Assembly (NCBI GenBank): GCA_049517415.1
Contig: JBEKSC010000024.1
Location: 1 to 44,265, forward strand
Length of the DNA stretch: 44,265 nt
DNA from: Candidatus Bathyarchaeia archaeon
GTDB taxonomy: Archaea > Thermoproteota > Bathyarchaeia > 40CM-2-53-6
Direction: 5' to 3'
The position numbers and the translations under genes are program-made. Under the pieces are notes generated by a model. The model was not told the origin of the DNA, searched no databases, and saw only the letters and a list, made by a program, of their open reading frames with translations. This document shows positions 1-44,265 of this stretch, in pieces (position 1 is the first letter of the stretch; the number at the start of each line of letters is the position of its first letter).

Positions 1-417
1 GCCGCAATTGGCCAAGGAGTAGGCTTGGTTCTGTCGAAGAAAGGAATCGAACTCAATCCAGCGGCAACATTGAACCCAATATCTGCCACGCTAATGCGCA
101 TGATTCTAGGAGCCTGTTCCCTTTGGCTCGTCCTGGTAGCTGCGGGAAGACTGCCGGAACTTCGTAGTGCTTACAAGAGCAGGGAGGGAATGCGACATAC
201 GTTTGCCGCTGCCGTGGTGGGGCCGTTCCTGGGTGTGACGCTATCCATGATTGCTGTAACCTATGCGGAAGTAGGTATCGCGCAGACCCTACTCTCACTA
301 ATGCCCGTCATGATTATTCCGGTGGTCTGGATACTTTATGGGCAGAGGACAAGTTGGAGAGGAATTCTTGGTGCAACAATCGCAGTAATTGGCGTTGCAG
401 TTCTCTTCCTAGTGTAG
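1..417 (+). CDS. DMT/EamA family transporter, C-terminal part (5'-truncated by window edge)
   Basis: Frame 1 is open from base 1 (AAIGQGVGLVLSK...); multiple TM helices and EamA-type 'GIAQTLLSLMPVMIIP...RGILGATIAVIGV' ending. Confidence 0.85.
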   Translation, partial: AAIGQGVGLVLSKKGIELNPAATLNPISATLMRMILGACSLWLVLVAAGRLPELRSAYKSREGMRHTFAAAVVGPFLGVTLSMIAVTYAEVGIAQTLLSLMPVMIIPVVWILYGQRTSWRGILGATIAVIGVAVLFLV

Positions 418-457
418 AAGCCCCGCACAATTCGATGTAGCGGATCAAATAATCATG

Positions 458-2194
458 TTACGTATTTCCTGAAACGTTTCCTAGAGCATGATAGGGGTTC
501 GGAGGTTGGAGTGTTAGGGGTAGTGCTTCCTTGAACCAGTCGGGTATGTATGGCCAACAGTCTCTGACAAGTTTCTGAAAGCTTCCGTCTACAACGTAGA
601 ACGCTGCTTTGTCGTCGTCGGCTCTAATAGCCCGCCCATACGCCTGAATGACCTCCATCATCGCCTGATTCTCATACCACCTTCTATGCCCAAGCCCTAA
701 CCGGCGGCTCATTCGTCGATCGCTCAGGTCCGCGAAGGGAACTTTCAAGAGGATTTGAGCATCGCAGAGGTCGTACTTCCAATCTTGGCCTTCGTTGAAG
801 GCGACTGAGACGAATACCTTCCCTCGGGAGCGCATCCACTCCTGCAGCTTCTCCTCCCGGTCACGGCTCGTGTGAACGATTAGGCGGGTTCTAATGTCTG
901 CTGGCAAGTGCTCGACGAGGGCTCGTTGATGGCGATAGCTGTGGGAATGGATCGCGACTTTACCCTTTTCTTTACGAAGGATCTCCGTTACTTTCTTCAC
1001 GGCTTGGGGCATGTTCTTGTCCCACTCTTGCTTTGACAGGGGGCCGACGGTTGCGTCGATTATTGGGCGGTTCTCGGCCGGGAAAGTGCTTGGCGATTGG
1101 AGAACACAAATTTCGTCCCGTTCGAGAATTGTTGTGAGGCCGGTCAGCTCGACGAATTCTTCTGGGTCTAGAATGGTGGCCGAGGAGACTACGTAGTACT
1201 CGGCTCGTTTCCAGACGAGTTGCTTCATGAACTCCTTTGCAAATACTGGTTGCAGGAGAAGTTGGTTGTTCCTAATCTGCCAAACCCATTCCGACCGCGA
1301 ATTCATGTAGAGGTAGTAGCTGGCGAGGTATCGCTCAATGAGGTCTCGGTTTTCGGTTTGGACCACTGAGAGCCCTGAAGTTTCGGATTTCTGTTTCAGT
1401 TGCTCCAGGAGTCTGCCAAGCTTCGATTCCAGATCTTCCAGAAATCTTCCAAGGTCCACGTCCGACCCCACCTCCCGAAGGGCGGGTAGTATTTCGTCGT
1501 ATATGTCGTAGGGTATGGAGAAAGGGGATAGTCGCACTGAGACATGGTTGAGGCATTGCTCTTCCAAGTTGTGCGCTTCATCCAAAACTATCAGTGCTCT
1601 GGTTCCTAGGTAAGTCTCGCTTATGCCCTCCGTCTGGCCCTCCGAGATGAGATAAGCGAGGCTCAGAAGAACGCTAGGCGCTTTCAACGCGCGCATCTTC
1701 TGCATCCAGTACGGGCAGATGTCCAAACGTTCGTTGCAGGGGTACTGTTCGGTCTCACATTTCCCTACATGCACACCCCTACTCGGGTTGTAGTAGCACC
1801 TGTAATTCTGCCGGCCTTTGATCTCCACAAATCGCCTCTCCAGTAATGGGTCCCGCATGATCTGGTCGATTAATGCGAGCTGGGGTGTTGCGTAGAACGA
1901 GCGGGTGGCAGACGTGAAGGAGGCATTCACATAGGATTTCCCAGCGCCCGTCGGGGCTACGAGTAGTATGCACTTTATCCCAGAAGTAAACGCGTCGACC
2001 ATCTTAGTGATGGTTTCTTTCTGGTGTTCGCGAAAGGTTCGACTTGGGAATAGGTCTAGCACGTCCCGCGGAGTTAGCTGGCTTGGATTGATCTGTTTCA
2101 ACTGGATGTATGGTTTACCTCTCGTCTCACATGTTGCGCATTCCGTGAGGCCTACTGGGATGTAAGCTCCACATTCCCGGCAGAAATCAACCAT
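458..2194 (-). CDS. DinG/Rad3/XPD-like SF2 helicase (helicase C2 domain) with N-terminal Zn ribbon
   Basis: Walker A APTGAGKS, DEAH, SAT, 'QAYGRAIR' motif VI, Cys cluster typical of the Fe-S domain; N-terminal CxxC...CxxC; ATG at 2194 chosen. Confidence 0.85.
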   Translation of the reverse strand: MVDFCRECGAYIPVGLTECATCETRGKPYIQLKQINPSQLTPRDVLDLFPSRTFREHQKETITKMVDAFTSGIKCILLVAPTGAGKSYVNASFTSATRSFYATPQLALIDQIMRDPLLERRFVEIKGRQNYRCYYNPSRGVHVGKCETEQYPCNERLDICPYWMQKMRALKAPSVLLSLAYLISEGQTEGISETYLGTRALIVLDEAHNLEEQCLNHVSVRLSPFSIPYDIYDEILPALREVGSDVDLGRFLEDLESKLGRLLEQLKQKSETSGLSVVQTENRDLIERYLASYYLYMNSRSEWVWQIRNNQLLLQPVFAKEFMKQLVWKRAEYYVVSSATILDPEEFVELTGLTTILERDEICVLQSPSTFPAENRPIIDATVGPLSKQEWDKNMPQAVKKVTEILRKEKGKVAIHSHSYRHQRALVEHLPADIRTRLIVHTSRDREEKLQEWMRSRGKVFVSVAFNEGQDWKYDLCDAQILLKVPFADLSDRRMSRRLGLGHRRWYENQAMMEVIQAYGRAIRADDDKAAFYVVDGSFQKLVRDCWPYIPDWFKEALPLTLQPPNPYHALGNVSGNT

Positions 2195-2320
2195 CACAAG
2201 CACCTTACCTAACCGTGAACTCCATTGGGTCCCTCTAACTTCAGTTGTCGTTCGCGAGGTACGGTTCTCAGTTAAATTTCTTGAGGGCTACAGGAGAGTC
2301 GATATCTACGGCGATCCGCA

Positions 2321-3601
2321 ATGTCTGTCTTTAGTCCCGAAAGAGAATGGGGCGTAACCATAAAGAATCTCGTACTAGATTGCGGCTCTCAACTCGATCG
2401 TCATGTATTGGTCGATGGCGTGTCCCACTTGTTGAATCCGAGTTTTAGGCGCGTGCTTCCAGCTTATGTTATTGTGCTTCTCTGGAATGTTTCTTGGTCG
2501 GTAACGATTACGGGCCCTGTCCTGCCTCTCTACATTGAAACGCTTGGAATCGGCATCGTCGGATGGAGCACGTTAGCTGCTATGTTCGCTTTGGGGATGT
2601 TTCTTTTCGAATGGGTGTGGGGGAGTCTAAGTGACAGAACTAATCGAAGGCATCTCCTGATCTTTTCTTTACTGTGCATGAGCGCAATTTTTGTCCTCTA
2701 CACCCGTCATGGTTCCTTTTTCTTCTTCTTAGTTCTCCAACTCCTTTCTGGAGCGGTTGGAGTCGTGGTTGGACCTACGACTAGGGCGTCTGTATCAGAG
2801 GAATCTTCCTTGAAATCTGCCGGGCTGTACGCGAGTCTTTGGTGGGTTTCTTCCTCCATCGGCCGGATCATCGGTCCTTTGATTGGAACGTACATTGCTC
2901 AAGGCTGGTCGTTCGAGTATTCGTTCTACGCCTCATCTGCGCTGAGCGTTCTTTTGATTTTCATTGTGTTGTGGTCGTTTCCACCCAGCCGCAAATTGGC
3001 CGGAAGATCAAAGAGCATGATTTATGGCCTCAATTCTACTCTGCGGAGGCGTTCAGCGCAATTCCTTTTCCTCTCAGCGATTTTCGCTTTCATGGGGTTC
3101 TCTATTGTTCGAACTTTTCTACCCCTATACGCTTCGGGGGTGGTTGGGATGTCAACTGTTGAAGTTGGGACGCTCATTTCAATCGTTGCTGCTTCCCAAT
3201 TGGTTGCGATCCTGTTTCTCGGTTGGTTCTCCGACAGGTTTGGCCGAAAGCCGATGACTATCATTGCGTTCTTGCTTTGTTCTGGCTCTTTCTTGCTCTA
3301 CCTCTTCGCGAACACCGCTTACCAGATTTTCCTTGTCTCCATTGCCGCCGGCCTGGGCCTTTCAGCAACGTCGCTGCTACTCGCCATTGTACCAGACGTC
3401 ACTCCCAAGAGAATGTACGGCACAGTCGTAGGAATCTATGGCTCATGCGAAGACCTGGGCATAATGGTAGGGCCACTCGTCTATGGGTTAGTGTGGAGCA
3501 CCATTGGTCCGGTCTACATTTTTATGGCGAGTTCAGTAACGCAGGTCTTGAGCGCAGCGCTAGTATTTGCAATTAAGCAAAAGCGCTCCAGCAACCCATA
3601 G
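2321..3601 (+). CDS. MFS transporter
   Basis: 12 TM pattern, motif A twice (WGSLSDRTNRR, GWFSDRFGRK); true start probably ~35 codons downstream. Confidence 0.9.
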   Translation: MSVFSPEREWGVTIKNLVLDCGSQLDRHVLVDGVSHLLNPSFRRVLPAYVIVLLWNVSWSVTITGPVLPLYIETLGIGIVGWSTLAAMFALGMFLFEWVWGSLSDRTNRRHLLIFSLLCMSAIFVLYTRHGSFFFFLVLQLLSGAVGVVVGPTTRASVSEESSLKSAGLYASLWWVSSSIGRIIGPLIGTYIAQGWSFEYSFYASSALSVLLIFIVLWSFPPSRKLAGRSKSMIYGLNSTLRRRSAQFLFLSAIFAFMGFSIVRTFLPLYASGVVGMSTVEVGTLISIVAASQLVAILFLGWFSDRFGRKPMTIIAFLLCSGSFLLYLFANTAYQIFLVSIAAGLGLSATSLLLAIVPDVTPKRMYGTVVGIYGSCEDLGIMVGPLVYGLVWSTIGPVYIFMASSVTQVLSAALVFAIKQKRSSNP

Positions 3602-3748
3602 CGGTCCAGACGGGCAAGGTGAAACTCAGGGCGTTGGCAACTGCCCGGTTTCAGCGAAAACCAATTCAATCGTCATCGAGGATGACCCAAAGAAGTTCTT
3701 TCCTGATTCACGAATGTATTGACCGGCATACACACTCAATGATTCTCC

Positions 3749-3803
3749 CACGCGCGCCTGCGCGACGTGGGGGTGGCTGGGGGGTCTGTAGTTTTGTACG
3801 CGC
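3749..3803. repeat. Degenerate copy of GC-rich dispersed repeat family
   Basis: CTGCGCGACG + G-runs + TGTAGTTTTGT, resembling the 35161-35211 copy. Confidence 0.4.
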
Positions 3804-3945
3804 AGTCCCGTGGGGGAAGCGGAGTTCTCGTTTACCGCCTTACCCAGCAGTTCAGGGAAGTTTCAGTGTTCACTCCCTGAGGTGGGCCGAGCCCTGCGAG
3901 CCAATCCGCAACCGGGCAACGATAATCCGCCAAGTTGGATTGCGC

Positions 3946-4263
3946 ATGGGTAAACGACGCACGATTAACGTCATCTTGCGTTTCTGTAGCTACGAGTTGG
4001 AGGAGTTAGATAATCTCGTCAACGCGTACGGAGGGCTCCCTCGAAGCAGCCTCGTCAATATTGCACTCGATGAATTCCTATACTCGCCCAAAGAACAAGA
4101 CTTCAAGATGTGCAGGAAACATAGAGTCAACCTAGCCATAAGGCCCGATAAGCTAAGCAATTTAGCCCAATACGCAAAGGCATACGGAGTACGCCGAACC
4201 GACCTAATCCACCTAGCAATACGCAACTTCAAACAAAAGTATTCCACCCAGGACATACCCTGA
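3946..4263 (+). CDS. Tandem ribbon-helix-helix (CopG-like) DNA-binding protein
   Basis: Two internal RHH-like units (INVILRF...ELDNL...RSSLVNIALDEFL; VNLAIRPDKL..L..YA...RTDLIHLAIRNF); ATG at 3946 inside the longer ORF. Confidence 0.6.
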   Translation: MGKRRTINVILRFCSYELEELDNLVNAYGGLPRSSLVNIALDEFLYSPKEQDFKMCRKHRVNLAIRPDKLSNLAQYAKAYGVRRTDLIHLAIRNFKQKYSTQDIP

Positions 4264-4563
4264 GAATCATGAAGGCTCTAAAATACGCGCCGCCTTCCTC
4301 AAAAGAAAATCATTCCACATCGTGCTCGTATCAACGGTTCAAAAGCAGACGCAAGCATACTACCGTGAGTCTCATCGGCCCCACCACGTATACTCGTAAC
4401 CGCCGAGCCAATAGCAAAGGCGGAATCTTTCTGTGATTCAAACCTTTGACAACCTGTTGTAGATTGGTGCTTTAGTTTTTCATGTGCACCAATGTGCTTC
4501 CCAAGGATGGACCGTGAGCGAGCAACTTATTTTCTGGGTTTTGTTGAATTATTGTGATTAGCT

Positions 4564-4896
4564 TTGTACAAGGTGAATGTGAGCAGTGTTGCGGATGCTC
4601 CAGTTACGGAGGAAGGCTCCAAAGGAACGAGAATAAAATGGGTCATCAATGAAAAAGACGGAGCTCCTACCTTTCTCATGCGCCAGTTCACTCTCGAACC
4701 AGGCGGTTTCACACCCTACCACAAACACGATTGGGAACATGAGGTATACATCCTTGAGGGACAAGGCAAGGTTCGATACGAGAACCGTGAGGAGCCAATC
4801 CAACCCGGGGACGCCATCCTAATCCCGCCCGGCAAAACACATCAGTTCCAAGCGGGCACCGTCGGCCTGAAGTTTCTCTGCATGATACCTAAATGA
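4564..4896 (+). CDS. Cupin domain protein
   Basis: PYHKHDWEHEVYILEG and PGDAILIPPGKTH cupin motifs. Confidence 0.9.
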   Translation: MYKVNVSSVADAPVTEEGSKGTRIKWVINEKDGAPTFLMRQFTLEPGGFTPYHKHDWEHEVYILEGQGKVRYENREEPIQPGDAILIPPGKTHQFQAGTVGLKFLCMIPK

Positions 4897-5208
4897 AAAC
4901 AGGGAAATCACCGCCACCAGGTTACTCCAAGAACTGCAACTTTGATCTTCTAGAGTGAACGAACAACCCTAGGTTGGTTGGGATTCCTTGGAGCCTGCTT
5001 TCGCACGTGCTTAGGAGTGGGTGTGGATGGTTTAATTTTGTGAGGAACATGTTACTTCATCGCGCTTGTGATGGCGTTTCCAGTAGTGGGTGAGGCCGTT
5101 TGGGCACACCCCTTGGGAGGGTACTCGCCCACCTTCGCAGTCTCGTGGTCTCATGGGGTTCGGGTGTATTTCACCAATCATTGGTGGGAATTGGTGGGGC
5201 CGAAGGGA

Positions 5209-5233
5209 TTCTCATGGTTCTGGGGTGAACCAT
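5209..5233 (-). other. tRNA-Trp intron 5 (position 59/60, 25 nt)
   Basis: BHB: TTCA AA|A TGGTTC..GAACCA TGAG AA|T CCC. Confidence 0.9.
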
Positions 5234-5247
5234 TTTGAACCCTCGAC

Positions 5248-5266
5248 TTCCGCCATGCCGTCATGT
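5248..5266 (-). other. tRNA-Trp intron 4 (position 45/46, 19 nt)
   Basis: BHB: CCGT AG|A CATG..CATG GCGG AA|G. Confidence 0.85.
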
Positions 5267-5274
5267 CTACGGGT

Positions 5275-5335
5275 TTCTTCGCTCCTGAAGTTCGTCATTC
5301 CGTTCAGGTCCGCAAACCCGTTAAGGTTTGGTCTT
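5275..5335 (-). ncRNA. tRNA-Trp intron 3 (37/38, 61 nt), putative box C/D guide RNA for Cm34 and Cm39
   Basis: Guide ACGGGTTT + D'-like CGGA, C'-like ATGACGA, guide CTTCAGGAGC + D-like AAGA; the N+5 rule lands on C39 and C34. Confidence 0.7.
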
Positions 5336-5344
5336 CTGGAGCCC

Positions 5345-5363
5345 TTGGCGGGAACGTATCCCT
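5345..5363 (-). other. tRNA-Trp intron 2 (position 28/29, 19 nt)
   Basis: Relaxed BHB: GACG AC|A GGGA..TTCC CGCC AA|G with one A.C mismatch; removal restores the 5-bp anticodon stem. Confidence 0.75.
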
Positions 5364-5382
5364 GTCGTCATCCCTGGCTAGA

Positions 5383-5410
5383 GACCGTCACTCCCGAATG
5401 GTCACAGTGT
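5383..5410 (-). other. tRNA-Trp intron 1 (position 10/11, 28 nt)
   Basis: BHB: CCGT AG|A CACT...AGTG ACGG TC|T; perfect 4-bp central helix. Confidence 0.85.
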
Positions 5411-5545
5411 CTACGGCCCCACATCGGAACCGACAAGGCGGCCCCATCCAAGTCACGCATAGCCAGTTGCTATATGGATTTTGGCTGATTCCGCTCAGGC
5501 CCGTCAAGTAGTAATACCGCAAAGCGGGAATTCTAGCCGGTCGCC

Positions 5546-6763
5546 TTGCTCAAGATTGGACTGATTGGGAAAACAAACGCAGGAAAAACTACCTTCTTCA
5601 ACGCGGCAACCCTACTCAGCGCTCCCGTCTCAACTTACCCCTTCACCACGAAGAAACCAAACGTTGGCCAAGCGTACGTTAAGACGATCTGCGTGTGCAG
5701 AGAAATGGGGGTCAAGGACAATCCTAGGAATTCATCTTGCATCGAAGGCGCTCGGTTTATCCCCATCCAGCTCATCGACCTCCCCGGCCTAATCAAAGGG
5801 TCATGGATGGGAAAAGGCCTCGGCACGCAATTTCTGAGCGTAGCATCACAGGCGGATGCTCTTATCCACATAGCGGATGCGTCAGGGAGCGTGGACGCGG
5901 ATGGAAAACTCACAAAGCCGGGGATGGGAAACCCTGTCGCTGACGTCTACGACATTGAAGAAGAGTTGGTTCGCTGGTTCGCCAAAGTAGTTGAGAAGAG
6001 CCTCAAAAAATTAAAAAAACATGCCAAGAAAGGTTCGTCCGTTGACCGGCTCTTCACGCAAGACCTAGCTGGGCTGAAGATTACCAGCGGACATGTTGCG
6101 AGGGCTTTGGAGGAGAACGCCCTCGAAGATAAAGACCTCGGGCGGTGGAGCCGTGAAGACGTTTGGGGCTACGCGAAGAGTATTAGGCAAATCTCGAAGC
6201 CGACCCTCATTATCGCGAACAAGATGGACCTCGCACACGCGGATAAGAATTACGTGAACCTGGTGAAGGAATTTGGCCAAGCATTCGTACTCCCCGCCTC
6301 GAGTGACGCGGAATTGGCTTTACGCCGCGCCGAGCAGAAAGGTTACATTGAGTACATTCCCGGCGAGGAAGTTTTCAAGGTCAAAAACAATGAGAAGTTG
6401 ACGACTGAGCAGAGGGAGGCCTTGACCTATGTTGAGCAGCGTGTTTTCTCGAAATGGATTCGAACTGGCGTGCAGTTCGCACTCAACACCTGCGTCTTCA
6501 AGCTGTTAAGTATGAACGTGGTTTATCCCGTAGAGGATATTGAGAAATTAGCTGACACAAGAGGCAACGTGCTCCCCGACGTTTTCCTCGTTCCCTACAG
6601 CGCTTCAGTCGGCGACTTGGCAGGCCAAGTCCATACTGATTTAGCGAAGACTATGCTTTACGCGGTTGACGCGCGAACGAAGATTCGTTTGCCTGCAGAT
6701 TATAGGTTGAAAGACCGGGACATCGTCACGATCGTAGCGGCTGCGAAGGGAAAATCAAACTAG
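5546..6763 (+). CDS. ychF: YchF/OLA1-like Obg-family NTPase (archaeal type, C-terminal TGS)
   Basis: GKTNAGKT, YPFTT, DLPG, NKMD motifs; TGS-like C-terminus. Confidence 0.9.
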   Translation: MLKIGLIGKTNAGKTTFFNAATLLSAPVSTYPFTTKKPNVGQAYVKTICVCREMGVKDNPRNSSCIEGARFIPIQLIDLPGLIKGSWMGKGLGTQFLSVASQADALIHIADASGSVDADGKLTKPGMGNPVADVYDIEEELVRWFAKVVEKSLKKLKKHAKKGSSVDRLFTQDLAGLKITSGHVARALEENALEDKDLGRWSREDVWGYAKSIRQISKPTLIIANKMDLAHADKNYVNLVKEFGQAFVLPASSDAELALRRAEQKGYIEYIPGEEVFKVKNNEKLTTEQREALTYVEQRVFSKWIRTGVQFALNTCVFKLLSMNVVYPVEDIEKLADTRGNVLPDVFLVPYSASVGDLAGQVHTDLAKTMLYAVDARTKIRLPADYRLKDRDIVTIVAAAKGKSN

Positions 6764-7320
6764 GCACGAATGACTTTCAATAGGTCGGCTTTGGTAATTA
6801 TGCCTTGAACATGCCCCCGCTTCGTGACTAGGACTGCCGGCGAGTACTGCAGCAGGGTGGAAACCATCGACAGCGGCGTTTCCTCATTAACGCTTGGAAA
6901 AGCCTCATCCATGATTTTCTCAATCGATTGCCGTGATATTTCGTCTGGTTTCGGCGCCGAGAACAACTTCTCCAGAATAATCTTCTCGGTCAGACCTCCA
7001 ACAACCCGATCATTGTTGAAGACGGGTAGTTGAGAGAAACCCGTCTCACGCATGACGCGGACACCTTTCGAAACAGGGTCGTGCGCGTGGACGCTGACTA
7101 CTTTACCGTGACTGACGTCTTTGGCTTTGAACTCGTTTTTGCGTTCTAACCCCTCCAGGGTATCGAAGATGGCTTTCGTCTTGAGATAGGAAGGGCTAAT
7201 TCGCTTGCTTTCGACCTTAGCAATCATCGATTGGCTTACGCCTGCTAGGTTGGCTAGTTGCTTCTGGCTCATGGCCAGTAGCCTTCGACGCCTCCCAATT
7301 TCATCAAGAGTCGGTAACAT
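6760..7320 (-). CDS. XRE-HTH + CBS-pair transcriptional regulator
   Basis: SQKQLANLAGVSQSMIAKVES HTH; FSQLPV and GIITKADLL CBS motifs. Confidence 0.9.
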   Translation of the reverse strand: MLPTLDEIGRRRRLLAMSQKQLANLAGVSQSMIAKVESKRISPSYLKTKAIFDTLEGLERKNEFKAKDVSHGKVVSVHAHDPVSKGVRVMRETGFSQLPVFNNDRVVGGLTEKIILEKLFSAPKPDEISRQSIEKIMDEAFPSVNEETPLSMVSTLLQYSPAVLVTKRGHVQGIITKADLLKVIRA

Positions 7321-7483
7321 AGTCTGCAGACCTCTTTTCGAAGGGTATTCTTAGTAGAATACTTTCTTATCGCAAATTTATATTATAGGAATATCGGTCT
7401 TGCGGCAATAACTTGCCGGTGAATCGACATTGAGTAGAATTCGGAGCGCAGTTGGTTCTCCGTCTACGAATGTTGCTTTTGCA

Positions 7484-8656
7484 ATGAGCAATAAGCCTCG
7501 TTCATTCCTGTTTACGTCGGAAAGCGTAACTGAAGGTCACCCTGACAAAGTCGCGGACCAGATTTCGGACTCGATTCTTGATGCGATTATCGAGAAGGAC
7601 CCGAAATCCAGGGTCGATATTGAGACTCTAATAATGAAGGGCACGGTAATCGTCACAGGCCAAATATCTACCAACGCATACGTGCCAATCAATCAAATTG
7701 TTCGAAACGTCCTGAAGGATATTGGATTCGACAACGCAAAGGTAGGTCTCGACTGGGAAGCCTGCGGAGTCCTCGTCTCCATCGAAGAACAGTCTCCCGA
7801 CATTGCAATGGGCGTTGACAAGGAAGATATTGGCGCCGGCGATCAAGGGATGATGTTCGGTCATGCGACAAATGAGACGCCGGAGCTCATGCCGTTGCCT
7901 ATCATGCTAGCCCACAAGCTCGTGAGACGGCTCGCGGCTGTGCGAAAAGAGAAGCTGCTGCCTTACCTCCGGCCGGACGGAAAGTCGCAGGTCACTGTTG
8001 AATATGTGAATGACAAGCCAAGGAGGGTGGACGCAGTCGTCATTGCAGCCCAACATGACGATAATGTAAGCAGAGAACAAATGAGGATGGACATTATTGA
8101 GAAAGTAATCAAAGCAGTCATACCGGAAAGAATGCTCGACAACAATACCAAATTCTTCATCAACGAAACGGGTCGGTTCACCATCGGAGGAACACTCGCG
8201 GACACCGGATTGACGGGTAGGAAGATTATCGTAGACACCTACGGCGGAATCGGTAGCCATGGGGGCGGATGCTATTCTGGAAAAGATCCTACCAAAGTCG
8301 ACAGGTCGGGAAGCTACATGGCCAGGTATATTGCGAAGAACATCGTCGCCGCGGGGTTGGCTGACAAGTGTGATGTGCAAATTGCTTACGCCATTGGTGT
8401 CTCAAAACCGATATCGGTGATGGTCTACACGTATGGAACTGGGAAATTGCCGGACGAGGACATTACGGAGGCGGTAAAAGCAGTTTTCGATATGACTCCT
8501 AAAGGAATCATTGACCACCTCAAATTGCGCCGGCCGATATACCGGAAGACAGCCGCCTACGGACACTTTGGCCGTGACGACCCTGAATTTACTTGGGAAA
8601 GGACTGATAAGGTGGACGAGCTCAGAAAGAGGGCCCATTACAGTATGGATCATTGA
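7484..8656 (+). CDS. metK: S-adenosylmethionine synthetase, bacterial/eukaryotic type
   Basis: [54 protein letters not shown]. Confidence 0.97.
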
Positions 8657-8757
8657 ACCCGGGAGTGGTCATGGCGTAAATGGACCGCTGGATTTGCACC
8701 ATTACGTTGATTAGGTAATGTCGGGCGTTCAAGCCGGAACGAGACGAGAAGACCTAC

Positions 8758-9852
8758 ATGTCGTTAACCAGATTTCTTCAGGCGGCTGGTAATCTCGGAA
8801 AGGGGCTTGCCCTCGTTCTCGTAGTCCTGTCTACGATTAGCTACATTGTTTCGATGGCTCTTGGCCCGATCTTGTTCTTCTCCACGTCCGACGGCTTGAC
8901 CGTTGCCGCAAGGCCAATTCATCAGCTCCCGATTGACGTGTTCACTATCATCGAGATCCCGATCCCACTTATCGGCGTGAGTTTAGGCACATTGTTCGCT
9001 GCAATTTGGGGAGCTTTCGTCCTCTGCTTTATTCTTGCTTGGCTTAGCCGTGGTGGCTTTGCCAAGTCCGTCAGGGACGCATTAAGAAAACCGTTTGCGA
9101 TGGGGAGAACCAACTTTCTCTTCATTATGCCGCTGTTAGCCACTGGCCTTCTTTACGCCACAGTGATCATCGAGCAGTTTCAGGCGACTCAAGGAGTCCA
9201 GACGGGCAACCTGAACTTTCCTCCAGCAACGAGCCCTTACATTATTTTGCTTAACCTTGCGTTCGCACCCCTAAGTGAGGAGCTCGGCTTCCGTATCACT
9301 TCGATCGGCATTCCTTTTGGAATCGTCCTTGCTTTTGTCTTCTTTCGATCCGATCCTAAACTTGCCGGCCTAGTGAACAAACTCAAACTAGTTCTCCTAG
9401 CCATGGTTAGTCCCGAAGCCGCCAAACAGAAGCTGGGCTATAGGAACGTAAGCATGAATGGTTTACTACATGGAATAAGCCCGCTTGAATGGGTGTTGAT
9501 CCTTGTCACTGCTTTTGCGTTTGGTTCTGCCCACCTCTTACTCGGAGGCGGCTGGGAGATTGGGAAAGTCACAACTGCTTTCCTAGCAGGACTGATGTTT
9601 GGCATAGCGTATGTTGCGTATGGTGCCTACGCAGATATTCTTCTCCACTGGTTCTTCGATTACTATTTCACGGTACTCGATATGGGTGGTTCCACATATG
9701 GAGCCGGTTTGGCAGCGTTCGCGAATCTAACCGAAAGCATGACCCTGGTGGCCGGTCTGGTCGTGCTCGTCGTTTACCTTATCTGGTCGGCCCTGAGAAT
9801 ATCGAATTGGCTAACCATGAGAGCAACAGGAATGGCCGCACACAATTCATGA
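8758..9852 (+). CDS. CPBP/Abi (CAAX protease-like) intramembrane metalloprotease
   Basis: EELGFR, FGSAH, ILLHWFFD motifs in a multi-TM protein. Confidence 0.85.
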   Translation: MSLTRFLQAAGNLGKGLALVLVVLSTISYIVSMALGPILFFSTSDGLTVAARPIHQLPIDVFTIIEIPIPLIGVSLGTLFAAIWGAFVLCFILAWLSRGGFAKSVRDALRKPFAMGRTNFLFIMPLLATGLLYATVIIEQFQATQGVQTGNLNFPPATSPYIILLNLAFAPLSEELGFRITSIGIPFGIVLAFVFFRSDPKLAGLVNKLKLVLLAMVSPEAAKQKLGYRNVSMNGLLHGISPLEWVLILVTAFAFGSAHLLLGGGWEIGKVTTAFLAGLMFGIAYVAYGAYADILLHWFFDYYFTVLDMGGSTYGAGLAAFANLTESMTLVAGLVVLVVYLIWSALRISNWLTMRATGMAAHNS

Positions 9853-10004
9853 AGAGCCCTCTTCGACAATCTTATACGATGAGGCTGCTCTCAGCTCAAA
9901 TCGGCTGAGGACCATGTGTGACCGCCAAGTCCAGTAAGCCTAGTACAACCCAATTCCCTAAATGACCGACGCAAAGCAAATTCCGGGTTCGGTGATTGTT
10001 TAAG

Positions 10005-12365
10005 ATGAGCGGGGAGAAAGCTGAAACTGCGAAGAAATTTCTTCCATCGATACCGGAGAAGCGGTGGGATCACAGTTTAGAGCGCGATATCTTCGAAAGG
10101 TGGCAACAAGAAGGACTCTACACTCTAAATTTGAGAAAGGCAGGCAAGCCATTTGTAATTGACACTCCCCCACCCTACCCATCGGGAACATGGCATATCG
10201 GCGCTGTTGCTCAATACTCACAGATTGATATGATCGCTAGAGCCGAGCGCATGTCAGGAAAACAGGTTCTGTTCCCAATCGGTTTTGACCGAAACGGTCT
10301 ACCCGTCGAAATTTACACGGAGAATCTATACAACGTGAAGATGCGGGACACTCCGAGAGAGCAATTCATTACGCTATGCACCACAGCCCTCGACGAACTA
10401 GAGAACAACATGCTCCGCATCATGAAAAGTATCGGACTCAGTGGAGATTACGCTAACAAATATCGAACAGATGATGAAGAATATAGAAAGCTGACGCAGA
10501 CAACCTTCATCGAACTCTGGAACCGAGATCTGATCTATGAAGCAACACGCCCCAACAATTACTGTCACGATTGCGGCACAACCATAGCAGACGCTGAAGT
10601 AGAATACGAAGAGTTGCCGACTCGGCTAGTGCACGTCCAATTCACGGTTGAGGAATCTGGTGAACCTCTAGTAATCGCTACGACGAGGCCTGAACTCATA
10701 TGCTCATGCCAGCTGGTAATGGTGAACCCGGCTGACGAAAGGTACACACGCCTTCATGGGAAACACGCCCGACTGCCAATCTACGACCGCCTAGTGGAAA
10801 TTAGGCCGCACCCAAGTGCACGAACAGAGTTCGGAACTGGGGCCGTAATGATATGCAGTTACGGCGATTACACTGACGTCCTAATCTTCAGAGAGCTAGG
10901 CCTCACAGAAATCATCGCCGCCGGCCAAGATGGGCGATTGACTGATGTAGCGGGACCCTACCAAGGGTTGAGAATGGAAGAGGGCCGGACCAGAATCGTG
11001 CAGGACCTTCAGGCTAAGGGGCTAGTCGTGAAGATGGAGAGTATCATACATCGCACACCGATATGCTCACGAAGCCATACCCCCATCGAAATCGTACCGA
11101 TGAAGGAATATTACCTCAAGCAACTAGCCTTTCTTCCGAAACTGAAACAACTCGCGAAGAAGATTATCTTCCACCCCGATGCCAACAGACAGATTCTGCT
11201 TGATTGGCTGAACTCGATAGCAATCGACTGGCCAATCTCCCGACGCAGAGTCTATGCGACAGAGATACCTGTCTGGTACTGTAAGAAATGTGGCGCTCCG
11301 TTCCTACCGCCTGGTGGACCCTATTACAGACCATGGAGGGACCGACCACCGATCGAAAGCTGCCCAAAGTGCGGTAACCTAGAATTCCAAGGTGACACTC
11401 GAACCTTCGATACCTGGATGGACTCCAGCATTTCCTCTATGGTCATTTCCAAGTATCAACGAGACCAGAAGTTCTTCAAACGTTGCTACCCGGCAAGCAT
11501 TAGGCCGCAGGGAAAAGACATAGTCCGCACCTGGTTGCACTATTCAATTCTGCGGTGTTTCCAATTAACTCAGCAAGCTCCGTTCGCGCACGCTTGGATA
11601 ACGGGAATGGGTGTGGATGAGCAAGGCCAAGCGATGCATAAGAGTAAAGGCAACGTTGTCGAGCCCGAGCCGATTCTTGAGAAATTTGGAGCGGACTCAT
11701 TCAGGTTCTGGAATGCGTCGGAAGCGACCCTGGGCTCGGACTTCCGTTGCTCTGAAGCGCGAATTGCGGGTGCTCACAAGTTCCTCACCAAGCTGTGGAA
11801 CCTCTCTCGCTTCATATCATCATTCCCGCAAGTCAAGAGCGCTAAGCTGCTTGCGAGTGACAAGTGGATATTATCCGAACTTGCGGTCTTAGTTGAGAAA
11901 TGCGTGAAGGGATATCAAGATTACAACTTCTTCATTCCTGCCACCGAGATCAGAGATTTCATTTGGGAAACTTTCGCGTCGCACTATGTCGAAATGGTGA
12001 AACCCAGGGCGTACGGACAAGGCTTCACAAAAGCAGAACAGAAGGCTGCATGGTTTACCCTCCACATTGTCCTAAAGAACGCCCTTCTGCTAATCGCACC
12101 AATAGCCCCTTTCATGACGGACCACATTTGGAGGCAACTCTATGCTACCGAAAGCATACACGCTCAGAAGTTCCACAAACCAGCTTGGTCCAAGGTTCAC
12201 AGGCGCTACACCGAGAAGATGCTGGAGTTCAACAGAGAGGTTTGGAAGGTCAAGAAAGAAAAGGCGTTGGCCCTACGTGAACCTGTAGAAATTCAGGTAC
12301 CGAAGGCCCTAACCCCATTCAAGGACGACCTCATCAGAATGCATTCGTTGATTACCAAACCCTAA
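10005..12365 (+). CDS. valS: Valyl-tRNA synthetase
   Basis: DTPPPYPSG-WHIG, TTRPE, DWPISR, DTWMDS, MHKS (KMSKS equivalent). Confidence 0.95.
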   Translation: MSGEKAETAKKFLPSIPEKRWDHSLERDIFERWQQEGLYTLNLRKAGKPFVIDTPPPYPSGTWHIGAVAQYSQIDMIARAERMSGKQVLFPIGFDRNGLPVEIYTENLYNVKMRDTPREQFITLCTTALDELENNMLRIMKSIGLSGDYANKYRTDDEEYRKLTQTTFIELWNRDLIYEATRPNNYCHDCGTTIADAEVEYEELPTRLVHVQFTVEESGEPLVIATTRPELICSCQLVMVNPADERYTRLHGKHARLPIYDRLVEIRPHPSARTEFGTGAVMICSYGDYTDVLIFRELGLTEIIAAGQDGRLTDVAGPYQGLRMEEGRTRIVQDLQAKGLVVKMESIIHRTPICSRSHTPIEIVPMKEYYLKQLAFLPKLKQLAKKIIFHPDANRQILLDWLNSIAIDWPISRRRVYATEIPVWYCKKCGAPFLPPGGPYYRPWRDRPPIESCPKCGNLEFQGDTRTFDTWMDSSISSMVISKYQRDQKFFKRCYPASIRPQGKDIVRTWLHYSILRCFQLTQQAPFAHAWITGMGVDEQGQAMHKSKGNVVEPEPILEKFGADSFRFWNASEATLGSDFRCSEARIAGAHKFLTKLWNLSRFISSFPQVKSAKLLASDKWILSELAVLVEKCVKGYQDYNFFIPATEIRDFIWETFASHYVEMVKPRAYGQGFTKAEQKAAWFTLHIVLKNALLLIAPIAPFMTDHIWRQLYATESIHAQKFHKPAWSKVHRRYTEKMLEFNREVWKVKKEKALALREPVEIQVPKALTPFKDDLIRMHSLITKP

Positions 12366-12442
12366 TTGAACCTCACGATTTGTGTGCTCAAGTAAGCCCA
12401 ATGATTTAATACCACAAGTGTGGTTGTAACGTTTCGATTTCA

Positions 12443-12733
12443 ATGAAGATATCCGAACTGAAGCCTGGCATGAGGCGTGTTGATGTCACGGCTAAGATTC
12501 TTGAACTTTCCGAAGCAAGAGAAGTAACGACACGGAGGGGCGAACAGTCACGGGTCGCTACCGCGGTAGTCAGCGATGATTCTGGCACCGTTAAGCTAAA
12601 CCTCTGGAACGAGCAAATCGACCAAGTGAAGGTTAACAACTCCATTGCGATCGAGAACGGATATGTCGACAGCTTTCGAGGCGAGACCCAACTCAACGTG
12701 GGTCGCTATGGGAAGCTAACTGTACAACCCTAG
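12443..12733 (+). CDS. ssb: Single OB-fold ssDNA-binding protein (crenarchaeal SSB-like, no tail)
   Basis: MKISELKPG..., DDSGTVKLNLW, ENGYVDSFRGETQLNVGRYG. Confidence 0.9.
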   Translation: MKISELKPGMRRVDVTAKILELSEAREVTTRRGEQSRVATAVVSDDSGTVKLNLWNEQIDQVKVNNSIAIENGYVDSFRGETQLNVGRYGKLTVQP

Positions 12734-12755
12734 CTGAACTTTCACATCCCTTCCG

Positions 12756-13655
12756 TTGCGGTTGGGGAGAGGTTTGAGCGTAGACGACCGCTTCGAAGAG
12801 ATAAAACGTCTCCTCGACTCAACGATAAACGAGTTCCAAACACTTTTCGAGTCAGCGGGTGGCTTCGAAGATTCGCGGGTCGGAAACGGATGGGATCCTG
12901 GGAAGATAACCCCAGAGATTTATTACCTCCAACCGAAACCACTAGAGGAACTTAGCAAAATTGCGGAAGCGCGCAAACGGTCGCTGTTCAAAAACAGGGT
13001 TCTCTCATTTGTGAAACCCAAAGAGCAAGACGTACTAACCTCAGTAGAGCCGCGGCTAAAACTAGTACCATTTTGGAGACTCAAAGGCTACCATGAATGC
13101 TTCTATTTTAGGGGCAATTCATACAAGATTGATTTGCCCGAAGATGTGATAGCCGTAGAGGTCGAAGGTAAGATACGGGATCTTCTTGGGCAAGAATCAG
13201 TTGATACACAGGGCTTGTCAAATATTGCTAAACGGCTTCTTGGCAGAAAAGAGTGGGCTGGCGTAAAGTCAATCCGCTTGGGTGACGTAACAGAATTGGC
13301 CTACATGTACAAGGAAGGATCAATTTTCGTAGACGCCGAGGGCAAAGAGAACCTTGAGGCCGAAGCTTTCTTCGACCGCAACTTACCGCTTCAGAAGATT
13401 AGCGCGGATCAACTGGCAAAAGAGTTACCCGGCGCTGAATTAGGCAAGAGTTCGATGACGAAGGAAGACTTGGTCAGGAAACTTCATGCCATGGTTGTGA
13501 AACCACCAACTGCATTCTCGAAAATTCTCAGCAACCGCTACCAAATAACGCAGCTAGCGGAATATTTGATGCCTGTATATTCATTCATTTATGAATGGCG
13601 TGGGCAGAGAAAGGAACTCACAGTTCACGGGTACACTGGGGGAATTTTTCAGTAG
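12756..13655 (+). CDS. Hypothetical cytoplasmic protein
   Basis: ~300-aa ORF filling the gap; no recognisable motif; start uncertain. Confidence 0.7.
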   Translation: MRLGRGLSVDDRFEEIKRLLDSTINEFQTLFESAGGFEDSRVGNGWDPGKITPEIYYLQPKPLEELSKIAEARKRSLFKNRVLSFVKPKEQDVLTSVEPRLKLVPFWRLKGYHECFYFRGNSYKIDLPEDVIAVEVEGKIRDLLGQESVDTQGLSNIAKRLLGRKEWAGVKSIRLGDVTELAYMYKEGSIFVDAEGKENLEAEAFFDRNLPLQKISADQLAKELPGAELGKSSMTKEDLVRKLHAMVVKPPTAFSKILSNRYQITQLAEYLMPVYSFIYEWRGQRKELTVHGYTGGIFQ

Positions 13656-13658
13656 CAA

Positions 13659-15122
13659 TCATTCGGCCGCGCTTGGCCTGAACCTCTGGATGATTTTTCT
13701 TGCGCGGAAGTAGGTCTTTCTTCCGTACCGTCCAACGGTCCACCGGCCGAACGCCAGTACAGCGACTAGAACGGCCAACAAGACGATGAATAAGTATGGT
13801 TGCGCCGCAACATGATAAGTGGCTGTCCCTGAGTTCCCCAAAGTGTCGGCAGCATTTACTTTAAGCGTCCAAGTTCCCACCCTCCAAATGTCTGCAAACG
13901 TGCTCGAATACGAGGCCCGCCAAGCCTGTATAGTAGGGTCGTACACCGAATTCAGCTCCGCGACGGTGGATCCGGTGGAGACGAATAATTGAACCGTGCC
14001 GTTTGTCAGTTGGGTTCCATCTGGGTACGCAACCTTCGAAATTATGCTGACCTGACCAAACGGAATTTGGATCTGTGTCCCATTCACTTGGCTTTCGATA
14101 ATCAAACTTGCATTTGTCACCTGGAAATAGTTCGAATACAAATTGGCAACGCCACCTTTGTTTCCAAAACCGTCATCAAACGAGGTTGCTGGCAGTTCGA
14201 ATCTGTACTTTGCACTTGGAGTTGCGTTTGCGAGAATCTTGGAGCTCGCACCCCAAATCCCATTTACTGGGTCGGCTAGAGAAAGCGAAGCGAACGCTAC
14301 TGTAACCTGGTCTCGCAAGAGCAAAACTGGTTGCACGGTCGGGTTTGATTTAAGGACCGGGCTTCCATCAGGATATTGAAGAGCGAATGAAGCCGTCGCC
14401 TGGTCAGTACGTTGGTATATGTTCTTAGGCTGTTCCGTGATCTTCGCGGATAACACTGCCACCGTGGCAGTGAACTTTGATTCAGAAACATAATCCTGTT
14501 GTGCGTTGTCGTATGTTCCAGTGCCGTCAATGAAGATTGTATATATGTCAGTAACCCCGTTTTCGGGTATTCTCCAAGTATGGTTGAAATCGCCATTAGT
14601 GGTTGAGGCGAGCGTGGTTTGGTGTACGTAATTTGCCGCTGGGTCGCGAATCGTTAACCTAAGGCTCGTCCCGGGGAACAGGCCTCCTCCCATGATCATG
14701 ACAGATTGTGTTCTCTGGTAGAGCGGTTGCAGTGTTCCCCAAACCCCATAGTGCGCGGTCACTTGCGAGTTATCTATACTGCTTGAAGTGGATAGGCTGA
14801 CAAGATATGTTCCCAGCGGAGAGCTCGCAGTTAAGGGTAGGACAACGCTGGGGGGCATCAACCCGCTAGTAAGGGCGCTGAAACTGGTACCAGTGAAGAT
14901 TGTTTTCTTATCACTAGGCCCCTTTAACCACACATCGTATGCCTGTGCCTGCGAAAGTCCAGATCCCATGAGTGTGACTTCTTTGTCCCGAACTGTGTAG
15001 AGTGGCTGGTCGGTGCGCAAGCTCGGCGCGGCATGGGCAGGGGAAGGCACCAAGGAGAGAATGATGATCAGACCTAGGATGATTACGAACGTCTGGGTCT
15101 TTTTCATTTCGAGCTTCCTCAT
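13659..15122 (-). CDS. Secreted/cell-surface beta-rich protein with signal peptide and C-terminal TM anchor
   Basis: Signal peptide MKKTQTFVIILGLIIILSLVPSPAHA; S/T-rich Ig-like segments; TM followed by basic tail. The start is 15122 or 15107 because the longer ORF overlaps tRNA-Ser. Confidence 0.8.
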   Translation of the reverse strand: MRKLEMKKTQTFVIILGLIIILSLVPSPAHAAPSLRTDQPLYTVRDKEVTLMGSGLSQAQAYDVWLKGPSDKKTIFTGTSFSALTSGLMPPSVVLPLTASSPLGTYLVSLSTSSSIDNSQVTAHYGVWGTLQPLYQRTQSVMIMGGGLFPGTSLRLTIRDPAANYVHQTTLASTTNGDFNHTWRIPENGVTDIYTIFIDGTGTYDNAQQDYVSESKFTATVAVLSAKITEQPKNIYQRTDQATASFALQYPDGSPVLKSNPTVQPVLLLRDQVTVAFASLSLADPVNGIWGASSKILANATPSAKYRFELPATSFDDGFGNKGGVANLYSNYFQVTNASLIIESQVNGTQIQIPFGQVSIISKVAYPDGTQLTNGTVQLFVSTGSTVAELNSVYDPTIQAWRASYSSTFADIWRVGTWTLKVNAADTLGNSGTATYHVAAQPYLFIVLLAVLVAVLAFGRWTVGRYGRKTYFRARKIIQRFRPSAAE

Positions 15123-15148
15123 CACTCTTGCCAAGTCAATGCGTCGGT

Positions 15149-15272
15149 TGGCGCCGGGAGAGGGATTCGAACCCCCGAGGCCCGTAAGGGCCACAGGCTC
15201 GCGTTGATCTTTCACTCAAGGCCTGCGCCTCTGGACCAAGTCCGCACTGTTAATCCACTCGGCCATCCCGGC
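15149..15272 (-). tRNA. tRNA-Ser(UGA) with two introns (21/22: 15231-15250; ~37/38: 15200-15214), encoded CCA
   Basis: Acceptor GCCGGGA/TCCCGGC, G73, anticodon stem CAGGC/GCCTG with loop CTTGAGA after splicing, long variable arm GGCCC-TTAC-GGGCC, T arm GGGGG-TTCGAAT-CCCTC; D-loop BHB GGAT TA|A CAG..TTG GTCC AG|A. Confidence 0.92.
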
Positions 15273-15297
15273 TAACGCTATCCCTGAAGGCGATTCC

Positions 15298-15304
15298 TAT
15301 TTAA
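15298..15304 (-). promoter_or_regulatory. Putative TATA box of tRNA-Ser
   Basis: TTAAATA on the minus strand ~26 nt upstream of the tRNA 5' end. Confidence 0.5.
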
Positions 15305-15338
15305 CTTGCAGGAGCGAAAGCGTCGAAGAGGCCTTCTA

Positions 15339-15773
15339 GTGCCAGCCCCGGGTTACCGACTTCTTCCCCACACGACCGATGCATACATTCAGGCGACTGG
15401 TTCAACCCTAGAGGAGGCGCTTGAGTTCGCCGGAATGGCCCTCTTTGACACTATGTGCGATTTGAAGTCCATTTCCACCGAGCACGTTGAAAAGGTGGAA
15501 GTCACCGCACCAGATGAAGTCGCCCTTCTCCACAATTGGCTCGAAACCTTGTTACTCAAGTTTGAGCTCGAACACAAGGTCTTTGCCAAGTTCAAAGTAA
15601 CACTCGACCGGAAGCTATCAAACAGAATTCAAGCTTTTGCAATGGTTTACGGAGAAACTTACGAGAAGCGAAAGCATGGTGCCAAAGTTGAAGTGAAAGC
15701 CGTAACCCTTCATAGAATTGAAGTCGTTCATAGTGATGGTGCGGTGATCATCAGGTTCATTCTGGATCTTTAG
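15339..15773 (+). CDS. Archease (RtcB RNA-ligase cofactor)
   Basis: Y..LPHTTD, EVKAVTLH, C-terminal ILDL. Confidence 0.92.
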   Translation: MPAPGYRLLPHTTDAYIQATGSTLEEALEFAGMALFDTMCDLKSISTEHVEKVEVTAPDEVALLHNWLETLLLKFELEHKVFAKFKVTLDRKLSNRIQAFAMVYGETYEKRKHGAKVEVKAVTLHRIEVVHSDGAVIIRFILDL

Positions 15774-15831
15774 TTGTGGTGTATCGCTCAGGCGAAGTAT
15801 CGCTTAATTTCATGCCAGACACTCCGAGAGA

Positions 15832-16758
15832 GTGCTGTTTGGCGCAACAAAATTCATCTTCCACAAGGTGCCACCCCTCAGCGGAGAGAAAAAGGTGCAC
15901 TCTGGAAGCATCGAGACCAAACTGTGCGTAGCAATTCCCGCATCTTTGGTATCTGACACCCCACATTTGAGGGAAAAGACAGCCAAATTGGGAGCAATTG
16001 CACGGGCCTGCGCAATTTTCGGTACCCATGAGATAATTCTCTACCCAGACGACGCCCACCAAGAACGAGCAGAGTCCATGCAGCTTTGTAAAGAGATATT
16101 GGGCTTCATCGAGACGCCACAATACCTCCGGAAAAAACTCTTCGGGCTTAGCCCCTCACTCAAGTATGCAGGAATTCTTCCACCCCTGCAAATTCCTTCC
16201 CACGATGTCCCACGATCCGTTCGCGACTGCAAGCAGGGAGATATTCGGGAAGGAGTTGTGATCGCTCGGCACGGAGAGGAGATGGATGTCGATGTTGGAC
16301 TAGAACAGAAATTGGAATGCCACGGGGCGCTTCAAGTCGGAACGAGAATTACGGTGCGGCTAACAAGCGTGGGAAGAATTTTAGTTGGTGAAATCGCCGA
16401 TCCAACCAAGATAAGCATATATTGGGGCTATCGGGTTAAGCAATCGAAATTCAAGTTAGCAACCCTACTTGAGAAGGAGCGATTCGATCTCACAATCGGG
16501 ACGTCTCGATACGGAGCTAATGTACTGGATATTTGGCCAAAGATCAGCAGTTCAATGAAAAATGGTGGGTCAGTTTTGGTAGCTTTTGGATCACCTCGGT
16601 CGGGGCTCACGGAGATTCTCAGCCAAGAGGGAAAGCGCCCTCAAGAGGTCTTCAGTTTCCTCATCAACACTGTTCCAGCGCAAAACGTGGCTACTGTTCG
16701 TACCGAGGAAGCATTGCTCATTTCTTTGGCGCTATTGAATTGTATGAGGCGAGGGTGA
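15832..16758 (+). CDS. SPOUT RNA methyltransferase (C9orf114/MTH1-like)
   Basis: IARACAIFG, ETPQYLRK, YWGY, NTVPAQNVATVRTEEA. Confidence 0.9.
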   Translation: MLFGATKFIFHKVPPLSGEKKVHSGSIETKLCVAIPASLVSDTPHLREKTAKLGAIARACAIFGTHEIILYPDDAHQERAESMQLCKEILGFIETPQYLRKKLFGLSPSLKYAGILPPLQIPSHDVPRSVRDCKQGDIREGVVIARHGEEMDVDVGLEQKLECHGALQVGTRITVRLTSVGRILVGEIADPTKISIYWGYRVKQSKFKLATLLEKERFDLTIGTSRYGANVLDIWPKISSSMKNGGSVLVAFGSPRSGLTEILSQEGKRPQEVFSFLINTVPAQNVATVRTEEALLISLALLNCMRRG

Positions 16759-16765
16759 AGAGAAT

Positions 16766-17554
16766 TTGGCAAGGACGGTAAGCGTTTACGGCGCGGATGG
16801 AAAGTCTGTTGGCAAGGTTGAACTCCCCGACTTCTTCGAGTCACCCGTTCGAACCGACTTGATCAGACGAGCAGTTGTGGCCCTTCATAGCGGTGGCTTT
16901 CAACCTCAGGGCCGTGACCCAATGGCTGGAAAACGTACGACTGCGGAGTCCCTAGGAGTTGGCCACGCCATGTCTCGTGTCCCGAGGGTTAAAGGCGAAA
17001 GATACCCAAGGGGCGGCCAGGCGGGGTTTTCGGTCGGGACCGTGAAAGGTAGGTTAACCTTTCCGCCAACTTCCGCGAAACTGACTCTCAAGAAAATCAA
17101 CAAGAAGGAACTTAGGCTCGCTATGCGTTCCGCGGTGGCGGCGACATCATCAAAAGAACTTGTAAAAGCAAGGGGGCACAGAATCGGAGAAGGCCTCGAC
17201 TTACCCCTCGTTGTTTCAGACGACACAGAAAAGATAACGACGAGTTCAGATGCTGAGAAGATTCTCAAGAACCTAGGAGTGTGGGAAGACGTTGAACGTG
17301 CCTCCGAACGGAAGGCCCGCAGCGGCAGAGGTAGCATGCGCGGTCGTCCCTTCAAGCACCCCGTAAGCGCGTTAGTTGTAGTAGCAAAGAGGCAAGGGGC
17401 CGAGAAAGCTTTCAGGAATTTTGTCGGCGTTAAAGTTGTTGATGTTCCGAGCCTAAATGTTAGCGACCTAGCGCCTGGCACCCATGCAGGCCGGCTGACG
17501 ATTTGGACTCAGTCTGCCCTCAAAGGGCTTGACACCCGACTTGGTGGAAGTTGA
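16766..17554 (+). CDS. rpl4: 50S ribosomal protein uL4
   Basis: GRDPMAGKRTTAES, LAPGTHAGRLTIWT. Confidence 0.97.
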   Translation: MARTVSVYGADGKSVGKVELPDFFESPVRTDLIRRAVVALHSGGFQPQGRDPMAGKRTTAESLGVGHAMSRVPRVKGERYPRGGQAGFSVGTVKGRLTFPPTSAKLTLKKINKKELRLAMRSAVAATSSKELVKARGHRIGEGLDLPLVVSDDTEKITTSSDAEKILKNLGVWEDVERASERKARSGRGSMRGRPFKHPVSALVVVAKRQGAEKAFRNFVGVKVVDVPSLNVSDLAPGTHAGRLTIWTQSALKGLDTRLGGS

Positions 17555-17556
17555 AG

Positions 17557-17826
17557 ATGGCCAAGATCGCTACTAGTGACGTCGTCAAATACCCTCTGCT
17601 GTCAGAGGATGCAGTTACTTTGTTGGAAGCAGAAAACAAGATCACTTTCATCGTAGACATCAAGTGCGATAAACACGACATAAAGAGGGCCATTCAAGAG
17701 CTGTACGAGGTACGAGTCCAGGATGTCAGAACCCTGATCACACCTGAAGGGGAAAAGAAGGCGTTCGTGAAGCTTACACCGGACTTTAAGGCCTCCGACC
17801 TTGCAGTTCGCCTTGGAATACTGTGA
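17557..17826 (+). CDS. rpl23: 50S ribosomal protein uL23
   Basis: ENKITFIVD, GEKKAFVKL, C-terminal LGIL. Confidence 0.97.
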   Translation: MAKIATSDVVKYPLLSEDAVTLLEAENKITFIVDIKCDKHDIKRAIQELYEVRVQDVRTLITPEGEKKAFVKLTPDFKASDLAVRLGIL

Positions 17827-17904
17827 GAACACTTGGTATTCTTCTTCCTGCAAACGGCAACATTAATTAGAACATTACCGAACGAAACGGTTGAGTGACA
17901 AAGT

Positions 17905-18306
17905 TTGCCCCGTGAATTCTCCTACAGAGGTCACACGATTGGCGATTTACAGCAAATGTCCATGGATGAATTTATCAGGATACTGCCCTCGAGGCAAAGG
18001 CGATCACTAACCAGGGGCTTAACAGCGGATCAAAGAATTTTGATGGAACTAATCCGCCATTACAGCAGAAGCAAAGGAAAGGAAGCTAAGCCGATTAAGA
18101 CGCACTGCAGGGACATGGTTGTCTTGCCAGAAATGGTCGGCATGCCACTCCTAGTCCACAGTGGCAAAGAATTCGTATCAATTGATATCAAACCAGAAAT
18201 GATCGGCCACTATATCGGCGAATTTATCATAACCAACAAGAAAGTCGTACACGGAACACCAGGCATCGGAGCATCAAGAAGCTCAATGTATGTGCCTTTG
18301 AAGTAA
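17905..18306 (+). CDS. rps19: 30S ribosomal protein uS19
   Basis: [38 protein letters not shown]. Confidence 0.97.
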
Positions 18307-18385
18307 GGCAAGTCTTCTAGACCGACTTCGCCTATTCCCTTGCACCCAGACGTACGTTCCACTAAAGTAGTGCGGGCACAGATTT

Positions 18386-18643
18386 TCAGGCGCGCCTTCT
18401 GACAATTAGGAAAGCAGGCGTAGCCACGATGATTCCTACCAATAATGAGACCAAGACCAATTGAGGACCCACCTGAACGCGCTGAGCCGTTGCACCAACT
18501 GGGCGTGCAACTTCAAACGTTTGCGCAGTCGGGTTCATGTTGAAAACGGGGACAACTGGCACAGAAGTCGCATATGCCATCCCCACACCTAGAAAAACGC
18601 CAAGAAAAGCAGCCAGCCACAATCTGGGTATCATTTCATCCAT
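18386..18643 (-). CDS. Small two-TM membrane protein
   Basis: Two hydrophobic helices and basic C-terminus; downstream of the membrane-anchored regulator. Confidence 0.6.
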   Translation of the reverse strand: MDEMIPRLWLAAFLGVFLGVGMAYATSVPVVPVFNMNPTAQTFEVARPVGATAQRVQVGPQLVLVSLLVGIIVATPAFLIVRRRA

Positions 18644-18699
18644 TCCCTTTGTATTCTGGATTTGGTTAAGTCTACATTTTGGAACAGGGCATTTTTCAT

Positions 18700-19146
18700 T
18701 TATAGAACTCGTTCCTTCCACATTCTGGCGCACTCATACCATGAAATTCCCGCTCCAACGACGCCGAAGATCACGCCTGCGGGCTCAACCACGCCATTCT
18801 GCAAAATCGTGCCAACTGCGTAAGCAGCGAGAGCGGTTGAGAGGAAGATTGCGTAGAAGAGATACCGAGGTAGAATAAGGTGACCGACCTTCAAGAACAT
18901 TTTGAGTGTTCCCACCTGCACTTGCTCTTTCAGAGAATACTGCCCCATAGCGTCCTTCTCGGTTACTCCGAGCTCCCGCAATTTCTCCAAGTGGTACAGG
19001 GCGGTGCTTGGGCTCGACATTGAAAGTGCCCGCTGGGTTTCGCGTACTCCTACGGGTTTAGGGTTCCTGAATAGGTACCAGTAAACTCGCAGCGTGGTCC
19101 CGTGAATCGCGCTTTCGGCCGTTGAATCAATCTCGTTCGGTTCCAA
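18700..19146 (-). CDS. Membrane-anchored winged-helix (ArsR-like) regulator
   Basis: GTTLRVYWYL..VGVRETQRALSMSSPSTALYHLEKL HTH followed by two TM helices. Confidence 0.85.
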   Translation of the reverse strand: MEPNEIDSTAESAIHGTTLRVYWYLFRNPKPVGVRETQRALSMSSPSTALYHLEKLRELGVTEKDAMGQYSLKEQVQVGTLKMFLKVGHLILPRYLFYAIFLSTALAAYAVGTILQNGVVEPAGVIFGVVGAGISWYECARMWKERVL

Positions 19147-19279
19147 GTCAACTCACAGTCAAGAAGACGAGGTGATATAGAAAGAACTTCCCAGCCGAAC
19201 AGGTTTCGGAGGAAGCTGAGTAGTAAACAACGTTTTTTAGGGTTACCGTGCACATGCGGGGACGCACGGTGTAAAATCA

Positions 19280-19747
19280 ATGCCAATTTGGGGATACTCG
19301 GTCAAGGAATTTGACCCGGACCGAGCTGTGAGGTGCTCTGGGAGAGAGTTGAAGATTTCCCCAAAGGCGGCGGTTGAAATCTGCCGGAAACTTCGTGGTA
19401 TGAGGTTGGATTCAGCGAAGGAGCTACTTGAGGCAGTAACGAAGAAGAAACGCGCGATTGCATATAGGCGGTACCATAAGGAAGTTCCCCACAGAAGCCT
19501 CGACGAAGGCTGGTACGCGGGTCGCTATCCGGTTAAGGCTGCCAAGTCTTTCCTATTTCTGTTAGAAGAATTGGAGGCGAACGCGGAATACAAGGGTCTC
19601 GATGTCGACCGCCTAAGAATTGTTCACGCGGCCTCTCAGAGGGGCGTGAAAACTCGGCGTTTTATCACGAGGGCCATGGGCAGGGCCACACCCTACTTGA
19701 ATACCCTCGTTCACGTGGAACTAATGGGTTACGAGGTCGCCGAGTGA
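19280..19747 (+). CDS. rpl22: 50S ribosomal protein uL22
   Basis: GRYPVKAA, ANAEYKGLD, RAMGRA. Confidence 0.97.
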   Translation: MPIWGYSVKEFDPDRAVRCSGRELKISPKAAVEICRKLRGMRLDSAKELLEAVTKKKRAIAYRRYHKEVPHRSLDEGWYAGRYPVKAAKSFLFLLEELEANAEYKGLDVDRLRIVHAASQRGVKTRRFITRAMGRATPYLNTLVHVELMGYEVAE

Positions 19748-19748
19748 A

Positions 19749-20444
19749 TTGCCCATTCATAAGTACTTCGTGAAGGAGAACGCCCGCAGGGCTGAGATTG
19801 ATGAATACCTGTCGCAGGAATTGAAGAGGGCTGGGTACAGTAGGCTTGAAATGACCAAAACCCCGCTCGGCACAAGGCTTGTCGTTTACGCGGCGAAACC
19901 GGGTCTTGTCATAGGAAGTCGCGGCCAAAGCATACGGGACCTAACCCAAATTCTAGAGCAACGTTTTGGAATAGAAAACCCGCAGGTTTCAGTTGCGACG
20001 ATAGACGCGCCCGAACTCGACCCTAAGGTGGTAGCGTCCCAGATCGCTATGGCCCTCCAACGGGGTATTCATTTCAGGCGTGCGGCCTACTGGGCACTTC
20101 AACGAACAATCGAAGCTGGCGCACTCGGAGTAGAGATAGCAATTCGGGGTAAGCTGACAACCGATAGAGCACGCTACGAGAAATACAGATCTGGATACTT
20201 GCCGGCAGTCGGGGAGGCAATCAGCAAGATACTGCGAACTGCAGTTGTCGATACTCAACTAAAGCAAGGGCTCTTTGGGATCAGCGTCAGGCTCATGCCC
20301 CCGAACGTTGTTCTTCCTGACAGGCCAGTTATCAAAGAGAGGGGTGAAGCCCCACCGTTACCCAAACCTGTCATACAGGAAGTTGTGGCAGAGGCGGGAA
20401 CAGTTCAAGAGGTGGCTGAGGTTGCCGATACTAAGAAAGCGTGA
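19749..20444 (+). CDS. rps3: 30S ribosomal protein uS3
   Basis: KTPLGTR, KPGLVIG KH domain, FRRAAY, GVEIAIRGKL. Confidence 0.97.
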   Translation: MPIHKYFVKENARRAEIDEYLSQELKRAGYSRLEMTKTPLGTRLVVYAAKPGLVIGSRGQSIRDLTQILEQRFGIENPQVSVATIDAPELDPKVVASQIAMALQRGIHFRRAAYWALQRTIEAGALGVEIAIRGKLTTDRARYEKYRSGYLPAVGEAISKILRTAVVDTQLKQGLFGISVRLMPPNVVLPDRPVIKERGEAPPLPKPVIQEVVAEAGTVQEVAEVADTKKA

Positions 20445-20640
20445 GATCAGGCAGTTACTTCCAGAAGAACGAAACAAGAAGTTAGCGGAGCTGCGGACGG
20501 AACTGACGAAGCTACGCACCAATGTTAAATCTGGAGGAACCGTCGAGAATGTGGGGAGAATTCGCGAACTGAAACGAACCGTCGCACGCATCCTCACCAT
20601 ATCACATGAAAAAGTCCCACCGGAGATGCCTAAGACATGA
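20422..20640 (+). CDS. rpl29: 50S ribosomal protein uL29
   Basis: TTG start; (M)PILRKREIR...GRIRELKRTVARILT. Confidence 0.93.
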   Translation: MPILRKREIRQLLPEERNKKLAELRTELTKLRTNVKSGGTVENVGRIRELKRTVARILTISHEKVPPEMPKT

Positions 20641-20921
20641 GCGAAATCACACCGCAGAACATTCTTCGCCACGAATTAATCGGTCTGACTGTGAAAGTCA
20701 TGCACGCAGACAACCCGATGATTGAGGGAATTCGCGGCGTCGTCGTCGATGAAACAAAGAACATGCTAATGATAAACGCTAAGAGAAGAAGAGTAATGAT
20801 TCCGAAGAATGTTGCTACGTTCAGGTTCGACTTGCCAGGCGGCATACGGGTGGACGTAGACGGCGAACGGTTAGTAGCAAAACCAGAGAATAGATTGAAG
20901 ACTAAAGTGAGGCGCTGGTAA
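20637..20921 (+). CDS. rnp1: Ribonuclease P protein component 1 (Rpp29)
   Basis: ILRHELIGL, GVVVDETKN, PENRLK. Confidence 0.95.
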   Translation: MSEITPQNILRHELIGLTVKVMHADNPMIEGIRGVVVDETKNMLMINAKRRRVMIPKNVATFRFDLPGGIRVDVDGERLVAKPENRLKTKVRRW

Positions 20922-21250
20922 TGTCTGACATAGGAATTGGTGCGAAAGCTCCTAAGAAGTCCTGCGACGACCGTAACTGCCCCTTCCACGGTCAATTATC
21001 CGTTCGACGAAAGTTTCTGGATGGGAAAGTCGTGAGCACTAAGATGACGAAGACAGTAACCGTCGAGAGGGATTACTTGAATTACATCCCCAAATACACT
21101 CGTTATGAGAAACGCAGAAGCCGCATCATGGCACATAGCCCTCCCTGTTTAGAAGTTCACGAAGGAGACCGGGTTAAGATCGCAGAATGCCGACCAATCA
21201 GCAAAGAAGTCGCCTTCGTAGTCGTCGAGAAACTGACTGGGCTAACATGA
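20921..21250 (+). CDS. rps17: 30S ribosomal protein uS17
   Basis: CDDRNCPFHG, KYTRYEKRRS, ECRPISK. Confidence 0.97.
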   Translation: MSDIGIGAKAPKKSCDDRNCPFHGQLSVRRKFLDGKVVSTKMTKTVTVERDYLNYIPKYTRYEKRRSRIMAHSPPCLEVHEGDRVKIAECRPISKEVAFVVVEKLTGLT

Positions 21251-21322
21251 AGTAGCGTTCCCTTCTCAACATAACCTTAATTTGTTCCAGGCGCATTCTG
21301 CAGCGCCTTACGTGAAAGCAAA

Positions 21323-21760
21323 ATGCCAGCCCCTAAAACTCGTGCGGTCAGTGCGAAGGGCATGGTAGAATACCGGCCGCAAATTGCACGAGGATTACCC
21401 AACGGTTGCAGGGTCAGCTGCGCTGACAACACGGGGGCGAAAGAACTCAAAATCATACAGGTTTTCGGTTATCACAGCCGCCTGAGACGCGTCCCTTCAG
21501 CCTGTGTAGGCGACATGGTAATGGTTTCCGTTTCTAAAGGAACCCCTGACCTTAGACGGCAGATGTTTCCAGCCGTAGTCGTTCGGCAGGTCAGGCTTTT
21601 CAAACGCCCAGACGGAACGAGACTTTCCTTCCACGACAACGCTGCCGTCATCATGACCCCCGAAGGCGAATTGAAAGGGACGGAAATTCGCGGGCCTGTG
21701 GCAAGAGAAGCGGCCGAACGTTGGCCAAGAGTCGCCAACCTAGCGAGCATCATTATCTGA
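21323..21760 (+). CDS. rpl14: 50S ribosomal protein uL14
   Basis: [32 protein letters not shown]. Confidence 0.97.
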
Positions 21761-21762
21761 AG

Positions 21763-22167
21763 ATGAAATTCATGCGCCTCGTAACGAAGAAGCCCTCGAA
21801 ACAGCGAAAAATGATTTACGAGGCACCCGCACATCGCCTTAGAAAGTTCTTAACTGCACCTCTCTCTGACGAATTACGGACAACTCAGGAAAGGCGCTCT
21901 TACCCAGTTAGGAAGGGTGACACCGTGAAAATCGTAAGGGGCGACTTTGCCGGAATTGAAGGAAAAATAACTGACATAGACACACACAGGCAACGATTAT
22001 ACGTTGAAGGCGTTCAACGAGAAAAGACCGCAGGAACATCCGCGAACGTTTCTGTGAACAGTTCGAAGGTTCGGATCACAAAGCTGAACCTCGATGACAA
22101 ATGGCGAGCGGAGTCCATCAAAGTATCTCGGCCAAAGACGACTACCGACGCAGGGGCAGGGGCCTAA
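21763..22167 (+). CDS. rpl24: 50S ribosomal protein uL24
   Basis: KPSKQRK..APAH, VRKGDTVKIVRG KOW motif. Confidence 0.96.
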   Translation: MKFMRLVTKKPSKQRKMIYEAPAHRLRKFLTAPLSDELRTTQERRSYPVRKGDTVKIVRGDFAGIEGKITDIDTHRQRLYVEGVQREKTAGTSANVSVNSSKVRITKLNLDDKWRAESIKVSRPKTTTDAGAGA

Positions 22168-22169
22168 GA

Positions 22170-22910
22170 ATGGCCAACAAGGGTGGACTCAAGCACCTCA
22201 AACGGCTAGCCTCCCCTAGCTTTTGGCCAGTCCACCGAAAGGAGGCAACGTGGGTCCCGAAACCAGACCCAGGAGCCCACGCTTCCGCAATTTGCCTGCC
22301 CTTAGAAATAGTAATCCGAGACGAACTAGCCCTAGGTAGGAACAGAAGGGAAGTCGGCACCATCTTGGCTGGCGGAAAGGTGAAAGTGGACGGGCGACCC
22401 CGGCGCGCCAGAAATCACCCGACCGGCTTGATGGATGTAATAGAATTCACCGACGCCAATACCGCTTTCAGAGTCCTTCCCGTCGCGGGGAAAGGCCTCT
22501 CACTCGTCAAGATACCGAAAGAGGAGACAAAATTCAAACTCTGCAAAGTCCTCCGGAAGGGAGTAGCACCTGGTGGCCGCGTCCATTACGGAACACACGA
22601 TGGCCGTACCCTCTCCGTCCCGCCAACAGAAAGCCAAACGGCCGTTTACTCAACGAATAACACATTGAGGATCAGCATTCCAACCCAACGCGTCCTAAAC
22701 GAAATCAAATTTGAGAAAGGCAATTTCGCAATCGTCATCGCAGGCAGAAACCTAGGCAAAAGCGGAAAGATCTTGGAAGTACAAGCCGGGACCGCTACGA
22801 GGCCGGCGATGGTAACCCTAGAAGACAGCACGGGCAAAAAGTTTGAGACGATGGTAGACTACACGTTCGTTGTGGGAACCGATAAACCCGCGATAAAACT
22901 GGAGGCCTAG
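22170..22910 (+). CDS. rps4e: 30S ribosomal protein eS4
   Basis: HLKRLASP..W, KVDGR, GLMDVI, HDGR. Confidence 0.96.
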   Translation: MANKGGLKHLKRLASPSFWPVHRKEATWVPKPDPGAHASAICLPLEIVIRDELALGRNRREVGTILAGGKVKVDGRPRRARNHPTGLMDVIEFTDANTAFRVLPVAGKGLSLVKIPKEETKFKLCKVLRKGVAPGGRVHYGTHDGRTLSVPPTESQTAVYSTNNTLRISIPTQRVLNEIKFEKGNFAIVIAGRNLGKSGKILEVQAGTATRPAMVTLEDSTGKKFETMVDYTFVVGTDKPAIKLEA

Positions 22911-22913
22911 ACA

Positions 22914-23456
22914 ATGGAAACAGTTACCGAAACACTGCCCAAAACAAACCCCATGCGGGAAGTCAAACTAGCGAAGGTCGTAGTGCATATAGGCGTTGGT
23001 AAGTCAGGCGAAATGCTTGAGAAAGCAAGGAAGGTTCTTCAAGAAATCACAGCGCAAAAGCCTTGCACCAGACAAGCCAAGATGACGATAAAAGAATTCG
23101 GAATCCGCGAAGGGGAACCCATCGCTTGCATGACAACGCTCAGAGGGGAAAAAGCTGCAACCTTTCTAAAACGAGGCCTCGATGCTGTGTCAAATACTTT
23201 GAAGAGGTCGAGTTTCGATGAACATGGGAACTTCGCCTTCGGAATCAAAGAGCACATTGAAATTCCCGGAACCAAATATGTTCCTGAACTAGGCATATTC
23301 GGAATGGACGTTATAGGAACACTCGAACGGCCGGGTTTCAGAATCAAGAGAAGAAGAATAAGGCCGGCGTCCGTCGGAAAATCGCACCGAGTTTCCAAAG
23401 ATGACGCTATTAACTTCATGACGGCAAAATTCGCCGTTCAGATTCGGGAGGCCTAG
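22914..23456 (+). CDS. rpl5: 50S ribosomal protein uL5
   Basis: NPMRE, FDEHGNFAFGIKEHI, GIFGMD. Confidence 0.97.
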   Translation: METVTETLPKTNPMREVKLAKVVVHIGVGKSGEMLEKARKVLQEITAQKPCTRQAKMTIKEFGIREGEPIACMTTLRGEKAATFLKRGLDAVSNTLKRSSFDEHGNFAFGIKEHIEIPGTKYVPELGIFGMDVIGTLERPGFRIKRRRIRPASVGKSHRVSKDDAINFMTAKFAVQIREA

Positions 23457-23462
23457 GGACAC

Positions 23463-23627
23463 TTGGCTAAACTGAAACCGAAGAAAGTCAGAAAATACGG
23501 CAAGGGTAGCAGGCCATGTAGAAGATGCGGCCAGTACGGCCCTGTAATTCGCAAGTACGACCTGTACCTATGCCGACAATGCTTCCGTGAACTAGCCCCA
23601 AGCCTAGGGTTCAAGAAGTACATGTAG
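23463..23627 (+). CDS. rps14: 30S ribosomal protein uS14 (54 aa, absent from ORF track)
   Basis: Hand translation from [57 protein letters not shown]. Confidence 0.96.
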
Positions 23628-23638
23628 GGTTGGAAATC

Positions 23639-24190
23639 ATGGTACTCGTCGAACTCGCGGAAAGATCAATACCCATCCCTGAAGGTGTTCAACTTAACGT
23701 GGACGGAAGAAGAATCAAAGCTGTCGGACCAAAGGGAACACTCGAAGAGGATTTCTCCCACCTGCCTGTACAATTTGCCTTGGAGGGCCAGTCCCTTCGC
23801 GTTTACAGTCCGTGGGCTCGGAAACGTGAAGTAGCCCTCGTCGGTACCGCCCTAGCCCACGTCCGCAACATGATTCGCGGCGTGTCGTCAGGATACACAT
23901 ACAAGCTCAAGCTTGTTTACGCTCACTTTCCGATAACCGTCAAAGTCAACGAGAAGGAAAAGAAGCTCACGATCGACAACTTCACAGGCGAGAAGACACC
24001 CCGAAACGCAAAAATCATTGGGGACGCCAAAGTCAAAATAGCCGGCGACGAAATTCACGTTCAAGGAAACCGCCTCGGCGACGTAAGCCAGACGGCCGCC
24101 AACATCCAATACGCAACCAAAATCAAAGAGAAAGACCAGCGCGTATTCCTAGACGGCATATACATTTTCGAAAAGAAGGAAGGCATGTAA
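23639..24190 (+). CDS. rpl6: 50S ribosomal protein uL6
   Basis: GPKG, YAHFP, NFTGEK, DQRVFLDGIY. Confidence 0.97.
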   Translation: MVLVELAERSIPIPEGVQLNVDGRRIKAVGPKGTLEEDFSHLPVQFALEGQSLRVYSPWARKREVALVGTALAHVRNMIRGVSSGYTYKLKLVYAHFPITVKVNEKEKKLTIDNFTGEKTPRNAKIIGDAKVKIAGDEIHVQGNRLGDVSQTAANIQYATKIKEKDQRVFLDGIYIFEKKEGM

Positions 24191-24191
24191 A

Positions 24192-24722
24192 ATGTCCTAC
24201 CGCAGACCTCGTTTCGTCAGAGAAGAAAGCTGGCGCTACAAGAGAGTCAAAGAGCCCTGGCGCGCCCCCCACGGAAAAACGAGTCGCGTCAGACGTAGCA
24301 AGAAAGGCTGGCCCGCAGTAGTGAAGATCGGTTACTCAAGACCACGAGCCACCAAAGGCCTCCACCCATCGGGCCTGAGGGAAGTTATGGTGTGGCGTGC
24401 GAAAGATCTGATAGGCTTGGACCCAAAGCTCCAGGTCGCAAGAATCGCACACACAGTGGGCGAAAACAAACGCGTCCAAATCATCGACGAAGCAAAGAAG
24501 GCAAACATTCGCATCCTTAACCCACGATTGAAGAAACCGGCTGAAGCAGTACCTGAAGTACCCGCAGAACCTACGATTGGAGAACCCACCCCCACAGAAA
24601 CGACTCCTGAAACGGAAGAAGGAACCGCAGAAGTAAAAACGAAGGAAACGGCACCAGCCAAACAGAAACCAAAGAAGAAGGCCAAGCCAAAAAGCGCAAC
24701 AAAGAGGAAGAGTAAGGAATGA
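24192..24722 (+). CDS. rpl32e: 50S ribosomal protein eL32 with long acidic/basic C-terminal extension
   Basis: FVREESWRYKR..WRAPHG, GLHPSG, IRILNP. Confidence 0.95.
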   Translation: MSYRRPRFVREESWRYKRVKEPWRAPHGKTSRVRRSKKGWPAVVKIGYSRPRATKGLHPSGLREVMVWRAKDLIGLDPKLQVARIAHTVGENKRVQIIDEAKKANIRILNPRLKKPAEAVPEVPAEPTIGEPTPTETTPETEEGTAEVKTKETAPAKQKPKKKAKPKSATKRKSKE

Positions 24723-25162
24723 GCGTAGTAAGCCAGAAACGCCTAGCCGCAGATTTACTCAAAGTGGGAATAACCAGAGTATGGGTCGACCCTGAAGACA
24801 CGGACCGTGTATCGTCAGCTATCACTCGCGGAGAGATTAGGAAGTTAATTCACGAAGGAAGCATCAGGAAAGTCCCCGTAGTTGGCATAAGCAGGGGTAG
24901 GAAACGGGTGAGACACCAAGAGCTACTGGCAGGCCGACACAAAGGGCCAGGGAGCACCAAGGGTAGCGCACACGACAGCAAGAGAAGATGGGTTGTCCGC
25001 ATTAGGTCAATTAGGATAAGGCTGCGAAGTTTACGCGATAAGCGCTTCATCACCCCGGAAGTTTACAGGAAACTAACCCTGATGGCAAAAGGCGGAACCT
25101 TCAGAAGCGCCTCACACTTAGATGAATACGTAGACACGCACAAGCTTGCACGGAGACGCTAG
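24719..25162 (+). CDS. rpl19e: 50S ribosomal protein eL19
   Basis: QKRLAA, RVWVDP, GPGSTKG, AKGGTF. Confidence 0.97.
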   Translation: MSVVSQKRLAADLLKVGITRVWVDPEDTDRVSSAITRGEIRKLIHEGSIRKVPVVGISRGRKRVRHQELLAGRHKGPGSTKGSAHDSKRRWVVRIRSIRIRLRSLRDKRFITPEVYRKLTLMAKGGTFRSASHLDEYVDTHKLARRR

Positions 25163-25163
25163 A

Positions 25164-25802
25164 ATGCAAACAGCCCAAACCCAAAGAACCGAGACAGGCT
25201 GGGTTCCCAAAACCAAAGTAGGCAGGATGGTTCAGACCGGACAGATAGTCTCCCTTGAAGATATCTTCACACAAGGATTGAAAATCAAAGAACCGGAAAT
25301 AGTCGACGTCCTCCTGCCCGGCCTCAGACAGGAAGTACTCGGTATAGGATTCGTGCAAAAACAAACCGATGCCGGCGAGAAATCACGCTTCAAAGCAATC
25401 GTAGCCGTAGGGAACGGCACCGGATTCCTAGGCGTCGGAGGCGGCAAAGCAAAACAGGTCAGAAACGCCATAGACAAAGCCACCATAACCGCCAAACTCG
25501 GCGTTGTTCCAATTCGCCGCGGTTGCGGCAGTTGGGAATGCGGTTGCGGCCAACCACATTCAATTCCATTCAAAATTCGAGGAAAGTGCGGCAGCGTCGC
25601 AATCGAAATCATCCCAGGCCCAAGAGGACTTGGGTTGGTCGGGGGAGAAACTCCGAAGACCGTTCTAACACTGGCAGGCGTCAAAGACTGCTGGACGAGA
25701 AGCTTCGGTTCAACGAACACACTCGGCTCCATGGCGTACGCGGTATACGAAGCCCTACGGAGCACGTACCGAGTCGTGACACCCCAAGACTGGGTTGCCT
25801 AG
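25164..25802 (+). CDS. rps5: 30S ribosomal protein uS5
   Basis: WVPKTKVG, QKQTDAG, RRGCGSWEC, PGPRGLGLV. Confidence 0.97.
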   Translation: MQTAQTQRTETGWVPKTKVGRMVQTGQIVSLEDIFTQGLKIKEPEIVDVLLPGLRQEVLGIGFVQKQTDAGEKSRFKAIVAVGNGTGFLGVGGGKAKQVRNAIDKATITAKLGVVPIRRGCGSWECGCGQPHSIPFKIRGKCGSVAIEIIPGPRGLGLVGGETPKTVLTLAGVKDCWTRSFGSTNTLGSMAYAVYEALRSTYRVVTPQDWVA

Positions 25803-25820
25803 ATCGAAGCCTTCCCATTT

Positions 25821-27026
25821 TCAGATACTGCCGAGCGACTTCCCAATCTTCTCAAACGCGTGCAACGCGAAATCCAAGTCCTTCCTCGTATGCCCGGCGT
25901 TCATTATTGTTCTGATTCTGGCTTTGTCGCGGGAAACCATCGGGTAGACTATTGGAAGCGCGAATATGCCCTCCCCGAAGAGCATCTCACTCATTTTACG
26001 GGCCGTCGAACTCTCACCCACAATCACAGGCGTGATCGGCGTTTCGCTCGCGCCAATATCAAATCCCAAATTGCGTAATCCTTCCTTGAAGTAACGAGTA
26101 TTCTCCCATAACTTCTGCAGGTGCTCAGGCTCTTCTTGGATAACCTCTAGACTTGCCTTACATGATGCGACAACGCTGGCAGGATGTGAACCGCTTAGAA
26201 GCCAAGTTCTAGACTTGTTCAAGGCGTAATTCACTAGGTCTCGGGATCCGGCAATGTACCCTCCAACGACGCCAAACGCCTTAGAGAATGTGCCCATCTC
26301 GACGTCGACACGGCCTTCAATGTGGAAGTGTGAAGTGATTCCCCGCCCGGACTCTCCGAGTACGCCGTCACCATGTGCATCGTCAATGTACGTCATCGCT
26401 CCATGCTCCTCAGCGAGTTCCACTACTCTGTCCGCGGGGGCGATGTCTCCGTCCATGCTGAAAACGCCATCAGTCACAATCAGGATGTGCTTGTAGTTCT
26501 TATTCTCGGCTTCGTTGAGAACTTTCCTAAGGTCTTCCATGTCCCGGTGCTTGTATACGGTGCGCTCCGCCCTGCTCAAGCGAACGCCGTCAATGATGCT
26601 GCCGTGATTCAGCTCGTCGCTAATTATGAGGTCACCTTCCGTGGCGAGTTGTGGGACGAGGCCGGAATTGGCCGCAAACCCCGTCGCGTATGCTAACGAA
26701 GCTTCAGTGTGCTTGTACCGAGCAAGCGTCTCTTCCAGTTCCACATGAGCATTCATGGTTCCAGCAATTGGCCGGACCGAGCCGGAGCCCGCACCGTATT
26801 TCTCGATCGCGTCTAACGCTGCTTTCTTCACCTTAGGATGGTTGGTCAGGTTCAGGTAATTGTTTGAGCATAAGATTAGGGCTTTCTTACCAGAGACTAC
26901 ACCCCACGGCCCGCTATTGCTTCCGAGGACGCGAATGCGCCAATCCAAATCTTGTGTGACGAGTCGTTCGTATTCTTCGCGAAGAAATGAACGTGGGTCT
27001 CGCTTCGTATGCGTACCTTCGACCAA
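25821..27026 (-). CDS. kbl: Glycine C-acetyltransferase / 2-amino-3-ketobutyrate CoA ligase (PLP, BioF/Kbl family)
   Basis: CSNNYL, SDELNHGSIIDG, TDGVFSMDG, DDAHG, GTFSKA; adjacent tdh supports Kbl. Confidence 0.88.
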   Translation of the reverse strand: MVEGTHTKRDPRSFLREEYERLVTQDLDWRIRVLGSNSGPWGVVSGKKALILCSNNYLNLTNHPKVKKAALDAIEKYGAGSGSVRPIAGTMNAHVELEETLARYKHTEASLAYATGFAANSGLVPQLATEGDLIISDELNHGSIIDGVRLSRAERTVYKHRDMEDLRKVLNEAENKNYKHILIVTDGVFSMDGDIAPADRVVELAEEHGAMTYIDDAHGDGVLGESGRGITSHFHIEGRVDVEMGTFSKAFGVVGGYIAGSRDLVNYALNKSRTWLLSGSHPASVVASCKASLEVIQEEPEHLQKLWENTRYFKEGLRNLGFDIGASETPITPVIVGESSTARKMSEMLFGEGIFALPIVYPMVSRDKARIRTIMNAGHTRKDLDFALHAFEKIGKSLGSI

Positions 27027-27134
27027 AGGCTCATCCCTTGCGCCTCAGTCCGCCCTCTTCAGAATAATAGTTTTGCCCGTGGCAATGCCCAGCAAAACAT
27101 AAAGGTTCATTACCTGATACACGTCGCGAACCGA

Positions 27135-28163
27135 TTGAAAGCATTCGCGAAAATTCGGCCGGCACCGGGTATCGAGCAAATTGAGGCTGAACGACCTAGA
27201 ATCGGTCAACATGAAGTCCTGGTCAAAGTCAAAGTCACCTCCGTCTGCGGAACAGACCACCACATCTACGAATGGGATGATTGGGCGCAAGCACGAATCA
27301 AACCACCGCGCATCATCGGACATGAGTTCGCGGGAGAAGTCGTGGAGATCGCGCCTGACGTCACCGCGTGCACTGTCGGCGAAACAGTGGTCGCTGAGAG
27401 CCACATAGGATGCGGGAAATGCTACCAGTGCCGAACAGGCAACTCACACATTTGCGAGCGCGTGGCGATTCTTGGAGTCGATGTTGACGGCTCCTTCGCA
27501 GAGTACGTCAAAATCCCTGAAAATAACGCTTGGCCAGTTCCAAGCGAAGTCCCCCTAGACACCGCCTCGATACTGGAACCGCTCGGAAACGCGGTCCACG
27601 CCGCTTTTGCAGCCGATATCGCGGGAAACGACGTAACAATATTTGGTTGCGGTCCGGTTGGCCTTTCGGCTGTTGCCCTGACAAGCATTTTTGGGGCCCT
27701 TTCCGTCACAGCTGTCGACATCAACGATTACAGGTTGAAACTCGCGGCGACAATGGGAGCCTCAAAAACAATAAACTCGAAAAACGGTGACCCTGTAGCT
27801 GAGGTTCACAAAGACACGGGCGGCCGCGGCGCAGGTGTCGTTCTGGAAATGTCTGGAAATGAACGCGCAATCAAAGACGCCTTTCGTACAGTTCGCAACG
27901 GTGGGACAATAATACTCTTCGGGCTCCCATCAAAAGAGGTTCAACTCAACATAGCTGACGACTTCATCTTCAAAGAAGCCCACGTGCGCGGGATAGTCGG
28001 ACGCGAGATGTTCAACACGTGGTATAAGCTCGAAGCTATCCTAAAGTCTGGAAAACTGAACTTGAAGCCTTTGATAACGCACCGTATGGCCCTCAACCAA
28101 CTTGATGAAGCAATGAAATTGGTTGGGTCGGGAAATTGCGGCAAGATCGTCCTAAGACCCTAA
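27135..28163 (+). CDS. tdh: L-threonine 3-dehydrogenase
   Basis: CGTDHHIYEWDDWA, GHEFAG, Zn Cys cluster, EPLGNAVH, LEMSG, GREMFNTW; TTG start inferred. Confidence 0.93.
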   Translation: MKAFAKIRPAPGIEQIEAERPRIGQHEVLVKVKVTSVCGTDHHIYEWDDWAQARIKPPRIIGHEFAGEVVEIAPDVTACTVGETVVAESHIGCGKCYQCRTGNSHICERVAILGVDVDGSFAEYVKIPENNAWPVPSEVPLDTASILEPLGNAVHAAFAADIAGNDVTIFGCGPVGLSAVALTSIFGALSVTAVDINDYRLKLAATMGASKTINSKNGDPVAEVHKDTGGRGAGVVLEMSGNERAIKDAFRTVRNGGTIILFGLPSKEVQLNIADDFIFKEAHVRGIVGREMFNTWYKLEAILKSGKLNLKPLITHRMALNQLDEAMKLVGSGNCGKIVLRP

Positions 28164-28256
28164 GCTCAAGTTCCGGAAACGTTTATCTTGGGCACTCCGG
28201 AACCTGACAAGCTCGCGTGATCATTTAAAGCAGAAAAACCCGAAGGCACAAGAAAA

Positions 28257-28742
28257 TTGGCAACTAGATTGAGACATGTGAGACATCAAAGAGGCTCCAG
28301 AACCCATGGCTGGGGCACTTCGGGCCAACACAGGGGAAGCGGAATGCGTGGCGGTTCAGGGATAACCGGTAGGTACCGTCACAAGAGGTCGCGCCTCATA
28401 AGAACCGGCGAGTATTCCCACATGCACTACGCCGGCAAGAAAGGTTTCACCTCGGTCGCTGAGATGAAGCCTCGTGGAAGAAGGCTCAACCTTTGGCAAC
28501 TATCGGAACTGGCTGACAAGCTAGTGGCCGGAGGGAAGGCCCCGCCTGCGGGCGAGAAAGTTATCCTTGATTTGAAGGAGCTTGGCTTCAAGAAGCTACT
28601 CGGTACTGGGGCAATTTCACGGGCGGTCCAAGTGAAAGTAGACGAGTGTTCCGAAAGTGCCCTCAAGAAGATAAGAGAAGCTGGCGGAGAGGCCGTCCTC
28701 GTGGCTAAAGCTAAAGCTACCTCAACCCCGCCCAAAAAGTGA
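28257..28742 (+). CDS. rpl15: 50S ribosomal protein uL15
   Basis: RGSRTHGWG..QHR, GKKGF, KLLGTG. Confidence 0.97.
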   Translation: MATRLRHVRHQRGSRTHGWGTSGQHRGSGMRGGSGITGRYRHKRSRLIRTGEYSHMHYAGKKGFTSVAEMKPRGRRLNLWQLSELADKLVAGGKAPPAGEKVILDLKELGFKKLLGTGAISRAVQVKVDECSESALKKIREAGGEAVLVAKAKATSTPPKK

Positions 28743-28748
28743 CGTTGA

Positions 28749-30167
28749 ATGGTCCGGTTTATCGAACTCTTCAAACCAATTGCCAGATTCTTCCCGGACA
28801 TCAAACCCCCCGACAGAAAAGTCGCTTTTAACGAGAAGATCTTTTGGACGGCCATCGCACTCATAATCTACTTCGTAATGGCCCAAGTTCCATTGTACGG
28901 GATAGGGACAGCTGGCCTCAACGACCCACTCGGTTCACTCAGGGTGATCTTTGCATCCAACCGAGGGACGCTCATGGAGCTCGGCATCGGCCCAATTGTA
29001 ACAGCCGGTTTGATTCTGCAAGTGTTGGCTGGGTCGAAGATGGTGAACATTGACATGAGTAACGCAGAAGACCGGTCGCTGTTCACTAGCGCTAGCAAGA
29101 TTCTCTCGGTGGTCATGACCGTGTTCGAGGCATCGGCCTACATAATCGGGGGCACCTACGGTGCGTTACCAGTGACGACTGAAATCGTGGTGATGTTGCA
29201 ACTGGTTGGTGCGGGCCTCATCGTCCTCCTCCTCGACGAACTCCTCCAGAAAGGCTGGGGGCTGGGAAGCGGCATCAGCCTGTTCATAGCCGCCGGCGTC
29301 GCTTCTACCATATGGTGGGACTCGGTTGCACCAATGGGGCCTATGGCTGATGGCAAATACCTCGGGGCCGTTGTAGCATTCGCACAAGGCGTACTTAGCA
29401 GGCAAAGCATTACTCGCGTCCTCTCCCGCACAGGCGGCCTCCCAGACATGGTTGCCTTCATGACAACGCTCGGCATCTTCGCAATAATCATCTACTTCAA
29501 CGGCATGCGCGTTGAAATCCCAGTGTCATACGCCAGGTACAGAGGATTCCGCGGAAAATTCCCGTTGAAGCTCTTCTACGTCTCAAACATACCCGTCATC
29601 TTCGCAGCAGCCCTCTTCGGAAACATCTATTTCATTTCGCAATTGCTTTGGCAAAGATACAACAGCACTAACAGCAATTTCTGGTTCAACCTCCTCGGCA
29701 CTTTCACCACGCAGGGCACCCAGTACCAACCTTCAGGCGGGCTGGTTTACTACGTCGTCCCCCCCAACAACCTCTCCCTGGCAATGGCGGAGCCGCTTCG
29801 AGCATTGGTCTACGCAATCCTCCTCATCATCGGTTGCGTTTTCTTCGCAGTAACATGGGTTGAGGTAGGCGGAATGGATGCGAGAACGGTTGCAAAGCAA
29901 CTTCTCGACTCGGGTATGCAGATTGAAGGCTTTAGACGATCCGAGGTTCCCATACGGCAGTTGCTTGAGCGCTATATCCCGACGGTTACGATCCTCGGCG
30001 CAATCTTAATCGGAGCCATAGCCGCAGGTGCAGACTTCCTCGGAGCGTTCGGATCTGGTACCGGCATTCTGCTAACCGTTGGCATCATTGAGCAGTATTA
30101 CCAGATCTTTGTGCAGGAACGAATCACGGAACTGTACCCTGCTGCAAGAGGATTCCTGGGTGAGTGA
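28749..30167 (+). CDS. secY: Preprotein translocase SecY
   Basis: LMELGIGPIVTAG, KGWGLGSGISLFI, YVSNIPVI, GSGTGILL. Confidence 0.98.
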   Translation: MVRFIELFKPIARFFPDIKPPDRKVAFNEKIFWTAIALIIYFVMAQVPLYGIGTAGLNDPLGSLRVIFASNRGTLMELGIGPIVTAGLILQVLAGSKMVNIDMSNAEDRSLFTSASKILSVVMTVFEASAYIIGGTYGALPVTTEIVVMLQLVGAGLIVLLLDELLQKGWGLGSGISLFIAAGVASTIWWDSVAPMGPMADGKYLGAVVAFAQGVLSRQSITRVLSRTGGLPDMVAFMTTLGIFAIIIYFNGMRVEIPVSYARYRGFRGKFPLKLFYVSNIPVIFAAALFGNIYFISQLLWQRYNSTNSNFWFNLLGTFTTQGTQYQPSGGLVYYVVPPNNLSLAMAEPLRALVYAILLIIGCVFFAVTWVEVGGMDARTVAKQLLDSGMQIEGFRRSEVPIRQLLERYIPTVTILGAILIGAIAAGADFLGAFGSGTGILLTVGIIEQYYQIFVQERITELYPAARGFLGE

Positions 30168-30170
30168 GCG

Positions 30171-30767
30171 CTGTCCCGAACCGTCGTAGTAACCGGCATA
30201 CCCGGAGTAGGAAAAACCACCGTCCTAAACGAACTGCAGGACCTCGCGAAACAAAACAAGTTCAACCTAACCGTCCTCAATTATGGGACAATAATGAACG
30301 AAATCATGCGTGACCTTGGAAAAGACCTTCACCGCGACAAGATGAGGGAGCAGAGCATAGACGCGCAGAAGAAGGTTCAGGAACTTGCAGCCAGCGAAAT
30401 CGCTAACCGCGCGGGCCAGAGGACTGTAGTGGTAGATACCCACATGTTCGTTCGGACGGGGGCTGGGATGTGGGCGGGACTTCCGCAGAATGTGTTAGAA
30501 AAACTCGGCCCGCGACTTCTCGTCTTGGTTGAGGCAGACCCAGGCCAAATTGCCGCAAGGCGCATGGGAGACGCGAGCAGGATGAGGGAGAAGGCTGTGG
30601 CGGAGGAGATCTCGTTCGACCTTGAGTGGTCCCGCGCAACGGCTGCGGCCTCAGCGGTCGCGACGGGTTCACCTGTTAAGGTTATAAGAAATGATGAGGG
30701 TAAGCAGAAGCAAGCGGCCCAGGAGCTGTTTGAGACGATTCGAAGCATAATGGAGGCACAAGCTTGA
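30171..30767 (+). CDS. adkA: Adenylate kinase (archaeal type), CTG start
   Basis: P-loop VVVTGIPGVGKTT lies upstream of the tracked ATG (30294) in the same frame; an in-frame TGA at 30165 bounds the frame; VDTH motif. Confidence 0.92.
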   Translation: MSRTVVVTGIPGVGKTTVLNELQDLAKQNKFNLTVLNYGTIMNEIMRDLGKDLHRDKMREQSIDAQKKVQELAASEIANRAGQRTVVVDTHMFVRTGAGMWAGLPQNVLEKLGPRLLVLVEADPGQIAARRMGDASRMREKAVAEEISFDLEWSRATAAASAVATGSPVKVIRNDEGKQKQAAQELFETIRSIMEAQA

Positions 30768-31270
30768 GTTTCATAGATACTATAATCGCGTGGGTCGCCT
30801 CCGCAATCCAACCTTACAGTGCTATCCCCCAGTCCACGTTACTCACGATTGGGATCGCCTTAGCGCTCGGCCTCACATCATCGACGGCAGCGAAACTTCT
30901 CGTGGACTATAACATGGTCAGGAATACTATGAAGGAAGTTTCGGCTTGGAGGAAACAGATGGACAATGCGAAGAAAGCTAAAGATGAGCAGACGCTGTCA
31001 AAACTCATGAAGAAGAGCCAAGCAATGATGAAGGCTCAATCGAGAGCGAGTATGGAACAGATGAAAGTCACCGCAGTGACCTTCGTCCCATTCCTGCTGA
31101 TATGGTACCTGATCAACCACGTCCTCGGAGGGCACATCGTAGCCATCGCACCCTACCCCCTCCCAATAATCGGCACGCAGTTATCCTTCTTCTACTGGTA
31201 TTTCCTAAGCTCATTCGCAGTGAACTTCCCGATCATGAGGCTCTTCGGGATAGGAATGAGTGAGAACTAA
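30764..31270 (+). CDS. DUF106 / EMC3-TMCO1 (Oxa1 superfamily) membrane insertase
   Basis: TM-coiled coil-TM, WYFLSS motif, conserved position after adk. Confidence 0.9.
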   Translation: MSFIDTIIAWVASAIQPYSAIPQSTLLTIGIALALGLTSSTAAKLLVDYNMVRNTMKEVSAWRKQMDNAKKAKDEQTLSKLMKKSQAMMKAQSRASMEQMKVTAVTFVPFLLIWYLINHVLGGHIVAIAPYPLPIIGTQLSFFYWYFLSSFAVNFPIMRLFGIGMSEN

Positions 31271-31531
31271 TTGCCGAGACGTGCCCTTCGGAATCGAAAC
31301 GTGAAACGGAAGACCCTGCAAGTTCCAGGCGGCAGGGCCACAATCCACTACAGAAGAAAACGCTACTCCGGCGGCAGATGTTCGTCATGCGGCCTCCCCC
31401 TTCGAGGCGTCCCCTCGAGTTCAACACGAGGCCTAGCTAAATCCTCACGGCGCCCGTCGAGGCCGTTCGCCGGCGTCTTATGCCACGCCTGCCTACGAGA
31501 AAAGGTTCGCCAAGGAACCCGAGTCGGATAA
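31271..31531 (+). CDS. rpl34e: 50S ribosomal protein eL34
   Basis: PGG, CxxCG..LRG, RPSRPFAGVLCHAC. Confidence 0.95.
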   Translation: MPRRALRNRNVKRKTLQVPGGRATIHYRRKRYSGGRCSSCGLPLRGVPSSSTRGLAKSSRRPSRPFAGVLCHACLREKVRQGTRVG

Positions 31532-31572
31532 CGCTTTAAGCGTCAAGCCAGGCCATTGTTTGTGGCTTCAAA

Positions 31573-32673
31573 TTGGCTTTTTCTCTTCGTAAGCTCAGCC
31601 CCGTTCTCGTCTTCACGATCATATCCTCCGCATTCGTCGGCGTCACTTTGGTAGGCTCACCCGTGCCTCCCGTGCGGGCGTGTAACACGTGCAACTTCCT
31701 GCTCACCTGGGGATCCCCAGGTGCCGGTAACGGCCAATTCAGCATTCCGGATGGTGTCGCCGTTGATTCCTCGGGGAACGTGTACGTAGCCGACTACCAA
31801 AATAGTCGTGTTGAGAAATTTACGAGCACGGGTACCTACGTTACCGCGTGGGGTTGCACCAATGCTGGAAACGGCTGTTCTTCTGGTGGTTCTGGTAATG
31901 GCCAATTCAGCGGGCCGTGGGGTCTTGCTGTTGATTCCGCGGGGAACGTGTACGTAGCCGACTCCGGCAATAATCGTGTTGAGAAGTTCACGGGCACGGG
32001 CACTTACGTTACTCAATGGGGATGCGTGAGTCCTAGTGCTAGTTTTCCTGCTTGCCCCGCTAGTTCGACTAACGGCCAGTTCAACGATCCGAATGGTGTT
32101 GCTGTCGATTCCGCGGGAAACGTGTACGTGGTCGACACGTACAATAATCGTGTTGAGAAGTTCACGAGCAGTGGTACTTTCATTCTAACGTGGGGTTCGT
32201 TGGGTTCTGGTAAGGGCCAATTCTACCATCCGGAGAGTGTTGGTGCTGATTCCTCGGGGAACGTTTACGTAACCGACATCGGTTCCTACATTGGAAACCG
32301 GTGGCAAATTGGGGGTAGTGTTGAGAAGTTTGGCGACTCATCGTCATCGATAACATCGTCTTCCACGACACAACTAACATCAACTAGTGTGTCGAGCACC
32401 AATCCAACCTCGATCAGTACCTCTGCGACATCAGCCAACGTTAACCCACAAGTTTTTTCGGCTGCAAATCTGACCACTCTCGTGTTTGTTGCTATCGCAA
32501 TAGCCGCGTTAGTAGCACTCGCGTTCGTGGGGATCTTCTTGTCGTTTAGGAGAAGAGGTCCCAGAGGAACTGCGACTCCTACATATGGCATGCCCACGTT
32601 TTGCAGTTCGTGTGGTAGCCCACTCGGAGAGTTTGACCGTTTCTGCGATAGATGTGGTGCGTCCCGATCCTAG
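31573..32673 (+). CDS. Secreted NHL-repeat protein with S/T linker, TM anchor and cytoplasmic Zn ribbon
   Basis: Four GQF..P.GVAVDS.GNVYV.D..N.RVEKF repeats; S/T stretch; TM; FCSSCG...FCDRCG. Confidence 0.9.
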   Translation: MAFSLRKLSPVLVFTIISSAFVGVTLVGSPVPPVRACNTCNFLLTWGSPGAGNGQFSIPDGVAVDSSGNVYVADYQNSRVEKFTSTGTYVTAWGCTNAGNGCSSGGSGNGQFSGPWGLAVDSAGNVYVADSGNNRVEKFTGTGTYVTQWGCVSPSASFPACPASSTNGQFNDPNGVAVDSAGNVYVVDTYNNRVEKFTSSGTFILTWGSLGSGKGQFYHPESVGADSSGNVYVTDIGSYIGNRWQIGGSVEKFGDSSSSITSSSTTQLTSTSVSSTNPTSISTSATSANVNPQVFSAANLTTLVFVAIAIAALVALAFVGIFLSFRRRGPRGTATPTYGMPTFCSSCGSPLGEFDRFCDRCGASRS

Positions 32674-32939
32674 TTGCCCTCAACTCAACGAGGATGATCT
32701 CTCCCCCCGTGCCTGGTTAGATCTATAATTTCTTGTTTGATGTATTAGGGCACTTTGAGTTCGTAGCCTTGTTCCCAATTGTAGGCATCTAGAATGAATA
32801 ATTCCCGCATCTCCAATACGCAGAGGAGAGTTAGTGAGTTTCCGACCGTACAACCGCTAAGACCATTACTTCGAAGATCTCATTTTGCGTAAATCAGCGT
32901 AGTTGGGGATGGGGTGGTTCATTGAGTCATAAGGGGACC

Positions 32940-33488
32940 ATGAAAGGCTATATTGTCACTGTGAGCGGCCCCCATGGAACAGGCAAGTCGACTTACGCAA
33001 AAGCCCTCGCAGAAGCTTTGGGATTACGTTACGTCTGCGCAGGCGAATTGTTTAGGGCGCTGGCGAAAGAAAGAAACGTCTCCCTCGAGGCCTTCAGCAG
33101 CTTTGCAGCCAAGGATCCAGCAATAGACAAGCTGATCGATGAGCGGACCAAGACCGAAGCCAAGAAGGGTGGCACTGTAATCGACGCCCAGCTCGGCGCC
33201 TGGATGCTGAAGGACGTTGCGGACGTCAAGGTACTCATGGTCGCACCCGATGAAGTACGATTCAAAAGAATAGCTGAAAGAGACTGCACCTCACTCGAGT
33301 CTGCGAAGAAGGAAACAATAGCCCGCGAAGAAATACAGAAACAGCGCTACAAGAAATACTACGGAATCGACGTGGACGACCTAAGCATTTACGATATTAA
33401 GATAGACACGAGCCCGTACTCAGTTGAACAAACCAAGTCCCTTGTTATCAAAGAAGTACGAAACCTTCTCGCCAAGAAAGCAACTTGA
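32940..33488 (+). CDS. cmk: Cytidylate kinase
   Basis: VSGPHGTGKST, AGELFR, RYKKYYGID; conserved position before rpl14e. Confidence 0.93.
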   Translation: MKGYIVTVSGPHGTGKSTYAKALAEALGLRYVCAGELFRALAKERNVSLEAFSSFAAKDPAIDKLIDERTKTEAKKGGTVIDAQLGAWMLKDVADVKVLMVAPDEVRFKRIAERDCTSLESAKKETIAREEIQKQRYKKYYGIDVDDLSIYDIKIDTSPYSVEQTKSLVIKEVRNLLAKKAT

Positions 33489-33564
33489 ACAAACACCCGC
33501 CGATGGGCTACCCTTATTTATTGCCCTCGAATCTACAGCGACGAACAAACCCCGGTGAATCATA

Positions 33565-33861
33565 ATGCCAAGCATGGAAGTCGGCCGAATCTGCGTAAAA
33601 CTCGTAGGCCGCGAAACCGGAAGAAAATGCGTAGTCGTGGACGTGGTCGACAAAAACTTCGTCCTAATCACGGGCCCCAAATCCGTCACGGGCGTCAGGC
33701 GTAGGAGAACCAACGTAGACCATCTAGAGCCCACGCCCGAAAGCGTCGAGGTAAAGAAGGGAGCGGCGGACGATGAGGTCGAGAAGGCGTTAACGAAGGA
33801 TAAGAAAACGAAGTTCATGAAAGAAGAGCTCCTGCCCACGATGAAGCCGGCAGCAAGCTGA
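33565..33861 (+). CDS. rpl14e: 50S ribosomal protein eL14
   Basis: EVGRICVKLVGRETG, GVRRRRTNVDHLEP. Confidence 0.96.
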   Translation: MPSMEVGRICVKLVGRETGRKCVVVDVVDKNFVLITGPKSVTGVRRRRTNVDHLEPTPESVEVKKGAADDEVEKALTKDKKTKFMKEELLPTMKPAAS

Positions 33862-33992
33862 CCCCCTAAGATTCCAGTTCAGATAGCCTACTCCGCCTGA
33901 TGCCGAAGCAGGCGGGTGAACAGGCGTCCTTCGTTTGACCTGCGCGTTTTACTTTCCTTAATAGCACCAAAGAAGTATGAGGCTGCGAAGAG

Positions 33993-35010
33993 GTGAAACG
34001 TTTGCAGACCGTCATGCCTTGGGCTGTTACTCGAGAACTGGTTGCGAAAACGGACGACGTGACCGACCCGCGTTATGGTTTCAGGCCCGAAGATAGGCCG
34101 ATGACACTTCGAATCAAGTACGGCATTATCAACTTGGATAAGCCTGCGGGGCCTTCGAGCCATGAAGTGGTGGCTTGGATTAAGCGCATGATGAAATTGT
34201 CCCACGCTGGCCACGGTGGAACCCTAGAGACCTAACCGTCGGGGTAATCCGAAGGTGACCGGCGTCCTACCCGTAGCGCTAGAGGAAGCTACGAAAGTTG
34301 TTCAGGGCTTTCTCTACTCGGGCAAGGAATACGTGTGCGCGATGCAAATTCACGCCGACATTCCAGAGGCTACTGTTCGTGATGTGTTACGCCAATTCGA
34401 GGGTGAGATCTACCAGAAGCCACCGCTTAGGGCGTCTGTGAAACGAGAGCCGAGGAAACGTTTCATCTACCAACTCAACGTGCACGAGGTTCAAGGGCGA
34501 ACGGTACTGTTCACGTGCTCATGCCAGGCCGGGACGTACATTCGCAAGCTGTGCTCGGATGTTGGTCAGGTCTTCGGTTGCGGTGCCCACATGCGGGAGC
34601 TCAGGAGGACCCGTGCGGGGCCGTTCAGCGAAAATGATGGAATTGTGAACTTGCATGAGTTGAGTGCTGCGCAATCCGATTTCGAGGCCGGCAACGAAGC
34701 ACCGCTGCGAAAAATACTCAGGCCCATGGAGGTAGCGCTCACCGCGCTTCCGCACATTGTAATTCGTGATACCGCGGTGGATGCGATTTGCCACGGAGCA
34801 GAATTAGCTTTGCCCGGGATTGTGAAGTTGGATTCGGCGATTGAACGCACTAAGTTCGTTGCGGTGTTTACGTTGAAGGGGGAAGGGGTCGCGTTGGGGC
34901 GCGCCTTGATGACGTCTAGGGAAATGCTTGACCAGGAGAAGGGGATTGCCGTGAAGACTGAGCGGGTTATCATGGATCGGGGGACCTACCCAGCCTCGTG
35001 GAAGCACTAA
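33993..35010 (+). CDS. cbf5: H/ACA RNA-guided pseudouridine synthase Cbf5, interrupted by a 19-nt intron (exons 33993-34227, 34247-35010)
   Basis: LDKPAGPSSHEV; splicing restores GHGGTL-D-PKVTGVLP; GTYIRKL and PUA domain. Confidence 0.95.
34228..34246 (+). other. BHB intron in cbf5 pre-mRNA
   Basis: CCCT AG|A GAC CTAACC GTC GGGG TA|A T; splits the catalytic Asp codon G/AT; contains an in-frame TAA. Confidence 0.9.
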
Positions 35011-35071
35011 TTCTACGGGCTCCTAGAGAGCAAGATGCCTAGCACATGTTATGTGTGCCCGCGGCCTGCGT

Positions 35072-35146
35072 GCGCACGCTTGGAAGACCCCCTAGGGGGG
35101 TGGTGCACTTTTTGGGGTCAGACAGGCCTGATTTTGCAACCTTTCC
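35072..35146. repeat. 75-bp direct repeat copy 1 with internal palindromes
   Basis: Differs from 36728-36803 by 5 substitutions + 1 indel; contains CCCCCTAGGGGG and GTGCAC. Confidence 0.9.
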
Positions 35147-35160
35147 CGCCGCACGCTAGA

Positions 35161-35211
35161 CTGCGTGCGCACGTTTTTGGCGAGGGGCGTGGGTGGTGTA
35201 GTTTTGTGGGG
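35161..35211. repeat. Degenerate partial copy of the same repeat
   Basis: CTGCGTGCGCACG..TTGG...GGGTGGTG.A.TTTT.TGGGG. Confidence 0.6.
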
Positions 35212-35363
35212 AGAACATGTTTCTTTGCTGCGTTTGTGATTAGTGGCGGTGAAGGAATGCGCGCAGGGGGAGTTGGTTTGCGCCCAGTTTTGTTGTTCTC
35301 AAGAAGGCTTCATTAAGCAACAATTAAAGCGATGAAAGGGAATCGTCAAGTAAGGATACTACA

Positions 35364-35594
35364 ATGCCTTACTCAAAGATAACCAGTAAGGGGCAGATGA
35401 CGATTCCGCTAGATGCCCGAAAGAAGTACGGCCTGGAGGACGGTTCAATAGTTATGGTTGAGGAAGTTAAGGAAGGCTTGCTTCTGAAGCGAGCCCCTGA
35501 TATTATCACGTCCGCTGGAACCCTGTCAGAACTCGCTGACGCAGAAGATGTTATCGAAGGTTTGCTTAAGTCAAGACGTAAAGCATTTCGCTGA
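35364..35594 (+). CDS. AbrB/MazE/SpoVT family antitoxin (VapB-like)
   Basis: SKITSKGQMTIP..ARKKYGLEDG. Confidence 0.9.
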   Translation: MPYSKITSKGQMTIPLDARKKYGLEDGSIVMVEEVKEGLLLKRAPDIITSAGTLSELADAEDVIEGLLKSRRKAFR

Positions 35595-35605
35595 GGTAAA
35601 GCGGT

Positions 35606-35833
35606 CTGATAGTCGCCCTTGACACTACGTTCTTCGCTTTACATTACTTCTCTCGGGACCCTAGCGTGTTGGAGAATAGAAAGGCCGTCATTAGATCATG
35701 CCGAAGGCTATGGAATCGGGTTTTGGTCCCCGTCATCGTGCTTGCGGAATTCTACGCTTTGGCCCGGAAGAAGGGATGCTCCATTCTACTCGTAAATCCG
35801 TTTTCTCAGATCAACATCGTAGAGAATGATTAG
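35606..35833 (+). pseudogene. Truncated PIN-domain (VapC) toxin
   Basis: Hand translation from CTG after a GAGGT RBS: LIVALDTTFF...VLVPVIVLAEFYALARKKG; after ~57 codons it runs into the antisense end of relE. Confidence 0.7.
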
Positions 35834-36040
35834 TTTTCTGTCTTCGTCAACTTTGTAGATGATCCGGTATTTTCCAACCCTGTCCTTCCAATATCCCGCA
35901 AGTGCACCAACCAACTTGAGTCCCAGGTACGGATTCTCACTCAACTCCGTGACACGGCGCCTAACCCTGAGCCTTACGTCTCTAGGTAGACGGCGAAACT
36001 GCTTCACGAATTCGCGTAGAAAGGCTACCGCGTAGCTCAA
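35786..36040 (-). CDS. RelE/ParE family toxin
   Basis: F...FRRLP, LSENPY.G.KL.G.L.GYWKDRVGKYRIIY, RKRIYE. Confidence 0.9.
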   Translation of the reverse strand: MSYAVAFLREFVKQFRRLPRDVRLRVRRRVTELSENPYLGLKLVGALAGYWKDRVGKYRIIYKVDEDRKLIILYDVDLRKRIYE

Positions 36041-36282
36041 GTTGACAGGACCCTACGGATTTCCCGCGGTCCCTTGGCGACCACGTACTGCATGCGTTTG
36101 TACTGTCTTTCACCAAGCTTGATTCTGCGCATTGTCTTCTTGTCCAGTAGAACTTCCAGCGTCTCAAGAAGTTCGGCGAACCTGACCGACGCTCGATACA
36201 TCTCTTCAACAACATCCTTGGGCAATCTGATAGTTTGTGTACTTGCAACCAAATTTGTTCGCGACATGATAGCTGCCGCCAC
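36037..36282 (-). CDS. Putative antitoxin of the RelE toxin
   Basis: ELLETLEVLLDKKTMRRI; TTGA stop/start overlap with relE. Confidence 0.75.
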   Translation of the reverse strand: MAAAIMSRTNLVASTQTIRLPKDVVEEMYRASVRFAELLETLEVLLDKKTMRRIKLGERQYKRMQYVVAKGPREIRRVLST

Positions 36283-36421
36283 TATATCTAGTCTTACCTA
36301 GGTACGTTACCTGTTCAAGTCTACTGGCGTCTTGTCTTCCTATCAAGATGATGAGCGTACACGGTAAACCAATTCATGCGATCCTTACCATGGCAGGGAA
36401 AGAGTTGGAGGAGCAGGGTGA

Positions 36422-36607
36422 ATGGATGCTGGAGCGAACCATCGCACAGCCTACGGCTTGGCAAAGATGTTTCTAAGGAGAAATGGAAAACGACTAAGGG
36501 TAGATGACTTCAAAAACGCATATCCGTTTATAAAGAACGTTGGAGCTAAAAGTATCCGAGAAATTCAAGAGTGGATAGAGCATGGCGCGTCCGAAGAATC
36601 CGAATGA
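36422..36607 (+). pseudogene. Fic/Doc toxin C-terminal remnant
   Basis: GANHRTAY...MFLRRNG...IQEWI resembles the Doc 'GNxRTA...FL..NG...WL' pattern; the catalytic HPF part is missing. Confidence 0.5.
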
Positions 36608-36695
36608 AGCACTGATTAGAGAAATCATCGAAGAGGATTTGCCGCTCTTTCAGATGCTCGCCACTAACGGCAAAGGCAAGTCTCAGGAAAAGTAG
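36582..36695 (+). CDS. Small peptide, possible Doc-associated antitoxin (37 aa)
   Basis: MARPKNPNEALIREIIEEDLPLFQMLA...; overlaps the end of the Doc remnant. Confidence 0.4.
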   Translation: MARPKNPNEALIREIIEEDLPLFQMLATNGKGKSQEK

Positions 36696-36727
36696 CCGTT
36701 CTGATTTTGCGACTCTTCAAGCCGCGC

Positions 36728-36803
36728 GCGCACGTTTGGAAGACCCCCTAGGGGGGGTGGTGCACTTTTTGGGGTCCGACGGGGCTGATTTTGTAACCTT
36801 TCC
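36728..36803. repeat. 76-bp direct repeat copy 2
   Basis: Near-identical to 35072-35146; preceded by a partial 3' half (CTGATTTTGC, 36701). Confidence 0.9.
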
Positions 36804-36871
36804 TTTACTACTTATGCCCCGCGCAGCTATTCTGCAACCCCAATTATTCGTAAGACTAGTGGTGACGCGAT

Positions 36872-37939
36872 ATGGACAGGATGCCCGTTATCATGATTGG
36901 TGCAGGACATGTCGCAAACGAGGCTCACATACCAGCTTGGAAAAGAATTCGTGAAGTTGAAGTTGTTGCAGTATACGATAACAATGCCGACAACCTTCAC
37001 GCTACGGCGAAGAAGTGGGGAATTCCACGAGCCTACTCAGACTTTGAACAAATGTTAGAGACGGAGCGACAAGGGATAGTGGACATTTGTACTCCCCCAA
37101 GTTCGCACGCAGATTTGGCTGTGAGGGCGTTGAGACAGGGCCACCACGTTGTCCTCGAGAAACCAATAGCGACGAGTTCACAGGAGACGGAGACAATCCG
37201 CCAAGAATTGAAGAAGAGGAGAGGCGAGAGATTACAGTTATGCGCCTGCCACACCTTTCTCTTCGAACCCCAAATACTCGCGCTGAGGGCCCTTCTCCAA
37301 AGGACGCCAATTGACATCCTTTCCGTACACATCGAAATGCTACATACTCAGGATGAGTACATGCTCTCAGATCGCAACCATTGGGTTAACTCCCAAGGAG
37401 GTAGACTGGCTGAATGCGTAATACACCCAGTCTACATGCTTCGCAACCTCTTGGGCCCATTGACTTTGCGTGACGCCCACTACACGAAAAAGACTCAATA
37501 CAATTGGGTCGATCGCGACGAACTACACGCCAACTTTGACAGCGATGAAAACTTCGGATCGATCCATGTGTCATTCAGCAGCCCACGGTGGACCTACCCG
37601 GTGTCGGTAAGAATTATCGGAAGAAATTCGATAATAACCCTCGACGGCACGAATCTGACGCTTGTGAAGCAGAGTCCCCTGTCGCACGGATACCTACCGG
37701 GAATACCTCCATCAAAGATAGAACTCGCCAAGGACTCCTTGGAAACGGCGTCACAGATACTCAAGTCAACTGCTCAAAACACGTACAGATATCTGAGTGC
37801 GTGGAAGTCCGGCCATGAAACCCTGCTGAGGTCATTCGTCAACAGTGTCCAGCAAGGAAATAACGTGCCCTACGACGCGGAGGAGGCTTGCGAGGCAAAC
37901 ATGACATACCTTTCCCTGCTAGCGAAAATGCAAGAGTAG
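36872..37939 (+). CDS. Gfo/Idh/MocA family oxidoreductase
   Basis: IGAGHVA, VDICTPPSSH, HVVLEKP. Confidence 0.92.
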   Translation: MDRMPVIMIGAGHVANEAHIPAWKRIREVEVVAVYDNNADNLHATAKKWGIPRAYSDFEQMLETERQGIVDICTPPSSHADLAVRALRQGHHVVLEKPIATSSQETETIRQELKKRRGERLQLCACHTFLFEPQILALRALLQRTPIDILSVHIEMLHTQDEYMLSDRNHWVNSQGGRLAECVIHPVYMLRNLLGPLTLRDAHYTKKTQYNWVDRDELHANFDSDENFGSIHVSFSSPRWTYPVSVRIIGRNSIITLDGTNLTLVKQSPLSHGYLPGIPPSKIELAKDSLETASQILKSTAQNTYRYLSAWKSGHETLLRSFVNSVQQGNNVPYDAEEACEANMTYLSLLAKMQE

Positions 37940-37962
37940 AAGATTCGATGACTTCCAAGATT

Positions 37963-38208
37963 CTAGTATTCCTTGCGCATTCGTTCGATCATCTTTCTGG
38001 CCTCTTCTGGCGTGCCATACTTTGCGTCCACACCTGCCAGATCCATGAGGTCAGGCACTCGGCGGACCAGTAGCCCGTGTTCAACCTCCTCAATCAGCAG
38101 ATCGTCACCCTCTTTGATGCCAAGTCTTGTTCGGTGTTCTATAGGAAGTGTTGTTTGACCCCTTCTCGTGACCTTCACCACTACTCCCAACGCTCGTCCC
38201 GGTAGCAT
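37963..38208 (-). CDS. Orphan AbrB/MazE family antitoxin
   Basis: VKVTRRGQTTLP..RTRLGIKEGD; true start probably slightly downstream. Confidence 0.85.
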   Translation of the reverse strand: MLPGRALGVVVKVTRRGQTTLPIEHRTRLGIKEGDDLLIEEVEHGLLVRRVPDLMDLAGVDAKYGTPEEARKMIERMRKEY

Positions 38209-38287
38209 TTGATCTAATTCTATCTTATAGGGGAATTCCTATTCAGAATCGAAATTCCTGAACCACGCAGTAAAAAGCAAGAAAACA

Positions 38288-38341
38288 GGCGCCTTACCCT
38301 GAGCCCTACGTCTCTAAATAGACGGCGAAACTACACGAATT
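38288..38341 (-). pseudogene. Short degenerate relE fragment
   Basis: ~54 bp closely matching 35956-36012 (GGCGCCT.ACCCTGAGCC.TACGTCTCTA..TAGACGGCGAAACT). Confidence 0.7.
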
Positions 38342-38396
38342 ATGAAAAACGATTATCGTGTGTTTCTTATTTTCCTATAAGATCTTTGATGCTATC

Positions 38397-39692
38397 TCAA
38401 GAAGCCTTCTTGGTTGAGTACTGCCGAGGCGTTTGTTTCTTTCGGTAAGGCTTGGCGTTCTTCCATACGGATTCTAGCATCCGACGTATGTTGTGTGCGA
38501 TTGATGGGTCCTCCGTTACTAAGGCCAGATCGTGCGGAGAATCTTGCATGTCAGTAGAGTCGGGGTCGATGTAATGCACCATTGCTTCATCATCGTCCCT
38601 GACCGCTATTCCGATTCCGAATGGACGGTCGACCAAGCGAACGTCAGCGACCCTACTTAATTTCCTGATTGCATCAGAATTGTCATGAGACATATAGCAA
38701 AGTAGCCTCCACTTTGGGCCGGCGAGACGACCATTCCGAACCGAGCGTGCGTACCGCTTGGAGATACGGATAGGCCCGTTTTTCGTTGTGATGTGAATTA
38801 CTCCCTTCTTGGACTTAAGAAGCCAATCGAACACGACCTGCCATATTGTTTCCCGCCCCCAAACGATCCTCGAGTGCACCGCATGGTAATCGTGACCACG
38901 AAGCATAGCCACCCTCGATGCCAACGGAACAGCACGCTCCCACAAAGACTCGAACGAAGCGTAGATTGCGTGCACACAACTCGGATAGTTCGTTACTAGC
39001 TCCGACATCTTCCCAGGCCCCACCTGCGCCTCCGACTCCAAACCTAATGCAACGAGTTTACCATCAATCCCAAACATGTGGACCGCTAATGGCTGAGAGT
39101 GCCTCACCTCAACTTGGGAAGCAAGTCGCTTCGCTTGGTGGAGGTTGGATTGGTCGATGTCTAGAATTACGCGTGCTCTGATTCGGCGTGCTGCAACCTG
39201 ATCCAAGATGAACTTGATATCAGATTTGCTGAAGCCTATTGGGGCGACGAACCAAAGATCCTTCTCCGCTGAGCTTAGTGCATCGCGAAAGTTGTTGCGA
39301 ATGTTAGTCAGTCCTGTTATGATCCGCACTTGAGCTTCACTTGAGGTCTCTTCCTTTCTTCGTATTTTCTCAAGTTGTCCGACGAGATCCTTGGCGTCGC
39401 TTACGATTTCCTTATCGTTTCGCAAAAGCGCATCGGTCAATGCGCCAATCGATTCTTGAATTGCAGATGCGCGGTAACGCACGGGCCTGTCCAGTGTCTC
39501 CTCTACAAGGCCGAGTGAATGAAGTCGCACCATGATGTTATAGACCTCAGGCCTCTGAAGGTGCGCTTCCCGGGAAATGTCAAGAACCCTGCAAAACCCC
39601 AACCGAACGACGGCTAAGTACGCCCTGGCTTCAGCAAACGTAAGGCCCATAAGCTGAAGCTTCGCAGCCAATTGATCGTGACGAGAATTCAT
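38397..39692 (-). CDS. TrmB family transcriptional regulator with duplicated effector domains
   Basis: LQLMGLT..EARAY...RPEVY..L..LGLV...RPVRYRA; two effector domains ending FESLWERA and LESVWKNA. Confidence 0.88.
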   Translation of the reverse strand: MNSRHDQLAAKLQLMGLTFAEARAYLAVVRLGFCRVLDISREAHLQRPEVYNIMVRLHSLGLVEETLDRPVRYRASAIQESIGALTDALLRNDKEIVSDAKDLVGQLEKIRRKEETSSEAQVRIITGLTNIRNNFRDALSSAEKDLWFVAPIGFSKSDIKFILDQVAARRIRARVILDIDQSNLHQAKRLASQVEVRHSQPLAVHMFGIDGKLVALGLESEAQVGPGKMSELVTNYPSCVHAIYASFESLWERAVPLASRVAMLRGHDYHAVHSRIVWGRETIWQVVFDWLLKSKKGVIHITTKNGPIRISKRYARSVRNGRLAGPKWRLLCYMSHDNSDAIRKLSRVADVRLVDRPFGIGIAVRDDDEAMVHYIDPDSTDMQDSPHDLALVTEDPSIAHNIRRMLESVWKNAKPYRKKQTPRQYSTKKAS

Positions 39693-39951
39693 GATGACCC
39701 TCCGCGACGACCCGAACGTAGAAGGACGCAGTTCATGTGGAAAAGTTTCCCAGCTAAATCAATCGAAACTAACCGTAACTTAAGGAGGAGCCTCTGTCTA
39801 TTTAGAGACTTCTTTCAGGATTGATAATTTACCTACATCTGACGTTTTTTCGAGAATGAAATATCAATTTAGTGTATCTCTGCTCCTACGCGTTCATATA
39901 TATCATGAAATATGTACACGAAGTTCTAGTTCACAAGGTGACACTTTCTTT

Positions 39952-40233
39952 ATGCTTCATCTAGAAGAATCGCAGCAACATTTCGGTAACAGGACAAAGG
40001 TTGAGATTTTGGGGAGTATCTTGAAGGTTGCTGGGCACGGCACACTCAAAACCCACATCATGTACAGAGCGAATCTGAGCCATCGGCAGCTGGAAAAATA
40101 TCTTGCCTTTCTAGAAAACAAAGGGCTGCTAATTGAATTCGTTGCTGAGGAGACTGGCACGAACCTGTACAAGGTTACGGAGAAAGGTAATGAATTTCTG
40201 AAAGAATACACACACCTTTCAGAGTACTTCTAA
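39952..40233 (+). CDS. Small winged-helix regulator (HTH_45/COG3432-like), paralog 1
   Basis: RTKVEILGSIL...KTHIMYRANLS...YKVTEKG..FL. Confidence 0.88.
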   Translation: MLHLEESQQHFGNRTKVEILGSILKVAGHGTLKTHIMYRANLSHRQLEKYLAFLENKGLLIEFVAEETGTNLYKVTEKGNEFLKEYTHLSEYF

Positions 40234-40408
40234 CCAGAAAATACTGCTAGAAAACTGGTAGCAACTCTTCCATCGCTGTACTGATTTATAGAGCTCTGGA
40301 TGAGGCCTTTCTCGCACGTTTTTCCGTCGAGGTTTTTAGTTTAGAGATTTCAAGTTTCGTTCGACCGGAATCGAAGAGCGTTAGATTCTTCGTTTCGATG
40401 CAGGATTC

Positions 40409-40726
40409 GTGGAACCGTTGTTGAAGCCGCGACGAAATGTCATTGACGAGTTGTGGTTGATGACGGGCGACGGTCGGTGGCATACGCAAGGTTCGCTTGC
40501 GAGGGACTCGTCGTTCAATCCCGATATGGTTTGGGAGGGGTTGCGGTTTCTAGTGAAGTATGGTTTCGCGCAGTCGTGTGATGGGGCCGTGACTAGCGTT
40601 CGAAGGGCGATTGGGCCTTCCCCAAGGGAGACCGCCCTGATCCTTAACGGCTTTGAGGTGTGCGAGCCGGAGCGTTTCATGCCAAACTGGCGGCTTGAAC
40701 CTACCGTTCGTATGGCAAAGGTTTGA
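40409..40726 (+). CDS. Putative winged-helix protein
   Basis: DGRWHT..SLA......V...LRFLVKYGF wHTH-like pattern. Confidence 0.5.
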   Translation: MEPLLKPRRNVIDELWLMTGDGRWHTQGSLARDSSFNPDMVWEGLRFLVKYGFAQSCDGAVTSVRRAIGPSPRETALILNGFEVCEPERFMPNWRLEPTVRMAKV

Positions 40727-40735
40727 TGCGGCACT

Positions 40736-40748
40736 ATGTTCTAGAATA
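40736..40748. promoter_or_regulatory. Palindromic operator candidate ATGTTCTAGAATA
   Basis: Near-identical to the 42546-42559 palindrome; upstream of wHTH paralog 2. Confidence 0.5.
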
Positions 40749-40819
40749 CTCTTTCACAACTTCCTTTTTAGCCTAGGACGAAGCCTGCATCACCCTCTTA
40801 GGGTTCCAGATGGGATTGC

Positions 40820-41140
40820 ATGGACCGACCGGACGGCCGTAGAAGGCCATACAGAAACCGCATGGAGATAACAGCAGGCATCTTGGAAATCGCCAGGAAC
40901 GGTTCCCGAAAGACACGGATTATGTACCTGGGGAATTTGAGTTTCGAGCTGCTCCAGAAGTATGTGGACCTGCTGAGCAACTTGGGCCTGCTGGAACTCA
41001 CCAAAGGCCCCGAGAGAACGTACGTCACAACCGAGAAAGGACGTCGATTCCTCGAGGACTTCAACGAACTCCAGGAGCACTCGGATATAGTTCACGAGAA
41101 GAAGCGAACTCTAGAACACACATTGAACGTTAAAGTCTGA
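40820..41140 (+). CDS. Small winged-helix regulator, paralog 2
   Basis: YRNRMEITAGILEIA..GSRKTRIMYLGNLSF...TTEKG..FL. Confidence 0.9.
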   Translation: MDRPDGRRRPYRNRMEITAGILEIARNGSRKTRIMYLGNLSFELLQKYVDLLSNLGLLELTKGPERTYVTTEKGRRFLEDFNELQEHSDIVHEKKRTLEHTLNVKV

Positions 41141-41179
41141 GAAGCCCAATCGTCCGACGTCTCATGACAGTGAATTTCT

Positions 41180-41446
41180 TTGAGCAAAGACCAAAGTTAC
41201 GGTTTCGTCATATTCCTACTCTCAATCGTAGTTCTTGTTGGTTATGTGGTTGCGTACTTCGCACCGTTCTTCGGTTTGCCCGTCGCTTGGAGGGAATGGG
41301 CGGTTGGATTGCCGGTTCTGCTTTTCGTTGTGCTGGTTCTGGTGATTTTCGGATGGATAGGTTGGACGATGTTGACGACACCCCCTCCAGCACCCCTAGA
41401 GCATGAACCAACCCCAAGCTCGAACCCAACTGAAACGAAACAGTAG
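41180..41446 (+). CDS. Small two-TM membrane protein (archaeal 'TTPPP' family; DPM2-like pattern)
   Basis: MSKDQSYG..., WIGWTMLTTPPP; two TM helices. Confidence 0.8.
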   Translation: MSKDQSYGFVIFLLSIVVLVGYVVAYFAPFFGLPVAWREWAVGLPVLLFVVLVLVIFGWIGWTMLTTPPPAPLEHEPTPSSNPTETKQ

Positions 41447-41547
41447 CTCATTGTTTTTCGTTGCTGCTGGTGACACATCTAACATGCTCGTGTTTCGATA
41501 GCGCCACATTTTTCTAACAGAAGACTACCACAAGCAAGCAGAATTCC

Positions 41548-41790
41548 TTGCGTTCAGTTCTGCAGGTCAAGCGAAACGATTGGGAGGCCTTCCTTAAGGA
41601 GTTCTCCGAGTTCACTAAGAAGTATGAACTCCTCCTCGGAGGGTTGGATTTGGGTGAGGCGAAGCGCAAAGCCCAAGACCAGAGAGTGAAGCAGCAAGTG
41701 AAAACGGGCAGGAAGGAGATGGGGCGGCTTCAGTCCGCAATCGAAAAACTCTGTAAGGAAACAGAGGATACGTTGCATGGCACAAGATGA
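41548..41790 (+). CDS. Small coiled-coil protein
   Basis: Charged helical ORF coupled to the next gene. Confidence 0.65.
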   Translation: MRSVLQVKRNDWEAFLKEFSEFTKKYELLLGGLDLGEAKRKAQDQRVKQQVKTGRKEMGRLQSAIEKLCKETEDTLHGTR

Positions 41791-42133
41791 AGAGAAACCT
41801 AAAGTCGAACTGTCACTTGCACGAGACGACTGGGAACGCCTCGTATCCTCCCTAGCGAGGTTGATGGCGCTCCAACGGGAAACCCTTCAGAGATTGAAGG
41901 AATTAAGCCGACGAAACGAAGTGTTGAGGCAGAAACTTCGTATAGCCACCTCCGCTCCGACTGCTAGCCGTTCAAAACTCGCCCCGCAACACCGCATCAC
42001 CCTAACGGGTGAACTGAGGACGGAACGCGTAGAGCCTGAACGAGAGGTAACCGCGATAGGGTTGGTGTGTTCATGCGGGCGGCAGCTGGCTTCTGGGGCT
42101 AAGTTCTGCGACCGGTGCGGACGCGCGGTATGA
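41777..42133 (+). CDS. Coiled-coil protein with C-terminal zinc ribbon
   Basis: Heptad pattern then CSCG....AKFCDRCG. Confidence 0.8.
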   Translation: MAQDEEKPKVELSLARDDWERLVSSLARLMALQRETLQRLKELSRRNEVLRQKLRIATSAPTASRSKLAPQHRITLTGELRTERVEPEREVTAIGLVCSCGRQLASGAKFCDRCGRAV

Positions 42134-42135
42134 GG

Positions 42136-42414
42136 CTACTTTGAAACTCGTTTGTCCGTTTCCCGAATAAGCCGACTGATGGTTTCCCGCGTTTTCCTGA
42201 GCGAATCATCCATCTGACGCGAACCAGCTCCCATGTTTGCTTCGAGAGACTCAACCTTAGCCTTGGAGGTTTGAAGGTCCTCGTGCAATTGCTTGTTAAT
42301 CTTCTCAACCTCATCAATTCTCTTGACGAGTTGTTGACACCGCTCCATGAGGGATTGGTTGTCAGCGAGAAAGGCTTCGAACTCTTTTCGGTCGACTGTG
42401 ATCCGTTCAGACAT
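42136..42414 (-). CDS. Small coiled-coil protein (92 aa)
   Basis: MSERITVDRKEFEAFL... with continuous heptads; ATG at 42414. Confidence 0.75.
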   Translation of the reverse strand: MSERITVDRKEFEAFLADNQSLMERCQQLVKRIDEVEKINKQLHEDLQTSKAKVESLEANMGAGSRQMDDSLRKTRETISRLIRETDKRVSK

Positions 42415-42545
42415 GAGTAAGACTTGACCATTGATTGCAATCGTAGTATTTGAGCGATTTCGGGAAGGTGGCGGGTTTGGCATTTGCGTTAGAACAAATA
42501 TTTGCCAATGATTGTGCAGTTGATGTGATGGAATGTTCTCGATTA

Positions 42546-42559
42546 ATGTTCTAGAACAT
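42546..42559. promoter_or_regulatory. Perfect 14-bp palindrome ATGTTCTAGAACAT overlapping a TATA-like CATATAT
   Basis: In the divergent intergenic region upstream of wHTH paralog 3. Confidence 0.55.
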
Positions 42560-42618
42560 ATATCCACAACATCTATCCCCGCCGGCCTAATGCAAACTGA
42601 AGACGTGTGACTGAACTG

Positions 42619-42936
42619 ATGAGCAAGAGTAAACGCCAGTACAGAGGACGCATGGAAATCGCGGCGAACATACTCGAAATCGCCAAAGCTGGTTCGCGGA
42701 AAACCAAGATAATGTACCGAGGCAACCTGAGCTTCGAGCTCACCCAAAAATACCTGCAACAACTCGAAGGCTTGCAACTGATCGAAGTTGAGACGAGTAA
42801 CGGTGACACAGTCTACACGGCCACACCGAAGGGCGAACTGTTCCTCGCAGACTTCTACGAATTACAGAAACACGACAAAATCGCAGACAACAAGAAACGC
42901 ATTCTCGAAGGGGCATTAATCGCACACACACCCTAG
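42619..42936 (+). CDS. Small winged-helix regulator, paralog 3
   Basis: YRGRMEIAANILEIA..GSRKTKIMYRGNLSF; closely similar to 40820-41140. Confidence 0.9.
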   Translation: MSKSKRQYRGRMEIAANILEIAKAGSRKTKIMYRGNLSFELTQKYLQQLEGLQLIEVETSNGDTVYTATPKGELFLADFYELQKHDKIADNKKRILEGALIAHTP

Positions 42937-43187
42937 CTAGGCTGCCTTCGCTTGGCACGGTTTGGCACCACCCCTTGATGGGTGGATCCACCCTATTCCT
43001 TGCGAACGCTTCTAGCGAAGCTGCCCCGGCGGTTGTGATCGTTCGGAAGCTTCTGTGAGAACTGGCGTGTTTCTTCGAGTACTTGCAATATGTCCGCAAA
43101 CAACCATGGTCTTAAATGCTACTCAACTGCATGACCAGTTAGGCCTCGATGCAACTCGCAGAGGCTAAGGTTTGAGGAACGAGCGAA

Positions 43188-44265
43188 ATGAGTAGGAGAC
43201 TCGCCGCTTTAGTACTCGTTACCATGATGCTATTTGGCGTTCTCACCGTTACCGCTCCTGTCCAAGCCCATTTTACACTCGGGGACCTAACCGCCACTTA
43301 CCCGTATCACGCGAATGACTTCGACCCCCATGTAACAGGTGTGATTGGTTATGTGTGGCCTGGTGGAGGAAGCAATACTTACTCAGGATTTCCGAACGTA
43401 GCCAGTTCAGTGCTCAGCCCAGGTTACCAATCGCCCTACCCAGGCGGTAATCCGCCGGGTGCGCCGAGTTCTTGGTACCAGCTTGAGAGCGACGCATACT
43501 CGCCCTTCGGAGCAGTACTAACAGGCTCTACAGGCGACTTAATTTTCGCGATAAACGCGACCGCTGGTTTCGCTGGTAGATGGGGTGGACTGGGCATCCT
43601 GATCCCGCCAGGATTCAGTGTCCCGAACGTACCGCAGGTTGTTTCAACAATAACGAACGATTACTCAGGCATTGCCGTTCTCAGAATTGGGCCATACGAC
43701 CGCTACGCGCCAGGCTGGACTCTGATTGAGATCCTGTCCGACGCTGGGATGGATAATGTGGCGCCGGCAGCTGGACCTTATTATGATCATCAAGCGATTG
43801 ATTTCACTCCTGCTGGCGAATGGTACTATGTCCGGATCAACGGAGTCCTTGCGCCCTCGTTAGCTGGACGGTACTTCTTCAAAATCCTCCTCTACTCCGC
43901 CACACCCTCAATTTGCGGCGAAGAGGGGGTCGGATCCGGAGTGGGACCCCTTCCAGGCGAGAGCTGCTCTGAATTTATTCCAACAGAGAACTGGCCCGTG
44001 CTCCTCGTGAAGGGTGAAGTTGACCCAGCCATCATAACCGGAACACTCCGGTACGCTGGATACAACGCGTCCCTCTACGGCCTACCCATCCAGGAGGCCG
44101 GACGCGTCTATGCGAAGATGACTACCCGCCTCGACCCCTACACTGGACAGCAACGCCCCGATCTACCAACGATTGACGCAGTGGGATACGTGAACGCTAC
44201 GGCGACCGGCCACTATGAAGTGGAAGGTTTAGCGCCGGGCATTTACGACTTGTACGCGTCCGCGG
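43188..44265 (+). CDS. Large secreted/surface protein, N-terminal part (runs off window; absent from ORF track)
   Basis: MSRRLAALVLVTMMLFGVLTVTAPVQA signal peptide; G/P/Y-rich; ends GHYEVEGLAPGIYDLYASA (carboxypeptidase-regulatory-like beta sandwich). Confidence 0.85.
   Translation, partial: MSRRLAALVLVTMMLFGVLTVTAPVQAHFTLGDLTATYPYHANDFDPHVTGVIGYVWPGGGSNTYSGFPNVASSVLSPGYQSPYPGGNPPGAPSSWYQLESDAYSPFGAVLTGSTGDLIFAINATAGFAGRWGGLGILIPPGFSVPNVPQVVSTITNDYSGIAVLRIGPYDRYAPGWTLIEILSDAGMDNVAPAAGPYYDHQAIDFTPAGEWYYVRINGVLAPSLAGRYFFKILLYSATPSICGEEGVGSGVGPLPGESCSEFIPTENWPVLLVKGEVDPAIITGTLRYAGYNASLYGLPIQEAGRVYAKMTTRLDPYTGQQRPDLPTIDAVGYVNATATGHYEVEGLAPGIYDLYASA

Follow-up and report, generated by a model that had tools for sequence, protein, structure and literature searches.

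The minus strand of the window, by which we mean the whole 44,265-nt stretch of DNA analysed, carries at 5420–5192 a pre-tRNA-Trp(CCA) gene of 229 nt, broken into six exons (10, 19, 9, 8, 14 and 17 nt) by five introns, with 152 of the 229 nt intronic. Its identification draws on an ARAGORN call for the joined exons, a dedicated parser, shuffled controls and relatives. All parts read on the minus strand. Exon 1 (5411–5420, tRNA positions 1–10), unchanged in 21 of 21 aligned genes, ends at a 28-nt intron at 10/11 (5383–5410) that forms a full bulge-helix-bulge (BHB) motif with a four-pair central helix and both outer helices. Exon 2 (5364–5382, positions 11–28) supplies the D arm and is followed at 28/29 by a 19-nt intron (5345–5363) with a relaxed BHB that keeps three of four central pairs; exon 3 (5336–5344, positions 29–37) bears the anticodon CCA at 5339–5337. 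The third intron, 61 nt long and also relaxed in its BHB, occupies the canonical 37/38 site (5275–5335) and is a probable methylation-guide RNA. Exon 4 (5267–5274, positions 38–45) precedes a 19-nt intron at 45/46 (5248–5266) with a four-pair central helix and an intron helix, without an exon helix; exon 5 (5234–5247, positions 46–59) precedes a 25-nt intron at 59/60 (5209–5233) with a full BHB, and exon 6 (5192–5208, positions 60–76) closes the gene with its encoded CCA.

On the plus strand, a cupin-domain gene (4564–4896) lies downstream, and a divergent Obg-like GTPase gene of the YGR210/YchF type (5546–6763) lies on the other side, with no functional link claimed. A tRNA-Trp gene was found on 9 of 18 loci fetched around relatives of this GTPase; among the nearest relatives, 15 of 18 loci belong to Candidatus Bathyarchaeia. 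The 60 nt upstream of the tRNA-Trp gene hold no AT-rich promoter box at the usual distance. Further along the window, a second tRNA gene, tRNA-Ser(TGA), lies on the minus strand at 15272–15149 with introns at 21/22 and 37/38 and is mislabeled as Phe by ARAGORN. An S-adenosylmethionine synthetase (7430–8656; Pfam PF00438/PF02772/PF02773) is present as well, which we take to be of the bacterial/eukaryotic type and not the usual archaeal one.

Gene parse and splicing motifs

The joined exons form a 77-nt cloverleaf with the features of an archaeal tRNA-Trp(CCA), including a CCA anticodon, T-loop consensus, paired acceptor stem and encoded 3' CCA, and ARAGORN calls it tRNA-Trp(cca). On the raw window, ARAGORN did not find the gene, and Rfam returned no match at gathering scores across the window and none at E ≤ 10 across 5150–5460. 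As a test of boundaries ARAGORN is weak, accepting many shifted or wrong boundary sets of this gene; because of this permissiveness we wrote our own structure-aware (pair-aware) parser, which allows free inserts, contains no BHB term and had as its training set 26 compact tRNAs of other genomes in Bathyarchaeia. One Bathyarchaeia bin with a cluster of bacterial-looking tRNA genes (L059, G131:C6), probably contamination, was kept out of the training set. Blind to splicing motifs, the parser arrived at these five inserts as well, except that it set the third at 36/37, one base away from the 37/38 to which the BHB register corrects it. The sequence-only reading had proposed these lengths (28, 19, 61, 19 and 25 nt) and positions and had staked itself on a well-scoring spliced product; the parser and the joined-exon call confirm the former, and that call likewise answers the latter.

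Counting central pairs (of four), exon-helix pairs and intron-helix pairs, the motifs read 4/2/4 (10/11), 3/1/4 (28/29), 3/3/0 (37/38), 4/0/4 (45/46) and 4/5/6 (59/60). The motifs at 10/11, 45/46 and 59/60 thus combine a four-pair central helix, bounded by 3-nt bulges, with one or both outer helices, and the remaining two motifs are relaxed, bearing out the earlier description of all five as strict or relaxed BHBs. When each intron was shuffled 20,000 times, the fraction matching the observed BHB score was 0.003 (10/11), 0.011 (28/29), 0.127 (37/38), 0.0025 (45/46) and 0.0004 (59/60); the 37/38 motif alone is not above chance, so this intron rests on its position and conservation. The central pair absent from the 28/29 motif of the window gene is A-U in 6 of 21 related genes, the 37/38 position at which C34 here faces A is paired in 6 of 21, and in the inner helix of the 10/11 intron two pairs have both partners altered, one pair in 7 and the other in 6 of the 21 genes. 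Across these 21 aligned genes, with the structure drawn from the window's own gene, the BHB pairs hold in 92.9% of 630 cells, 17 of which are altered on both sides, compared with 30–52% in slid controls; two of five covariation measures did not exceed shuffles in this set of non-independent kin.

A lineage-typical five-intron gene

Among 48 loci examined, 33 yielded complete tRNA-Trp genes, 28 of them distinct, and 15 gave no parse. Twenty-one distinct genes share the window's five intron sites; the mature tRNA is identical in 20 and differs by one base in the other. Intron identity among these same-site relatives drops to 0.43–0.69, with the exons near-invariant across two genera. The mature tRNA is 95–97% identical to those of Trp genes with fewer or other introns, and each of the four non-canonical introns is absent from some relatives, in which the exon sequence runs contiguously.

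For a broader survey, Trp genes were located with a sequence model of the anticodon intron and its flanks, with hits in 85 of the order's 105 genomes, 137 of 151 in a class sample and 54 of 151 in a phylum sample (32 outside the class); with the 37/38 intron as search handle, the survey covers only genes that carry it, and the class matches were fetched in part. In a further set of 104 loci, nine failed (contig ends or no anchor) and one was excluded as a second copy; by-eye correction set two genes at three introns instead of four (L183) and one instead of two (L190). In the order (n = 77), 41 Trp genes have five introns, 15 have four, 20 have three and one has two, whereas none of the 40 genes from other orders has five (range 1–4); no six-intron gene occurs among the 117 parsed. 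Five introns are therefore the commonest state of the tRNA-Trp gene in this Bathyarchaeia order. Six families contribute the five-intron genes, in some of which the first intron lies near 17/18 and not at 10/11. The 10/11 site, initially thought unusual, is common in the lineage: it is used by 44 of the 77 Trp genes of the order (2 of 40 elsewhere) and by tRNA-Glu(CTC) of this same genome. Species of one genus (g2, L149–L162) differ in the place of their first intron, some having it at 17/18 and others at 25/26. In family f8 (L109, L112, L124–L126) the 28/29 intron reaches 81–91 nt with long hairpins and could hide a nested intron or small RNA.

The genome bin (100% complete, 6.86% contamination, 59 contigs) encodes 46 tRNA genes that cover the expected anticodon set, and introns interrupt 45 of the 46. 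The total is ~109 introns (2.37 per gene), with at least two in 36 genes, at least four in eight and five in tRNA-Trp only; ambiguous loci were curated by hand, so that the totals could err by a few. No second tRNA-Trp gene emerged among 2,096 parsed candidates of the genome, the outcome anticipated by the sequence-only reading, and the five-intron locus is apparently the genome's only one. The expectation that standard finders would overlook the gene held for ARAGORN and Rfam, but its corollary, a genome reported to lack tRNA-Trp, did not, since ARAGORN with introns enabled places a false Trp call at tRNA-Arg(CCT); at lowered threshold this mode yields mostly noise on the genome. A forced-CCA reading at C6:94952 was likewise rejected, losing to tRNA-Pro(GGG) with four introns that all have four-pair helices.

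Several features of the wider tRNA set were recorded alongside. Position 33, near-universally U in tRNAs, is C in tRNA-Arg(CCT) (C2:49827–49679, L212) and, as parsed, in tRNA-Arg(TCT) (C1:94896–94774); for tRNA-Arg(CCT), most genus-mates also have C there, and several other relatives have U. Acceptor-stem introns with four-pair central helices occur in tRNA-Asp near 68/69 (C2:32586–32482) and in tRNA-Gly(CCC) at 3/4 (C37, minus strand, ending at 13443). Three Leu tRNA genes carry long inserts that may be nested or tandem introns (54 nt at C7:29750–29931, 63 nt at C5:2259–2456, 57 nt at C4:118814–119008). Extra tRNA 3' halves without a 5' half end at 15969 on C11 (plus strand) and, on minus strands, at 4186 on C35, 17338 on C34, 41984 on C16 and 55846 on C6; they are Ile2/Met-, Pro-, Leu- and Ile/Val-like, the Leu one retaining two introns, as expected for integrated-element attachment sites or bin contamination.

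The requirements for BHB introns, a broad-specificity splicing endonuclease (EndA) and the ligase RtcB, are encoded in the genome, which also has a fibrillarin gene. Of its two EndA genes, located on contigs C10 and C2, one encodes a 190-aa protein whose best PDB match is 3p1z_B/3ajv_B (E 7.5e-39), with the Tyr/His/Lys region kept and Lys43 and Lys45 aligned to Lys44 and Arg46 of that chain. Lys44 has been tied to broad specificity, and the loop residues with these numbers to cleavage of non-canonical introns, according to the available text of PMC3241643. The other gene encodes a 187-aa protein without the His motif, as would suit a structural subunit.

Small shares of 4900–5900 are present in 21 RNA runs from 15 studies. 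The four of these checked for contigs were chosen as containing the stretch, derive from related strains and may include DNA carry-over, and contigs built from them cannot show mature tRNA. Contigs lay on the tRNA-Trp gene in four of four runs checked (four studies), spanning 5192–5424 unspliced (X1), 5258–5422 at a depth of 563 (X2), 5199–5393 (X3) and 5260–5382 (X6). Two X6 contigs end where exon 2 begins (5382) and carry six unaligned letters apiece, which fits either a once-spliced intermediate or a merely divergent intron end; contig ends at 5422–5424 in two studies, just beyond the mature 5' end, give a weak hint of a short leader. RNA cover was absent from the flanks, to which no weight is given. 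No spliced junction appeared in the contigs of the four runs, where exons of 8–19 nt are too short to place. Since the RNA contigs hold only unspliced precursor, splicing is inferred.

Two readings compete with that of a working gene. Six exons of 8–19 nt leave much freedom, so that, together with ARAGORN's tolerance of wrong boundaries, five free gaps might produce a tRNA-like parse by chance, or an assembly artefact might. Set against this, the parser score of 50.6 far exceeds the best of 500 dinucleotide shuffles of the 229 nt (mean −20.1, maximum 3.0), and of 1,250 non-overlapping genome candidates none scores 25–30, everything below 25 being background or 3' fragments. The same architecture also recurs in the 41 genes of six families and in the RNA-library contigs; independent assemblies have already refuted this explanation, to which we assign a negligible probability. 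The locus might instead be a decayed or silent remnant, with Trp codons read by another gene such as that at C2:49827–49679, which ARAGORN calls Trp(cca) and which scores 78.8 when our parser is forced to CCA; the lack of a spliced RNA from the five-intron gene would also fit. This is very improbable, and C2:49827–49679 was rejected as a tRNA-Trp: its parse is a tRNA-Arg(CCT) that has three introns and G73 and supplies the one Arg anticodon otherwise absent, the conserved anticodon loop reads CCT at 30 of 30 orthologous loci, and a Trp reading would have to draw on intron sequence that varies. The near-invariant exons of the five-intron gene across two genera argue against decay as well. We therefore favor, with a probability of about 0.92, the reading that the locus is the cell's working tRNA-Trp gene, from which a single precursor would be made, its five introns cut by EndA and its exons joined by RtcB.

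The 61-nt anticodon intron as a candidate guide

From its 5' end, the 61-nt intron is laid out as a 9-nt guide, CGGA, a short hairpin, AUGACGA, a second guide and AAGA. The first guide (5313–5321, minus strand, as are all elements here) is complementary to tRNA positions 35–43 and places C39 opposite the fifth base before a box D'-like CGGA (5309–5312), which is CUGA in many relatives. A box C'-like AUGACGA follows at 5292–5298. The second guide (5280–5290) matches exon 3 and the beginning of the intron by complementarity, apart from a single mismatch opposite A36, and would target C34 if the AAGA at 5279–5276 serves as box D. These registers follow from the fifth-nucleotide rule, by which the first guide points to C39 and the second to C34; C34 and position 39 are the sites of the known Trp-intron guide described in the available text of PMC7994747.

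Across relatives this layout is widely kept. In the window gene all nine bases of the D' guide pair and C39 falls at −5; when the best-pairing NNGA of each gene is taken, 97 of 116 genes have seven or more of the nine pairs, with position 39 at that distance from the D' box. Of the 116, 110 have a D' box of the form CNGA and 111 have the second guide. A C'-like motif occurs in all 116, a partly circular count, as the motif was required as an anchor for one gene set. A box D (NNGA) in register for C34 is found in 38 of 116 genes, reading AAGA in the window and CUGA in one genus-mate. No box C was detected upstream of D' in any of the 116 genes, and UGANGA falls within the first 16 nt in one of 117. 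The heptamer AUGACGA of exon 2 (tRNA positions 21–27, 96 of 117 genes), identical to the C' box, was considered as a substitute box C and set aside, as it is a D-stem strand explained by tRNA structure. Seven parsed of nine loci from other Thermoproteota share the intron layout. In one genus (g2, L149–L162), the position-39 guide is down to 2–7 of 9 pairs, with the boxes and the C34 guide retained.

Does the intron act as a guide? The tRNA could be real and the intron inactive, its boxes being relics or kept for splicing structure only. The missing box C, the box D that is degenerate in the genus, the mismatch opposite A36, the D' guide worn down to 2–8 of 9 pairs in that sister genus and the failure to match any Rfam family even at E ≤ 10 all speak for this. 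It is nevertheless the most conserved of the five introns (0.84–1.00 identity within the genus, versus 0.57–0.93 for intron 1), and both complementary stretches share the register established for guides to C34 and position 39 (PMC7994747, as far as its available text goes). Also against inactivity, the 65-nt Trp intron of Sulfolobus solfataricus, according to the available text of PMC3326292, keeps two complementary stretches and forms a stable circle without consensus C and D boxes. Inactivity is on balance unlikely, and the 61-nt intron is probably active as a methylation guide. Judged from its sequence, it would work like sR50, although it is not a canonical C/D RNA, failing on box C.

The kinship with known Trp-intron guides, namely sR50 of Pyrococcus and its counterpart in Haloferax volcanii as partly sourced here, lies in the 37/38 site, the length of ~60 nt, the stretches complementary to the regions of 34 and 39, and the D' and C' motifs in the expected order. 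Unlike sR50, the window's intron has no box C and a weak box D, and is closer to the S. solfataricus Trp intron; unlike in known Trp introns, four further introns in the precursor flank the guide's targets.

Maturation, intron gain and known systems

In the maturation that we propose, the gene would be transcribed as one precursor, a broad-specificity (αβ)2 splicing endonuclease would cut the five BHB motifs and RtcB would join the exons. The motifs take up bases of the acceptor, D, anticodon and T arms and compete for them, so the introns probably leave one after another, with refolding in between; stepwise intron removal in multi-intron tRNAs has been described (available text of PMC8450103). 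Four introns would be short structural passengers gained in an order-wide intron expansion, and the 37/38 intron would be older, probably a Trp-intron methylation guide for C39 and perhaps C34.

In the full precursor, the energy to enforce each motif is 10.5 (10/11), 5.8 (28/29), 11.1 (37/38), 3.2 (45/46) and 3.9 kcal/mol (59/60). The 10/11 motif costs 9.4–11.2 kcal/mol in every intermediate given, and the cost of the 37/38 motif falls to 6.0 after removal of 28/29 and rises to 12.6 if 45/46 is removed first. In this protein-free energy model, the eight cheapest of 120 orders all place 28/29 before 37/38 and 37/38 before 45/46, weakly predicting removal of 28/29, then 37/38, then 45/46; the prediction is weak because the model is protein-free and the cheapest first cut is actually 45/46.

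The 10/11 and 45/46 sites follow the same six exon bases. In one order-mate (L145), the tRNA-Trp introns at these two sites (G059:C5:25499–25514 and 25627–25642) share 16 of 17 bases, and the shared 16-mer occurs at only those two places in that genome. This points to a copy made inside a single gene, with gene conversion or a faulty assembly as further possible causes of the match. An exact core copy between introns 1 and 4 was seen in this one of 39 genes, and none of 930 cross-family intron pairs reaches 0.9 core identity. Recent copying between introns 1 and 4 of the window gene was not supported (core identity 0.52 versus a cross-family mean of 0.42). A bolder idea, which we consider doubtful, joins these threads into a self-ordering maturation device: the 61-nt intron would be a 'half' C/D guide, with only C'/D' intact and kept across Bathyarchaeia and other Thermoproteota, that methylates its own host; the 28/29 and 45/46 introns would gate its release and the exposure of its targets, and the 10/11 intron would have been copied from 45/46 in the same gene. 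If true, such copying would be a route of intron gain outside those tested, as far as its available text goes, in the Asgard preprint considered below.

In older surveys and reviews, and in tRNAscan-SE 2.0, three introns are the archaeal maximum (PMC4033280, PMC8450103, in their available text), in agreement with the limit that the sequence-only reading had given. As in Thermoproteales (Pyrobaculum and kin), BHB introns here occupy canonical and non-canonical sites, several per gene and with removal in steps (Sugahara 2008, cited by PMC4033280, PMC8450103 and PMC4090602, as partly available), and we count as shared their (αβ)2 EndA with the Crenarchaea-specific loop. The two differ in load, with at most three introns per gene and a record of 71 introns in 46 genes there (same partial text of PMC4033280 and PMC8450103), against five and ~109 in 46 here. 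Asgard archaea come closer: the preprint (bioRxiv 10.64898/2026.10.13.758758) gives, in its available text, up to five inserts in one tRNA gene and a mean of 2.2 per gene, compared with five and ~2.4 here, with 45 of 46 genes interrupted. The two share near-universal interruption of tRNA genes, BHB boundaries and, often, a two-subunit EndA (preprint; PMC11291895, in part). The Asgard archaea belong to a different phylum. In the present order a single identified gene has five introns in six families; the main text of the preprint contains neither 'Bathy' nor 'Trp'. The description of this gene as an extreme multi-intron tRNA thus stands as to its five real introns, and not as a new record: the gene is real, extreme but lineage-typical, and ties the highest intron count found in print. 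We found no paper on tRNA introns of Bathyarchaeia in the open-access literature, most subscription papers lying outside the search; one Bathyarchaeia genome paper lists 36 tRNA genes, with introns unmentioned in its available text (PMC11697101).

What the analysis adds is an order-wide intron map, a candidate guide intron that lacks box C and one apparent case of within-gene intron duplication. For annotation, the true Trp gene of these genomes is missed and an Arg gene can be mislabeled as Trp. The box-C-less intron makes testable an open Sulfolobus question, whether such Trp introns guide methylation. Across 117 relatives, a single essential gene carries between one and five introns whose sites are mapped, a ready series in which to study how introns come and go and how one enzyme might splice them in order. 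This Bathyarchaeia order joins Thermoproteales and some Asgard families as a third lineage whose tRNA genes are extremely rich in introns.
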